Below, piece after piece: positions 1 through 64,000 of a DNA stretch of 64,000 bases. The stretch's first letter is position 1. The number at the start of each line of letters is the position of its first letter. A model generated the notes under the pieces. That model saw only the letters and a list, made by a program, of their open reading frames with translations. It had not been told where the DNA came from and did not search any database. A program made the position numbers and the translations under genes. The DNA lies in the NCBI GenBank assembly GCA_965203725.1, contig CBDBDH010000002.1:478829-542828 (forward strand), read 5' to 3'. This DNA comes from Gammaproteobacteria bacterium. Its GTDB lineage: Bacteria > Pseudomonadota > Gammaproteobacteria > UBA4575.

Positions 1-1
1 A

Positions 2-886
2 AAACCCAAAGATGCCAAAGAGGTACAGGACCTGCACCAGCGCATTCTTGAGCATGACTTGGGGAAGTTGGGCCGTGAATGCGAGTGGCCTCGGGAACGG
101 ATGGCAGCCGGAGACTGGTCTCCCGCCGTATGGTTCCATCCCGAACTGGCCGAAGCGGCACGAACCCTGGAAGAGCTGGCCGATGAAAACACGGCCTGGA
201 CACGCATCGGCAAGGTCTGGGATGTGAATACGACAAAGCAGATAGTCGGACAGGAAAAGTGGGATTGGTGCGAAGAACCCGAGGCCGAAGTGTCGGTTAT
301 CAAGGGCGCGGGAATGGATGCCCAGCTCAGGATCAGGGGGGCGATTGACGGATGGGCTCGACGGGCAAAAAAGTGGGAGGATAAAAAAGAGCGTGTCTTA
401 CGAAACCTCACGGAAAAGGCCGGCTGTCTTCTCATTACGAATACACAGGACAGCGGGTCGGCCAGACTGAATACGGTTGCCGTCCGTGAGAAGGCGGTGG
501 GGTACACCTGGACGCCAGTGCGAAAGATCAGCAAGAACGATGCGGAAGCCATTGCCGTCTGGAACAACTCCACCCTGGGCCGCATTGCCATGCGCAGGCT
601 GGGGAGCCGGAAATTGATTTGGCCATTTTACCAGCCGCAGGCGATCTCCCAAATGGTCGTGCCCGTCTTGACAGGTGGGGATGGAGAGGCCGTCCTATGC
701 AAACTCCGGGAGGCCTTTGTGCAAACCCAAGGCGAATTGGTGCCTCAGTATCGGGATGGCGTATTGGGTGTCCGGGAGATCTGGGACGATGCCGTTTCGG
801 AAGCGACCGGCCTCGACAGGTCATGGATTCGAGATTGCGCGAAACTCTTGTCTGAAGAACCGACGATTCGTGGCAATACAGCTTGA
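2..886 (+). CDS. C-terminal fragment of a large protein, probably the target-recognition end of a type IIG/IIL restriction-modification (N6 DNA methylase) enzyme; 5' end outside the window
   Basis: Frame is open from position 2 (KPKDAKEV...) to TGA at 884-886. The 'AVWNNSTLGR...WPFYQPQAISQMVVP...WDDAVSEATG...LLSEEP' pattern resembles TRD-like C-termini of such enzymes. No catalytic motif lies inside the window. Confidence 0.45.
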   Translation, partial: KPKDAKEVQDLHQRILEHDLGKLGRECEWPRERMAAGDWSPAVWFHPELAEAARTLEELADENTAWTRIGKVWDVNTTKQIVGQEKWDWCEEPEAEVSVIKGAGMDAQLRIRGAIDGWARRAKKWEDKKERVLRNLTEKAGCLLITNTQDSGSARLNTVAVREKAVGYTWTPVRKISKNDAEAIAVWNNSTLGRIAMRRLGSRKLIWPFYQPQAISQMVVPVLTGGDGEAVLCKLREAFVQTQGELVPQYRDGVLGVREIWDDAVSEATGLDRSWIRDCAKLLSEEPTIRGNTA

Positions 887-941
887 CTGTGAACGCATGA
901 CCTAATTGGAGCGCAACAACTAAAAAGGAAGAGGAGGGGGA

Positions 942-1325
942 ATGACAAGCCAGAAGTCAGACAAGCCAAATTGTCACACAATTTTAAAGCTAGAGAAAAT
1001 GTCTCCTTTAGAGTTGGAGAATATGTCTCCTTTAGAGTTGGAGAAAATGTTTCCTTATGACTTTCGCTTTAGGCGCAAGCAAAATCTAGATCCTCATTTG
1101 GTGATCAAGGCGATTCCTCTGAGGGACTTGTCGCTGCAGGCTGAATTTCCTGTAACTCTTTGCTTTGAGCTAAAGGAAGGAGGGCTTTTTCAAGCTGCAA
1201 CAAAGGTTTTAGAGCACTTTGAACCAACTCTAGAGCAGAAGACGCTAAAACAGCTTGAGAATATCGAAAAGTCTCTTCGGGACATTGAAGAGCTTCTTGT
1301 GAAGTGTCTTGAGGAGAAGCTTTAG
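942..1325 (+). CDS. Hypothetical protein, low GC, with an 8-aa repeat
   Basis: ATG preceded by GAGGAGG; 127 aa; AT-rich; EKMSPLEL repeat. Confidence 0.5.
   Translation: MTSQKSDKPNCHTILKLEKMSPLELENMSPLELEKMFPYDFRFRRKQNLDPHLVIKAIPLRDLSLQAEFPVTLCFELKEGGLFQAATKVLEHFEPTLEQKTLKQLENIEKSLRDIEELLVKCLEEKL
993..1055 (+). repeat. 24-bp in-frame tandem repeat (about 2.6 copies)
   Basis: gagaaaatgtctcctttagagttg / gagaatatgtctcctttagagttg / gagaaaatgtttcct. Confidence 0.9.
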
Positions 1326-1381
1326 CTTCTTGCGATTCAGCAGATTGACGCATAGCGGCCTCCTGTCATGGTGAAATCTTA

Positions 1382-1783
1382 ATGAAAAATCCCGGTAAAT
1401 TCAAGTGCTTATTAAGATTTTTCGATATTCACCGAAGGCTGAAAGATCACTTCGCTCCTGAGCCTGCACATCCAGGGTCTTGCAGTTACTCCGAGCCGAG
1501 TGTTGATGTCTGGATCAGGTATATTGAGTGGGAGAACACCCAGGGGGGACGGGTAATACCAGATCAGGAAAAGTCCAGAAAGCTGCGGGAACTGGAACAA
1601 GAACCGGCTGGACCTCTCTTTGAACCTGAAACATACATGACTTGCATCCTGTGCTCGGGCGGATGCGGATCCTCGGCGAGGATGAGACTCAAACGATCCG
1701 AGCCCGTTCCAGGCTGGATGTGCTGGTGTTGTGTCGAGCGGTTTCAGCGGCTATTCCTGAGGAAAGAGGAAGGGCTACAATAA
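1382..1783 (+). CDS. Hypothetical protein with Cys clusters (possible Zn finger)
   Basis: 133-aa ORF containing CILCSGGC and CWCC; no recognisable family. Confidence 0.4.
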   Translation: MKNPGKFKCLLRFFDIHRRLKDHFAPEPAHPGSCSYSEPSVDVWIRYIEWENTQGGRVIPDQEKSRKLRELEQEPAGPLFEPETYMTCILCSGGCGSSARMRLKRSEPVPGWMCWCCVERFQRLFLRKEEGLQ

Positions 1784-1918
1784 GGGAGGGTCGCTTTGGC
1801 GCTGGCCCGGGGGGTCGGGTGTAGTGCACCCGTCTTTACGTTCCGTCTACTCGCAGGGATCCGGTGCACGCAAAAACATGCCCATGATGGACGTACCCAG
1901 ATCCAAGGGATGGGGACG

Positions 1919-2452
1919 ATGACTGACCACGAGAAATACACCCGATCCGCACGTTTCTTCCACTGGCTGATGGCCGCAGGCTTTGCCTTCATGTGGGCGT
2001 GCGGCTACACCATGACGGAGTGGGTCGAGGAAGACTCGGCACTGGAAGAACTGCTGTTCGACCTGCATATCTCCGTCGGTGTGACGCTACTGATCCTGCT
2101 GGTGATGCGGGTGGGAGTGCGGCGGTCGAACCCGCCCCCCGCGTTGCCGTCCGGGATCTCCCGGCTCGAGCGCATCGGGGCGCACGTCGGGCACCTTGCA
2201 CTCTACGGGCTGCCTGCAATCGTGATCGTTCTCGGATGGGCCGAGACGAACTTCGGGGGGTACACGGTGCAGTGGTTCGGCCTGGCGATGCCGGCCGTCT
2301 TCCCGGAGACCGGGGAGCCTCTGCAGGCGCTGGCCGAGACCTTGCACAGATGGTTCGCCTATACCATGCTGGCCGTGGTGGGAGTGCACGTCGCAGCCGC
2401 GCTCAAGCATCGCTGGGTGGACGGGCATGATGTCCTTGGCCGCATGCTGTGA
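1919..2452 (+). CDS. Cytochrome b561 family (YceJ/YodB-like) membrane protein
   Basis: YTRSARFFHW, LHISVG, HVGHLALY, LHRWFAY, HVAAALKH heme-ligand His motifs; four hydrophobic segments; start taken at MTDHEKY. Confidence 0.9.
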   Translation: MTDHEKYTRSARFFHWLMAAGFAFMWACGYTMTEWVEEDSALEELLFDLHISVGVTLLILLVMRVGVRRSNPPPALPSGISRLERIGAHVGHLALYGLPAIVIVLGWAETNFGGYTVQWFGLAMPAVFPETGEPLQALAETLHRWFAYTMLAVVGVHVAAALKHRWVDGHDVLGRML

Positions 2453-2573
2453 CGGGGGAAGCGATGGGGCATGAAGGCGGGCGGGTCAGGCCTGGAAGGC
2501 AACCGCCGGTTCCCCGCCTGGCAGTCCCATCGGCACCAGGCTCAGCGTCCGGGTCGGGATGAACCCCGGGATC

Positions 2574-2813
2574 TCACTCGACCGCATGCAGCCCCAGCCT
2601 GTCCAGCATGCGGTTCAGCGCGTTGTACAGTTCCAGGTGGGTATGCCGTCCCCCGGCGTTCGGCGTGATCGAGGTGTACCCGTCGAGCGCCCCGAAGAGC
2701 TGCAGATGGATGGTGCCGTGTGCGCCGCGCCAGACGGCCCCCTCGAAGTGCACCCGTTCGCCCTCGCCGGGGTCCGTGCGCTGCAAGTCCCCGGAGATCA
2801 GCGGGTCTGCCAT
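2574..2813 (-). CDS. Hypothetical protein
   Basis: 79-aa ORF (MADPLISG...) with GC-rich coding-like composition, convergent on the cytochrome b gene. Confidence 0.4.
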   Translation of the reverse strand: MADPLISGDLQRTDPGEGERVHFEGAVWRGAHGTIHLQLFGALDGYTSITPNAGGRHTHLELYNALNRMLDRLGLHAVE

Positions 2814-3205
2814 CGCTCGTACTCGCACTCAGTCAATCCGAAGGGGGTTGGTTTCCCAGGCCGATTAGCATCCTGAGAGGAAGTACGGGCCAGCAAATGA
2901 AGCCATCCAAAGGAGAATTTCATGAATTTCGCATCACCGGCCCGGACTTCAACCTGATGGATGCCGGGGACAGGCCCAAATTGAAGTCTATAAGGGTGCT
3001 TTGGAGAACACTACAATCAGGTTTGCCTCCAGCATCCATGCCCTCAATCTAGCAAAGAACGAGGATGTTTACAATTCTGTGATTTTCTTGGATAATCCCG
3101 CCTTAGTAGCAAACTAGGCTTTAGCAGTGGGTTGTTTGCTGAATAACCTTTAGGGGCAAATCAAGCATTTGTTGCTTGTAAAAATAGACAAGAAGCACTG
3201 GACAT

Positions 3206-3913
3206 TAGTTTAAGTTTGGCAACAGCCCGGCGCTATAGCCGGAAATCTTCAACAGACTAAATAGAGGAATGGGAGCGAACTATGCGAAGTTTTCCAAGTA
3301 AAGTGGCCACAGTACTTTTGATGGCTATGGCATTGATCATGTTTGGCTGTGGTGGCGGCGGCGGTTCGTCTTCAACTTCACCAGATGATTCTGATCCGAA
3401 ACCAACACCACTATCGGGTATCGATCAGTTTAAAGTAGAACAGTACCAAGAGGAGGCGAAGGAGGCCAAGGAAGCTGCCATGGTCGACGCCAACATGGCC
3501 CGCTCCAAGGCGACGATGGCCCGGGCGGAGGCAACAAAGGCAAGAGAAGCCGCGTCCATGGCCAAGATGGCGCGGACGGATTACGCCGAGGCCGACATGA
3601 AGGCCACGGAAGCGGAGATGGCCGCGATGGCGGCCGAAGCTGCCGCGACGGCGGCCGAAGCTGCCGCGACGGCGGCCGAAAATGCGTACATGGCCACGAA
3701 GGCCGACGACGTGACGGTCGAGACTGCGAAAGCGGAGCGTGACAAGGCAAAGGCGGAGGCGCGCATCGCCATGGAGAAGAACAGCGGCGATGACGGCGCG
3801 GATGCCGAGTACATGGCCGCGAAAGCCGCGGCGATGGAGGCGGCCACCGCAGCCGACATGTACACGCTCGAACTGTTCAAGGTCGCGAGCGGCCAGGGCA
3901 TGAGCGACGCCGA
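3206..3913 (+). repeat. Long direct repeat, copy 1 (76-nt leader plus 5' ~630 nt of lipoprotein gene 1)
   Basis: Reads identically to 5242-5949 at offset 2036; first mismatch seen at 3914 (A) vs 5950 (G); translations identical through ...SDAEKKARI. Confidence 0.92.
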
Positions 3914-5237
3914 AAAGAAGGCCCGCATCGACTTGGTGCGTACCCTGATCCACAACTCCGGTGACCAGGAGAGAGATACCCACGTCACTGTTACCGTTGG
4001 TAAGGCCCTTACCACGCAAGCCGACGGCCAGGGCAATGCGAACAACTCGGTGGACGGCCTCTGGCGGTACAACACCAACGACAACGACCAGATCGCCAAC
4101 AACGCCTATGGAGCCCGGATCACGCACCCGATCGGCAAGGACCGCGTGTACCGCTTCGGCAAGTACAGTGCCGAGCTCCTGAGAACGCCGGACCCGGAGG
4201 CGACAACGGAACAGGCGACGCAGCGGGACCTGCAGAGCATCGGCGGCTTCACCGGCGTCGAGCTGTCCAAGGGCACGCTACACGCCCACATCTACACCGA
4301 CTACGACCCGTCCAAGCGCAAGGCGGCGATAAAGGCGGGCAACATCAGCGGCGTTCTGGCTTCCTCGGGGAGGGTGTCGGGGACGTTTGACCTCAGCGGC
4401 ACGGGCATCACGGCCCTCGCGGGGAGCAAGTTCACTGTGGATGGGGTCACCTACATGGGCACTGGCGTAACTTTCGCGTGCGCAGCGCCAGCGGACTGCT
4501 CGTACACGAGTACCGGGGCGGCTGCCACTGCAACGATCACGTCGCTCGGCAGCGGCTGGCGTGTAACCGGTTCTGCGGGTGCGGTGCCGGAGGCGGGCGA
4601 TCCCGACTACATGACCTTCGGGTACTGGCTGAATCTGGGAGGCAACAACTCGGGCGGCCAGGACGAACGCCTCGGCGCATTCGCGTCCGGCAACGCCTTC
4701 AGTTCGGTGATTGCCGATGGTGTCATGCAGGAGCTGACCGGCAATGCGACGTACCGGGGTTCGGCCGCGGGGCTTCACGGGATGACCGGGGCGAAGGAGG
4801 CGGTTCAGCCGTTCGACGCCAAGGCGGAGCTGACGGCGAAGTTCGGCACGGCAGCCGAGCTGGGCGGCCTTCAGGGCAGGATCTACGACATCAACTCCGG
4901 CGGCGAGAGGCTGACGGGGGAGCTGAGCGAGGTCACCCTGGCGTACGGTGAGATAGATACCGCAACCTCCCGGTCTCTCACCTATTACCCCACCCGGATG
5001 GGCACGCCGAAATTGGACCCCAGCCTCACCACACCGACGGCGACCTACCCGATGAATGGGTTCTGGCATGGCCGGTTCTCCGAGGCGGTTGTTGAGGGTG
5101 CCGAGGACGGCAAGAAGTACCCGACCGCGGTGATCGGCACCTTCGGGGTGAGCGGGACTTTGGACATGGGCACGACCGGCACGGACGACGACGTGGACCA
5201 CAGCCTGATTGGTGCCTTCGGGACGCACCTAGAATAA
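3282..5237 (+). CDS. Surface lipoprotein 1: lipobox, Ala-rich coiled-coil stalk, TbpB-like C-terminal beta-barrel
   Basis: Signal peptide ending LIMFG/C followed by a GGGGGSSS linker; ~150-aa Ala/Glu/Lys/Met helical region; C-terminal ATYRGSAAG...AELTAKFG...GFWHGRF...IGTFG...GAFG pattern typical of TbpB-like barrels. Confidence 0.75.
   Translation: MRSFPSKVATVLLMAMALIMFGCGGGGGSSSTSPDDSDPKPTPLSGIDQFKVEQYQEEAKEAKEAAMVDANMARSKATMARAEATKAREAASMAKMARTDYAEADMKATEAEMAAMAAEAAATAAEAAATAAENAYMATKADDVTVETAKAERDKAKAEARIAMEKNSGDDGADAEYMAAKAAAMEAATAADMYTLELFKVASGQGMSDAEKKARIDLVRTLIHNSGDQERDTHVTVTVGKALTTQADGQGNANNSVDGLWRYNTNDNDQIANNAYGARITHPIGKDRVYRFGKYSAELLRTPDPEATTEQATQRDLQSIGGFTGVELSKGTLHAHIYTDYDPSKRKAAIKAGNISGVLASSGRVSGTFDLSGTGITALAGSKFTVDGVTYMGTGVTFACAAPADCSYTSTGAAATATITSLGSGWRVTGSAGAVPEAGDPDYMTFGYWLNLGGNNSGGQDERLGAFASGNAFSSVIADGVMQELTGNATYRGSAAGLHGMTGAKEAVQPFDAKAELTAKFGTAAELGGLQGRIYDINSGGERLTGELSEVTLAYGEIDTATSRSLTYYPTRMGTPKLDPSLTTPTATYPMNGFWHGRFSEAVVEGAEDGKKYPTAVIGTFGVSGTLDMGTTGTDDDVDHSLIGAFGTHLE
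3630..3680 (+). repeat. 21-bp in-frame tandem repeat (AAEAAAT) in the stalk; also present in gene 2 at +2036
   Basis: gcggccgaagctgccgcgacg x2 plus partial gcggccgaa. Confidence 0.85.
4170..4549 (+). repeat. Second identical block shared by the two lipoprotein genes, copy 1
   Basis: Compared line by line with 6233-6612 (offset 2063); no mismatch found until 4550 (C) vs 6613 (T). Confidence 0.9.
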
Positions 5238-5241
5238 ATGG

Positions 5242-5949
5242 TAGTTTAAGTTTGGCAACAGCCCGGCGCTATAGCCGGAAATCTTCAACAGACTAAATAG
5301 AGGAATGGGAGCGAACTATGCGAAGTTTTCCAAGTAAAGTGGCCACAGTACTTTTGATGGCTATGGCATTGATCATGTTTGGCTGTGGTGGCGGCGGCGG
5401 TTCGTCTTCAACTTCACCAGATGATTCTGATCCGAAACCAACACCACTATCGGGTATCGATCAGTTTAAAGTAGAACAGTACCAAGAGGAGGCGAAGGAG
5501 GCCAAGGAAGCTGCCATGGTCGACGCCAACATGGCCCGCTCCAAGGCGACGATGGCCCGGGCGGAGGCAACAAAGGCAAGAGAAGCCGCGTCCATGGCCA
5601 AGATGGCGCGGACGGATTACGCCGAGGCCGACATGAAGGCCACGGAAGCGGAGATGGCCGCGATGGCGGCCGAAGCTGCCGCGACGGCGGCCGAAGCTGC
5701 CGCGACGGCGGCCGAAAATGCGTACATGGCCACGAAGGCCGACGACGTGACGGTCGAGACTGCGAAAGCGGAGCGTGACAAGGCAAAGGCGGAGGCGCGC
5801 ATCGCCATGGAGAAGAACAGCGGCGATGACGGCGCGGATGCCGAGTACATGGCCGCGAAAGCCGCGGCGATGGAGGCGGCCACCGCAGCCGACATGTACA
5901 CGCTCGAACTGTTCAAGGTCGCGAGCGGCCAGGGCATGAGCGACGCCGA
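5242..5949 (+). repeat. Long direct repeat, copy 2
   Basis: Begins 4 nt after the gene 1 stop; matches 3206-3913. Confidence 0.92.
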
Positions 5950-7312
5950 GAAGAAGGCTCGCATCACGACCGTGGAGGGGTGGATCAAGAATGCCCGTGG
6001 TGACACCGGTAACGACCAGTTTGGGGCCGCTGGAGCCGGCGCCAGCGGAGCGAGAGCCTTTACCGTGGCCCCCGCCGGGGACGGCACGGGCACTCAGGAC
6101 AACTCGATCAGCGGCCAGATCCAAGTCGATTCCGATGGCAACGATCTGGTCGCGCAGGTTGGCGGGGTCTGGGGAGCCGTGGTCCAGCACCCGATCGGCA
6201 AGGACCGCGTGTACCGCTTCGGTACATACACCGCCGAGCTCCTGAGAACGCCGGACCCGGAGGCGACAACGGAACAGGCGACGCAGCGGGACCTGCAGAG
6301 CATCGGCGGCTTCACCGGCGTCGAGCTGTCCAAGGGCACGCTACACGCCCACATCTACACCGACTACGACCCGTCCAAGCGCAAGGCGGCGATAAAGGCG
6401 GGCAACATCAGCGGCGTTCTGGCTTCCTCGGGGAGGGTGTCGGGGACGTTTGACCTCAGCGGCACGGGCATCACGGCCCTCGCGGGGAGCAAGTTCACTG
6501 TGGATGGGGTCACCTACATGGGCACTGGCGTAACTTTCGCGTGCGCAGCGCCAGCGGACTGCTCGTACACGAGTACCGGGGCGGCTGCCACTGCAACGAT
6601 CACGTCGCTCGGTAGCGGCTGGCGTGTCACCGGCACTGCGGCTGCGGTACCGGAGGCGGGCGATCCCGATTACATGACCTTCGGGTACTGGCTGAATATG
6701 GCCGATGGCGCCGGGAACGCTGAAAGACTCGGCGTATTCGCGGGTGGCAACCGTTTTGAAACCAGTGATACGGACACCACCACGCCTCTGACCGGCAAGG
6801 CGACGTACCGGGGTTCAGCCGCCGGGCTTCACGGGATGACCGGGGCGAAGCAGGCGGTCCAGCCGTTCGACGCCAAGGCGGAGCTGACGGCGGATTTCGA
6901 CACGCTTACTGATGGCACCACGCCTGCTGATGCGTTGGGCAGCGTCAAGGGCAAGATCTACGAGATCAACTCCGGCGGCACGATGCTGACGGGGGGGATG
7001 AGCCAGATCATCCTGGCGCCCGGTAACATAGACGGCGCAACCGGCCGGGGTTTCTCGAACTACCATGCGCGGATGGGCACGCCGAAGTTAGACCCCGCCG
7101 CCGGCACGGCGACCTACCCCATCAACGGGTTGTGGCAAGGCCGGCTCTCCCTCAACGCTGCGGAGAACGACGACGCTGCCAAGCGTTACCCGCTCTCGAT
7201 GACCGGCACCTTCGGGGTGAGCGGGACTTTGGACATGGGCACGGCCTCCGACATGACGGACGACGTGACCCACAGCCTGATCGGCGCCTTCGGGACGTAC
7301 CTGGAGGAATAA
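5318..7312 (+). CDS. Surface lipoprotein 2, paralog of gene 1
   Basis: Same lipobox and stalk; same barrel motifs (ATYRGSAAG, GTFGVSG, GAFG) with different intervening segments. Confidence 0.75.
   Translation: MRSFPSKVATVLLMAMALIMFGCGGGGGSSSTSPDDSDPKPTPLSGIDQFKVEQYQEEAKEAKEAAMVDANMARSKATMARAEATKAREAASMAKMARTDYAEADMKATEAEMAAMAAEAAATAAEAAATAAENAYMATKADDVTVETAKAERDKAKAEARIAMEKNSGDDGADAEYMAAKAAAMEAATAADMYTLELFKVASGQGMSDAEKKARITTVEGWIKNARGDTGNDQFGAAGAGASGARAFTVAPAGDGTGTQDNSISGQIQVDSDGNDLVAQVGGVWGAVVQHPIGKDRVYRFGTYTAELLRTPDPEATTEQATQRDLQSIGGFTGVELSKGTLHAHIYTDYDPSKRKAAIKAGNISGVLASSGRVSGTFDLSGTGITALAGSKFTVDGVTYMGTGVTFACAAPADCSYTSTGAAATATITSLGSGWRVTGTAAAVPEAGDPDYMTFGYWLNMADGAGNAERLGVFAGGNRFETSDTDTTTPLTGKATYRGSAAGLHGMTGAKQAVQPFDAKAELTADFDTLTDGTTPADALGSVKGKIYEINSGGTMLTGGMSQIILAPGNIDGATGRGFSNYHARMGTPKLDPAAGTATYPINGLWQGRLSLNAAENDDAAKRYPLSMTGTFGVSGTLDMGTASDMTDDVTHSLIGAFGTYLEE
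6233..6612 (+). repeat. Second identical block, copy 2
   Basis: Matches 4170-4549. Confidence 0.9.
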
Positions 7313-7325
7313 CTGGCTGTAAGAA

Positions 7326-7358
7326 CAAGGGGGCGTTTGTATGATTTTCGCCCCTTTG
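7326..7358 (+). terminator. Hairpin downstream of the lipoprotein pair
   Basis: caagggggcg...cgcccctttg, 10-bp stem with one G-U pair, 13 nt after the stop. Confidence 0.55.
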
Positions 7359-7404
7359 CAGTGAGTAATCGAAGCTCCCAAATTTCGTTCGCTCACGAAA
7401 ACCG

Positions 7405-7438
7405 GGGCAGGTTCTACGGGCCTGCCCTATCTTTTTTG
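7405..7438 (+). terminator. Rho-independent terminator-like hairpin
   Basis: gggcagg-ttctacggg-cctgccc followed by tatctttttt. Confidence 0.6.
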
Positions 7439-7542
7439 AGGAGAAGGGGCCTCCCGCCATCCGACGGGTCTTAAGTAGAGTTGACACCTTCCTTAATCGT
7501 GGCTGCCCCTGCTCCACATCGCTGATCCTGGTCCTAGCTACT

Positions 7543-7767
7543 GTGTACTACATCTATCGGATGCGTTCGGTATGCGCTGGTTCCGCCACATACATGTACA
7601 TTGCCAAAAATGCCGATATCGCCTTGCGCGAGCTGGGCAGGCAGGTTGGCCGATCACTGACTTTTCAGCACACGGACAGCGGAGTGGAATACATGATGAG
7701 CAAGAGCCGTATAGTGAGAGACGAAAATCACGAGCCCGAGTTTACGATTGAGGTTTACGCAGATTGA
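7543..7767 (+). CDS. Small hypothetical protein
   Basis: 74-aa ORF, no recognisable motif. Confidence 0.3.
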   Translation: MYYIYRMRSVCAGSATYMYIAKNADIALRELGRQVGRSLTFQHTDSGVEYMMSKSRIVRDENHEPEFTIEVYAD

Positions 7768-7914
7768 TGAGGGAGTAAGTAGCAGTATTCCACTGCCCCG
7801 AATACAAAAGCCCTGGTTTCCGGACGCTCCAAAGAGTGTCACCGCACCAGCCAGTCAGGCATGGATTTCTCAGACCCAGGCAAGTGCCGCATTTCAGGGA
7901 GTCGGCTAATGCAT

Positions 7915-8262
7915 GGACGCCAATCCCATCGGTGTAGACCGTGCCGACCATGATGATCCGACTGTTTGCAAACCCGTGCAGGGTATGCTTGTCGGTATTG
8001 CTGATCTTCGAGGCACTGGTCTTGTTGCTGGCCTGGCCCTTAACACCTACTACGATGGACTTGCCAACCAGTACGGCACGGGCTTTGAGTCTTTGATTTC
8101 CCGCGTATTGGTACTGTCACAATGTCCGCAGTAGCGTTCCTCGGGCCAGTAGATGGCCTTTGAACCACTTTATGGCTGCTGCCTCATCGGGGAACAGGTT
8201 AGCCAGCTCCAACAGGGAGATGCCTTTTCGATAGGATTTTCCGGGCACATCCCTTTGCGATC
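7915..8262 (-). pseudogene. Degenerate IS1595-family transposase
   Basis: Minus-strand fragments in shifting frames: PGKSYRKGISLLELANLFPDEAAAIKWF / AIYWPEERYCGHCDSTNTREI...PVPYW (Zn ribbon) / IVVGVKG...ISNTDKHTLHGF...TVYTDG. These are characteristic of IS1595 transposases; frameshift, stop and internal deletion present. Confidence 0.8.
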
Positions 8263-8607
8263 TGGGGCAACTGGCAGATCCGCAGGCTGGAGATCCAGGT
8301 GAGGGTGCTTCGCAGGTGGAGTGGCCAGAAAAGTTCGCTGGTCGCTGCGACTGCCGTATACTATCCCGTAGCGGCCGGGCCACCTGCTGAATAAGCTTGA
8401 AGCCGGCATGAGTTAGCTGCTCATGTCCAAGTAAACAGGCAGGGGTATCTTAGACCATGTAGATGTTTGCAATGACCCGGTCCCAAAGTTTTTGATGGTT
8501 CAGTCTTCACATTGCATTTTTGTCCCTTCGACACAGGGCACTACACCCTGGATGGAATTGTGAAATTACGCCCTGAGCACTATCGAACCCGCGTAACACT
8601 GAAAATA

Positions 8608-8629
8608 TGGGGGCAACACTAGGGGCAAC
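8608..8629 (+). repeat. Short direct repeat (GGGGCAAC x2) upstream of the att-like site, possible integrase arm-type sites
   Basis: tgggggcaac...aggggcaac followed by an AT-rich tract leading to the tRNA fragment. Confidence 0.45.
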
Positions 8630-8682
8630 TCATCTAAACCTGAATTTAAAATAATATATTTATCATAGTGTTATATGTATAC

Positions 8683-8705
8683 TTCGAATCCAATCGCGCC
8701 TACCA
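8683..8705 (+). mobile_element. Isolated tRNA 3' end (T-loop to CCA), likely tRNA-Val(GAC); att-like boundary of an integrative element
   Basis: ttcgaatccaatcgcgcctacca. It matches my recollection of the tRNA-Val(GAC) 3' end that usually precedes thrS; there is no D-arm or anticodon arm upstream. Confidence 0.7.
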
Positions 8706-9001
8706 ATAACAGAACCACATGTGGGGTCCTGTGGGATTCGCAATTTCCTATCTCAGCGACAATCCAACCCTGAACCTCTTGTCAGGAAAATAGAATCTTC
8801 TTGTATACATCACTGTCTGCATAGGTTTAGGCAGATGTCCAAGCACAGCTAGCAGGCTTGTTACTACTTTCTTCATGGTTGACGTAACTTTACGAATAGT
8901 AACTGCCAGTCATAGAATATATGGCCTTGTTTTGGAAGCGAGTACATTTCTATCTGTGGTCTCATTCCAGCGCGACAAACAATAAACTAGAGGTCACACT
9001 T

Positions 9002-10078
9002 ATGTCAGGCTATGCAAAAATCACAACGTTGATTACTCGCCTTAGAGAGATTGATATCTCTGAAAGCAGCGAACAAGCTACGAGAGAAATCATAGTTAAT
9101 CCGATGATTGCTGCACTAGGTTGGGATACCTTCAATCCGCATGAGGTAGCTCGCGAACATTCAGTGCTAGGTGGACGCGTAGACTACTGCCTTCGATCAA
9201 AGAAGAAAAACCTAGTGTTCATTGAAGTGAAACGGGTTGGCACAGATCTTGGGGACCACCAGGAACAGTTACTACGCTATGCTTTTGATGGGGGCGTACC
9301 ATCAGCAGTCCTCACTGATGGCTTGGTTTGGTGGCTCTATTTGCCAATGGCTGGTGGTAATTGGTTACAACGCCGATTCTCTGAAATTTCACTACAAAAG
9401 CAAAAACCTGCGGAAGCAGCTCAGGTATTGCATTGTTTCCTTAGCCAAGATCGACTAGAAAGTGGTGCAGCGTTGAATGAAGCCGAGCGCGTATTTAAAA
9501 GCCAAGAACTTGATCGCCAGATCCGTGCAGCTCTTAATGATGCTTGGCAACAAATACTCAACGACCCTAAAGGTTTGTTACCCGACTTGCTTTCAGAGGA
9601 AGTGGAAAAAATTTCTGGCCACAAGCCTGATGAGAGGCTAATTACAGAATTCCTACGAAAGGTATCTGAGCAACTAGACAACAAAATCCCCCAATCGTCA
9701 CCTAGCAAACCATATGACAAGGGAAAACCAAAAAATCCAACGCCTAAACAACCTAGGACCTCATTGACTAGGCTGAAGGCCTTTTGGCTAGATCGCAAAC
9801 GTCATGAAGTGAAAACTTGGAGAGGTATGTTGGTAAAACTTTGTGAAGAACTTGCCAATGAGGCGGGCCCAACCTTTGCCAAACATGTCATTGAACTGAA
9901 AGGTCGGAAACGTCCCTACTTCTCTCATTCAGAAAAAGAACTCCGAGTGCCACATCAGATCCCGGGCACCCGTCTTTATGTAGAGACCAATATTAGCGCA
10001 AGTCAAGCAAAGAGAATTGCACAATTAACTATGAGGAAAATTCGGGGTTCTGACAAAGGTTTTCGAATTGAAGCCTGA
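9002..10078 (+). CDS. Restriction-type nuclease: HsdR N-terminal (PD-(D/E)XK) domain plus C-terminal SeqA-like domain
   Basis: N-terminus E..TRE.IVNPMIAALGWD...EVAREH...RVDYCL...VFIEVKR...EQLLRYAF...AVLTDGLVWWLY; C-terminus KGRKRPYFS...PHQIPGTRLYVETNISA resembles the SeqA C-domain; low GC. Confidence 0.75.
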   Translation: MSGYAKITTLITRLREIDISESSEQATREIIVNPMIAALGWDTFNPHEVAREHSVLGGRVDYCLRSKKKNLVFIEVKRVGTDLGDHQEQLLRYAFDGGVPSAVLTDGLVWWLYLPMAGGNWLQRRFSEISLQKQKPAEAAQVLHCFLSQDRLESGAALNEAERVFKSQELDRQIRAALNDAWQQILNDPKGLLPDLLSEEVEKISGHKPDERLITEFLRKVSEQLDNKIPQSSPSKPYDKGKPKNPTPKQPRTSLTRLKAFWLDRKRHEVKTWRGMLVKLCEELANEAGPTFAKHVIELKGRKRPYFSHSEKELRVPHQIPGTRLYVETNISASQAKRIAQLTMRKIRGSDKGFRIEA

Positions 10079-10337
10079 ACAGGTATCTCCAATCCATGGG
10101 TCTTGTGAGTTGTAGTACCTTTTAGAGACGGGTTTAGGTATAGATTACGTTGAATGTCCAGGGTGTGAAGAATACTCTTGGTTTATACGTACTAAGAAAG
10201 CGCTACTTTTTTCTCACGATAGTATCTCAGTTTGATATCTTTCTTCTTATACACTACGGTGATCTGCTTTAAAGGGTCAAGAAAGGTATTTCACACCTAG
10301 ACATGGTCTGAGTGCCGAGATTAAGAAGGTTTCAAGC

Positions 10338-10646
10338 ATGAATCCAGAACTCCACATTCCAAGGGATCGCGTTGCTGCATTCTGTCGTGCGAACGGCATT
10401 GCACAGCTTGCCATCTTTGGTTCGGCCTTACGAGAGGACTTCGGTGCAGAGAGCGACATTGATGTGCTGGTCGAGTTCGCGCCTGGCTGTACGCCCGGAT
10501 TGAAGTTTTTCGGGATTGCTTCTGAGTTGTCGGATCTGTTTGGGAGAGAAGTGGATGTTCTGACACGTTCATCTGTGGAGCAGAGCCGGAACTACATTCG
10601 CCGGAAAGAAATTCTGGAGTCCGCCGAGGTCATCTATGCGGCGTGA
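10338..10646 (+). CDS. MNT minimal nucleotidyltransferase antitoxin (MntA-like)
   Basis: IFGSALREDFGAESDIDVLVEF (GS-x10-DxD); ~100 aa; overlaps the downstream HEPN gene. Confidence 0.92.
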   Translation: MNPELHIPRDRVAAFCRANGIAQLAIFGSALREDFGAESDIDVLVEFAPGCTPGLKFFGIASELSDLFGREVDVLTRSSVEQSRNYIRRKEILESAEVIYAA

Positions 10647-10980
10647 CGATGCATATCTACTTGATATGCTGGTAGCGGCACGTAAAGCAGTAACATTTAC
10701 AGAAGAACTGACTTACACGCAGTTTGTGCAGAGTGATCTGCACCAGAATGCAGTCCTTAAGGTTCTGGAGATTGTGGGCGAGGGAGCTTCGCGTGTCAGC
10801 GAAGACGCGAGAGAAACCTATTCGGAAATCTCATGGCCCCAGATCGTCGGTTTGCGCAATCGCATTGTTCATGGCTATTTTGAAATCGATTTAGAAATTG
10901 TTTGGAAAATCGTGCAGGAAGATTTGCTGCCACTGATTGCACAGCTCGAGCTCCTAGTATCCCCGGAGTCTGAGAAGTAA
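10636..10980 (+). CDS. HEPN/DUF86 RNase toxin (HepT-like)
   Basis: YLLDML...WPQIVGLRNRIVHGYFEIDLEIVW with an R-x4-H motif. Confidence 0.92.
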   Translation: MRRDDAYLLDMLVAARKAVTFTEELTYTQFVQSDLHQNAVLKVLEIVGEGASRVSEDARETYSEISWPQIVGLRNRIVHGYFEIDLEIVWKIVQEDLLPLIAQLELLVSPESEK

Positions 10981-11107
10981 AGAGAGTTGCTACTAGTCTG
11001 CGTAAACGGACCCTACCGCGTTCAAAACCCATTCACAGGTTGCTGGAGTCCCAAACTAGTTTGCTCTGTTCAACCGAGGGCCTGATAAATCGGGTCGAGG
11101 AGAAGCC

Positions 11108-11974
11108 ATGGGATTCGTGACTGATGTCGTTCTGCCTCTGGCGCTAGCTTTCATCATGCTAGCACTGGGGCTCGGACTCACTTTCGATGATTTTGTCCGG
11201 GTGGTGCGCCGCCCGCGTGATTTTGCTGTCGGTGCGGTATCACAGATCCTCGTGCTGCCAGCAATCGCTTTCCTGCTTGCCAGCCTCTGGCCGATGGCAC
11301 CGGAACTGGCTCTCGGGCTGATGATCATTGCCGCTGCCCCGGGTGGGGTCACCTCCAACCTCCTGACCGCGTTCGCGCGTGGCGATGTCGCGCTGTCCAT
11401 TTCGCTGACCGCGGTGATCAGCCTGTTGAGCGTGATCACGATCCCGTTGGTGGTTGTGTTCGCCTATGGCCATTTCATCGGTGAGCAGGCGGTGCAGGAC
11501 ATCACGGTCGCCGACACCGCGATCAGTGTCTTTCTGATCGTCACCATTCCGGTACTGGTCGGCCTGCTGGTGCGCCGATTTGCCGAGGGCTTTGCGTTGC
11601 GGGTTGAGCCGTCGGCGCGTACCGTGTCCGCCGTGCTGTTCGTGCTGGTGCTTGCCGGAGCCATCTATCAGGAACGCAATAATCTTGCCTCCTATTATGC
11701 CCAGGCCGGACTGGCCACTTTTGCACTGAACGTGATCATGATGGTGACGGCTTACCTGTTGGCGCGGTGGTTTGCGAGCGGCGCGAAACAGCGAACCGCG
11801 ATCGCGATGGAGTGCGGGCTGCAGAACGGGACGCTGGCAATCGCGATTGCAGTACTTTTGTTTGGCGGCGGGCTTGCGACGGTGCCGGCGACTACCTACA
11901 GCCTGACCATGTTTGTGACCGCGCTGATCTATGTCGCGGTGCTGCGGCGCAGCGGGGCACAGCCGCCTGCGTGA
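11108..11974 (+). CDS. Bile acid:sodium symporter (BASS) family transporter
   Basis: IMLALGLGLT, PGGVTSNLLT..ARGDVALSISLT, AIAMECGLQNGTLA motifs; strongly hydrophobic. Confidence 0.92.
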   Translation: MGFVTDVVLPLALAFIMLALGLGLTFDDFVRVVRRPRDFAVGAVSQILVLPAIAFLLASLWPMAPELALGLMIIAAAPGGVTSNLLTAFARGDVALSISLTAVISLLSVITIPLVVVFAYGHFIGEQAVQDITVADTAISVFLIVTIPVLVGLLVRRFAEGFALRVEPSARTVSAVLFVLVLAGAIYQERNNLASYYAQAGLATFALNVIMMVTAYLLARWFASGAKQRTAIAMECGLQNGTLAIAIAVLLFGGGLATVPATTYSLTMFVTALIYVAVLRRSGAQPPA

Positions 11975-12099
11975 TGGGCTGGTGATCCAGCCGACGCCTG
12001 GACAAGCTGTTGAATTAAAATATTTAAATCCTGCAATAGTCGAGTCGTTCAAGGATAGGCTAGAGTACCTGTAGTAGAGTATGTCAGTAAGGTTTGTAT

Positions 12100-12336
12100 A
12101 TGGCGCATCGGCTGAACATTGTGCTGGATGACGAAGTCTGGAAGTCCCTGCAGCAATTGCCCGAAGGGGTCCGCGATCGTTATATCAGTGAAGCCGTGGC
12201 CGAACGGTTGCGGCGTGAGCGAAGGCAAGAAGCTGTCCGGAAAATGGATGAGCTGCGTGAAAACCTGCCGCCGCTGGACGGTACCGTCGATATTGCAGGG
12301 ATTCTGCGCAAGGACCGGGCAAGGGATGGTGCATGA
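12100..12336 (+). CDS. Ribbon-helix-helix type antitoxin
   Basis: HRLNIVLDDEVW...RDRYISEAVAERL...; ends GILRKDR; stop overlaps an ATGA start; tagagta direct repeat at 12061 and 12075 upstream. Confidence 0.65.
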   Translation: MAHRLNIVLDDEVWKSLQQLPEGVRDRYISEAVAERLRRERRQEAVRKMDELRENLPPLDGTVDIAGILRKDRARDGA

Positions 12337-12464
12337 CCTTTGTCTCCGATGCCTCGGTCATTCTCAGGCGGGGTTGCCGCAGCTTTCCGGTGTTTGCGGT
12401 TCCCTTCGCATGCCACAATGTGTACCCTACGCGCTCGGGACATCCTGCTGTCCACATGGCATAA
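12333..12464 (+). pseudogene. Truncated VapC/PIN toxin remnant
   Basis: Starts MTFVSDASVIL (PIN N-terminal motif), translationally coupled to the antitoxin, then unrelated sequence and a stop after 43 codons. Confidence 0.55.
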
Positions 12465-12550
12465 AGCTTGGGGACAACGCCTGACCCGCACCGGAAGAAA
12501 TATTTTGGAAACATGTGGCCCCTGGTATCGGCCACCACTGGAGAACCTGC

Positions 12551-14458
12551 ATGCCAACCATCACCCTGCCTGACGGCACCCAGAAAGAATTTACCGACCC
12601 GGTCACGATCCAGCAGGTCGCGGAATCCATCGGCCCCGGGCTCGCCAAGGCGACCATTGCCGGGCGCATCGACGGACAGCTGGCCGATGCCTGCGTCAGC
12701 ATCACCGAGGATGCTTCCGTGGAGATCGTCACCAGCAAGGACCCGGACGGGGTCGACATCATCCGCCACTCCTTCGCCCACCTGATGGGGCATGCGATCA
12801 AGCAGCTGTACCCGACCGCCAAGATGGCGATCGGGCCGGTCATCGAGAACGGCTTCTACTACGACGTGGACTACGAGCGCTCCTTTACCCCGGAGGACCT
12901 GGAAGCCATCGAAAAACGCATGGGCGAGCTGATCGTGCAGGACTACGATGTCGTCCGCGAAGTGGTCAGCCGCGCCCAGGCGGTGGAGGCGTTCCGGGAG
13001 CGCGATGAAGACTACAAGGTCGAGATCGCCTCCGAGATTCCGGACGATGAAATCATCGCGCTCTACCACCACCAGGAATACACCGACATGTGCCGCGGCC
13101 CGCACGTGCCCAACACGCGCCACCTGCGCGCGTTCAAGCTGACCCGCCTGGCCGGCTCGTACTGGCGCGGCGATGCCAGCAACAAGATGCTGCAGCGCAT
13201 CTACGGCACGGCCTGGGCCGACAAGAAGCAGCTCAAGCACTACCTGACCCAGCTCGAGGAGGCGCAAAAGCGCGACCATCGCAAGCTCGGCAAGCAGATG
13301 GACCTGTTCCACTTCCAGGATGAGGCCCCGGGCATGGTGTTCTGGCACGAACGCGGGCTGATCCTGTACCAGCAGGTCGAATCCTACGTCCGTGAGAAGA
13401 TCCGCGCGCAGGGCTACCAGGAGGTATCCACCCCGCAGATCCTGGACCGCAAGCTGTGGGAGAAGTCAGGGCACTGGGACAAGTTCGGCGAGATGATCTT
13501 CGCCACGCAGTCAGAAAACCGCGAGTACGCGATCAAGCCGATGAACTGCCCCGGTCACGTGCAGATCTACAACCAGGGCCTGAAAAGCTACCGGGACCTG
13601 CCGTTCAAGCTCTCCGAGTTCGGCCTGGTGCACCGCAACGAACCCTCCGGCACCCTGCACGGCCTGCTGCGGGCCAGGCGTTTCGTGCAGGACGACGCCC
13701 ATGTTTTCTGCACCCGGGACCAGCTTGCCGGGGAGCTGCGCGAGCTCATCGACCTGACGTTCGAGGTCTACCGGGACTTCGGTTTCGAGAACATCGAGCT
13801 GGCCTTCTCGACCCGCCCGGAAAAGCGCGTCGGCGAGGACAGTCTCTGGGATGAGGCCGAGGCGGCGCTGCAGCAGGTGCTGGAGGCGCAGGAGCTGGAA
13901 TACAAGCTGCAGCCGGGCGAGGGCGCATTCTATGGGCCCAAGGTCGAGTTCACACTGCGCGACAGCATCGGGCGGGTGTGGCAGTGCGGCACCATCCAGG
14001 TGGATTTCTCCATGCCGGGGCGACTCGATGCCTCCTACGTGGCCGAAGACGGCTCGCGCCAGGTGCCGGTCATGATCCACCGCGCGATCCTGGGTTCGCT
14101 CGAGCGTTTCATCGGAATCCTGATCGAGAACTACGCCGGCGACCTGCCGTTCTGGCTGGCCCCCGTGCAGGCGGTTTTGCTGAATATCACGGACCGCCAG
14201 GCACAACATGTGCGCTCGGCAGAAGAAATGCTTAGGAATCAAGGCTTCAGGGTGATCTCCGACTTGAGAAATGAAAAGATTGGCTTTAAGATTCGAGAGC
14301 ATACGATCACACACATCCCGTACATGCTGGTGGCGGGCGATCGTGAAGTGGCTGCAAATCAGTTGGCCGTTCGTACTCGTGGAGGTGAAGACCTGGGCCC
14401 GATGGCACTCGAGGCCATCGCGCAGAGGTTCACGGAGCACGGGGTGGGCGGCCATTAA
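12551..14458 (+). CDS. thrS: Threonine--tRNA ligase
   Basis: [12 protein letters not shown] domain, [31 protein letters not shown]. Confidence 0.99.
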
Positions 14459-14477
14459 TTTTTAGGAGGACTGGAAT

Positions 14478-14999
14478 ATTAGCGTAGCGAAAGTAACCCG
14501 ATTGAATGAGGAAATTACCGGGCAGGAAGTCCGACTGATCGGACTGGACGGTGAGAACGTGGGCGTGGTGGACATCAGTGAAGCCCAGCAGATTGCACAG
14601 GAAGCCGAGCTTGACCTGGTAGAGATTGCCCCGAATGCCACCCCTCCCGTATGCCGGGTCATGGACTACGGCAAGTTCAAGTTTCAGCAGAGCAAGAAGG
14701 CTCAGGTAGCCAGGAAAAAGCAGAAACTGATCCATGTGAAGGAAATCAAGTTCCGCCCCGGTACGGAGGAAGGCGATTATCAGGTTAAGCTGAGAAAGAT
14801 CATCGAATTTTTAACGAACGGCGACAAGACCAAGGTGACCGTTCGCTTCCGGGGCCGGGAGATGATGCATCAGGAACTCGGCGGCGTGTTACTGGACCGC
14901 ATCGAGAAGGACCTGGAGCCCCACGGCGAAGTGGAACAACGGCCCAAAATGGAGGGACGCCAACTGGTCATGGTGTTCACTCCGCTGCGAAAAAAATGA
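14478..14999 (+). CDS. infC: Translation initiation factor IF-3, ATT start codon
   Basis: GGAGG Shine-Dalgarno then ATT AGC GTA..., in frame with RLNEEI...CRVMDYGKF...KEIKFRP. Confidence 0.97.
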
Positions 15000-15018
15000 A
15001 TCCGTCAGGAATACAGAT

Positions 15019-15216
15019 ATGCCCAAACTAAAGACAAACCGTGGCGCAGCCAAGCGCTTCAAGAAAACTGCAGGCGGCGGCTTCAAGCGCATCCAGTCCC
15101 ATGGCCGCCACATCCTGACGAAGAAAAGCACCAAGCGTAAACGCCAGTTGCGTGCAGGCACGACCATTGCCGACGCGGACGTGAAATCCGTACGGCAGAT
15201 GCTGCCCTACGCATGA
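15019..15216 (+). CDS. rpmI: 50S ribosomal protein L35
   Basis: [17 protein letters not shown]; operon position. Confidence 0.99.
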
Positions 15217-15249
15217 CGCCCATGGCCTGAGGAAACCTGGAGAGAATCG

Positions 15250-15603
15250 ATGCCAAGAGCAAAAAGGGCCGTGGTGGCACGCGCCCGACACAAGAAGATC
15301 CTGGCCAAGGCCAAGGGATATTACGGCGCCCGCAAGAGCACCTTCCGTGTCGCCAAGCAGGCGGTGATCAAGGCGGGGCAGTATGCCTACCGTGACCGCA
15401 GGCAGCGAAAGCGCCAGTTCCGGTCCCTGTGGATCGTGCGTATTAACGCGGCGGCGCGGCAGTTCGATCTGTCGTACAGCCGGCTGATGGACGGACTGAA
15501 CAAGGCCTCCGTGCAGATTGACCGCAAGGTGCTGGCGGATCTCGCCGTTCATGATATCGATACGTTTGGCAAAATCGCCGAAAGGGCGAAGGCAAGCTTG
15601 TAG
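15250..15603 (+). CDS. rplT: 50S ribosomal protein L20
   Basis: [33 protein letters not shown]. Confidence 0.99.
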
Positions 15604-15653
15604 GTTTTCTTGAATGCCGTTGATGGTTGCATAACCGCCGGTAGAAAGTTTGT

Positions 15654-15686
15654 AAAAGGGAAAGGCTTTGCCTTTCCCTTTTTGTT
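15654..15686 (+). terminator. Rho-independent terminator after rplT
   Basis: aaaagggaaaggc-ttt-gcctttccctttt perfect hairpin followed by a T tract. Confidence 0.88.
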
Positions 15687-15710
15687 TGAACCCCGGGTGT
15701 TGACGAATTG

Positions 15711-16714
<1,004 letters not shown>

Positions 16715-16724
16715 GGTTCACGAC

Positions 16725-19112
16725 ATGCAGGTAAGCGAGCGCTGGTTACGCGAATGGGTGGACCCGCCCACCGACACGAAGCATCTTGCCGATGTGCTGA
16801 CCATGGCCGGGCTCGAGGTCGACAGTCTCTCGCCGGCTGCCCCCGCGTTCTCGAACGTGGTGGTCGCACGAATCATGGCTCTCGACTCGCACACCGAGGA
16901 CGGGACATACCATGTGTGCCAGGTTGCCGATGGCTCCATCCTGCCGATCACCGTGGTGTGCGCGGCGAACAATGTCCGGGCCGGAATGATGACGGCGCTG
17001 GCCCGAGTCGGGGCTAAGCTCCCGGGTGGTGTCGACATCGAGGCAAAGACATTGCATGGAGTGGAGTCTGCAGGGATGCTTTGTTCCCTTGCGGAACTGG
17101 GACTGGCCGAGACATCCGAGGGCATCATCGAGTTGCCCGAGGCCTGTGATCCTGGCATCGACCTCCATGAGTGCCTGGAGCTCGAGGACACCGTCATCGA
17201 TATCGACCTGACGCCCAACCGCGCGGATTGCCTCAGCGTTCAAGGGCTGGCCCGGGAGGTGTCGGCACTGCTTGAGTCACCCCTCGAGGAGGTGACGTGC
17301 CCGACAATTGCAGCCTCGACCGATACGGTGTTCCCGGTCACGATTGAAGCGCCCGAGGCCTGTGCTCGCTACGTCGGGCGGGCCATCACGGGGGTGAAAG
17401 GGGACATTGCGAGCCCCCTGTGGATGCAAGAGAAATTGCGCCGCAGTGGGCTGCGTTCGGTCAATGCCATCACCGACATCACCAATTATGTGATGCTGGA
17501 ACTCGGCCAGCCCATGCATGCCTTCGACTTGGACAAGCTCGATTCCGGGATTGTCGTTCGCTTCGCACGGGCCTCGGAGTCCCTGCACCTGCTCAATAGC
17601 CAGGAAGTTTCCCTGTCCGGGGACGAACTGGTGATTGCGGATGGCAAAAGCCCACTGGCCCTGGCCGGCATCATGGGGGGCGAACGTTCCTGCGTCGCGG
17701 ACCAAACGCGCGCGGTGTTTTTGGAAGCCGCCTGGTTTCACCCGCGCGCACTTGCCGGGATCGCACGAAGACACGGCTTGCATACGGATTCCTCGCACCG
17801 CTTCGAGCGCGGCGTTGACCCGGACCTGGCGCAGCTTGCCATACAGAGGGCTACCCAGCTGATCCTTGAGATTGCTGGCGGGGAAGCCGGTCCTGTCGTC
17901 TGCGAGGAAGATATCGCACGCCTGCCGCAACCGGTAGAGATTGAGCTTGAGTGTTCCAATGCAAAGAACCTGCTGGGGATCGAGCTGTCCGCCGATGAAA
18001 TCGAGAATTTGCTGGTTCGCCTGCAGTGCCAGGTCCAGCGCTCCGGGGAACGCCTACACGTGGTCCCTCCAGGATTTCGCACTGACCTCGCAATCGAGGT
18101 TGACCTGATCGAGGAGATTGCACGCCTGAAGGGGTATGAGGCCATCCCGCTGACCTATGAGGAGTCTATCTCCCTGGATACCCGGGGCCAAGTGGCACAC
18201 ACCAGGCCCTTCGAATCGATGAAGCAGGCCCTGGTGGGCAGCGGCTACAGCGAGATCATCTCGTTCAGCTTCGTGAGCCAGGAGATGGAAGCCCTGTTCA
18301 ATCCGGAGCACCGGGCCAAGGCCCTGGAAAACCCGATCTCGCAGGAACTGTCGGTGATGCGCAGCAGTCTCTGGTCTGGCCTGGTGCAGGCGGCCATGCA
18401 CAATTTCAATCGCCAGCAAGAGCGCATCCGCTTCTTCGAGCACGGGCTGCAGTTTTGCCAGACCCCGGAGGGCCTTTTGCAGCGCCCGGTCCTGGCCGGG
18501 CTGATCTGCGGAAATTGTGAACCCGAGCAGTGGGGTGCTGTTCCGAGAGAGGTCGACTTCTACGATCTCAAGGGCGATGTGGAACGGCTTTTGGAGGTGG
18601 CTCGGCTGCCACAGGATGAGACCCAGGTTTCTCCCCTGGAAGACCCGGCCCTGCACCCGGGGCAGGCCGCGAAAATCCTGCACGGCGATGTGATGTTGGC
18701 CCGGTTCGGTGCCCTGCATCCGCGCATCCAAGCCGCCCTCGAAATCAGCCAGGCGGTGTACCTGTTCGAGCTGCAGCTGGATGGAATTTCACAAAGGTTG
18801 CCTGAGCCGGTGTTCCGTGCCCTGTCGAAATACCCGTTCATCCGCCGCGACCTCACGCTTGTCGTGGACGAAGCCGTGAGCGCCGCTGAAATCTGTTCAA
18901 ACATTGAACAAATGCAAATTCCCATCCTGCAACAGGTGGGGGTGTTCAGCGTGTATACCGGAAAAGGCATAAAAAAAGGGAAGAAAAGCATATCTTTAGG
19001 CTTGATTTTGCAAGAGTTTTCACGCACCCTTACAGACAAAGAAGTAGAACAAACCATCACGTCAATCGTTTCCCAACTTGAACACCAGGTTGGAGCGGGG
19101 ATAAGAAGCTGA
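16725..19112 (+). CDS. pheT: Phenylalanine--tRNA ligase beta subunit
   Basis: [41 protein letters not shown]. Confidence 0.99.
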
Positions 19113-19117
19113 GTGCG

Positions 19118-19417
19118 ATGGCACTGACCAAAGCCCAAATGGCCGAGAACCTGTATGAGGAGTTGGGCCTCAACAAACGCGAGGCCAAGGAACTCGTCGA
19201 AGTCTTTTTCGAAGAAGTCCGCAACGCCTTGGAACAAAGCCGCGAAGTCAAGCTATCCGGTTTTGGCAACTTTATCTTGCGGGACAAGAACCAACGTCCC
19301 GGACGGAACCCCAAGACCGGCGAGGAAATCCCGATTTCCGCCAGGCGTGTGGTGACCTTTCGTCCCGGGCAGAAGTTGAAAGCAAGAGTCGAGGCGTATG
19401 TTGGAAATCAGCAATAA
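19118..19417 (+). CDS. ihfA: Integration host factor alpha
   Basis: [12 protein letters not shown]...VKLSGFGNF...[29 protein letters not shown]. Confidence 0.99.
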
Positions 19418-19754
19418 CGATGAATTGCCGCCGATTCCAGGGAAACGCTACTTCACGATTGGCGAAGTCAGCGAGCTTTGCCGGGTAAAATCCCATGTGC
19501 TGCGTTACTGGGAGCAGGAGTTTCCCTCCCTGAAACCGGTCAAGCGGCGCGGCAACCGCCGCTACTACCAGCGCCATGACGTGATCCTGATCCGACAGAT
19601 CCGCGACCTGCTGTACGTGCAGGGCTACACCATCGGTGGCGCGCGCCAGAAACTGTCGGGGTCTTCGGCCAAGGAAGACACGAGTCAGAGCCAGCAGCTC
19701 GTCCACCAGATGCGGGTCGAGCTCGAGGACCTGCTGCAGGTTTTGAAGCGCTGA
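19398..19754 (+). CDS. MerR-family transcriptional regulator (conserved after ihfA)
   Basis: [38 protein letters not shown]. Confidence 0.95.
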
Positions 19755-19796
19755 TTGTTCTCCCAGTAATTTTCTGTACTATGTGCCAACGGAAAT

Positions 19797-19873
19797 CGGG
19801 GTGTAGCGCAGCCTGGTAGCGCACCGCAATGGGGTTGCGGTGGTCGGAGGTTCAAATCCTCTCACCCCGACCA
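19797..19873 (+). tRNA. tRNA-Pro(GGG)
   Basis: CGGGGTG acceptor pairs with CACCCCG+ACCA; anticodon arm ccgca-ATGGGGT-tgcgg; GGTTCAAATCC T-loop. Confidence 0.97.
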
Positions 19874-19942
19874 GTTCACACAGGGTCCTTTCCGGGCACA
19901 TGGGCAACACCCGTTCGAGCACGACAACAGTACCTTCAATCA

Positions 19943-20782
19943 ATGTCATCGCATATTCACGTGGATCTCGAGTTCCTGCTGCTGGCCGGCACCCTGGTGA
20001 CCGGTCTGGTCTGGCTGCTCGACCGGTACTGCCTTCGTGAGCGGCGGGCGGCGAAGACGGCAACGGCCGTTTCTTCCGGGAGTCAGGACGAGACCGCATC
20101 CGGGGAGGACCCGCGTGACCGGGATCCCTGGTTTATCGAGCTGTGCATTTCGTTTTTTCCGATCCTCCTGATCGTGCTGGTGCTTCGGTCCTTCATCGCC
20201 GAACCCTTCCGGATTCCCTCAGGCTCCATGATGCCTACCCTGTTGCACGGGGACTTCATCCTGGTGAACAAGTTCAGTTACGGGGTCCGGCTGCCGGTGC
20301 TGCATGCCAAGATCCTCGATACCGGCGCCCCGCAACGCGGAGACGTCGCGGTGTTCCGCTTCCCGAGCGACCCCTCCGTGGACTACATCAAGCGCATCAT
20401 CGGTCTGCCGGGAGATTTCATCGAGTACCGCAACAAGACGATCTTCATCAACCACCGCCCCATGGCGCAGGTGGAAACCGGTGTGTACCACGGGGACGGT
20501 GCCGACAGCGTGATGAACGGCATCCCGATGTACAGCGAGGACCTGCAGGTGCTGGAGCACGATGTGCTGGTCCGCGACCCGAGACGCAACCGGCCGATCG
20601 CAGAACAGGTTCCCGAGGACCACTACTTCGTCATGGGCGACAACCGCGACCACAGCAGCGACAGCCGGAGCTGGGGCTTCGTTCCGGAAAAAAACCTGGT
20701 CGGGCGGGCCTTCCTGGTGTGGATGAACTGGGACTATGCCGGCAAGACCTTCGACTTCGAGCGCATCGGCAACAAGATCTAG
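19943..20782 (+). CDS. lepB: Signal peptidase I
   Basis: RSFIAEPFRIPSGSMMPTL..GDFILVNKF, DYIKRIIGLPGD, MGDNRDHSSDSRSWG. Confidence 0.98.
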   Translation: MSSHIHVDLEFLLLAGTLVTGLVWLLDRYCLRERRAAKTATAVSSGSQDETASGEDPRDRDPWFIELCISFFPILLIVLVLRSFIAEPFRIPSGSMMPTLLHGDFILVNKFSYGVRLPVLHAKILDTGAPQRGDVAVFRFPSDPSVDYIKRIIGLPGDFIEYRNKTIFINHRPMAQVETGVYHGDGADSVMNGIPMYSEDLQVLEHDVLVRDPRRNRPIAEQVPEDHYFVMGDNRDHSSDSRSWGFVPEKNLVGRAFLVWMNWDYAGKTFDFERIGNKI

Positions 20783-20924
20783 CCACGCCCTGCACCGGGG
20801 CCGCGAATTGGTCTCCCCGGGCGCGCTGGTATAAAATCACCGGCGCACCATGTTGAATTGCAGCACACCCTGCCTGATCCTGGCCCCGTGTGCGACCACT
20901 CCCTGAAGACTGACAGTAAATAGA

Positions 20925-21593
20925 TTGCAGCTTACCGACATCCTAGACGAGTCCTTCCGAGGCTCTGACCATTTTCACCAGGCGCTGACCCATCGCAGTG
21001 CCGGGGTCCACAACAACGAGAGACTGGAGTACCTGGGGGATGCGCTGCTGGGATTTTTCATTGCCGAGTGGCTCTTCCTTCGCTACGCCGACTGCCCCGA
21101 GGGCGACCTGACCCGGTTGCGCGCGCACCTGGTGCGACAGGAGACGCTGGCCGAGATCGCGCGCGAACTGGAGCTCGGCAAGCACCTCTCCCTGGGGGCG
21201 GGGGAGATCAAGTCGGGCGGGGCGCAGCGGGACTCGATCCTGGCCAATGCGCTGGAGGCCCTGCTCGGTGCCGTGTACCTCTCGCAGGGGCTGGAGCGGG
21301 CGCGAAAGCTCGTCATGGACCTGTACGGCACGAGGCTTGAGCGCATTCCATCCGTGGAGCAGCTCAAGGACGCCAAGACGAAGCTGCAGGAACTCCTGCA
21401 GTCCGAGGGGCTGGACCTGCCCCGCTACGTGCTGCAGAAGCAGGTGCGCAAATCAGGCGATGAGCTGTTCACGGTCGAATGCATCGTCGCGGGCTGTCGC
21501 GAACCGTTCGTGGCCACCGGCAAGAGCCGGCGCCTGGCCGAACAGGATGCGGCCCGGCTGGCCCTGGCCCACGTGTTGGGGCAGGAGTCCTGA
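20925..21593 (+). CDS. rnc: Ribonuclease III
   Basis: NERLEYLGDALL, LANALEALLGA, dsRBD DAKTKLQELLQ; TTG start. Confidence 0.98.
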   Translation: MQLTDILDESFRGSDHFHQALTHRSAGVHNNERLEYLGDALLGFFIAEWLFLRYADCPEGDLTRLRAHLVRQETLAEIARELELGKHLSLGAGEIKSGGAQRDSILANALEALLGAVYLSQGLERARKLVMDLYGTRLERIPSVEQLKDAKTKLQELLQSEGLDLPRYVLQKQVRKSGDELFTVECIVAGCREPFVATGKSRRLAEQDAARLALAHVLGQES

Positions 21594-21602
21594 AGGGCCT
21601 GC

Positions 21603-22490
21603 ATGCCGGGGGAGTCAAAATGCGGGTTCGTGAGCATCGTGGGCCGGGCCAATGTCGGCAAGTCCACCCTGTTCAACAAGCTGCTCGGCGACCAGCTGTC
21701 CGTCACCACCCACAAGCCGCACACCACGCGCAATAACATCCGCGGCATCCTGAGCCTCGAGCGCTGCCAGCTGGTGCTGGTGGACACCCCGGGCGTACAG
21801 CTCAGCCACCGGCGGCTGATGCACCGGGTGATGCTCAGCAATGCGCTGTCCTCCCTGCAGGAAGTCGACGTGGTGATGATGCTGGTCGAGCCGTATGTCT
21901 GGAACCGCGAAGACGACTACCTGCTCGAGCAGATTGGCCAGATCAAGGCCTCGGTCGTGCTGGTGATCAACAAGGTCGACAGGATCAGGGACAAGTCCGA
22001 ACTGCTGCCCGTCATCGACGCGCTGAAGTCCCGGCATGCCTTCGACAGCATCGTGCCGCTGTCCGCGCTGCATGATCCGGATGCCACGGCACTGAGCCGT
22101 GAGCTGTGCCGGTTCTGTCCGCATTCGGAGTTCCTGTTTCCACGGGATGCGAAGTGGGACCGCGACGATGCCTTCGTGGTCGCGGAAATCGTGCGCGGCG
22201 TGGCCATGGTGCAGTTGCAAAAAGAACTGCCCTATGTGCTCTACACGGAAGTCGAGACCCTCGAGTTCGAGGAAAGCCTGGTCACGGTGTCGGTGGTGAT
22301 CTGGGTGGAGAAAGACAGCCAGAAGGCCATCGTGATCGGCAAGAAAGGCGCCCGGCTGAAGGCCATCGGCGAGCAGGCGCGCCGGCGCCTGGAGCGGGTT
22401 TTTCACAGGAAGGTGATGCTCAGCACCTGGGTCAAGGTCAAGCAGAACTGGCAGGACCAGCAGGGCATCGTCTCGCGGTTCGAGCATTAG
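21603..22490 (+). CDS. era: GTPase Era
   Basis: GRANVGKST, TTR, DTPG, NKVD, KH domain VIGKKG. Confidence 0.97.
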   Translation: MPGESKCGFVSIVGRANVGKSTLFNKLLGDQLSVTTHKPHTTRNNIRGILSLERCQLVLVDTPGVQLSHRRLMHRVMLSNALSSLQEVDVVMMLVEPYVWNREDDYLLEQIGQIKASVVLVINKVDRIRDKSELLPVIDALKSRHAFDSIVPLSALHDPDATALSRELCRFCPHSEFLFPRDAKWDRDDAFVVAEIVRGVAMVQLQKELPYVLYTEVETLEFEESLVTVSVVIWVEKDSQKAIVIGKKGARLKAIGEQARRRLERVFHRKVMLSTWVKVKQNWQDQQGIVSRFEH

Positions 22491-22503
22491 AGGACAGGCA
22501 CCC

Positions 22504-23223
22504 TTGGCAAAAAAAGTACAGCTGCAGCCGGCCTACTGCATGCATGCACGGTCCTACCGGGAGTCCAGCCAGATCGTGGACATGCTGACACCGGCTCACG
22601 GCCTGATCGCGGCGGTATACCGCAGCTCGAGAAAACAGCGCGGCGCCACCGGGATCCTGTTTGCCCCGCTGCTGATCTCGTGGAGCGGCAACGGCGAGCT
22701 GTTCACGCTGACCCATGTCGAGTCCCAGGGCGCCCGCCACTTCGATCAGCCCGGCATGAGCGTCGTCGGCATGTACCTGAACGAGCTGATTCTGAGGCTG
22801 ACTCCGAAGTCCAGTCCCAGCCCGGGCATTTTCGATTTGTACCGCAGTGTCGTCATGGCACTGGGCGGAAATGAAATACCGTGCGAGAATCTGTTGCGCC
22901 TGTTCGAGATCAAGCTGCTGGAGAAGACCGGGCACGGTCTTTTGCTGGACCGCGAAGCGGATCACGAGACCGAGATTCAGCCGCATGCCGTTTATCGTTA
23001 TGATGTGGAATCGGGCCCGGTGCGCGTTGACCAGTCCGCCCCGGCATGGAACATCCTGCAAGGAACTACATTGATCGCACTTCAGTCACCGCTGGAAATG
23101 AAACACGAATCACGCGCGGCGGCCAAGAAATTCATGCGCGGCCTGGTTGACCTGCATCTGGGCTCGCGCCCCTTGCGAAGCCGCGAAATCCTGCAGTTCA
23201 TGCGCACGAGCCCGCCGGACTGA
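22504..23223 (+). CDS. recO: DNA repair protein RecO
   Basis: LQPAY..H.RSYRESSQIVDMLT..HG; YLNELILRL; position after era. Confidence 0.95.
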   Translation: MAKKVQLQPAYCMHARSYRESSQIVDMLTPAHGLIAAVYRSSRKQRGATGILFAPLLISWSGNGELFTLTHVESQGARHFDQPGMSVVGMYLNELILRLTPKSSPSPGIFDLYRSVVMALGGNEIPCENLLRLFEIKLLEKTGHGLLLDREADHETEIQPHAVYRYDVESGPVRVDQSAPAWNILQGTTLIALQSPLEMKHESRAAAKKFMRGLVDLHLGSRPLRSREILQFMRTSPPD

Positions 23224-23245
23224 TCCCGCCTGCGAGTATTCCCCG

Positions 23246-23980
23246 ATGCCTGCTGAATCCAGAGTGCGACTTGGCGTGAATCTTGATCACGTCATGACGA
23301 TCCGCCAGGCAAGGGGCACGGCCTACCCGGATCTGCAGGAGGCCATTGCGGCAACGGAGCGCGCCGGGGCCGACGGAATCACCATGCACCTTCGCGAGGA
23401 CCGCCGCCACATCCAGGATGCCGACGTCTACCTGGCCAGGCGCGTGATCCAGACCAGCATGAACCTGGAGATGGCGGCGACCGACGAGATGCGCGACATC
23501 GCCCTGGATGTGCTCCCGCAACACTGCTGCATCGTTCCGGAAAAGCGCATGGAACTGACCACGGAAGGGGGGCTCGACGTGCTGGCCCACCAGGCGAGGA
23601 TCACGGATCTTTCAAGCACACTGAGTGAAGCCGGAATCATCGTGTCCCTGTTCATCGAGGCGGACGAGAAAACGGTGGCGGCCGCTGCCGAAACCGGCGC
23701 CGGCGCGGTCGAACTGCATACCGGCACGTATGCACAGGCCCGCGGCCGGGCGCAAGGGGAGGAACTGGACAGGATCCGTGCCGCCGCGCGCCAGGCGCAC
23801 GCGCTTGGCCTGACCGTCAATGCCGGGCACGGCCTGCACCGCGCCAATGTCGCGGCCATTGCCGGCATCGAGAACATGCACGAGCTGAACATCGGTCACT
23901 CGATCGTGGCCGATGCCCTGCTCATGGGACTGGAGGAAGCCGTGCGCCAGATGAGAGCCGCCATGGATGCGGGGCATTGA
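23246..23980 (+). CDS. pdxJ: Pyridoxine 5'-phosphate synthase
   Basis: LGVNLDHV.TIRQAR, HLREDRRHIQD, ELTTEGGLDV, NAGHGL, ELNIGHSI. Confidence 0.98.
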   Translation: MPAESRVRLGVNLDHVMTIRQARGTAYPDLQEAIAATERAGADGITMHLREDRRHIQDADVYLARRVIQTSMNLEMAATDEMRDIALDVLPQHCCIVPEKRMELTTEGGLDVLAHQARITDLSSTLSEAGIIVSLFIEADEKTVAAAAETGAGAVELHTGTYAQARGRAQGEELDRIRAAARQAHALGLTVNAGHGLHRANVAAIAGIENMHELNIGHSIVADALLMGLEEAVRQMRAAMDAGH

Positions 23981-23981
23981 C

Positions 23982-24368
23982 ATGGAACTGATCGGCAGCG
24001 GGGTGGACATCGTGGACAACCGGCGCATCCGCAGGATCCATGGCCGCTATCCCGAGGCCTTTGCACGACGGATCCTGCATGCCCGCGAACTCGAGGAATT
24101 TACGGGTGAGACGAACAAGCCCCAGTACCTCGCCAGCCGCTTTTCGGTCAAGGAAGCCATCGCCAAGGCGTTCGGGCTCGGCATTCGCGCCCCGATGACA
24201 TGGAGGAACATCTGCATCAGCCATGACGCCCTGGGCAAGCCGGAAGCCCACTTCGAGAAAGTGCTCAGGGACCATCTCGGGGTGGATGCCTTGCAGGTGT
24301 CTGTTAGTATTTCCCATGAGCAGCACTATACGGTGGCGCACGCCATCGCATTTGATAACGGCCCATGA
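23982..24368 (+). CDS. acpS: Holo-[ACP] synthase
   Basis: GVDIV, ASRFSVKEAIAKAFG, GKP, VSISHE. Confidence 0.95.
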   Translation: MELIGSGVDIVDNRRIRRIHGRYPEAFARRILHARELEEFTGETNKPQYLASRFSVKEAIAKAFGLGIRAPMTWRNICISHDALGKPEAHFEKVLRDHLGVDALQVSVSISHEQHYTVAHAIAFDNGP

Positions 24369-25261
24369 ATACGCCCACGCTTGAAAAATTTGTCGGCAAC
24401 ACGCCGCTGGTCCGGCTGCAGCGCCTGCCGGGGTCGACCTCCAACCGGATACTGGCCAAGCTCGAAGGCAACAACCCGGCGGGTTCGGTCAAGGACCGCC
24501 CGGCGCTCAGCATGATCGTCGAGGCCGAGCGGCGCGGCGAAATCGAGCCCGGCGACCACCTGATCGAGGCGACCAGCGGCAACACCGGCATCGCGCTCGC
24601 CATGGTGGCCGCCATGATGGGCTATCGGATGAAACTGATCATGCCCGAGAACATGAGCCTGGAGCGGCGCGCCTCCATGCAGGCCTTCGGGGCCGAGCTG
24701 ATCCTGGTGACCGTGGAGGAAGGCATGGAACGGGCTCGCGACCTGGCCCTGGAGATGCAGGCCCGGGGCGAGGGCAAGGTGCTGGACCAGTTTGCCAACC
24801 CGGACAACCCGCTTTCGCACTACCGCAGCACCGGCCCGGAGGTGTTTGCGGACACCGAAGGCCAGGTTACTCACTTCGTGAGTTCCATGGGCACCACCGG
24901 GACGATCATGGGGGTGTCCAGATACCTGAAGGAGGTCAAGCCCGAGGTCCAAATCGTCGGCGTCGAGCCTGCCGAGGGCTCCAGGATTCCGGGCATCCGC
25001 AAATGGCCCGAGGCCTATATTCCGAAGATATTCGATGCCCGCGCGGTGGACCGCATGATCGAGGTCACTCAACAGGAGGCCGAGGCCATGATGCGAAGGC
25101 TCGGCCGCGAGGAGGGCATCTTTTGCGGGGTCTCCTCCGGGGGCGCGGTCGCCGCCGCCCTGAGGCTGTCAGAAGAGGTGAGTGATGCGGTGATCGTCAC
25201 CATCATCTGCGACCGGGGAGACCGCTACCTGTCCACGGGGCTTTTTTCAGAGGACGCATGA
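24365..25261 (+). CDS. cysM: Cysteine synthase B
   Basis: KLEGNNPAGSVKDRPA, EATSGNTGIALA, SSMGTTGT, GIRKWP, CDRGDRYLS. Confidence 0.97.
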   Translation: MNTPTLEKFVGNTPLVRLQRLPGSTSNRILAKLEGNNPAGSVKDRPALSMIVEAERRGEIEPGDHLIEATSGNTGIALAMVAAMMGYRMKLIMPENMSLERRASMQAFGAELILVTVEEGMERARDLALEMQARGEGKVLDQFANPDNPLSHYRSTGPEVFADTEGQVTHFVSSMGTTGTIMGVSRYLKEVKPEVQIVGVEPAEGSRIPGIRKWPEAYIPKIFDARAVDRMIEVTQQEAEAMMRRLGREEGIFCGVSSGGAVAAALRLSEEVSDAVIVTIICDRGDRYLSTGLFSEDA

Positions 25262-25273
25262 AAGGATAGATGC

Positions 25274-26047
25274 ATGAATGTTTTTGTCTTTGACGTCGAA
25301 TCCGTGCCGGATATCGAATCCGGTAGGAAAATCCATGATCTGCAGGGGCTGGAGGATGCCGATGTCGTTCGCGCCATGGAGCAGTTGCGAAGCCAGCAGA
25401 CGGGCAACACGTTCATGCCCCACTACCTGCAGCGCATCGTCGCCATCTCGGTGGTGCTGAGCACGGCCGACAGCCTGCGGGTCTGGTCCCTGGGTTCGCC
25501 CGAGTCCGGTGAGAAGGAACTGCTGGAGCGCTTTTTTGCAGGCCTGGAGAAATACAACCCGACGCTGGTGTCCTGGAACGGCAGCGGGTTCGACCTGCCG
25601 GTGATCCAGTTCCGTTCCCTGCTGCACGGAATCGATGCCCACCATTACTGGCAAACGGGCGATGAAGACACGAGCTTTCGCTACAACAACTACCTGAGCC
25701 GGTTCCACTGGCGCCATATCGACCTGATGGACGTGCTGGCCGGCTACCAGCCGCGCGCGTTCGCCAAGCTCGATCACATCGCCACCATGCTGGGCTTTCC
25801 CGGAAAGACGGGCATGGACGGCAGCCAGGTGGGCGAGGCCTGGCTGGCCGGCGAGATCGAGGCGATCCGCAATTACTGCGAAACGGATGCGCTGAACACC
25901 TACCTGGTCTACCTGTGTTTCGAGAAGATGCGGGGCAAGCTCTCAGAGGGCATGTACGCGAACAGGATCGAGCAGGTCAGGACATCCCTCACCGAGGCGC
26001 AAAAGCCCCACTTCGACGATTTCCTCAAGCACTGGGCTTCAGGCTAG
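25274..26047 (+). CDS. PolB-like 3'-5' exonuclease family protein
   Basis: [39 protein letters not shown] (DEDD motifs); commonly follows cysM. Confidence 0.9.
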
Positions 26048-27166
26048 AAGTTTCTGCAGCACCCGTTCGTAGATGGCCGTCAGCTGTTCCAGTTCGTCGA
26101 GGCCGATGTGCTCATCCGCCTTGTGGATGCTGGCATTCACGGGCCCGAGCTCGGCTACTTGCGCCCCGGTCGGCGCGATGAACCGCCCGTCCGAGGTGCC
26201 GCCGCTGGTCGCCAGTTCCGGTCGAACCTGGATCGTATCCTCGATCGCCTGCACGCAGGCATCCACCAGCTCTCCGGGCTCGCAGTAGAACGGGTTGCCC
26301 GACAGGCGCCACTCCAGGGCGTAGTCCAGGGCGTGGCTGTCGAGGATTTCCCGGACCCGCGACTGGATTTCTTCTGCCGTGGTTTCCGTTGAGAACCGCA
26401 GGTTGAATTCCACGCTCAGTTCGCCCGGGATGACGTTGGCAGCACCCGTGCCCGCATGGATGTTGGATACCTGCAGGGAGGTGGCCGGGAAATTCGCATT
26501 GCCCGAATCCCAGCGGGTGGCCACCAGTTCGGCCAGCGCCGGTGCGCATTCGTGGATGGGATTTTTGGCGATCTTCGGGTAGGCGACATGGCCCTGGATG
26601 CCCGTCACCTTCAGGCTCGCCGACAGGGAACCGCGGCGCCCGATTTTCATGGTGTCGCCCGCGGTGTTCTGGCTGCTGGGCTCTCCCACGAGGCACCAGT
26701 CGATGACTTCGTCGCGGGCCTGCAGGCGCTCGATGACCTTCACCGTGCCATCCACGGCCGGCCCTTCCTCGTCGCTGGTCAGCAAGAAGGCAATGGAGCC
26801 TGCATGATCCGGATGCGCGCGGATGAAGTTTTCACAGGCCACGGTCATGGCCGCGATGCTGGATTTCATGTCGGCCGCACCGCGCCCGAACAGGCAGCCG
26901 TCGCGAATGACCGGCTCGAACGGCGGTGAGTTCCAGCGGGCTTCGGGACCGGGCGGCACGACGTCGGTGTGCCCGGCGAATACCAGCAGGGGCGCCCGGT
27001 CGCCGCGGCGCAGCCAGACATTGCTGACCTCGCCGAAATTCATGACCTCGGCTTCAAAGCCGCAGGCTTCGAGGCGCTCGCCGACCAGGGACTGACAGCC
27101 GCAGTCCAGCGGCGTGACCGAGGGCTGGCGGATCAGCTCTTTCGCAAGTTCAAGGGTGGCAGACAT
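26039..27166 (-). CDS. dapE: Succinyl-diaminopimelate desuccinylase
   Basis: [48 protein letters not shown]. Confidence 0.98.
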
Positions 27167-27229
27167 GGCGTACGGGAATCATGCACCGGCCAGGCTCACC
27201 TGTGGAAGGGTCCATGCCGGGTGCCTCTA

Positions 27230-28057
27230 TCAGTTGACGGTGCGCAACAGCTCGTTGATGCCCACCTTGCTGCGGGTCTTTTCATCAACCTGCTTGACGA
27301 TCACGGCACAGTACAGGCTGTACTTGCCGTCCCTGGAGGGAAGGTTTCCCGAGACCACCACCGAGCCCGCCGGGATGCGCCCGTAACTGACCTCGTTCGT
27401 CTCGCGGTTGTAGATGCGCGTGCTCTTGCCGATGTAGACCCCCATCGAGATGACGGAGCCTTTCTCGACCACCACGCCTTCGACGACCTCGGAGCGGGCG
27501 CCGATGAAGCAGTCGTCCTCGATGATCGTGGGCGCGGCCTGCAGGGGCTCCAGCACCCCGCCGATCCCGACCCCTCCGGACAGGTGCACGTTCCTGCCGA
27601 TTTGTGCGCACGAGCCGACGGTCGCCCAGGTGTCCACCATGGTTCCCGAGTCCACGTAGGCGCCGATGTTGACGTAACTGGGCATGAGCACCACGTCCGG
27701 GGCGACGTACGCCCCGTGGCGGGCCATCGCCGGCGGCACGATTCGCGCGCCCTGCTGTAGCATGCCGTCCTCGTCCATCTGCGCGTACTTGCCGGGCACC
27801 TTGTCGTAGTACTTGGTGAAGCCCGCATCGATCACCCGGTTTTCGTGGATGCGAAACGAGAGCAGCACCGCTTTCTTGATCCACTCGTGGACCACCCAGT
27901 CACCGCCCTGTTTCTCGGCCACGCGCAGCTCGCCCCGGTCCAGTTGCCCGAGGGTGTGTTCCACCGCCTCCCGGGTCCTGTCATCCACCGAGGCCGGGGT
28001 GATTTCGGTGCGGCGCTCAAAGGCCTGCTCGATGATGTCCTGGCTGGGATCGCTCAT
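27230..28057 (-). CDS. dapD: Tetrahydrodipicolinate N-succinyltransferase
   Basis: [50 protein letters not shown]. Confidence 0.98.
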
Positions 28058-28068
28058 TTTTTCTTCCT

Positions 28069-29271
28069 CTACTCGCTGGTCTCTTGCAAAAAGTCCCGAA
28101 TCCGGGTCGCAGCATGCAGACATTCTTGTTTCGTTGCAACCAGTGCCAGTCGCACACGCCGCCGGCCCGGGTTGGTCCCGGCCACTGTACGTGCCAGGTA
28201 ACTGCCCGGCAACGTCAGAACATTCCTGCTCGCAAAAAGTGCCCGGGTGAAATCCTCGTCGGACATGGGCAGTTGCGGCCACAGGTAAAAGCCGGCCTGC
28301 GGGGGTTCGCAGGGCAGGGCATCCTTGAGGATCTCGCACACCGTCTGGAACTTTTCCTGGTACAGCCTGCGGTTTTCGATCACGTGCGCCTCGTCTGACC
28401 AGGCCGCGATACTCGCGGCCTGCACAGGCAGCGACAGGGTGCAGCCATGGTAGGTGCGGTACTGCAGGAACTTCCGGATCAGGCGGGCATCGCCGGCGAC
28501 GAAGCCCGAACGCATGCCGGGGGCATTGGAGCGTTTCGACAGGCTGTAGAAGGCGAGGCAATTGTGCAGGCTGTCCTCCCCGGCACCCTGGCACGCCGCC
28601 AGCAGGCCCATGGGCGGCGGACTGTGCGGCGGGTAGATCTCCGAGTAGCACTCGTCGGAGGCGATGACGAAACCGTAGCGCATCGAGTACTCGACCAGCT
28701 TTTGCAGCACAGCCTGCGGGGCGACCTGTCCGGACGGGTTGCCGGGCGTGCACAGGTACACCAGCTGCACGCGCTTCCAGGTCGCATCGTCCAGTGTCCA
28801 CAGCGCGGGGATGTCCCCGTCCACCACCGCGCCGTCGTAGTAGACTGGCTCGGCCCCTGCCAGCAGGGCCGCCCCCTCGTAGATCTGGTAGAAGGGATTC
28901 GGGATCAGCACCACCGGGCGGTCCGTGGCATCGACCATGCATTGCGCGCAGGCGAACAGGGCCTCGCGCGTGCCGTTGACCGGCAGCACGTTCACATCCT
29001 CGCGGATGACCTCGCCGGGCAGGGCAAAGCGCTGCACCAGCCAGCGGGCCACGGCCACTCGCAGGGCTTCCAAGCCGCGGGTGGTCGGGTAGCGGTTCAG
29101 TTGCGACAGGGTCTCGGTGTAGGCCTCCAGGATGCACGGCGGGGTCGCATGGCGCGGCTCGCCCACCGCCAGGGAGACCGGCTCCAGGCCACCCTCGTGG
29201 GGGTGGGGCTCGATCAGGCGCTTGAGCTTCTCGAACGGATAGGCCTGCAGCTTTTCCAGGTGCGGGTTCAT
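28069..29271 (-). CDS. dapC: Succinyldiaminopimelate transaminase
   Basis: [57 protein letters not shown]. Confidence 0.96.
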
Positions 29272-31961
29272 GGGCTCAAAGCGCCGGCGCAAGGCGTGCG
29301 GTCGCATTGCAGGCACTGGTGGATGGCCCGGTCCAGCCCCTGCTGCTGTGCCTGGTCCAGGGGGCGGTTGTCCAGGGTGCTGATCTGGAAGACATTGTGC
29401 ACCCGTTCGCCCAGTTTCGAGATCTGGGCGTTGTGCACGGAGATGTTGCAGTTCACGAAGGCGTTGCCGAGGCTTGCCAGAAGGCCCGGAAAGTCCGGGG
29501 CCTTCAGGTCCATGGTGGTGTATCCGTGGTTTGCGCTGGGTTCGAACTGGGTCCGCACCGGCACCTGCATCTCGCGGACGGTTCTCGGCAGTTTCCAGCT
29601 GGAAGACGTCGAGATCCGCCCGGGATTTTTCAGTGCCGCGGTCAGTCTGGCCGCCACCTGCCGGCACTGGCCCTGGTCGCTGATCGGGCCGCCGTCCTCG
29701 CCGAGGACCAGGAAGGTATCCAGGGCGTGGCCCTTCCTGGAGGTAATGATGCGTGCATGCACGACGGTCAGGCCGAGTTTCGACAGGGTCGAGGTGATGT
29801 GTGCGAACAGGTAGTTGCGGTCGTTGCAGTAGATGAAGATCTCCGTCGCGCCACGCGCGCTGTACTGGTGGATGTGGACGACGACCTCGCCGTCGGACTG
29901 CTGGCCGATGATGGCGCTTGCCTGGCGCGCCACCTCGTCATCCGAGTGGCGCAGGAAATAGTCCTCCTCGAGTTCCTGCCAGAAGGCCAGGCAGCGGGCC
30001 CGGTTGATGCCCCGGCGGTCGAGCTGCTGCAGCGCGGAGGCCTTCACTTCCTGGATGAGCTCCCTGGGCTCGACCGGGGAATCCAGCCCATGGCGCAGGT
30101 ATTTCGAGATGTTCTGGAAAAGATCGGCCAGCAGGGTGCTGCGCCAGCTGTCCCAGAGCTTGGGATTGGTGCCGCGGATGTCGGCGATGGTCAGCAGGTA
30201 CAGGTAGTGCAGGCGCGCAAGGTTGCCGACGTTTTGCGCAAATTCCTTCAGCACCCTCGGATCACTGCAGTCAAGGTGCTGTGCGGTCTTGGACATGACC
30301 AGGTGGTTTTCCACCAGCCAGCCGACCAGGTTGGCGTCGAAGGCGCTGAGATTGTGATCCAGGCAGAACGTGCGGGCATCTTGCGCACCCAGTTCCGAGT
30401 GGTCGCCGTTGCGGCCCTTGGCGATGTCGTGGAAGAGTGCGGCGAGATACAGGATCAGGGCCTTGGGCGTCTGCGTGAACACGTCGTGGTAGGTGTCCAG
30501 TTCGTCCCCGGCTGCGGCGGCGCTGAACTGGCAGGCATTCTCGAACACGCGCAGGGTGTGCTCCTCGACGGTATACACGTGGTACAGGTCGAACTGCATT
30601 CTTCCGGTGACCGCATCGAAGCTCGGCCAGTACCTGCCGAGGACCCCGAGTTGCGCCATGCGGCGGATCTCCCGGCTGTTGGTGTTCGGGTGGTTGAGGA
30701 TCTCGATGAACAGTTCGCGGTGGCGGGCATCGCCCCGGAAGTCCTCGTCGATCAAATCCAGGTGATCGAGCAGCAGCTGGATGAGCCCGTCGCTGGGTCC
30801 GCTCAGCTGCTCGTGCTGCTGCAGCAGCCGGAACACCCGCAGGATGGCGGACGGACTCTGCCTGAAGATTTCCGCCGAGCGGGCCTCCAGGCGGTTGCCG
30901 CGGACCTGGAAGTGCGCATCGATCGGCCGGGCCCGGCGCCTCAGCAGGGAAGGAAAGATCTCGGACTGCAGGCGCTTGACGATGATCTCGGCGAGCGTCG
31001 ACAGCCGGTTAGTGGTGCGGTAGAACACCTGCATGAAGGCCTCCACCTGGAGGTTGCGCTGCGGATGTTCAAAGCCCATCCGCGAGGCCACGCCGCACTG
31101 GTAGTCGAACAGCAGGCGGTCTTCTCCGCGCCCCGTATGCAGGTGCAGGGCATAGCGGATCCGGGCCAGCGTGATGTAGGCCTCCTGCAGGGCAAAGAGT
31201 TCGCTGCCGGACAGGAAGCCGCGGTCCATCAGTTCCTCGAAGCTGGCGGTCCGAAAGTGGCGGTTGGTCAGCCAGCGAAGGGTGTGCAGGTCGCGCAGGC
31301 TGCCGGGGTTTTCCTTGACGTTGGGCTCGAGGTGGTTGGCGGTGTCGCCGTACTTGCGGTGGCGTGAATCCAGCTCCTCGGTCTTGGCCTCGAAGTACTT
31401 CTTGCTGGGCCAGACCTTGTTGCTGTCGATCAGCGCGGCGAAGCGCTCGTACAGCTGCCGGTTTCCGCACAGGTAGTGGTGCTCCATCAGGCTGGTCATG
31501 ATGGTGACGTCCTTGCGTGCCTCGCCGGCGCACTCCTTCAGGGTCCGCACGGACTGCGCGACGGGAATCCGGATGTCCCAGAGCAGGGTCAGGAAGGCCT
31601 TGACGGCCTGTTCGGTCTGCCCGTCACGGCCCTTGTCGAGCAGCACCATGAGATCGATGTCCGAGCCCGGGAAAAGCTCGCGGCGCCCGTAGCCGCCCAC
31701 GGCCACCAGGGCCGCGGTGCGGTCCGGTACCCGGCATTGCTGCCACAGGTTTCGCAGCATCTCGTCGGCGATGTGCGTGTTCAGGGCGATCAGTTCGTAG
31801 ATGTCCGCGTGCGGATCGAAGTCCCGGCGTTGCATCTCGCGGACCGACTCGCTGAATTCCCGGTACTGGGCGATGTCCAGCGGCTTGCGCGCCTGGATGT
31901 CGGCGAACCGCGCCGGCAGGGACCGGCGCTGGAGGACTTCGGTGAGGCGGATGTCGGGCAT
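29268..31961 (-). CDS. glnD: [Protein-PII] uridylyltransferase
   Basis: [50 protein letters not shown]-terminal ACT domains. Confidence 0.98.
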
Positions 31962-31998
31962 GGGGTCGGCCTGGCGGGTCGGTGGCGCGGGTGCAGCG

Positions 31999-32775
31999 CT
32001 ACGTGCCGTTCAGGTCTTCCTCGCCGCGCAGGGTCAGCACTTCATGCCCGTGTTCGGTGACCAGCACCGTGTGCTCCCATTGCGCAGACAGGCTGTGGTC
32101 CTTGGTGACCACCGTCCAGCGGTCCGGCAGCAGGCGCACATTGCGTTTTCCGGCGTTGACCATGGGCTCGATCGTGAAGGTCATGCCGGGCTGCAGACGC
32201 AGTCCGGTATCGGGTTTGCCGTAGTGCAGCACCTGCGGGTCTTCGTGGAACACGCGCCCGATGCCGTGCCCGCAGTATTCGCGCACCACGGAAAAGCGGT
32301 GGCTTTCCGCGAAGCTCTGGATGGCGTGTCCGATGTCCCCGAGCCGGGCTCCCGGGCGCACCTGCCGGATGCCGAGTTTCAGCGCCTCGTAGGTGAGGTC
32401 CACCAGGCGCTGGGCCAGCACCGAGGGTTTGCCCAGCAGGAACATCTTGCTGGTGTCGCCGTGAAAGCCGTCCTTGATCACGGTGATGTCGATGTTGAGG
32501 ATGTCGCCGCTCTTGAGCGTGCGTTCTCCCGGGATGCCGTGACACACCTGGTGGTTCACCGAGGTGCAGATGGATTTCGGGAAGCCGCGGTAGTTGAGCG
32601 GTGCCGGAATCGCCTGCTGCACGTCGACGATATGCTCATGGCAGATGCGGTCCAGTTCCTGCGTGCTGACCCCGGGCACGACATGCGGCCCGATCATCTC
32701 CAGCACTTCGGAGGCCAGCTTGCCGGCGACCCGCATTTTCTCGATTTCCTCGGCGGATTTTATCGATACGCCCAT
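31999..32775 (-). CDS. map: Methionine aminopeptidase type I
   Basis: FPKSICTSVN..VCHGIP, NIDIT, HGDTS, GHGIG, TIEPM, SAQWEHT. Confidence 0.98.
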   Translation of the reverse strand: MGVSIKSAEEIEKMRVAGKLASEVLEMIGPHVVPGVSTQELDRICHEHIVDVQQAIPAPLNYRGFPKSICTSVNHQVCHGIPGERTLKSGDILNIDITVIKDGFHGDTSKMFLLGKPSVLAQRLVDLTYEALKLGIRQVRPGARLGDIGHAIQSFAESHRFSVVREYCGHGIGRVFHEDPQVLHYGKPDTGLRLQPGMTFTIEPMVNAGKRNVRLLPDRWTVVTKDHSLSAQWEHTVLVTEHGHEVLTLRGEEDLNGT

Positions 32776-32842
32776 GGTGTGGATGCGGGTTGAGTGGCTC
32801 TCGGCATGCGGGTTCGGGTCGTTGTTCTCAAGTGGGCAGCCA

Positions 32843-32851
32843 TGGTATAAA
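32843..32851 (+). promoter_or_regulatory. Extended -10 promoter element of rpsB (TGgTATAAA)
   Basis: TGGTATAAAG, same as the extended -10 known for gammaproteobacterial rpsB. Confidence 0.65.
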
Positions 32852-32883
32852 GGGCTCGCATTTTTGCACAAACACTAAATTCA

Positions 32884-32954
32884 CACACGTATCGTCACAT
32901 GTGGGTGGGTGCCCTTGACCGGGTTTCCACATGGGATGCGTGGAGGATCAACCC
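32884..32954 (+). ncRNA. rpsB 5' leader (S2 autoregulatory element, t44-like)
   Basis: cacacacgtatcg.cacat...gggtgccc...atgggat.cgtggagg.tcaaccc; conserved leader sequence upstream of rpsB. Confidence 0.8.
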
Positions 32955-32972
32955 ATAGGAGCATTATACAAC

Positions 32973-34145
32973 ATGGCGAATGTCACGATGCGCCAGATGC
33001 TGGAAGCTGGCGTACACTTCGGGCATCAGACGCGCTACTGGAATCCGAAAATGAGTCCTTACATTTTCGGGGAGCGCAACAAGATCCACATCATCAACCT
33101 CGAGAAGACGCTGCCCATGTTTCTCGATGCGGCCACCTTCCTGAGCAAGATGGCAGCCAACAAGGGAACCATCCTGTTCGTGGGAACGAAGCGCTCGGCG
33201 CGCGAAGCGATCCAGGAAGAGGCGACGCGCTGCGGCATGCCCTACGTCAATCACCGCTGGCTGGGCGGCATGCTGACCAACTTCAATACCGTCAGCAAGT
33301 CCATACAGCGTCTGCAGGATCTCGAGCAGGTGGCAAGCGGCGAGGGCATTGAGCGGCTCAGCAAGAAGGAACTGCTGATGCTCAAGCGCGAACTGTTCAA
33401 GCTGGAGCGCAGCCTGGGCGGGATCAAGAACATGTCGAGCCTGCCGGACGCCCTGTTCGTCATCGACGTCGGCTACGAAGCCATTGCGGTCAGCGAGGCC
33501 AACAAGCTGGGCATCCCGGTGGCGGCCATCGTCGACAGCAACAACAAGGCGGACGGCGTGGATTACGTGATTCCCGGAAACGACGACGCGATACGGGCCA
33601 TCCGGCTGTTTTCATCGCACATGGCGGACGCCATCCTGGAAGGCAAGGAAAGCTCCCAGGTGATGACGGGTGCCGAGGACGAGTTCGTCGAGGTGGATGC
33701 GGCGGGCAAGGTGGCGGAACCGGACAAAGAGGACAAACCGAAACAGAAGATCACGGTGAAACGAAAGGCCGCCGCGAAGGCGAAACCCGCCAAGGCCGCC
33801 AAAGCCGATGAAAAACCTGCGGCTGCAGACCAGGACGATGCAGCGAAAACGGCAAAGGGCGACGAAAAGGTAGAAACTGCTGAAAAGGCAGAGGCCGTAA
33901 AGAAGACCGAAGCCGCGGAAAAGGCCGAAACCGAAACCAAGGCTGCGGCGAAGCCCAAGGCCAAGCCCAAGGCAAAAGCCAAAGCCAAGACTGAAACCAA
34001 GGCCAAGGCAAAAACCGAAACCAAGACCGAAACAAAGGCTGAAACAAAGACCGAAGCGAAAACCGAAGCAAAACCCGACGCGGGGGCGGACGAACCAAAG
34101 AAGGCTGCAGTTAAGACCGCGGAACCGGCCTCGGATGCAGACTGA
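32973..34145 (+). CDS. rpsB: 30S ribosomal protein S2 with long low-complexity C-terminal tail
   Basis: [39 protein letters not shown]; then ~165 aa rich in Ala/Lys/Glu/Thr. Confidence 0.98.
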
Positions 34146-34189
34146 ATTGAAACCACACGGGCAATGACTGGAGAACCTAGGGAAGAACG

Positions 34190-35086
34190 ATGCAGATAAC
34201 GGCGACACTGGTAAAGGAACTGCGTGAGCGAACGGGCGCAGGCATGATGGAATGCAAGAAGGCACTGCAGGAGAGCAGTGGAGACATTGATGCGGCCATT
34301 GAACAGATGCGCAAGATCGGACAGGCCAAGGCGGACAAGAAAGCCAGCCGCATTGCCGCGGACGGCATGGTGGTCATGGCCGCTTCGGCCGATGGCAAGC
34401 AGGCTTCCCTTGTCGAGGTGAACTGCGAAACCGATTTCGTTGCCAAGGACAAGCAGTTCCAGGCCTATTGCGCGCAGCTGGCCGGCCTCGTGCTGGGCAG
34501 TGAAATCGACACGGTGGAGGCTTTGGGGGCGGCCACACTGGAGTCGGGCCTCAGCGTGGAGCAGGCCCGCCTGGAGCTGGTGACCAAGATCGGCGAAAAC
34601 ATCCGCATCCGCCGGCTGCAGAACATGCGCAGCGAACACGCGATCGCGGGCTACCTGCATGGCAACCGCATCGGCGTGCTGGTCGATTATTCCGGGGGCG
34701 ATGCCACGCTGGGCAAGGATGTGGCCATGCACATTGCGGCCAGCCGCCCGGCCTGCGTTTCCGACGAAGACGTGGACGAGGCGGTGCTTGCCAAGGAACG
34801 GGCGATATTCCAGGCCCAGGCCGAGGACAGCGGCAAGCCGGATAATATCGTCGAGAAGATCGTGGAGGGCCGGGTGAAAAAGTTCCTCAAGGAAATCACC
34901 CTGCTGGGCCAGCCCTTCGTGAAAGACCCGGACCAGTCGATGGCGCAACTGCTGAAAAGTGCAGATGCGAAGGTGACCGGATTTGTCCGCTTCGAAGTGG
35001 GTGAAGGCCTTGAGAAGCGATCGGACAACTTCGTCGATGAGGTGATGGGCCAGGTCAAGCAAAGCGAGGACCCGGCAGGGGAATAG
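34190..35086 (+). CDS. tsf: Elongation factor Ts
   Basis: VKELRERTGAGMMECKKAL, EVNCETDFVAK, RFEVGEG. Confidence 0.99.
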   Translation: MQITATLVKELRERTGAGMMECKKALQESSGDIDAAIEQMRKIGQAKADKKASRIAADGMVVMAASADGKQASLVEVNCETDFVAKDKQFQAYCAQLAGLVLGSEIDTVEALGAATLESGLSVEQARLELVTKIGENIRIRRLQNMRSEHAIAGYLHGNRIGVLVDYSGGDATLGKDVAMHIAASRPACVSDEDVDEAVLAKERAIFQAQAEDSGKPDNIVEKIVEGRVKKFLKEITLLGQPFVKDPDQSMAQLLKSADAKVTGFVRFEVGEGLEKRSDNFVDEVMGQVKQSEDPAGE

Positions 35087-35163
35087 GGTGGTACGCGGTT
35101 CAGCGAAGGAGGCCTGGACGAGGTTTTTCAGGATGTGTTGACAGGCAGTAGCCGGGGTGCGCA

Positions 35164-35721
35164 GTGATTGACGAGATACAACAGCATGCACGGCAGCGGA
35201 TGCGCAAGAGCATTGATTCATTGACCCATGAATTGTCGAGGGTGCGTACCGGGCGCGCCAGTGCAAACCTGCTGGACCACGTCATGGTGGAGTACTACGG
35301 CAGCGAGGTGCCGATCAACCAGACGGCCACGGTCGCCGTGGAAGATGCGCGCACGATCTCGATCACACCCTGGGAAAATTCCCTCGTGCCCGTCATTGAG
35401 AAAGCCATCATGAGCTCAGACCTGGGGCTGAATCCCACCACGGCCGGCACCGTCATCCGCGTGATCGTTCCCCCCCTGACCGAGGAAAGGCGCAAGAGCC
35501 TGATCCGCATGGTGGAAGGCGAGGCCGAGAAATCCCGTGTCGCGATTCGCAATATCCGCCGCGACGCGAATGCGGACTTCAAGGAACTGCTGAAAGAAAA
35601 AGAGATTACGGAAGATGAAAGCCATCATGCCCAGGCCGAGATCCAGAAGCTCACGGACCAGTTCGTCGGGGAGATCGATACGTTACTGGAACAAAAAGAA
35701 AAAGACCTGATGACTGTCTAG
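35164..35721 (+). CDS. frr: Ribosome recycling factor
   Basis: RTGRAS..LLD, DLGLNP, LTEERRK, RVAIRNIRRDAN; GTG start. Confidence 0.98.
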   Translation: MIDEIQQHARQRMRKSIDSLTHELSRVRTGRASANLLDHVMVEYYGSEVPINQTATVAVEDARTISITPWENSLVPVIEKAIMSSDLGLNPTTAGTVIRVIVPPLTEERRKSLIRMVEGEAEKSRVAIRNIRRDANADFKELLKEKEITEDESHHAQAEIQKLTDQFVGEIDTLLEQKEKDLMTV

Positions 35722-35754
35722 AGGCGCAGTCCTCCAGGTGCCCTTTCCGACCCC

Positions 35755-36477
35755 ATGCCAGACAAGCCCGCCTTAGCGCACGTTGCCATCATCATGGATG
35801 GCAACGGAAGATGGGCCGAGCAGCGCAACCTGCCGCGCACCGCCGGCCACCGCCAGGGCATCGAGGCCACGCGGGGAATCATCGAAGCCTGCGTGCAGCG
35901 TGAAATCAAGTACCTGACCCTGTTCGCCTTCAGCAGCGAGAACTGGAAACGGCCGAAGACCGAAATCTCCGTGCTCATGGACCTGTTCGTGGAATCGCTG
36001 CAAAGCGAGGTGCGGGCGCTGGATGAGAAGGGGGTCTGCCTGCGGTTCCTCGGCCACCGTGAAGCGTTCTCGAACGGGCTCTGCCAGCAAATCCAGCGCG
36101 CGGAGGTGCTGACACGCACCAACGACAAACTGTTTTTGAACATTGCCATGGGCTACGGGGGGCGCTGGGACATCCTCCAGGCGGTGGGAAACATCGTCGA
36201 GGATGTCGTGCACGAGCGCCTGGCGGCGGAAGACATCGACGAGGCGCTTTTGGAGGATCGCCTGGTCACGCACGGCATTCCGGCCCCGGACCTGTTCATC
36301 CGTACCGGCGGCGAGAAGCGCATCAGCAACTTTTTGTTATGGCAGCTGGCCTACACGGAACTCTATTTCAGTGACACCCTGTGGCCGGATTTCAACGCAG
36401 ATGAACTGGAAAAGGCATTTGAGAATTACCGTGTAAGGCAGAGAAGGTTCGGCCTTATACAAGAACAACTCGCGTGA
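35755..36477 (+). CDS. uppS: Undecaprenyl diphosphate synthase
   Basis: HVAIIMDGNGRWA, FAFSSENWKRP, PDLFIRTGGEKRISNFLLWQ. Confidence 0.98.
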   Translation: MPDKPALAHVAIIMDGNGRWAEQRNLPRTAGHRQGIEATRGIIEACVQREIKYLTLFAFSSENWKRPKTEISVLMDLFVESLQSEVRALDEKGVCLRFLGHREAFSNGLCQQIQRAEVLTRTNDKLFLNIAMGYGGRWDILQAVGNIVEDVVHERLAAEDIDEALLEDRLVTHGIPAPDLFIRTGGEKRISNFLLWQLAYTELYFSDTLWPDFNADELEKAFENYRVRQRRFGLIQEQLA

Positions 36478-36484
36478 TCAGGCC

Positions 36485-37288
36485 ATGCTCAGGCAACGCG
36501 TGATCACCGCAATCCCCCTCGGGGCCGGGATCCTGGCGTGCGTCCTGTTCCTGCCCAACCCCTGGCTGGCCCTGGTGTTTGCGATGATCTCCGTGCTGGC
36601 GGCCTGGGAGTGGGCCCGCCTGATCGCCCTGCCCGGGACCCTGTGGCGAGCGGTGTATGCGCTGGCGGTGGCGCTCCTGCTGGCGGTGGCCTGGGTGTAC
36701 CCGGAACACGCGCGGACCGTTTTCCTGGTCGCGGTGCTGTGGTGGACCGCGAGCGTGGTCCTGCTGGCCGCCTATGAACCCGGCTGGCTTCACGCCCGCT
36801 GGCTGTGGGGGTTGCTGGGGCTGTCCGGCTTTGTCGTGCTGGTGCCGACCTGGCTCGGCGTGGTTCATCTGCATGCGCAGCGCCCGGGCCTGCTGGTCTT
36901 CTTGCTGGTGCTGGTCAGCATGGCGGATGTCTTTGCATACCTTGCCGGGCGCCGGTTCGGCAAGAACAAGCTTGCCCCGGACCTGAGTCCCGGGAAAACC
37001 CGCGAGGGATTGTGGGGGGCCCTGCTGGGCTCTTTGCCGCTGGTCCTGCTCGGCATGTACGTGCTCGGCCTGGACAGGGCCGTCTGGGTCTACTTCATTG
37101 GCCTGAGCCTGATCTGCGTGCTGCTGTCCGTGATCGGCGATCTCTACGAGAGTCTTCTCAAGCGCCGCGCCGGGGCCAAGGACAGCGGCACGATTTTACC
37201 GGGCCATGGCGGGGTGCTGGACCGGATTGACAGCCTGACCGCGGCCGCGCCCTGTTTCATGTTTGGGGTATACTGGCTGCATGGCTGA
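36485..37288 (+). CDS. cdsA: Phosphatidate cytidylyltransferase
   Basis: D.FAY..GRRFGK.KLAP..SPGKT.EG, GDLYESLLKR..G.KDSG..LPGHGGVLDRIDS. Confidence 0.97.
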   Translation: MLRQRVITAIPLGAGILACVLFLPNPWLALVFAMISVLAAWEWARLIALPGTLWRAVYALAVALLLAVAWVYPEHARTVFLVAVLWWTASVVLLAAYEPGWLHARWLWGLLGLSGFVVLVPTWLGVVHLHAQRPGLLVFLLVLVSMADVFAYLAGRRFGKNKLAPDLSPGKTREGLWGALLGSLPLVLLGMYVLGLDRAVWVYFIGLSLICVLLSVIGDLYESLLKRRAGAKDSGTILPGHGGVLDRIDSLTAAAPCFMFGVYWLHG

Positions 37289-38495
37289 AACCCAGACAAA
37301 TGTCCGCCCTTTTGCACCCGAGGTGGCCCGTGTCTCGATCCTCGGGGCGACCGGTTCGGTGGGCGTCAACACCCTGAACGTGATCGAGCAGCACGGGGCG
37401 AAGTTCTCCGTCAGCGCACTGACGGCGAACAACAATATTGACCTCCTGTACGAGCAGTGCCAGAAGTTTCGCCCCGAAGTGGCCGTGGTGGCCAATGAAC
37501 AACGGGTGGACGAGTTCAGTGCCAAGTTCAACGGCAGCGGCTACAAGCCGGACATCCATGCGGGCAGCCGGGGCCTGGAGCTTGCCGCCAGCCTCGCCGA
37601 GGTGGACTACGTCATGGCCGCGATCGTGGGGGCGGCCGGCCTGCCGGCGACCCTGGCCGCCGCACAGGCGGGCAAACGCACGCTGCTCGCCAACAAGGAG
37701 GCGCTGGTCATGTCGGGCGGCCTGCTGATGAATGCGGCGCGCACCCACGCGGCCGAACTGCTGCCCATCGACAGCGAGCACAACGCCGTGTTCCAGTGCC
37801 TGGCCGGCAGCAACGCATGTGATGTTGAAAAGATCATCCTGACCGCTTCGGGCGGGCCTTTCCTGAAGCATCCGCTGGACGAACTGGCCGGCGTGACCCC
37901 CGAACAGGCAGTCGCCCATCCCAACTGGGAAATGGGCAAAAAGATTTCCGTGGACTCGGCGACGATGATGAACAAGGGCCTTGAAATTATCGAGGCGTGC
38001 CTGCTGTTTGAAAAAAATGCAGCCGACATCGAGGTGACGATCCACCCCCAGTCCATCATCCACTCGCTGGTGGCCTACGTGGACGGCTCGCTGATCGCGC
38101 ATCTCGCGTACCCGGACATGCGGGTGCCGATCGCCCATGCCCTGGCCTGGCCGCAGCGCATCCGCTCGGGCGTGAGCGGCATCGATCTCGCCAGGCTGGG
38201 TCCGCTGGAGTTCACCGAGCCCGACCGTGCGCGCTTTCCCTGCCTGCAACTGGCCTACCAGGTGCTGGAGTCCGGGGGCAGTGCCGCAATCGTGCTGAAT
38301 GCCGCCAATGAAGTGGCGGTTTCGAGCTTTCTGGATTCCGAGATCCGCTTTACGGAGATCCCGCAGGTGATCGATGCCGCATTGCAGCATCTCGAACATG
38401 AAGAGGCACAGGAACTGCAGATGATCCTGGAAAAGGACCGCCAGGCACGTTCCTATGCCCGGACATTCATCGAACAGTCGGTCAGGCCCTCATGA
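37281..38495 (+). CDS. dxr: 1-deoxy-D-xylulose 5-phosphate reductoisomerase
   Basis: LGATGSVG, LANKEALV, PIDSEHNA, LTASGGPF, HPNW.MGKKISVDSATMMNKGLE. Confidence 0.98.
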   Translation: MAETQTNVRPFAPEVARVSILGATGSVGVNTLNVIEQHGAKFSVSALTANNNIDLLYEQCQKFRPEVAVVANEQRVDEFSAKFNGSGYKPDIHAGSRGLELAASLAEVDYVMAAIVGAAGLPATLAAAQAGKRTLLANKEALVMSGGLLMNAARTHAAELLPIDSEHNAVFQCLAGSNACDVEKIILTASGGPFLKHPLDELAGVTPEQAVAHPNWEMGKKISVDSATMMNKGLEIIEACLLFEKNAADIEVTIHPQSIIHSLVAYVDGSLIAHLAYPDMRVPIAHALAWPQRIRSGVSGIDLARLGPLEFTEPDRARFPCLQLAYQVLESGGSAAIVLNAANEVAVSSFLDSEIRFTEIPQVIDAALQHLEHEEAQELQMILEKDRQARSYARTFIEQSVRPS

Positions 38496-39847
38496 TCCAG
38501 GCACTGGGCTACATACTGGCGTTCGTGGCGGTGATTGCCATCATCGTCACCGTGCATGAATTCGGACACTGCTGGGTGGCCAAGAAGTGCGGCGTGAAGG
38601 TGTTGCGTTTCTCCATTGGCCTGGGCAAGCCGTTCTGGACCCGGCGTTTTGGCGAAACCGAATACGTCGTGGCCAGCATCCCGCTGGGGGGCTACGTGAA
38701 GATGCTCGATGAGCGCGAGGGCGAGGTCGGTGCAGACGAGGTGCACCGCGCCTTCAACCGCCAGCCGGTCGGGACGAGGTTTGCGATCGTCGCTGCCGGC
38801 CCGCTGTTCAATTTCATTTTTGCGGTATTTGCCTACTGGGTGACCTTCATCGTCGGCGTCGAGGGGGCCCGGCCCACGGCCGGCGAGGTCTCGCCGCAGA
38901 GCATTGCCTGGCAGGCCGGGATTCGGGCCAACGACACCTTCGTGTCGGTGGAGGGGGTCCCGGTGCATACCTGGCAGCAGACCTCGATCCAGCTGATCGA
39001 CCGGGCGCTGGAGCGGGGACAGGTGAGGGCGGGCCTGCGAAACGAGGATTCCGGTGCGAAGGGGGTGACCCTGGACCTGAGCGACACGCGCCGGCTGTTG
39101 TCCGAGGGCAACCTGCTTGAGAAGCTCGGCATCACCCCCTGGCGGTACGCGTACGAACCCGTGTTCGGCAAGCTGACGCCCGGGGTGGCCAGAGAGGCCG
39201 GCCTGCGCGAGGGCGATCGCGTGATCAGCCTGGACGGCGAGCCCGCGCAGAGCTGGGCGCAGCTGGTCCGCTACATCCAGGACCGGCCCGGAGTGCCGGT
39301 TCGCCTGCTGGTCGAGCGCGATCAGCGCCAGCTGGAGTTCGAGGTGGTCCCGCAAGCGGATCGCCGCGATGGCGAAACCGTCGGGCGGGTGGGGGCCTAT
39401 CCCTACGTGGACCAGGCGCAACTGGAGCAGCAACGCGTGGTGGTGCGCTACAATCCCGTGGACGCCATCCCCCGCAGCATCGTGAAAACCTGGGACGTGT
39501 CCGTCCTGACGCTGAAGCTTCTGTGGGAGCTGGTGCGCGGCGAGGCCTCGCTGAAAAACATCAGCGGCCCGGTGACCATCGCCGAGTATGCCGGGGTTTC
39601 GGCAGCCATCGGCTTTTCCGCCTTTGTCAGTGCGCTTGCGATTATCAGCATCAGTATCGGTATACTGAACCTGCTGCCGATCCCGCTGCTGGACGGCGGT
39701 CACCTGTTCTATTACCTGATCGAGATCATCAAGGGCAGTGCGGTATCCGAACAGATACAGATCATGGGGCAGCGCTTGGGTATAATGATGCTGGCTGGAT
39801 TGATGGGATTGGCTTTTTACAACGACATATACCGACTCCTCCAGTAA
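38492..39847 (+). CDS. rseP: RIP metalloprotease RseP
   Basis: HEFGH, IPLGGYVKM, AAGPLFN, two PDZ-like regions, NLLPIPLLDGGH. Confidence 0.98.
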   Translation: MIQALGYILAFVAVIAIIVTVHEFGHCWVAKKCGVKVLRFSIGLGKPFWTRRFGETEYVVASIPLGGYVKMLDEREGEVGADEVHRAFNRQPVGTRFAIVAAGPLFNFIFAVFAYWVTFIVGVEGARPTAGEVSPQSIAWQAGIRANDTFVSVEGVPVHTWQQTSIQLIDRALERGQVRAGLRNEDSGAKGVTLDLSDTRRLLSEGNLLEKLGITPWRYAYEPVFGKLTPGVAREAGLREGDRVISLDGEPAQSWAQLVRYIQDRPGVPVRLLVERDQRQLEFEVVPQADRRDGETVGRVGAYPYVDQAQLEQQRVVVRYNPVDAIPRSIVKTWDVSVLTLKLLWELVRGEASLKNISGPVTIAEYAGVSAAIGFSAFVSALAIISISIGILNLLPIPLLDGGHLFYYLIEIIKGSAVSEQIQIMGQRLGIMMLAGLMGLAFYNDIYRLLQ

Positions 39848-39883
39848 ACAAAATCAAGAAAAACAAGAAGAACAAGAAAAACA

Positions 39884-42172
39884 ATGTATTTCCTCAGAAG
39901 GTTAGCCCTGACTTGCCTGTTCGCGATGTTGACCCTGCCGGTGCAGGCTGACAGCTTCCGCCTGCAGGACATCCAGATCGAGGGCCTGGAGCGTATCGAA
40001 GCCGGCACCGTGTTCACCTACCTGCCCGTCAAGGTCGGCGACCTGGTCGATGAGGACCAGACGGCGCAGGTGGTCCGCGAACTGTACAAGACCGGCCTGT
40101 TCAAGAACATCGAGCTGCGCCGCGAAGGCGACGTGCTGGTGGTGGTCGTGCAGGAAAGGCCCGGCATTGCCAGCATCACTTTCGATGGCAACAAGATCCT
40201 CGACGACGAGCAGTTGACCGAAGTGCTGGATGATATCGGCATTGCCAGTGGCCGGGTGTTCAACCGCACGGTGCTGGAGCGCCTGGAAGCCGAATTGCTC
40301 CAGCAGTACTACGCATTCGGAAAATACAACGTCGAGGTCGACACCACGGTCGATGAATTGCCGCGCAACCGGGTGGCGGTCAGCATACTCATCGCGGAAG
40401 GCGATGTCGCCCAGATCAAGCAGATCAAGATTGTCGGCAACGAAAGCTTCGATACCGAAACGCTGACGAAGGATTTCGAGTCCGGACTGGCGCCCTGGTA
40501 CAAGCTGTTCAGCACGCGCGACCGCTACGCCAAGCCCAAACTGCAGGGAGATCTCGAGACCCTGCGCGCGCACTACCTGAACCACGGCTACCTGAAGTTC
40601 GACATCAAGTCCACGCAGGTCTCGCTGAGCCCGGACAAGGAAGAGATTTTCATCACCGTCAATATCGATGAGGGCGACCAGTACACGCTGGAGGACATCA
40701 AGCTTGCGGGCAACCTGGTGTTGCCGGAAGAGTACCTCCGGGCCCTGCTGTTTTTCTCGCCGGGAGAAACCTTCTCGCGCAACAAGGTGATCCAGTCGAC
40801 CGAAGCGATTCTCAACCGGCTCGGAGACGAGGGATACGCTTTCCCCAATGTCAATCCCGTGCCCGAGCTGGACGAGGAGAACAAGACCGTCAAGCTCACG
40901 CTCTTTGTCGACCCGGGCAAGCGCTCCTACGTGCGCAGAATCAACTTCCGCGGCCACAAGATTACCCGGGACGAGGTGTACCGCAGGGAGCTGAGACAGA
41001 TGGAGGGCGCCTGGTACTCGCAAACGGGCATTGAAAATTCAAGGCGCAGGATCCAGCGGCTGTCCCACGTGGAATCGGTGGAGGTGGAGACCCAGCGTGT
41101 GCCGGGCGTGGACGACCTGGTCGATCTGGAGATCGAAATCGAGGAAAGACTGGCCGGCAGCTTCAATATCGGTGCGGGCTATTCCGACAGCCAGGGCGCC
41201 GTGTTCTCGACCAGCGTCAGCCAGGAGAACTTCCTGGGTTCGGGCAAGACGGTTTCATTTTCAATCAATACCAGCAAGGTCAACACGATCTACGCCCTGA
41301 ACTATGTGAACCCCTACTACACCATCGACGGCGTAAGCCGCGGGTTCGGCTTCAACTACGCGACCTCGGATGCCGAGGAGGCGGACATCTCGGAATACAG
41401 TACCGACCAGTTCAGCCTCAGCACGAGCTACGGGATCCCGCTCACCGAAGTGGACCGGGTCGGCGCCTTCGCACAGGTCAGCCGCACGGAAGTGACCACC
41501 GGCGTCAACGCGGCGCAGGAAATCCGTGACTACATCGAGGACCATGGCGACGACTACACCAGCCTCACGCTGTCTTCCAGCCTCGTGCACGACACGCGCG
41601 ACAGGAGCCTGTTCCCCCGCATCGGCAACCGCCAGCGCGCCGGGGTGGAGTTTACCTTCCCGGGCAGTGACCTCGAGTTTTACAAGCTCAGCTACAGCAA
41701 TGCCTTCTATTTTCCCCTGAACCAGACCTTTGTGCTGTCGCTGGGCAGCGAAATCGGCTACGGCGATGCGTATGGCAGCGACGAGGATTTGCCGTTTTTC
41801 CAGAAGTTCCGCGCCGGCGGGGTGCGTACCGTGCGCGGCTATGAAAGCAACAGCCTGGGACCCAGGGACTCGCAGGATCAGCCGTTCGGCGGCAACTTTC
41901 TTACCACCCTGAAAGGGGAATTGCTGTTCCCTCCGCCGCCCCTGCCCTTGTTCTCTCCGAGCAGCATGCGCCTGAGCCTGTTCGTCGATGCGGGCAATGT
42001 CTTTGAGGAAATGAATGATTTTGAAACCGGCGAGCTGCGCGCCTCGTTCGGTATCGGGATGAACCTGATCACGGGTTTCGGGGGCATCACGGCGGTACTG
42101 GCTTCGCCCTTTAACGATCAGTCTGGAGACGAGACGGAGTCCTTCCAGTTCAACCTGGGAACCCGTTTCTAG
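39884..42172 (+). CDS. bamA: Outer membrane protein assembly factor BamA
   Basis: POTRA repeats (IEGLERI), VRGYESNSLGP, C-terminal FQFNLGTRF. Confidence 0.98.
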   Translation: MYFLRRLALTCLFAMLTLPVQADSFRLQDIQIEGLERIEAGTVFTYLPVKVGDLVDEDQTAQVVRELYKTGLFKNIELRREGDVLVVVVQERPGIASITFDGNKILDDEQLTEVLDDIGIASGRVFNRTVLERLEAELLQQYYAFGKYNVEVDTTVDELPRNRVAVSILIAEGDVAQIKQIKIVGNESFDTETLTKDFESGLAPWYKLFSTRDRYAKPKLQGDLETLRAHYLNHGYLKFDIKSTQVSLSPDKEEIFITVNIDEGDQYTLEDIKLAGNLVLPEEYLRALLFFSPGETFSRNKVIQSTEAILNRLGDEGYAFPNVNPVPELDEENKTVKLTLFVDPGKRSYVRRINFRGHKITRDEVYRRELRQMEGAWYSQTGIENSRRRIQRLSHVESVEVETQRVPGVDDLVDLEIEIEERLAGSFNIGAGYSDSQGAVFSTSVSQENFLGSGKTVSFSINTSKVNTIYALNYVNPYYTIDGVSRGFGFNYATSDAEEADISEYSTDQFSLSTSYGIPLTEVDRVGAFAQVSRTEVTTGVNAAQEIRDYIEDHGDDYTSLTLSSSLVHDTRDRSLFPRIGNRQRAGVEFTFPGSDLEFYKLSYSNAFYFPLNQTFVLSLGSEIGYGDAYGSDEDLPFFQKFRAGGVRTVRGYESNSLGPRDSQDQPFGGNFLTTLKGELLFPPPPLPLFSPSSMRLSLFVDAGNVFEEMNDFETGELRASFGIGMNLITGFGGITAVLASPFNDQSGDETESFQFNLGTRF

Positions 42173-42201
42173 TTCTAGCATTTTGGAGAGATTGGAAAAC
42201 C

Positions 42202-42708
42202 ATGGAATCAAAATTACTCAGGAACATCATCTGCATCGGCGCCCTGCTGCTGCCGGCAGCTGCCCTCGCCGAGGTCAAGATCGGTTATCTCAACCTCGGC
42301 GAAATCATGGAGAAGTCCCCGCAGGCCGAGGCTGCGAGCAAGACGCTGGAGAAGGAATTTTCCTACCGCTATGAAAAGCTCACGGCCGCCCGCGACGAGA
42401 TCGTGAAGTTCGAAGAGACCCTGCAAAAGGATGGCGCCGTGATGACGGACACCCGCCGCGCGGAACTGGAGAAGGAGATCCGCAGCAAGAAAAGGGAGTA
42501 CGTCCGCCAGCAGGAGGAGCTCAAGGAAGACTTCAATATCCGGCGCAGCCAGGAAATGGGCAGCCTGCAGAAGAACATCAACGAGGTGGTCCTCGCTCTT
42601 GCAGAAAGTGAAAAATACGACCTGGTGGTAACACAGCCCGTGCTGTTTGCAAGCGAGCGCATCGACATCACCCCGCGCGTACTGGAGGAACTGCAGAAAC
42701 TCCAGTAG
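42202..42708 (+). CDS. skp: Skp/OmpH periplasmic chaperone
   Basis: Signal peptide, KIGYLN, coiled coil, YDLV...DITPRVL; position after bamA. Confidence 0.93.
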   Translation: MESKLLRNIICIGALLLPAAALAEVKIGYLNLGEIMEKSPQAEAASKTLEKEFSYRYEKLTAARDEIVKFEETLQKDGAVMTDTRRAELEKEIRSKKREYVRQQEELKEDFNIRRSQEMGSLQKNINEVVLALAESEKYDLVVTQPVLFASERIDITPRVLEELQKLQ

Positions 42709-42720
42709 TAGCTGCCCGCA

Positions 42721-43746
42721 GTGTCGTTCACCCTCGCAAAACTGTCCGAGTTGACTGCGACCACCGCAGTCGGTGATCCGGGCTGTGAAATCGACCGCGT
42801 GGACAGCCTTCGGCGTGCCACCGGCGGCGCCATCAGTTTTTTTGCCGACCCGAAGCTGAAACGGGACCTGGGGCGCACCCGGGCTTCCGCCGTGATCCTG
42901 AAAGAGGAACACCTGGAGGACTGTCCGGGCAATGCGCTGCTGACCGACAACCCCTACCTGGTCTTTGCCCGGGTAGCCGGCCTGCTGAATCCCCCGCCGG
43001 TACCCGCCCCCGGCATCCATGCCGCGGCCGCGGTCTCGAAGACCGCCACGGTGGGCGAGGGTTGCAGCATCGGCCCCGGCACCGTCATTGATGATGATTG
43101 TGTGATCGGGAATAATACCCATATCGGCCCGAACTGCTGTCTGCACGCGGCCTGCGAGGTCGGGGAGAACTGCCGTCTCGTCAGCCACATCACGCTGTGT
43201 GAGAAAACGGTACTGGGCCAACGCGTGATCATTCATCCGGGGGTCGTGGTCGGCAGCGACGGCTTCGGACTTGCCAGCGAAGGTGACGAGTGGGTCAAGA
43301 TTCCTCAACTGGGCAGGGTGCGGATCGGCGATGATGTGGAAATCGGCGCCAACACCACCATTGACTGCGGCGCCCTGGAGGACACCGTCCTGGAGGAAGG
43401 CGTCAAGCTCGACAACCAGATCCAGGTGGCGCACAACGTCAGGATCGGAGCGCATACCGTGATCGCCGGATGTACCGGCATATCGGGCAGCACGACGATC
43501 GGCAGGTTTTGCAGGATCGGGGGCGCCGCGGCGATCGGGGGCCATATCAGGATTGCCGATCACGTCACGCTGGGCGGCATGACCCGGGTCGGGAAGTCCA
43601 TCGAGAAGGCCGGCACCTACGTGTCCGGGACCCCGTTGCAGCCCTACAGGCACTGGCTGCGCAGCTCGGCGCTGTACAAGAAACTCGGGCAACTGGCGGA
43701 ACGGATCAGGAAGCTGGAGGAGCAGAACAGGCCAGGTGAGTCATGA
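42721..43746 (+). CDS. lpxD: UDP-3-O-acylglucosamine N-acyltransferase
   Basis: NPYLVFA, hexapeptide repeats, GSDGFG, KIPQLGRV.IGDDVEIGANTTID, KLDNQIQVAHNV. Confidence 0.97.
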   Translation: MSFTLAKLSELTATTAVGDPGCEIDRVDSLRRATGGAISFFADPKLKRDLGRTRASAVILKEEHLEDCPGNALLTDNPYLVFARVAGLLNPPPVPAPGIHAAAAVSKTATVGEGCSIGPGTVIDDDCVIGNNTHIGPNCCLHAACEVGENCRLVSHITLCEKTVLGQRVIIHPGVVVGSDGFGLASEGDEWVKIPQLGRVRIGDDVEIGANTTIDCGALEDTVLEEGVKLDNQIQVAHNVRIGAHTVIAGCTGISGSTTIGRFCRIGGAAAIGGHIRIADHVTLGGMTRVGKSIEKAGTYVSGTPLQPYRHWLRSSALYKKLGQLAERIRKLEEQNRPGES

Positions 43747-44195
43747 TCAAGATGAATGTCCACGATATACTGAAGTACCTGCCTCACCGCTACCCGTTCC
43801 TGCTGGTGGACCGGGTGCTGGAATGCAAGATGGGGGAGTCCATCCTGGCACTGAAAAACGTCAGCTACAACGAGCCTTTTTTCCAGGGGCATTTCCCGGG
43901 CGCACCGGTGATGCCCGGCGTACTGATCCTCGAGGCGCTTGCGCAGACGGCGGGCCTGCTGGCGCTCAGCAACCCCGAGTGGCGTCCCGACGATGACAGC
44001 CTTTACCTGTTCGTGGGGATCAACAAGGCGCGCTTCAAGCGGCAGGTGAGTCCGGGCGACCAGCTTCACCTGGACGTGCGCCTGATCCGGCACAAGCGCG
44101 ACTACGGCGTGTTTGACGTCAAGGCCACCGTGAACGGGGACGTGGTCACCACGGCGGAACTGATGTGTGTTTTCAAAAGCGTGGATACCCAGTGA
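43743..44195 (+). CDS. fabZ: 3-hydroxyacyl-ACP dehydratase
   Basis: LPHRYPFLLVDRV, FFQGHFP..PVMPGVLILEALAQ. Confidence 0.98.
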   Translation: MIKMNVHDILKYLPHRYPFLLVDRVLECKMGESILALKNVSYNEPFFQGHFPGAPVMPGVLILEALAQTAGLLALSNPEWRPDDDSLYLFVGINKARFKRQVSPGDQLHLDVRLIRHKRDYGVFDVKATVNGDVVTTAELMCVFKSVDTQ

Positions 44196-44203
44196 GCTAG
44201 GCC

Positions 44204-45004
44204 ATGGCATCGGTGCGGATGAGTGAAAGGAACCAGGTTCACGCCACTGCCGTCGTTGACCCTGAAGCCCGCCTGGACAGCAATGTTTCGATCGGCCCGT
44301 ACTCGGTCATCGGCCCGAAGGTGCGCATCGGCAAGGATACCTGGATCGGGCCGCACGTCGTCATTACGGGTGCCACGACCATCGGCCCCGGCAACCGGAT
44401 CTTCCAGTTCTCATCCATCGGGGAAATCCCGCAGGACAAGAAATACAGGGGCGAGCCGAGCGAGCTGATCATCGGCCGCGACAACACGATACGCGAGAAC
44501 GTCACCATCAATTCGGGCACCGAGCACGGCCAGGGCTATACGAGAATCGGCGACCGCAACTGGATCATGGCCTACGTCCACATCGCCCACGACTGCACGG
44601 TGGACAACGACACCGTGTTCGCCAACGGCGCCACGCTGGCCGGCCATGTCGAGGTCGGAGAGTTCGCCACGCTCGGAGGCTTCACGCTGGTGCACCAGTT
44701 CTGCCGCATCGGCGCCCACTCGTTCTGTGCCATGGGCACCGCCCTGAACAAGGACCTGCCCCCCTACGTGATGGCCTCGGGAAAGTTTGCGAGCACGCAC
44801 GGGCTGAACAAGGTCGGCCTGCAGCGACGGGGGTTCTCGGAGGAATGCATCAAGGCCCTGCACCAGTCCTACCGGCTGCTGTTTCGCAGCAAGGGCTCCA
44901 GGAGCGAGAACATCTCCCGGGTGGAAGAGATTGCCCAGGACCATCCCGAGGTCCGGGACTTCCTGGATTTCATTACGACGAGCCAGCGCGGCGTCGTATC
45001 GTAG
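44204..45004 (+). CDS. lpxA: Acyl-ACP--UDP-GlcNAc(3N) acyltransferase
   Basis: IHATA-like start, PQDKKY.GE, IRENVTI, MAYVHIAHDC, LAGHV, VHQFCRIG; start may be 44219. Confidence 0.97.
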   Translation: MASVRMSERNQVHATAVVDPEARLDSNVSIGPYSVIGPKVRIGKDTWIGPHVVITGATTIGPGNRIFQFSSIGEIPQDKKYRGEPSELIIGRDNTIRENVTINSGTEHGQGYTRIGDRNWIMAYVHIAHDCTVDNDTVFANGATLAGHVEVGEFATLGGFTLVHQFCRIGAHSFCAMGTALNKDLPPYVMASGKFASTHGLNKVGLQRRGFSEECIKALHQSYRLLFRSKGSRSENISRVEEIAQDHPEVRDFLDFITTSQRGVVS

Positions 45005-45013
45005 CTCCGGGAA

Positions 45014-46168
45014 TCAGCCGGAGGCCATCAGCCGCACCGCCAGCCTCGCGGCTTCAGCGGAACCGTTTTTCTCCCCCAGGGCATCGCGGATGTGGCCCAT
45101 CTCTTTTCTCATCCGGGTCGTGTAGGCGGGGTCTGAAAGCAGTTTCTGCAGCTCTTGCGCAACGTTCTCCGGGGTGGCCTCGTGCTGGATGAATTCCCGG
45201 CTGATCGTCTTGTCGGCGATGACGTTGGCGATCCCGGCATACCTGAAATTCACCAGCCGGCTGAGAATCCGGTACGTGATCGGTGAGACCTTGTAGATGA
45301 TCAGCATGGGGGTCTGCATGAGCGTGATCTGCAGGGTCACCGTCCCCGAGGCGGCCGCAATGGCGTCACAGGCGTGGATCACGTCGTAGATGCCCGCGGT
45401 GCTCGTGGTGATCCCCGCATCCGGGTCGCCGATGAAGCGGTGCACGAAATCCGCGGGCAGGGTCGAGGCCACCGGTACGATGAACTGGACATCGGGGCGC
45501 CGGCGGGCCAGCTCGCCCGCCGCGCGCAGCAGGGTTGGAAAATTGTGTTCCACCTCGCTCGTTCGGCTTCCCGGGAAAAGCCCGACCAGCTTCTTGTCCG
45601 CCGAGAGTCGATGCGCCTTGAGGAAGGCATCCCGGTCCATGCTGGCGTGTGCATCTTCCACCAGCGGGTGTCCCACGTACTCCACCGGCACGCCCGCATC
45701 CCGGTAGAACTTCTCTTCGAACGGGAACACGGTGGCCATGTGGTCCACGCATTTCCTGATCACCCGGATCCGCGATGACCGCCAGGCCCAGATCTGCGGG
45801 CTGACGTAGTACATGACGCGGATGCCGCAGCGTTTGGCCTGCCGGGCCAGGGGCAGATTGAAATCCGGCGAGTCGATCAGCACCAGTACGTCGGGGCGGA
45901 TCCGCTTCAACTCCCGCTTCATGGTTTTCAGGAGGCTGCGAAGACGGGGATAGTGCCTGATTACCTCGACGAGCCCGATGACGGACAGCTCCGAAACATC
46001 GGCCAGCAGATGCACGCCCGCACGGCGCATGTGTTCACCGCCCAGCCCGCAGCAGGTGATGTCCGCCACGAGGTTCTCCAGCTCGCGCACGAGCCTCGCA
46101 CCGTACAGGTCGCCGGAGGCTTCCCCGGTGACGATCATGACGCAGGGCTGCCGGCCTTCAGCCGCCAT
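45014..46168 (-). CDS. lpxB: Lipid-A-disaccharide synthase (inverted relative to the operon)
   Basis: GEASGDLYGA, IDSPDFNL, YYVSPQIWAWR, FPFE, YVGHPL, PGSR.SE, ASGTVTL. Confidence 0.97.
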   Translation of the reverse strand: MAAEGRQPCVMIVTGEASGDLYGARLVRELENLVADITCCGLGGEHMRRAGVHLLADVSELSVIGLVEVIRHYPRLRSLLKTMKRELKRIRPDVLVLIDSPDFNLPLARQAKRCGIRVMYYVSPQIWAWRSSRIRVIRKCVDHMATVFPFEEKFYRDAGVPVEYVGHPLVEDAHASMDRDAFLKAHRLSADKKLVGLFPGSRTSEVEHNFPTLLRAAGELARRRPDVQFIVPVASTLPADFVHRFIGDPDAGITTSTAGIYDVIHACDAIAAASGTVTLQITLMQTPMLIIYKVSPITYRILSRLVNFRYAGIANVIADKTISREFIQHEATPENVAQELQKLLSDPAYTTRMRKEMGHIRDALGEKNGSAEAARLAVRLMASG

Positions 46169-47255
46169 GGGCCTGCCGGATCGCGCCGACGACGGTCTCG
46201 ATCTGGGCCTTGGAGATTTCCGGGAACATGGGCAGCGAGAGACACTGCCGGCATATGGCGTTCGTGTGGTGCAGTTCCAGGGACCTGGAAATCCCTTCAA
46301 AGGCCGGCTGGCTGGCCAGTGGTTGCGGGTAGTAGACCGCATGCCCGACCTGTGCCTGCTGCAGTTGCCCGATGATGGCGTCGCGCTTCGGGCTCAGGAG
46401 CGTGTACTGGTGGAAAACGTGCGACAGGTCGCCGGGCGCTTGCGGGGTCTGTACGGGCAGGGCATCGAGCAAGCCGGTGTAGCGTGCGGCGGCCTCGATG
46501 CGCTTTCGGTTGAAGGCATCCAGGTGGCGCAGCTTGACCCTCAGCACGGCCGCCTGGAGCTCGTCGAGGCGGCTGTTCCAGCCCAGCACCTGGTGGCGGT
46601 TGCGGGTGGCGCTGCCGTGGTTTTTCAGCAGGGAGAAACGCTCGGCCAGCGGGTCGGAATTGGTGGTGAAGAGACCGCCATCGCCGTAGCCGCCGAGGTT
46701 CTTGCTGGGAAAGAAACTGAAACACCCGGCATCGCCCAGGCTGCCGGTGGGCTGGCCGTTCGAACGCGCCCCGAAGGACTGCGCGCAATCCTCGATGACC
46801 CGCAGTTCATGGCGCTCGGCCAATTCGCAGATGGCCTCCATGTCCGCGGCCTGTCCGAACAGGTGGACCGGCAGGATGGCACGGGTTTTGGCCGTGATGG
46901 CCGGCTCGATCGAGGCGGGCGTGATATTGAACGTGCGGGGGTCGATGTCGACGAACACGGCCGTGGCCCCGACATGGCCGATGGCCTCGGCCGCGGCGGC
47001 AAAGCTGAACGGAGTCGTGATGACCTCATCGCCCGGGCCGACATCGCAGGCCCGCAGGGCGAGGTGCAGCGCGTCGCTGCCGGAGTTGCACGACAGGGCA
47101 TGCCGGACCCCCAGGTAGTCGGCCGCTTCGGCCTCGAAGCCGCGCACGTTCTCGCCCTGGATGAACTGCGTGCTGGCTAGCACCCCGGAGACGGCAGCAT
47201 CGATTTCCTCGCGCAGCATGGCATATTGCAGTTTCAGGTCCAGCATCGGGATCAT
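46158..47255 (-). CDS. DegT/DnrJ/EryC1/StrS PLP aminotransferase, GnnB-like
   Basis: CNSGSDAL, VHLFGQ, VIEDCAQSFG, SFFPSKNLGGYGDGG, NSRLDELQAA; directly upstream of lpxB. Confidence 0.9.
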   Translation of the reverse strand: MIPMLDLKLQYAMLREEIDAAVSGVLASTQFIQGENVRGFEAEAADYLGVRHALSCNSGSDALHLALRACDVGPGDEVITTPFSFAAAAEAIGHVGATAVFVDIDPRTFNITPASIEPAITAKTRAILPVHLFGQAADMEAICELAERHELRVIEDCAQSFGARSNGQPTGSLGDAGCFSFFPSKNLGGYGDGGLFTTNSDPLAERFSLLKNHGSATRNRHQVLGWNSRLDELQAAVLRVKLRHLDAFNRKRIEAAARYTGLLDALPVQTPQAPGDLSHVFHQYTLLSPKRDAIIGQLQQAQVGHAVYYPQPLASQPAFEGISRSLELHHTNAICRQCLSLPMFPEISKAQIETVVGAIRQAHGG

Positions 47256-47284
47256 GGTGGCGAACTCCGGGAGAAGATCAGGGT

Positions 47285-48217
47285 CTAGTTGAGTTGCTCG
47301 CTGATTGAAATCGCGGTCTGCAGGGCGCGCTTGCCGTCCTGTCCGCTGACCTTGGGCTGCCCGCCGTTGGCGATGCAGTCCAGGAAGCTCTGCACTTCAG
47401 CCAGCAGCGCATCGTATTCGTCGCAACGGATATTTTGCACGTCGATGTTCGGCACGCCGGGATACATTTCCTGGCGGCCCTTGCGGTAGATGGCGAGTTC
47501 GCGGTTTTGAAAGTCCACCGAGAGGTAGGCGTCGTTCTGGAAAATGCGCATCTTGCGGTCCGTCGCGGTGCTGACCCGGCTGGCCGTGACGTTGGCCACG
47601 CAGCCGTTCTCGAAGGCGATCCGGGCGTTGGCGATGTCGATGTCCTCGGACAGCACCGGGGTGCCCCGGGCATCGATCCTCTCGACGTCGGATTTCACGA
47701 TGTCCAGGATGATGTCGATGTCATGGATCATCAGGTCGAGCACGACGTTGACCTCGGTGCCCCGCGGCTTGTACGGGGCGAGGCGGTGGCATTCGATGAA
47801 GCGGGGCTCGCCAAGCTCCTCCTCGAGGGCCGCGATGGCGGGATTGAAGCGCTCGAGGTGACCGACCTGCAGCACCCGCTCGTGCTCGCGGGCCAGGGCG
47901 ATCAGCGCCTCGGCCTGTTCCAGCGAGGCGGTCATCGGTTTCTCGACGAGGACGTGGGATTTGTGGCGAAGGAAATCCTGCGCCACCTCGAAATGCAGGT
48001 CGGTCGGCACCACGATGCTGACGGCATCCACCTGCCCGAGCAGTTCACGGTAATCCGCCACGGGGGTACAGGCGGTGGTCTGCGCCACCGCCTGCGCCTT
48101 CTCGAAATCCTTGTCAGCAACAGCCGCCAAGCTACTGTTTTCCAACTGGAAAAATTTCTGTGCGTGAAACTTGCCCAGATGCCCTACACCGATGACGGCC
48201 GTTTGTATCTCTGACAC
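47285..48217 (-). CDS. Gfo/Idh/MocA NAD-dependent oxidoreductase, GnnA-like
   Basis: AVIGVGHLGKFHA, VPT..H, HVLVEKP, QVGHLERFNPA, RL.PY.PRGT.V.VVLDLMIHDIDI, ANVTASRVS; GTG start. Confidence 0.9.
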   Translation of the reverse strand: MSEIQTAVIGVGHLGKFHAQKFFQLENSSLAAVADKDFEKAQAVAQTTACTPVADYRELLGQVDAVSIVVPTDLHFEVAQDFLRHKSHVLVEKPMTASLEQAEALIALAREHERVLQVGHLERFNPAIAALEEELGEPRFIECHRLAPYKPRGTEVNVVLDLMIHDIDIILDIVKSDVERIDARGTPVLSEDIDIANARIAFENGCVANVTASRVSTATDRKMRIFQNDAYLSVDFQNRELAIYRKGRQEMYPGVPNIDVQNIRCDEYDALLAEVQSFLDCIANGGQPKVSGQDGKRALQTAISISEQLN

Positions 48218-48261
48218 GTTATTTCCAGTATCCTTTACACAGGTGTGCAGTATACAAGTTT

Positions 48262-48912
48262 GTGTGCAGGCCACTAACCCTTACTTCAGCAACGCCAATT
48301 ACTTTTGATCCATCATTGCAGGGCATAGAAAGTACACACCCCTCTGATCCGGTCGTCGGAATCGATGAAGCGGGGCGGGGTTCACTGGCAGGACCTGTGA
48401 TCGCAGCGGCCGTGGTGCTGCACCCGCAGCGGACCATACCCGGACTGCGGGATTCCAAAAAGCTGAGTCCGCGAAGGCGTGAACATCTTTTCGGGGAGAT
48501 CACGTCCAGGGCCGTGTTCTGGGCGATCGGGCGGGCATCCGCGGGCGAGATTGACCGCCTGAACATCCACCATGCAACGCTGCTCGCCATGACCCGTGCC
48601 TGGGAGTCCGTTCCGTTCCGGGTAGGAAGGGTGCTGGTGGACGGCCTGCATTGCCCGGAACTGGCCGCCCCCTGCAAGGCCATCGTCGGGGGCGATGGCT
48701 CGGTGCCGGCGATCAGTGCGGCTTCCATCCTCGCCAAGGTGACACGCGACAAGGAGATGCTGGCCCATCACACGGCCTACCCCCAGTACGGGTTTGACCG
48801 GCACAAGGGCTATCCGACGGCACAACACCTGGGTGCCCTGCACGAGCATGGTCCCTCGAAGCTGCACCGCAAAAGCTATGCGCCCGTCAGGGATACCCTT
48901 GCGGGCCAGTAA
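48262..48912 (+). CDS. rnhB: Ribonuclease HII (true start uncertain, probably downstream of 48262)
   Basis: GIDEAGRG.LAGPV.AAAV, LRDSKKLS, VDG, KGD-like GGD..V.AISAASILAKV.RD, HKGYPT, HRKSY. Confidence 0.96.
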   Translation: MCRPLTLTSATPITFDPSLQGIESTHPSDPVVGIDEAGRGSLAGPVIAAAVVLHPQRTIPGLRDSKKLSPRRREHLFGEITSRAVFWAIGRASAGEIDRLNIHHATLLAMTRAWESVPFRVGRVLVDGLHCPELAAPCKAIVGGDGSVPAISAASILAKVTRDKEMLAHHTAYPQYGFDRHKGYPTAQHLGALHEHGPSKLHRKSYAPVRDTLAGQ

Positions 48913-48926
48913 CACCGCACGACGCC

Positions 48927-52451
<3,525 letters not shown>

Positions 52452-52500
52452 TGCGGGTTTTGCCGAGCAGGCGACAAGGCATGGCAGGTGAGTTTTTGAG

Positions 52501-53454
52501 ATGAACCCCGATTACCTGGATTTCGAGCAGCCCATCGCGGAACTGGAAGCCAAGATCGATGAGCTGAAGCTGGTGGAAGGCTCGGAGGATTTCAATCTCA
52601 ACGAAGAGATTGCCCGCCTGCAGGCGAAGTCGCAGAGCCTGATCGAATCGATCTTTCGCAACCTCAGTCCGTGGCAGATCGCGCAACTGGCGCGCCACCC
52701 CAAGCGGCCCTATACCCTGGACTACATCGAGCACCTGTTCGCGGACTTCACGGAACTGCACGGCGATCGCATGTACGCGGACGATGCGGCCATCGTCGCC
52801 GGCATCGCCCGCTTTGAAGGCCGGTCCGTGGCCGTGATCGGGCACCAGAAGGGGCGCAACACCAGCGAGAACATCCGGCGCAACTTCGGCATGCCGCGCC
52901 CCGAAGGGTACCGCAAGGCCCTCAGGATCATGGAGCTGGCCGAGCGCTTCAGGATGCCGGTGCTGACCTTCGTCGACACACCCGGCGCCTACCCGGGCAT
53001 CGGCGCCGAGGAACGCGGCCAGAGCCAGGCGATCGCCCTGAACCTGCAGCGCATGTCCGGATTGCGCACACCTCTGGTCTGTACGGTCATCGGCGAAGGC
53101 GGTTCGGGCGGTGCACTGGCCATCGGCGTGTGTGACCACCTGTCCATGCTGAGCTACAGCACCTACTCGGTGATCTCGCCGGAAGGCTGTGCCTCGATCC
53201 TCTGGAAGGATGCGGGCAAGGCGGAGGATGCGGCGACCGCGCTTGGCATCACGGCAGAACGCCTGAAGGAGCTGAAACTGATCGATGAGATCATCCAGGA
53301 GCCGCTCGGGGGTGCGCACCGGGACGTTGAGACCACCTGTGCAAACATCCGCAGCACGCTCACCGCGACCCTGGCACGGCTCGGTTCCATGACTGTCGAG
53401 GACCTGCTGGGGGCGCGTTACCAGCGTCTTACCCAGTTCGGTGTCTTCAAGTAG
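52501..53454 (+). CDS. accA: Acetyl-CoA carboxylase carboxyltransferase alpha
   Basis: [48 protein letters not shown]. Confidence 0.99.
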
Positions 53455-53495
53455 CCTGCGGTCTGGCGTTTGCATGCAAGTGAGCCGCGTGCCCC

Positions 53496-54764
53496 ATGCA
53501 AGCCATTGATTCGTTCCTGCAGGGTTTCTTCGAGTCGTACAGCCCAGTCTCCCGTTTCGTGCTGGCCTACAGCGGCGGCATGGATTCGAGCGTACTCCTG
53601 CATGCCATGCAGGGCCTCGGGCTGCCCATGCACGCGGTGCATGTAAACCACCACCTGCAACCGGAGTGCGGGCAATGGCAGCAGCACTGCCATGACGTGT
53701 GCCAGGCCTGCGGGGTTGCATTCACTTCAATCGATGCCCCGGTGGAGAAAGCGCCGCAGCAAAGCCTCGAGGAAAGTGCGCGAACGGCAAGATACCGGCG
53801 GCTGTTCGAGCAGGTGGGGCCGAAGGATGCGCTGGTCAGCGCACATCACCAGGATGACCTGGCCGAGACCCTCCTGCTGCAGTTGCTGCGCGGCGGTGGA
53901 CCCGCAGGACTTGCGGCCATGGGTATGGAGCGCATGCACGAAGGTCGCCGGCACCTGCGCCCGCTGCTCGGGTTTTCCCGCACGCAGCTCAAGGACTATG
54001 CACGCCACCATGCCCTGGCCTGGATCGAGGATCCCAGCAACGACTCCCCGCAGTTCGACCGCAATTACCTGCGCCTTGAAGTCATGCCCCGGCTGGCGCA
54101 GCGCTGGCCCGGGGCCGTGCAGACCCTCTCGCGTGCCGCCGGCCTGCAGGCCGAGGCCATGCAGTGCCTGCAGGCCCTGGCCGAGCTGGATGTCCAGGCG
54201 GCGGCCACCGGCCATGCCCATATCCTGGACGTCGGGCCCCTGCAGCACCTCGATGCGGTGCGCCTGAAAAATGCACTGCGCGGCTGGATCCGCGCGCAGG
54301 GCCTGCAGGTCCCCGGCAGGAAAATGCTGGAGCACATCGTGCAGGACCTGGTGTACCCGGAAGTACCGGATACGGCCGCCATGCAGCGCTGGGCACATGG
54401 GGAAGTTCGCCGCTACCGGGATCGACTGTACCTGCTGAACCCCGGCCTGCGGCATGATCCCGGCCAGGTGCTGCGCTGGAGCATCGACCGGCCCTTGGTT
54501 ATCCGCAGCCTCAACCGGGTTCTGCACCGTTCGGACCTGCAGCACTTCGGTGTCGCCGTGCCCCGGGGCGTGACGGAACTCACGGTACAATTTCGAACCG
54601 GGGGCGAGCGTCTCAGGCCGGCGGGGCAAAAGCACCACAGGACGCTCAAGAACCTTTTCCAGGAAGGCGACATTCCTCCCTGGGAGCGCGACCGCATCCC
54701 CCTGCTGTACCACGAGGGAAAGCTGATTTCCGTGCTCGGCTACTGGAATGCAGCCCCGCACTGA
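53496..54764 (+). CDS. tilS: tRNA(Ile)-lysidine synthetase
   Basis: AYSGGMDSSVLLH, HVNHHL, AR.ARY, AHHQDDLAET.LLQL.RG.G, W.EDPSN, RNYLR. Confidence 0.97.
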   Translation: MQAIDSFLQGFFESYSPVSRFVLAYSGGMDSSVLLHAMQGLGLPMHAVHVNHHLQPECGQWQQHCHDVCQACGVAFTSIDAPVEKAPQQSLEESARTARYRRLFEQVGPKDALVSAHHQDDLAETLLLQLLRGGGPAGLAAMGMERMHEGRRHLRPLLGFSRTQLKDYARHHALAWIEDPSNDSPQFDRNYLRLEVMPRLAQRWPGAVQTLSRAAGLQAEAMQCLQALAELDVQAAATGHAHILDVGPLQHLDAVRLKNALRGWIRAQGLQVPGRKMLEHIVQDLVYPEVPDTAAMQRWAHGEVRRYRDRLYLLNPGLRHDPGQVLRWSIDRPLVIRSLNRVLHRSDLQHFGVAVPRGVTELTVQFRTGGERLRPAGQKHHRTLKNLFQEGDIPPWERDRIPLLYHEGKLISVLGYWNAAPH

Positions 54765-54817
54765 GTGCGTTTTCCCCCGCGCGAATCCGCAAGGGAGGCG
54801 CGCGGCGAACTGGATAA

Positions 54818-56614
<1,797 letters not shown>

Positions 56615-56632
56615 CGGCGAAAGCCCGCACCC

Positions 56633-57475
56633 ATGAAACTCTGCGGTGTTGAAATAGGGCTCCACCGCCCCTTCTTCCTGATTGCCGGGCCCTGCGTGGT
56701 GGAAAGCCTGGAACTGGCGCGCGACACCGCGGGCACGCTCCAGGAAATCACCCGCAGGCTGGGGATCCCGTTCATCTACAAGTCTTCCTTCGACAAGGCG
56801 AACCGCTCCTCCGCGGACAGTTTCCGCGGTCTGGGGCTGGACAAGGGCCTGCAGATCCTGGCCCGGGTCAAGGAGGAGCTCAAGGTGCCCGTGCTCACCG
56901 ACGTGCATGAGGATACGCCGCTGCAGGAGGTGGCGGAGGTGGTCGATGTCCTGCAAACGCCCGCCTTCTTGTGCCGGCAGACGAATTTCATCCAGCGGGT
57001 GGCCGCATGCGGGCGCCCGGTGAACATCAAGAAGGGCCAGTTCCTGTCGCCGGGGGAGATGCAGTACGTGGTCGACAAGGCCCGGGCGCAGGGCAACGCG
57101 GACATCCTCGTGTGCGAACGCGGTGCCTCTTTCGGCTACAACAACCTGGTATCGGACATGCGCTCGCTCGCCATCCTGCGCGAAACCAGGTGCCCGGTCG
57201 TGTTCGATGCGACCCACTCGGTGCAGCTTCCGGGCGCAGGGGCGGGCTGCTCGGACGGGCAGCGCGAGTTCGTGCCGCTGCTCGCGCGCGCCGCGGTCGC
57301 CAGCGGGATTTCGGGGGTGTTTATGGAAACCCACCCCGACCCCGAGGCGGCCAAGAGCGACGGACCCAATTCGTGGCCGATGGACCGCATGGAATCATTG
57401 TTGTGTGCGCTGCAGGCCATCGATGAGGTGGTCAAGCAGCACGGTTTTGCCGGGACAGAAGCCGAAGGGAAATAA
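56633..57475 (+). CDS. kdsA: KDO 8-phosphate synthase
   Basis: [47 protein letters not shown]. Confidence 0.98.
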
Positions 57476-57497
57476 AAATCGACAAGGAGAATTTCTG

Positions 57498-58781
57498 ATG
57501 TCCGAGATTGAGTCTGTGCATGCGAGAGAAGTGATCGACTCGCGCGGCAACCCGACCGTGGAAGCGGATGTGTTGCTGGGTTCGGGGGTGCTGGGCCGCG
57601 CAGCCGTGCCCTCCGGGGCATCGACCGGCACGCTGGAAGCGGTGGAACTGAGGGACGGGGATCCGAAGCGCTATGCGGGCAAGGGTGTGCAGCAGGCGGT
57701 GGGCAACGTCAATACCGAAATCCGCCCGCAGCTTCTGGGCGTATCCTGTTTTGAGCAGGAGGCCATCGATGAGCGCATGCTCGAACTCGACGGCACCGAC
57801 AACAAGCAGCGCCTGGGTGCGAATGCCATGCTGTCGGTCTCACTGGCCGTGGCCAAGGCCGCCGCACTCGAAAAGCGCATGCCCCTGTACCGCTACCTGC
57901 ACGGCGGGGGCGGGTACCGGATGCCGGTGCCGATGATGAACATTCTCAATGGCGGCGAACACGCGGACAACAGCGTGGACATGCAGGAATTCATGGTGAT
58001 CCCCACGGGCGCCGCCTCGCTTTGTGAGGCGGTGCGCATGGGTGCGGAAATCTTCCATGCCCTGAAGGGCACTTTGCATGCCCGGGGGCTCAACACGGCC
58101 GTCGGCGATGAAGGCGGGTTTGCCCCGGATCTTCGCTCCAATCACGAGGCGATCGAGGTCATCCTCAAGGCGATCGAACAGGCAGGGTTCGCGGTGGGCG
58201 GCGATGTCCACCTGGGACTGGATGTCGCCAGCACGGAGTTCTACACCGGGGGTGCCTACGTATTGCAGTCCGAGGGCAAGTCGTTCGATTCCGCGCAGTT
58301 CGTCGATTACCTGGTCGACTGGATCGACCAGTACCCGATCCTCTCCATCGAGGACGGGGTGGCGGAGAACGACTGGGACGGCTGGAAGCTCCTCACCGAA
58401 AAGGCAGGAGGCCGGGTGCAGCTGGTGGGTGATGACCTGTTCGTCACCAATGCCAGGATCCTGAGGAAGGGAATCGAGGCCGGCATCGCCAACTCCATTC
58501 TCGTCAAGGTGAACCAGATCGGCACCTTGAGCGAGACGCTGAACGCGGTACGCGTCGCGCACGATGCGGGCTATACTGCCGTCATGTCGCACCGCTCGGG
58601 GGAGACCGAGGATGTTACGATTGCAGACCTGGCCGTGGCCACCGGTTGCGGCCAGATCAAGACGGGTTCGCTGTCGAGGTCGGACCGCACGGCGAAATAC
58701 AACCAACTGATCCGCATCGAGGAGGAACTGGGGGACGAATGCCATTATCCGGGACTGGGGGCATTCACCTTCCGGACATGA
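57498..58781 (+). CDS. eno: Enolase
   Basis: [67 protein letters not shown]. Confidence 0.99.
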
Positions 58782-58785
58782 CCCT

Positions 58786-59082
58786 TTGAGAATACTCATC
58801 ACACTGATGGTCGTGCTGTTCGTGCTGATGCAGTACAAGCTCTGGTTCGGCGAAGGCAGTGTGCGTGAGGGCCTGGAGCTGGGCCGCTCGATTGAAACCC
58901 AGCAGATGAAAAATGAACAGGCCAGGCAGCGAAACGAGGTCCTGGCTGCGGACGTCGCAGAACTCAAGACCGGGCTCGAGTCCGTGGAAGAGCGTGCCAG
59001 GAATGAACTGGGCATGGTCAAGAAGGATGAAACCTTCATTCATATCCTGGAGGGTCAGACCGGCGAAATTGTCGAACAGTAG
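58786..59082 (+). CDS. ftsB: Cell division protein FtsB
   Basis: TM helix, LWFGEGS, N..L.A.V..LK.G...VEERAR.ELGMVK..ETF. Confidence 0.93.
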   Translation: MRILITLMVVLFVLMQYKLWFGEGSVREGLELGRSIETQQMKNEQARQRNEVLAADVAELKTGLESVEERARNELGMVKKDETFIHILEGQTGEIVEQ

Positions 59083-59800
59083 TCATCAACGTTGCTGGGC
59101 CATCGTCTGTGCGGCCGGCTCGGGCCGGCGCATGGAAATGGACATTCCCAAGCAATACCTGCCCCTCAAGGACTCGACGGTGCTGGAAGAAAGCCTGTCC
59201 TGCTTTTTGCATCATCCGCAGATTGCAGGCGTGGTGGTGGCCCTGCATGCCGACGATCACCGCTGGCCCACCCTGAAAATATCCTCGGACCCGCGGGTAC
59301 GGAACGTCGTGGGAGGTGATACCCGGGCGCGCTCGGTGGTCAATGCGCTGGAGCGGGTCGTGAGCCTGGCCGGGAAGGAGGACTTCGTCCTGGTGCACGA
59401 TGCCGCGCGCCCGTGCCTCGGCTACGCGGACCTGGACCGCCTGATCCTCGAGGGGCTAGCCGAGGAGGACGGGGTGATCCTTGCGAGCCCGGTCCATGAT
59501 ACGGTCAAGCAGGTGCGCACCTCGGACGGGGTGCGGGAAGTGGAACGCACCCTGGACCGCGGGCTGTTGTGGAAGGCGCTGACCCCGCAGATGTTTCGCA
59601 TCGGGGTGCTGCACGAGGCCTTGCAGTTTTGCATCGAAAACGACCGGGAAGTGACCGATGACGCCTCGGCCGTCGAGGCCATCGGGCGCCGTGTGAAGAT
59701 GATCCAGGGGCGCAGTGACAACATCAAGGTCACCCGGCCCGAGGACATACAGCTTGCGGAATCGATCCTGCTGCAGGTCAGCAAGTCTGCGCAGTCCTGA
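59069..59800 (+). CDS. ispD: MEP cytidylyltransferase
   Basis: AAGSGRRM...PKQYL, VLVHDAARP, TPQMF, TDDASA, NIKVT.PED. Confidence 0.97.
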   Translation: MSNSSHQRCWAIVCAAGSGRRMEMDIPKQYLPLKDSTVLEESLSCFLHHPQIAGVVVALHADDHRWPTLKISSDPRVRNVVGGDTRARSVVNALERVVSLAGKEDFVLVHDAARPCLGYADLDRLILEGLAEEDGVILASPVHDTVKQVRTSDGVREVERTLDRGLLWKALTPQMFRIGVLHEALQFCIENDREVTDDASAVEAIGRRVKMIQGRSDNIKVTRPEDIQLAESILLQVSKSAQS

Positions 59801-59859
59801 GCGGGCATGATGAGGAATTGTTGCGACAAGCAGATCAGGGGACGGGAGGGAAGAGGGCG

Positions 59860-60351
59860 ATGAGTCCGAAAGTAGGGTTTGGCTACGACGTGCACCGCTT
59901 CTGTGAAGGCGATCACATCTTGCTGGGCGGTGAAAAGATCCCGCATAGCCAGGGGATCGATGCCCACTCCGACGGGGATGTGCTGCTGCATGCGATTTGC
60001 GATGCCATACTCGGTGCGGCAGGCGCCGGGGACATCGGCCAGCATTTCCCGGACCAGGACAGCCGGTTCGAGAACATCGACAGCAGGGTCTTGCTGCAGA
60101 ACGTGATGCGCAAGGTGGGGGAGGACCTCGTCGTGGGTAACGTGGACTGCACGGTCGTGCTGGAGCGTCCCAGGCTCGCCGCCCATGTCCGGGCCATGGA
60201 GGCGAATATCGGCGAGCTGCTGGAGATTCCGGCCGCCCACGTCAATGTCAAGGCAACGACCCACGAGGGCATGGGCTTTGCAGGGCGCGGTGAAGGGATC
60301 GCAGCCTACGCGGTGGTCCTGCTTACCCCGCGCGCACCCGCTGACGCATAA
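59860..60351 (+). CDS. ispF: MEcPP synthase
   Basis: GYDVHRF, HSDGDVLLHA..DA.LGA...GDIG.HFPD, NVKATT.EGMGF.GRGEGIAA. Confidence 0.98.
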   Translation: MSPKVGFGYDVHRFCEGDHILLGGEKIPHSQGIDAHSDGDVLLHAICDAILGAAGAGDIGQHFPDQDSRFENIDSRVLLQNVMRKVGEDLVVGNVDCTVVLERPRLAAHVRAMEANIGELLEIPAAHVNVKATTHEGMGFAGRGEGIAAYAVVLLTPRAPADA

Positions 60352-60387
60352 CTTGAAGGTCCCAGGTTCAAATTCTACCTCCAACCA
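60347..60387 (+). mobile_element. Degenerate 3' half of tRNA-Met(CAT), att-like scar
   Basis: cataacttgaaggtcccaggttcaaattctacctccaacca aligns to the initiator tRNA 3' half (CATAAC..GAAGGTC..AGGTTCAAAT.CT.CC...CAACCA) with about 5 substitutions and a 2-nt gap; 5' half absent. Confidence 0.72.
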
Positions 60388-60389
60388 CT

Positions 60390-60428
60390 GAAAGCTCTTG
60401 AAAACTTAGATGTTTTCGAAGGCTTTTC
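60390..60428 (+). terminator. Imperfect hairpin following the tRNA-Met fragment
   Basis: aaagc..ttgaaaac-ttagat-gttttcga..gcttt. Confidence 0.5.
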
Positions 60429-60639
60429 AATTCACGTACTATGTTGAATTTTTCATAGTCAACACGAGTGTACAGATACGGTCAATCCGAATCCGTAGTC
60501 GCTGCCGCTGTTCTGCTCTTTTGTGCCTGATTCATCATGACGCTCTGCAACTCCATGACGACCAGCGCGAGCCATAAGGAAGCGTACCGTGTCCTTTCCA
60601 GAGGCCCTGCCGCGACATAGCATCGGTTTGAAATTGACA

Positions 60640-62343
60640 TCAGCTAAGCTCGGCTAGTGCCTGTTTCCAAAGACTCAAGTGCTTTTCAACGTCTGTCTCA
60701 CAATGGAACAGCTTCGCCTTATCGTTGGTCTCGACCGCCGTACGCCAATATGGATGTACGGCCATCAGATCGGACCGATTAGGTTCAGCAATACCTGAGT
60801 GTGTGATTGCATGGAGGGCGTTCTCGCTGCCCTTGTCAGCCGGCGCTTCAAATAGAGACCCTGCCACCAGCTTGGCTTGCCAATACTTGGAAAGTGCTTT
60901 ATCAATCACATGCGCTTCAGTGACGGTCCAGCTGGTTGTGTCGTGTTTGTGGGATCGAATAAGTCCCGGATTCTTGATCTGGGGATTCCCCATGGGAGAC
61001 GTTATCTCTTTTGTCCAGCATGGAATCCGCTGATTGCGGATTATCCACTTAATGCAAACTATCAGTATGGATTCCGCTTGCGAAACGAGTTGGGGATTTT
61101 CGGAGAAGGATTTTCCATGAACAATCCGGTTTCTATGTGCGGAAAACTTTTGAATCGTCCCTTTGACGAATTTGACTTCATCGGGAGTCTCGGCATAGAG
61201 CCAAGCGGCCCTTCTTTGCCGTTCACGGCTAGTCGGACGGCCCAGAAGGGCTTCAAACGCAATATGAAGATCGATCGCCCTGTCGGCATCGCCCGCCTTT
61301 TCTTTGGCATGCCTCAGGCGTGCAAGAGGGATGTGGAGATGACGTCGAACGTGCTCAGGTGCTTGTGAGTAGGCGGTGACGAGCCGAATCAGTTCTGTGC
61401 AGTCGACAAATGTAAGTTCATTACGCGAATGAAAAATTGGAAACTCAACATTTGTCACGGACGTACTCCCAGTCGAAGCAAACATGGGCAATGAATCGGA
61501 ATACACCTCAGGAATGATCTCGTAATGGGAAAATGGCAGAAATAGCTTCCCCGAGATCAAGCCCAGCATGACACAAATGAAGTCATGCCCGAATTCTGCA
61601 ACGCCGGAGTACAGCAGGCGGGGATACTCCTCTTCCTGAACGCCCAAACTGGTGTCGTCGGTATGATGAACGGGAGCGCCCGGTCGAACCGCGGCGTCTA
61701 GGAGGAGGCCACAGGCATCCAGATTCGGGTCAGTAGGAATCTTGGTATCCGCCAGCAAACTGTTATCAAGCAATGTTACCTGATTCAGTGCCGTAGCATA
61801 GGGCACCAGTTGGGCGCTGCTATCGAGTTGGATCGCCTCTGGGACTTTCGTACCCTTCAGGAGGTGCAAGATCCTCATTGGGAAGGTGCCAGTGCGCAGG
61901 AAAGTGGCTAGGGTGTCGACCACCTGTCCCAGAGGGTGGAACGCGACGCTCTTAATGATCTTGGCGCACGCTTCCTCGATTCGCATGGCGCGAGTGATGG
62001 ACGGGCCAACGTTCCCAATGATATAGATTAACTCTCGTTTTTCATCCATGAAACGGCGAAGCGTACTTGAGTTCCGCAGGAGCGTGGCAATCGGCTCCCC
62101 CTCGTTCGAAACTTCAACCTTCGCCCTCGCGAAGTGGCGGCGGACGTCGAGACCTCCCGCCTTGAAGCGAGCGACCTGTTCGGAAAATTCCGCCGCGCCC
62201 AAACGTGTCTCTTCACCACCGGCACCACTAGGAATCACAAATTGGGCATGGCGAGCCGCGGTCTGGATGGCGGTGTCCAATTCCGCCTTTTCTTTCGTCA
62301 CGATTGCCTCCCTGTCAGACAGGTCACCCACATGTCCATACAC
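60640..62343 (-). CDS. ApeA-like HEPN domain protein (putative anti-phage RNase)
   Basis: DRAIDLHIAFEALL...RAAWL...SAHRNRIVHG (R-x4-H); long N-terminal region; lower GC than the flanking core genes. Confidence 0.7.
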   Translation of the reverse strand: MYGHVGDLSDREAIVTKEKAELDTAIQTAARHAQFVIPSGAGGEETRLGAAEFSEQVARFKAGGLDVRRHFARAKVEVSNEGEPIATLLRNSSTLRRFMDEKRELIYIIGNVGPSITRAMRIEEACAKIIKSVAFHPLGQVVDTLATFLRTGTFPMRILHLLKGTKVPEAIQLDSSAQLVPYATALNQVTLLDNSLLADTKIPTDPNLDACGLLLDAAVRPGAPVHHTDDTSLGVQEEEYPRLLYSGVAEFGHDFICVMLGLISGKLFLPFSHYEIIPEVYSDSLPMFASTGSTSVTNVEFPIFHSRNELTFVDCTELIRLVTAYSQAPEHVRRHLHIPLARLRHAKEKAGDADRAIDLHIAFEALLGRPTSRERQRRAAWLYAETPDEVKFVKGTIQKFSAHRNRIVHGKSFSENPQLVSQAESILIVCIKWIIRNQRIPCWTKEITSPMGNPQIKNPGLIRSHKHDTTSWTVTEAHVIDKALSKYWQAKLVAGSLFEAPADKGSENALHAITHSGIAEPNRSDLMAVHPYWRTAVETNDKAKLFHCETDVEKHLSLWKQALAELS

Positions 62344-62686
62344 GTAAGTATTGGCTGGTCCTTCAAGTCGATTCAGGCCAGAAACTCAGAGTACGGTAAC
62401 CGCATTGTCGCGAGCGCAGTGTGGAGCCACCGTACCCTATCAACCTTCATGGGTATAAATCCACAGCCACTGGCGATGGGGAACCGGTCGATCGCGCTCG
62501 AGACTTCCAGATGATCATCGGCTGGTCGACAGCACGAACGACAACAGCCAATTCCTGAATGGCACAAGCGAAAGTCCAATTGCCCATGATGCAGCAGATG
62601 GATTATCAAAGTAACCGATGCTGTTGGCTATGGCGGCACTTTAGAGGGACCGTCAGGTTTACAGTCAACACTAGAAAAGAACTTGA

Positions 62687-62711
62687 TGGCCCCGCTTGGC
62701 CGCATGTGGCC
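62687..62711 (+). repeat. TGGCC motif three times at exact 10-bp spacing (further copies at 62762 and 62792)
   Basis: tggcc at 62687, 62697 and 62707. Confidence 0.6.
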
Positions 62712-62828
62712 CCTTTGAGGGTAAGGTGAAGCAATATTAAACTATTGATATATGGCTGTCATGGCCGTGATACTGTGCACTATAGCCTGTGTGGCCCTAA
62801 CATCTACGCGAGTCTCATAAGCCGACGA

Positions 62829-64000
62829 ATGCCGCAAAGCGAAACGATCTTCAGCCCGGAGGGGTTGCTGTCCGAGCATCTGGATAACTTTCGTTACCGG
62901 CCCCAGCAACAGCACATGAGCACCCGGGTGGAGTCAGCACTCGAGCAGCGCAGCCGACTCATCATCGAAGCCGGCACCGGGGTGGGGAAAACCTTCGCGT
63001 ACCTGGTGCCCGCACTACTGTCCGGGCAGAAAGTGGTCATTTCCACCGGCACGCGTCATTTGCAGGACCAGTTGTATTTCAAGGACCTGCCCGCCGTGCT
63101 GGACATCGTCAAGACCCCCGTGTCCACGGCCCTGCTCAAAGGCCGCGCCAACTACCTCTGCGTACACCGCCTGCAACACCATGTCCCGCGCACACGCCTG
63201 AACACCGGGCGTGCAGCGAAGAAAATCCAGACCATCCGTGAATGGTCCCGGGTGACCCGAACGGGAGAGATCGCCGAGGTCAACTCGATCGGGGAAGGCG
63301 ATGCGGTATGGCCGGCGGTGACCTCGACCGTAGAGAACTGCCTCGGTTCCGAATGCCCGAGCTACCAGGACTGTCATGTGTTCAAGGCCCGGCGCAAGGC
63401 CCAGAAAGCGGATGTCGTGATCGTCAACCACCACCTGTTTTTTTCCGACCTGACCCTGAAGCAGGAGGGATTCGGGGAGCTGCTGCCGCAGGCGGAGGCC
63501 TGCATCCTGGATGAGGCCCATCAACTGCCGGAACTTGCCAGCGACTTCCTGGCGACGACCACCAGCAGCCGCCAATTGACAACCCTGGGAGAGGATGTCG
63601 TTGCCGCACAGATCAACGAGGCCCCCGAAGCCGGTGCGGTCCGCGAGCTGGTCAATGCCGTGAACTGGGCCACCGCGGACTTCCTGCTGGCGTTGGACGG
63701 GCGCAAGGAGCGAAGCCGGTGGCACGAAGCGGTGGCCGCCGCCGGGACCCGGGAGCAGTTCGATGCGCTTTGTCGGTCACTGGACCGGCTGTGCGGGGAA
63801 TTGTCGGTACTGGGCGAGCGCGGCAAGGTGCTGGCCCGCTGCCAGGAACGCTGTGAAAAGATCGTGCAGCAGCTGCAGCAGTTCTCGGAGCAGCCGGACG
63901 CCCGGGTGAACTGGGTGGAGATCCTCAAGAAAGGGTTCAGGCTGCACAGCACGCCGCTGGTGGTCGCCGACCTGTTCCAGGAGCTGATCCGGGGCTACCG
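62829..64000 (+). CDS. yoaA: ATP-dependent DNA helicase, YoaA/DinG family (partial, runs off the window)
   Basis: FRYRPQQ, EAGTGVGKTFAYLVP, VVISTGT..LQDQL, LKGR.NYLC, CLGSECP Fe-S motif, VVIVNHHLFF, DEAHQL. Confidence 0.93.
   Translation, partial: MPQSETIFSPEGLLSEHLDNFRYRPQQQHMSTRVESALEQRSRLIIEAGTGVGKTFAYLVPALLSGQKVVISTGTRHLQDQLYFKDLPAVLDIVKTPVSTALLKGRANYLCVHRLQHHVPRTRLNTGRAAKKIQTIREWSRVTRTGEIAEVNSIGEGDAVWPAVTSTVENCLGSECPSYQDCHVFKARRKAQKADVVIVNHHLFFSDLTLKQEGFGELLPQAEACILDEAHQLPELASDFLATTTSSRQLTTLGEDVVAAQINEAPEAGAVRELVNAVNWATADFLLALDGRKERSRWHEAVAAAGTREQFDALCRSLDRLCGELSVLGERGKVLARCQERCEKIVQQLQQFSEQPDARVNWVEILKKGFRLHSTPLVVADLFQELIRGY

Follow-up and report, generated by a model that had tools for sequence, protein, structure and literature searches.

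A tandem pair of probable Slam-class surface lipoprotein genes combining identical constant blocks with distinct head domains

The pilE/pilS system of Neisseria and the vlsE/vls system of Borrelia generate antigenic variation from cassettes. In lipoproteins exported by Slam, the C-terminal barrel is the element that Slam recognises. Known cargo lipoproteins of Slam, or type 11 secretion systems (T11SS), include TbpB, LbpB, HpuA, fHbp, NHBA, and PmSLP (PMC5449769, PMC8406197, PMC7857515). Pls-like T11SS cargo combines an alpha-helical repeat region with a pedestal and a barrel, and its secretion by TepS has been shown experimentally (PMC12282271). The alleles of fHbp are known to have a mosaic block structure (PMC5889710), so that mosaicism in this kind of lipoprotein is not new; the first-pass annotation of the locus described here had been unaware of a precedent in a TbpB-like family.

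We identified two tandem lipoprotein genes, on the forward strand like all features given below, in a 64-kb window (the whole stretch of DNA that was analysed). Gene 1 (3282-5237) is an open reading frame of 651 aa with a head of type A1, and gene 2 (5318-7312) is one of 664 aa with a head of type B; both are complete, and each has its own leader, ATG start codon, and signal peptide. The leader forms the first 76 nt of a duplicated 2036-nt unit (3206-3281 in unit 1, GC 0.46; 5242-5317 in unit 2), the second leader beginning 4 nt past the gene 1 stop codon. From leader into signal peptide, 154 nt of unit 1 share about 76% nucleotide identity with the 5' end of an unrelated lipoprotein gene in a Thiotrichales MAG (L010). 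A candidate sigma-70-like promoter (3068-3096; TTTACA-17-GATAAT, a consensus match only) sits directly outside the duplicated unit, where the DNA is richer in AT, and an intrinsic-terminator-like hairpin (7404-7437; 11 pairs and a T run) lies 3' of gene 2. This arrangement of one upstream promoter-like site and one downstream terminator suggests that the genes are probably bicistronic and co-transcribed; no terminator-like or promoter-like signal was found between them.

As read from the sequence, the signal peptide of gene 1 (3282-3350) ends in a lipobox-like LIMFG ahead of Cys23, followed by a Gly/Ser/Pro linker. The signal peptide and lipobox cysteine, MRSFPSKVATVLLMAMALIMFG followed by CGGGGG, are the same in both genes, and the lipobox (M-F-G-C) is slightly atypical; the signal peptides of relatives all differ, yet each retains a G/A-C motif at its end. 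In the AF2 model of the lipoprotein (pLDDT 80, pTM 0.71), the predicted chain runs from the lipidated Cys23 through a flexible linker and an Ala-rich helical bundle to the V1 segment, and from there through a beta pedestal into an 8-stranded barrel at the C-terminus. Specifically, the Ala/Glu/Lys-rich bundle of gene 1 (3417-3965, residues 46-228) is modelled with pLDDT 90-99, contains 21-nt (heptad) internal repeats of repeat family D1, and has a weak TolA-like coiled-coil match. V1 falls below pLDDT 50 over residues 231-272, while the beta handle or pedestal (4107-4577, residues 276-432) carries the invariant Cys400 and Cys406, and the type-A1 barrel region (4611-5234, residues 444-650) reaches pLDDT 80-95 in the AF2 domain model.

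By predicted fold, the C-terminal domain is an 8-stranded beta-barrel of the TbpB/fHbp/NHBA type. The top Foldseek matches to the domain model were PmSLP (9b3e, E 7e-4), the NHBA C-domain (6cuj, 1e-3), and fHbp (5nqz, 3e-3), each at probability 1.00 and with modest TM-scores on the target of 0.39-0.51 (0.51 for NHBA). In five relatives' loci (L006, L008, L012, L013, and L016) a Slam gene (PF04575 SlipAM, with TPR) lies directly downstream, and several cargo genes may accompany one Slam, as they do in cluster-1 T11SS loci (PMC12282271). With the N-terminal lipobox and the succession of handle and barrel, these features suggest that both proteins are probably surface lipoproteins of the Slam/type 11 secretion cargo class, Slam linkage being observed in the relatives' loci only; by analogy, both proteins would be displayed on the surface of their host. 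Unlike described cargo, neither these two proteins nor 10 relatives gave a Pfam match to TbpB_B_D (PF01298) or a lipoprotein C domain at E <= 1, and tblastn found no Slam gene in the 64-kb window. None was found either in the flanks of L001-5, L011, and L014/15. The barrel was not recognised by Pfam and NCBIfam, and a barrel profile reached no solved surface lipoprotein among PDB sequences at significance, although two remote relatives match PF01298 end to end below threshold (E 4e-4 and 7e-4). The first-pass label of TbpB-like therefore holds at the level of the fold and of the Slam genes adjoining relatives, and fails for the Pfam domain and the two-lobed architecture. TbpB proper is rejected, given a single modelled handle and barrel instead of two lobes and the absence of a TonB-dependent receptor among the scanned neighbours and flanks.

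Pls-like cargo offers a parallel in the order of parts: after the lipobox, a long Ala/Glu/Lys-rich region of alpha-helical repeats leads to a beta pedestal and then to the barrel at the C-terminus. This likeness rests on part order and not on sequence, and the helices here are, unlike those of Pls-like cargo, modelled as a folded-back bundle. Moreover, relatives of the two proteins (about 600-1130 aa) have stalks of very different length that belong to two unrelated families. Their hosts are uncultured and apparently sponge-associated, and include contigs labelled Nitrospirales and Binatia, in contrast to the Proteobacteria of the T11SS literature.

Comparison of the two units confirmed the mosaic reported in the first-pass annotation to the base. 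Constant block A (3206-3913 and 5242-5949), which includes the leader, spans 708 nt with 0 mismatches, and constant block B (4170-4549 and 6233-6612) spans 380 nt, again with 0 mismatches; the upstream edge of block A is abrupt, with 13 of 56 bases matching 5' of 3206. Between the blocks, 3930-4110 and 5966-6172 share 33-50% identity with indels, and the V1 peptides (65 and 74 aa) share 28%, V1 being of type A1 in gene 1 (3930-4130, residues 217-283) and of type B in gene 2 (5966-6193, residues 217-292). The type-B barrel region of gene 2 (6674-7309) has 59% aa identity to that of gene 1, interrupted by exact islands of 27-40 nt (4608-4634, 4770-4796, 4806-4838, and 5135-5174 in gene 1), the 40-nt island at 5135-5174 recurring exactly at 7204-7243. 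The barrel peptide motifs listed previously are all present, and identity in the barrel is 71% in predicted strands and 51% at non-strand positions (Fisher p = 0.004). Between the genes, dS is 0.014 in the signal peptide and stalk, 0.64 in V1, 0.037 in the pedestal, and 0.34 in the barrel, a 20-45 fold contrast of variable to constant parts. By our own arithmetic, the chance of a difference-free run of 708 nt at the roughly 16% divergence of the rest of the unit is about 0.84^708, or about 1e-54.

Phylogenies of the constant and variable blocks are incongruent. In the constant-block tree, copies group by genome, with the window pair and a trio of tandem genes in another genome, L011, each forming one clade (SH-aLRT 100). 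In the variable-block tree they group by type, gene 1 falling inside the A1 clade (100) and gene 2 having L011-B as its sister; the AU test rejects a monophyletic window pair (p = 3e-51). This is the pattern of concerted evolution: converted parts unite the paralogs of one genome, and unconverted parts unite orthologs. The pedestal of gene 1 itself carries the type-B/C form SKGTL-HAHIYTDYD in place of the A1 form SKQEGDHLSTVHIYTDYD; its signatures are SKGTL-HAH and PEAGDPDY, replaced in every other A1 protein by SKQEGDHLSTVH and PMAEDPDY. A type-A1 gene with a type-B pedestal therefore demonstrates at least one intragenomic conversion. These sequence comparisons support gene conversion between the paralogs, and segmental recombination, invoked earlier for the sharp edges between identical and divergent sequence, is upheld by the dS contrast, the trees, and the pedestal patch. 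Its demonstrable effect here is the homogenisation of constant parts, rather than the diversification of exposed loops that had been proposed.

The constant/variable pattern recurs independently elsewhere. In L011, genes A, B, and C stand in tandem, with 95-100% identity among their constant blocks inside that genome and the same A-then-B order as in the window; in a pair on a 9.4-Mb contig (P0018/P0023), identity is 98% in the stalk and 26% in V1. Close relatives are few, 24 among 5.8 billion clusters (three of type B), and their variable blocks, V1 and barrel, sort into a small number of discrete head types, A1, A2, B, and C, common to several genomes; the term hypervariable therefore does not suit them. 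A1 heads are 91-99% identical in amino acids across genomes. V1 of gene 1 has 91-94% aa identity to P0003/4/5/9 and, over 4014-4121, 98-100% nucleotide identity to L011 type A, and its barrel is 85-91% identical in amino acids to those of the other A1 proteins. Against L011-A, gene 1 is 92-100% identical in nucleotides over V1 and barrel vs 28-87% over signal peptide and stalk (stalk 65-87%), and between-genome dS is 0.11-0.16 for heads vs 0.65 for stalks. V1 and barrel types co-vary over genomes (A1/A1, A2/A2, C/C), and stalk families I and II combine freely with all four head types. Type-B heads share only 52-69% aa identity between genomes (V1 of gene 2, 52-59% to P0019/P0021), with a pairwise dN/dS of about 1.2-1.3 that is not significant and leaves room for some diversifying evolution of this head. 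The head types recur in bacteria of several classes or phyla, most of them sponge-associated, and have apparently spread horizontally, often beside IS elements.

We propose, with a probability of about three in four, that the locus is a two-gene array of Slam-class lipoprotein paralogs whose constant parts evolve in concert, and whose heads are old, distinct, and horizontally shared. The head lineages would predate the genes' presence in the window genome, types A1 and B having spread horizontally among mostly sponge-associated bacteria. Within the genome, homologous recombination, as gene conversion or unequal exchange, would have erased all differences between the two copies in leader, signal peptide, stalk, and pedestal, with the type-B pedestal copied into gene 1; being homogenised by recombination, these parts would evolve in concert.

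A different history, which we consider unlikely, is that the gene 1 unit was recently duplicated in tandem, that homologous recombination with incoming DNA gave copy 2 a foreign type-B segment reaching from V1 through the barrel, and that the B-type pedestal was copied back into gene 1, leaving the identical blocks mostly as residue of the duplication. Perfectly identical, very recent duplicates are frequent in relatives (two in L003, three in L016, two in L014/15, also in L001/2/4, and three dispersed copies in a Poriferihabitaceae genome), and the lower dS of heads than of stalks between genomes is expected if heads move horizontally. Moreover, the L011 unit, with a 650-nt spacer holding a 107-aa ORF, is unlike the window unit with its 4-nt junction, and the window leader and signal peptide have no homology to those of L011; the array was therefore not inherited en bloc. 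Nevertheless, the A-then-B order equals that of L011, the same pattern in three genomes is more simply explained by recurrent homogenisation, and an intragenomic conversion is still needed to explain the type-B pedestal of gene 1, so that this account differs from the preferred one in history only. The sequences do not fully distinguish homogenisation of the constant parts in an old A-B pair from a recent duplication with B-head import.

Programmed antigenic or receptor variation, in which ongoing segmental conversion would shuffle exposed loops into new chimeric surface variants in the population with the constant blocks as crossover anchors, is not supported and appears decidedly improbable. 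In its favour, the two copies do recombine, positions outside predicted strands are enriched in variation, the exact islands in the barrel could act as crossover points, and the type-B dN/dS, though not significant, leans the same way. In addition, one 471-nt contig of short-read run X1 passes from the gene 2 barrel (6870-7243) into the tail of gene 1 and the leader of the next unit by way of the 40-nt island. It may be a chimeric allele or a de Bruijn graph artefact; the graph was assembled at k=31, and a 40-nt repeat is a place where artefactual joins are expected. Within its own segments, gene 2 is free of variants in the short-read contigs, the leader has no phase-variable repeat, and head types are discrete, conserved across genomes, and co-varying rather than shuffled in a very small close family. 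Like pilE/pilS and vlsE/vls, the locus has linked homologous copies that share conserved flanks and exchange segments by gene conversion. It differs from them in layout, and the cassette-type comparison does not carry over: instead of a single expression site and an archive of silent or partial donors, there are two donors, both complete and expressed-looking, with one promoter-like site, one terminator, and a small set of conserved head types. The window has neither another copy nor a fragment of either gene.

An assembly artefact, with consensus bleeding or collapse between diverged paralogs creating the identical blocks, would account for the extreme absence of mismatches and is conceivable in a metagenome assembly, given the near-identical segments present in many organisms (depths at conserved barrel segments sum to as much as about 2000), yet it is scarcely credible given that independent assembled contigs of short-read runs match exactly over the informative junctions (2800-3338; 5733-6216, across the gene 2 stalk-to-V1 junction; 6405-6881 and 6924-7243, for the gene 2 barrel region), that L011 and the 9.4-Mb contig show the same architecture, and that the type-B pedestal signature of gene 1 is a coherent biological pattern.

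The locus also resembles the fHbp mosaics, in which a Slam-type lipoprotein is likewise made of blocks in few discrete lineages, joined by recombination in conserved stretches. Whereas fHbp mosaics are alleles of one locus swapped between strains by transformation, the partners here are, inside one genome, tandem paralogs and, beyond it, homologues from different bacterial classes or phyla, and the constant parts are nucleotide-identical within a genome. We hypothesize that, while constant parts are homogenised, the two heads are kept distinct, presumably by selection, with each binding a different ligand.

The two tandem lipoprotein genes, gene 1 (3282-5237, forward strand, 651 aa) and gene 2 (5318-7312, forward strand, 664 aa), are both complete open reading frames, and each lies in a duplicated unit that begins 76 nt 5' of its ATG (3206 and 5242), leaving 4 nt between the gene 1 stop codon and the start of the second unit. 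Exact matching recovered a block of 708 nt (3206-3913 and 5242-5949) and a block of 380 nt (4170-4549 and 6233-6612) without a single mismatch, as well as exact islands of 27-40 nt each within the barrel-coding region; no similarity between the units was found by the same method upstream of 3206. In the segment between the identical blocks, nucleotide identity drops to 33-50%, with indels, and the V1 peptides encoded there (65 and 74 aa) are 28% identical, while the barrels share 59% of their amino acids. Nei-Gojobori dS between the genes is 0.014 in the signal peptide and stalk and 0.037 in the pedestal, compared with 0.64 in V1 and 0.34 in the barrel. The first-pass annotation had described this alternation of identical and divergent blocks and had reasoned that uniform drift could not yield such a mosaic, and both points are borne out by the exact blocks and the contrast in dS. 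A third copy of the lipoprotein gene was not found within the 64-kb window.

Consensus bleeding between the paralogs is argued against by Logan contigs from public runs (library type undeclared), which match the window exactly over the informative junctions at 2800-3338, 5733-6216, 6405-6881, and 6924-7243. A Logan contig of 471 nt, assembled from run X1, links the barrel of gene 2 (6870-7243) with the end of gene 1 and the leader of the next unit (5175-5271), the switch falling at a 40-nt identical island; the corresponding contig of run X2 ends at 7243. This join could be a true recombinant or a third unit, and could equally be the product of a k=31 graph assembler at the 40-nt repeat.

A five-way codon alignment joined the window genes to those of L011, a locus on a 2.43-Mb contig (assembly ERZ25068511) with three tandem genes in the order A, B, C that have one signal peptide and stalk in common. 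Constant blocks are 100% identical within the window, 95-100% within L011, and 28-88% between genomes; variable blocks (V1 and barrel, together the head) are 32-60% identical within one genome and, between genomes, 92-100% for type A and 68-93% for type B. In the stalk and pedestal tree, the two window genes form one clade and the three L011 genes another (SH-aLRT 100 each). In the V1 and barrel tree, gene 1 nests in the clade of A1 proteins, gene 2 pairs with the B gene of L011 as its sister, and forcing the window pair together is 138 log-likelihood units worse (AU p = 3e-51). Pedestal signatures give direct evidence of conversion: all other A1 proteins carry 'SKQEGDHLSTVHIYTDYD' and 'PMAEDPDY', types B and C carry 'SKGTL-AAHIYTDYD' and 'PEAGDPDY', and gene 1 combines an A1 head with the B/C pedestal form, identical to that of gene 2. 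The 380-nt block in the A gene is therefore a copy of that in the B gene, and at least one intragenomic conversion took place in the window, whatever its older history. That history may be one of an old A-B pair whose constant parts were homogenised; alternatively, gene 1 may have been duplicated recently and a B head imported afterwards. The recent duplication gains from the frequency of fully identical young duplicates among relatives (two at L003, two in the IS-dense region of L014/15, three at L016 with IS30-like genes between copies, and three dispersed over a Poriferihabitaceae chromosome), and from a unit structure and leader that differ from those of L011. Sub-genic concerted evolution in tandem cargo paralogs of this kind is new.

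V1 typing, which covers the close-family proteins, resolved type A1 (gene 1, P0003, P0004, P0005, and P0009), type A2 (most remaining proteins), type B (gene 2, P0019, and P0021), and type C (P0022 and P0023), and barrel type co-varies with V1 type. Across genomes, type A1 retains 91-99% amino acid identity in V1 and 85-96% in the barrel, and the stalks belong to two unrelated families, each joined freely to all head types. The variable blocks had been read as hypervariable, but V1 consists of a few discrete types conserved across genomes. Nor is the suggested likeness to cassette-type antigenic variation supported, as the locus is not an expression site with silent cassettes: both genes are complete, with one promoter-like site (3068-3096, just outside the duplicated unit), one strong terminator-like hairpin 3' of gene 2 (7404-7437), and no promoter-like or terminator-like separator between them. 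Type B is far more diverged between genomes than type A, and some diversifying evolution of the type-B head is therefore possible; pairwise dN/dS exceeds 1 in this head from few sites and is not taken as evidence of positive selection.

Both proteins open with a signal peptide whose end resembles a lipobox (MRSFPSKVATVLLMAMALIMFG followed by CGGGGGSSS). Searches of Pfam and NCBIfam assigned neither protein to a family, returning only a weak TolA-like coiled-coil match, and ten relatives had no Pfam matches. With 70 homologues as input, AlphaFold2 predicts (pLDDT 80, pTM 0.71) long helices at residues 46-228 (pLDDT >90), a poorly modelled stretch corresponding to V1 at residues 231-272, a beta domain at residues 276-432 with two invariant cysteines (C400 and C406), and a C-terminal barrel at residues 444-650. 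Foldseek with the full-length model was uninformative, returning generic barrels and helical bundles; matches to trypanosome surface receptors (E 0.02-0.4) were set aside as generic bundle similarity. With the model of residues 276-651, the best three PDB matches were PmSLP, itself Slam-dependent (9b3e, E 7e-4), the C-domain of NHBA (6cuj, E 1e-3), and fHbp (5nqz, E 3e-3), each at probability 1.00. Against PDB sequences, a barrel-only profile found nothing significant and a full-family profile was swamped by Ala-rich low-complexity matches, and two remote barrel relatives align end to end with PF01298 (TbpB_B_D) just below threshold.

Genomic context provides independent support for assigning the family to the cargo of Slam, the surface lipoprotein assembly modifier of type 11 secretion (T11SS). 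A PF04575 SlipAM gene, usually with TPR repeats, lies directly downstream of relatives at L012, L013, L006, and L008 (the latter two by tblastn) and L016, and NCBI labels homologues of the neighbouring PF04575 protein as 'surface lipoprotein assembly modifier' (among the best 120 of 2204 matches). A Slam gene was not found by tblastn within the 64-kb window. From lipobox through helical repeat region and pedestal to barrel, the proteins follow the layout of described T11SS cargo and come closest to the 'Pls-like' class. The description 'TbpB-like' thus stands for fold and for class of secretion, and fails in the narrower sense, since the proteins have one lobe and no TonB-dependent receptor partner was seen. 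Barrel variability is enriched outside the predicted strands (71% identical within strands vs 51% elsewhere, p = 0.004), as in other T11SS cargo, whose loops carry function (PMC12282271). The family itself is new, without a Pfam or NCBIfam name and invisible to Pfam; its close members number 24 proteins among 5.8 billion clusters, and its handle and barrel domain 233 representative clusters (E <= 1e-3) among 1.84 billion.

The 5' end of the unit appears to have a separate origin. The leader and signal peptide have a GC content of 0.46-0.48 vs 0.60-0.67 in the rest of the gene, and no homology to those of any close relative. In both genes this module (3206-3420 in gene 1) is 76% nucleotide-identical over 154 nt (68% amino acid) to the 5' end of L010:7002-8609, which encodes an otherwise unrelated 535-aa barrel lipoprotein in a Thiotrichales MAG, between a phage terminase large subunit on one side and an integrase on the other. 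Family similarity begins at about residue 50-56, at the point of GC change, and the gene body therefore seems to have been joined to a 5' module specific to the lineage. The stalk contains 21-nt tandem repeats (7 aa, AAEAAAT-like) at 3567-3685 and 5603-5721; relatives span ~600 to 1130 aa, differing mostly in stalk length, and repeat slippage may therefore alter the protein's reach. The surrounding stretch at 2880-11000, with a GC content of 0.42-0.54 vs 0.61 for the window, is probably a genomic island, and also holds an HSDR_N and SeqA-like protein (8921-10078) and an MNT/HepT toxin-antitoxin pair (10338-10980). An ORF at 8117-8383 (reverse strand) resembled a transposase N-terminal remnant, yet had no Pfam match.

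Work on Slam cargo has centred almost entirely on animal pathogens, where the proteins serve iron piracy and complement evasion, and we found no description in the literature of Slam-type lipoproteins in sponge symbionts. The present family seems restricted to uncultured bacteria that are apparently sponge-associated, and the sharing of head types across such distant lineages is new. Loci of differently labelled MAGs (Poriferihabitaceae of the gammaproteobacterial Arenicellales, Alphaproteobacteria, Nitrospirales, and Binatia) share 76-91% nucleotide identity over ~1.8-2.5 kb. Poriferihabitaceae MAGs have been reported from a sponge genome project (PMC12859430), and the contigs of L011, L012/13, L014/15, and L016 all derive from one metagenome assembly. 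Transposases, group II intron reverse transcriptases, or recombinases are frequent neighbours of the family genes. Proteobacterial arrays are internal to multi-Mb contigs, whereas those in Nitrospirales- and Binatia-labelled contigs lie 0-46 kb from a contig end and may therefore reflect mis-joins at repeats. L016, which opens a 3.18-Mb Nitrospirales-labelled contig, holds three tandem family copies, IS30-like genes, and a 495-aa SlipAM (PF04575) protein with TPR_Slam (13022-14509, reverse strand), representing either Slam/T11SS outside Proteobacteria or a mis-joined contig end.

Several of these loci have features of their own. The three copies dispersed over the 4.99-Mb Poriferihabitaceae chromosome (L001, L002, and L004, ~7070-10320 in each) are 3.3-3.5 kb long and 99.9% identical, and each adjoins ~1.0-1.5 kb repeats common to these loci, probably IS elements. 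At L013 (5199-19458 of the excerpt from a 9.4-Mb contig), an A2 gene, a C gene, and a Slam gene accompany a third lipoprotein of 1095 aa whose barrel tail differs and is more TbpB-like (…GAFGARK), and a single Slam apparently handles the products of several unrelated cargo genes. Just 3' of the L011 array, a stand-alone 154-aa ORF (17239-17703, forward strand) resembles an isolated barrel domain (GTATYSGGAVGKY...GAFGVNKE); it lacks a signal peptide and has no Pfam match. A divergently oriented 107-aa ORF lies 5' of each of the three L011 paralogs (9349-9672, 11985-12308, and 14646-14969, reverse strand), with one transmembrane helix, a Glu/Arg-rich coiled coil, and only weak LapA-like matches in Pfam; it has no counterpart in the window.

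We hypothesize that the two genes are transcribed together, that both products would be lipidated at Cys23, and that a Slam, if the genome has one, would recognise the C-terminal barrel and carry the proteins to the cell surface. A scaffold common to both proteins would consist of the helical bundle and pedestal, with V1 and the barrel loops as two predicted alternative binding heads. Homologous recombination between adjacent copies would hold the scaffold identical, while conversion tracts entering the heads would presumably be purged by selection because the heads are proposed to differ in function. Heads may also pass between community members by horizontal transfer, recombining at conserved scaffold edges. 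A bolder proposal, to which we assign a rather low probability, is that V1 and barrel heads circulate as near-identical DNA (76-91%, locally 98-100% nucleotide identity) among symbionts that live together in one sponge metagenome and come from more than one class, perhaps more than one phylum (Gamma- and Alphaproteobacteria, and contigs labelled Nitrospirales and Binatia). Each recipient would supply its own leader, signal peptide, and stalk, and gene conversion would then keep the grafted heads in register, so that the community shares a small set of surface 'badges' for host or phage recognition or evasion, with T11SS working outside Proteobacteria.

The nearest known parallel for the mosaic is fHbp, in whose modular architecture invariant junctions flank variable segments drawn from two lineages (PMC5889710); fHbp mosaics are alleles of one locus, whereas that of the window is formed by tandem paralogs. 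The locus corrects the tempting view that every mosaic pair of surface proteins is an antigenic-variation device, and offers a clean natural case of concerted evolution limited to sub-genic blocks. More generally, the family displays three layers of modular evolution, with host-specific leaders and signal peptides, stalks homogenised per genome, and few head types across distant lineages, and the locus is a concrete, testable candidate for a common surface interface of sponge symbionts.
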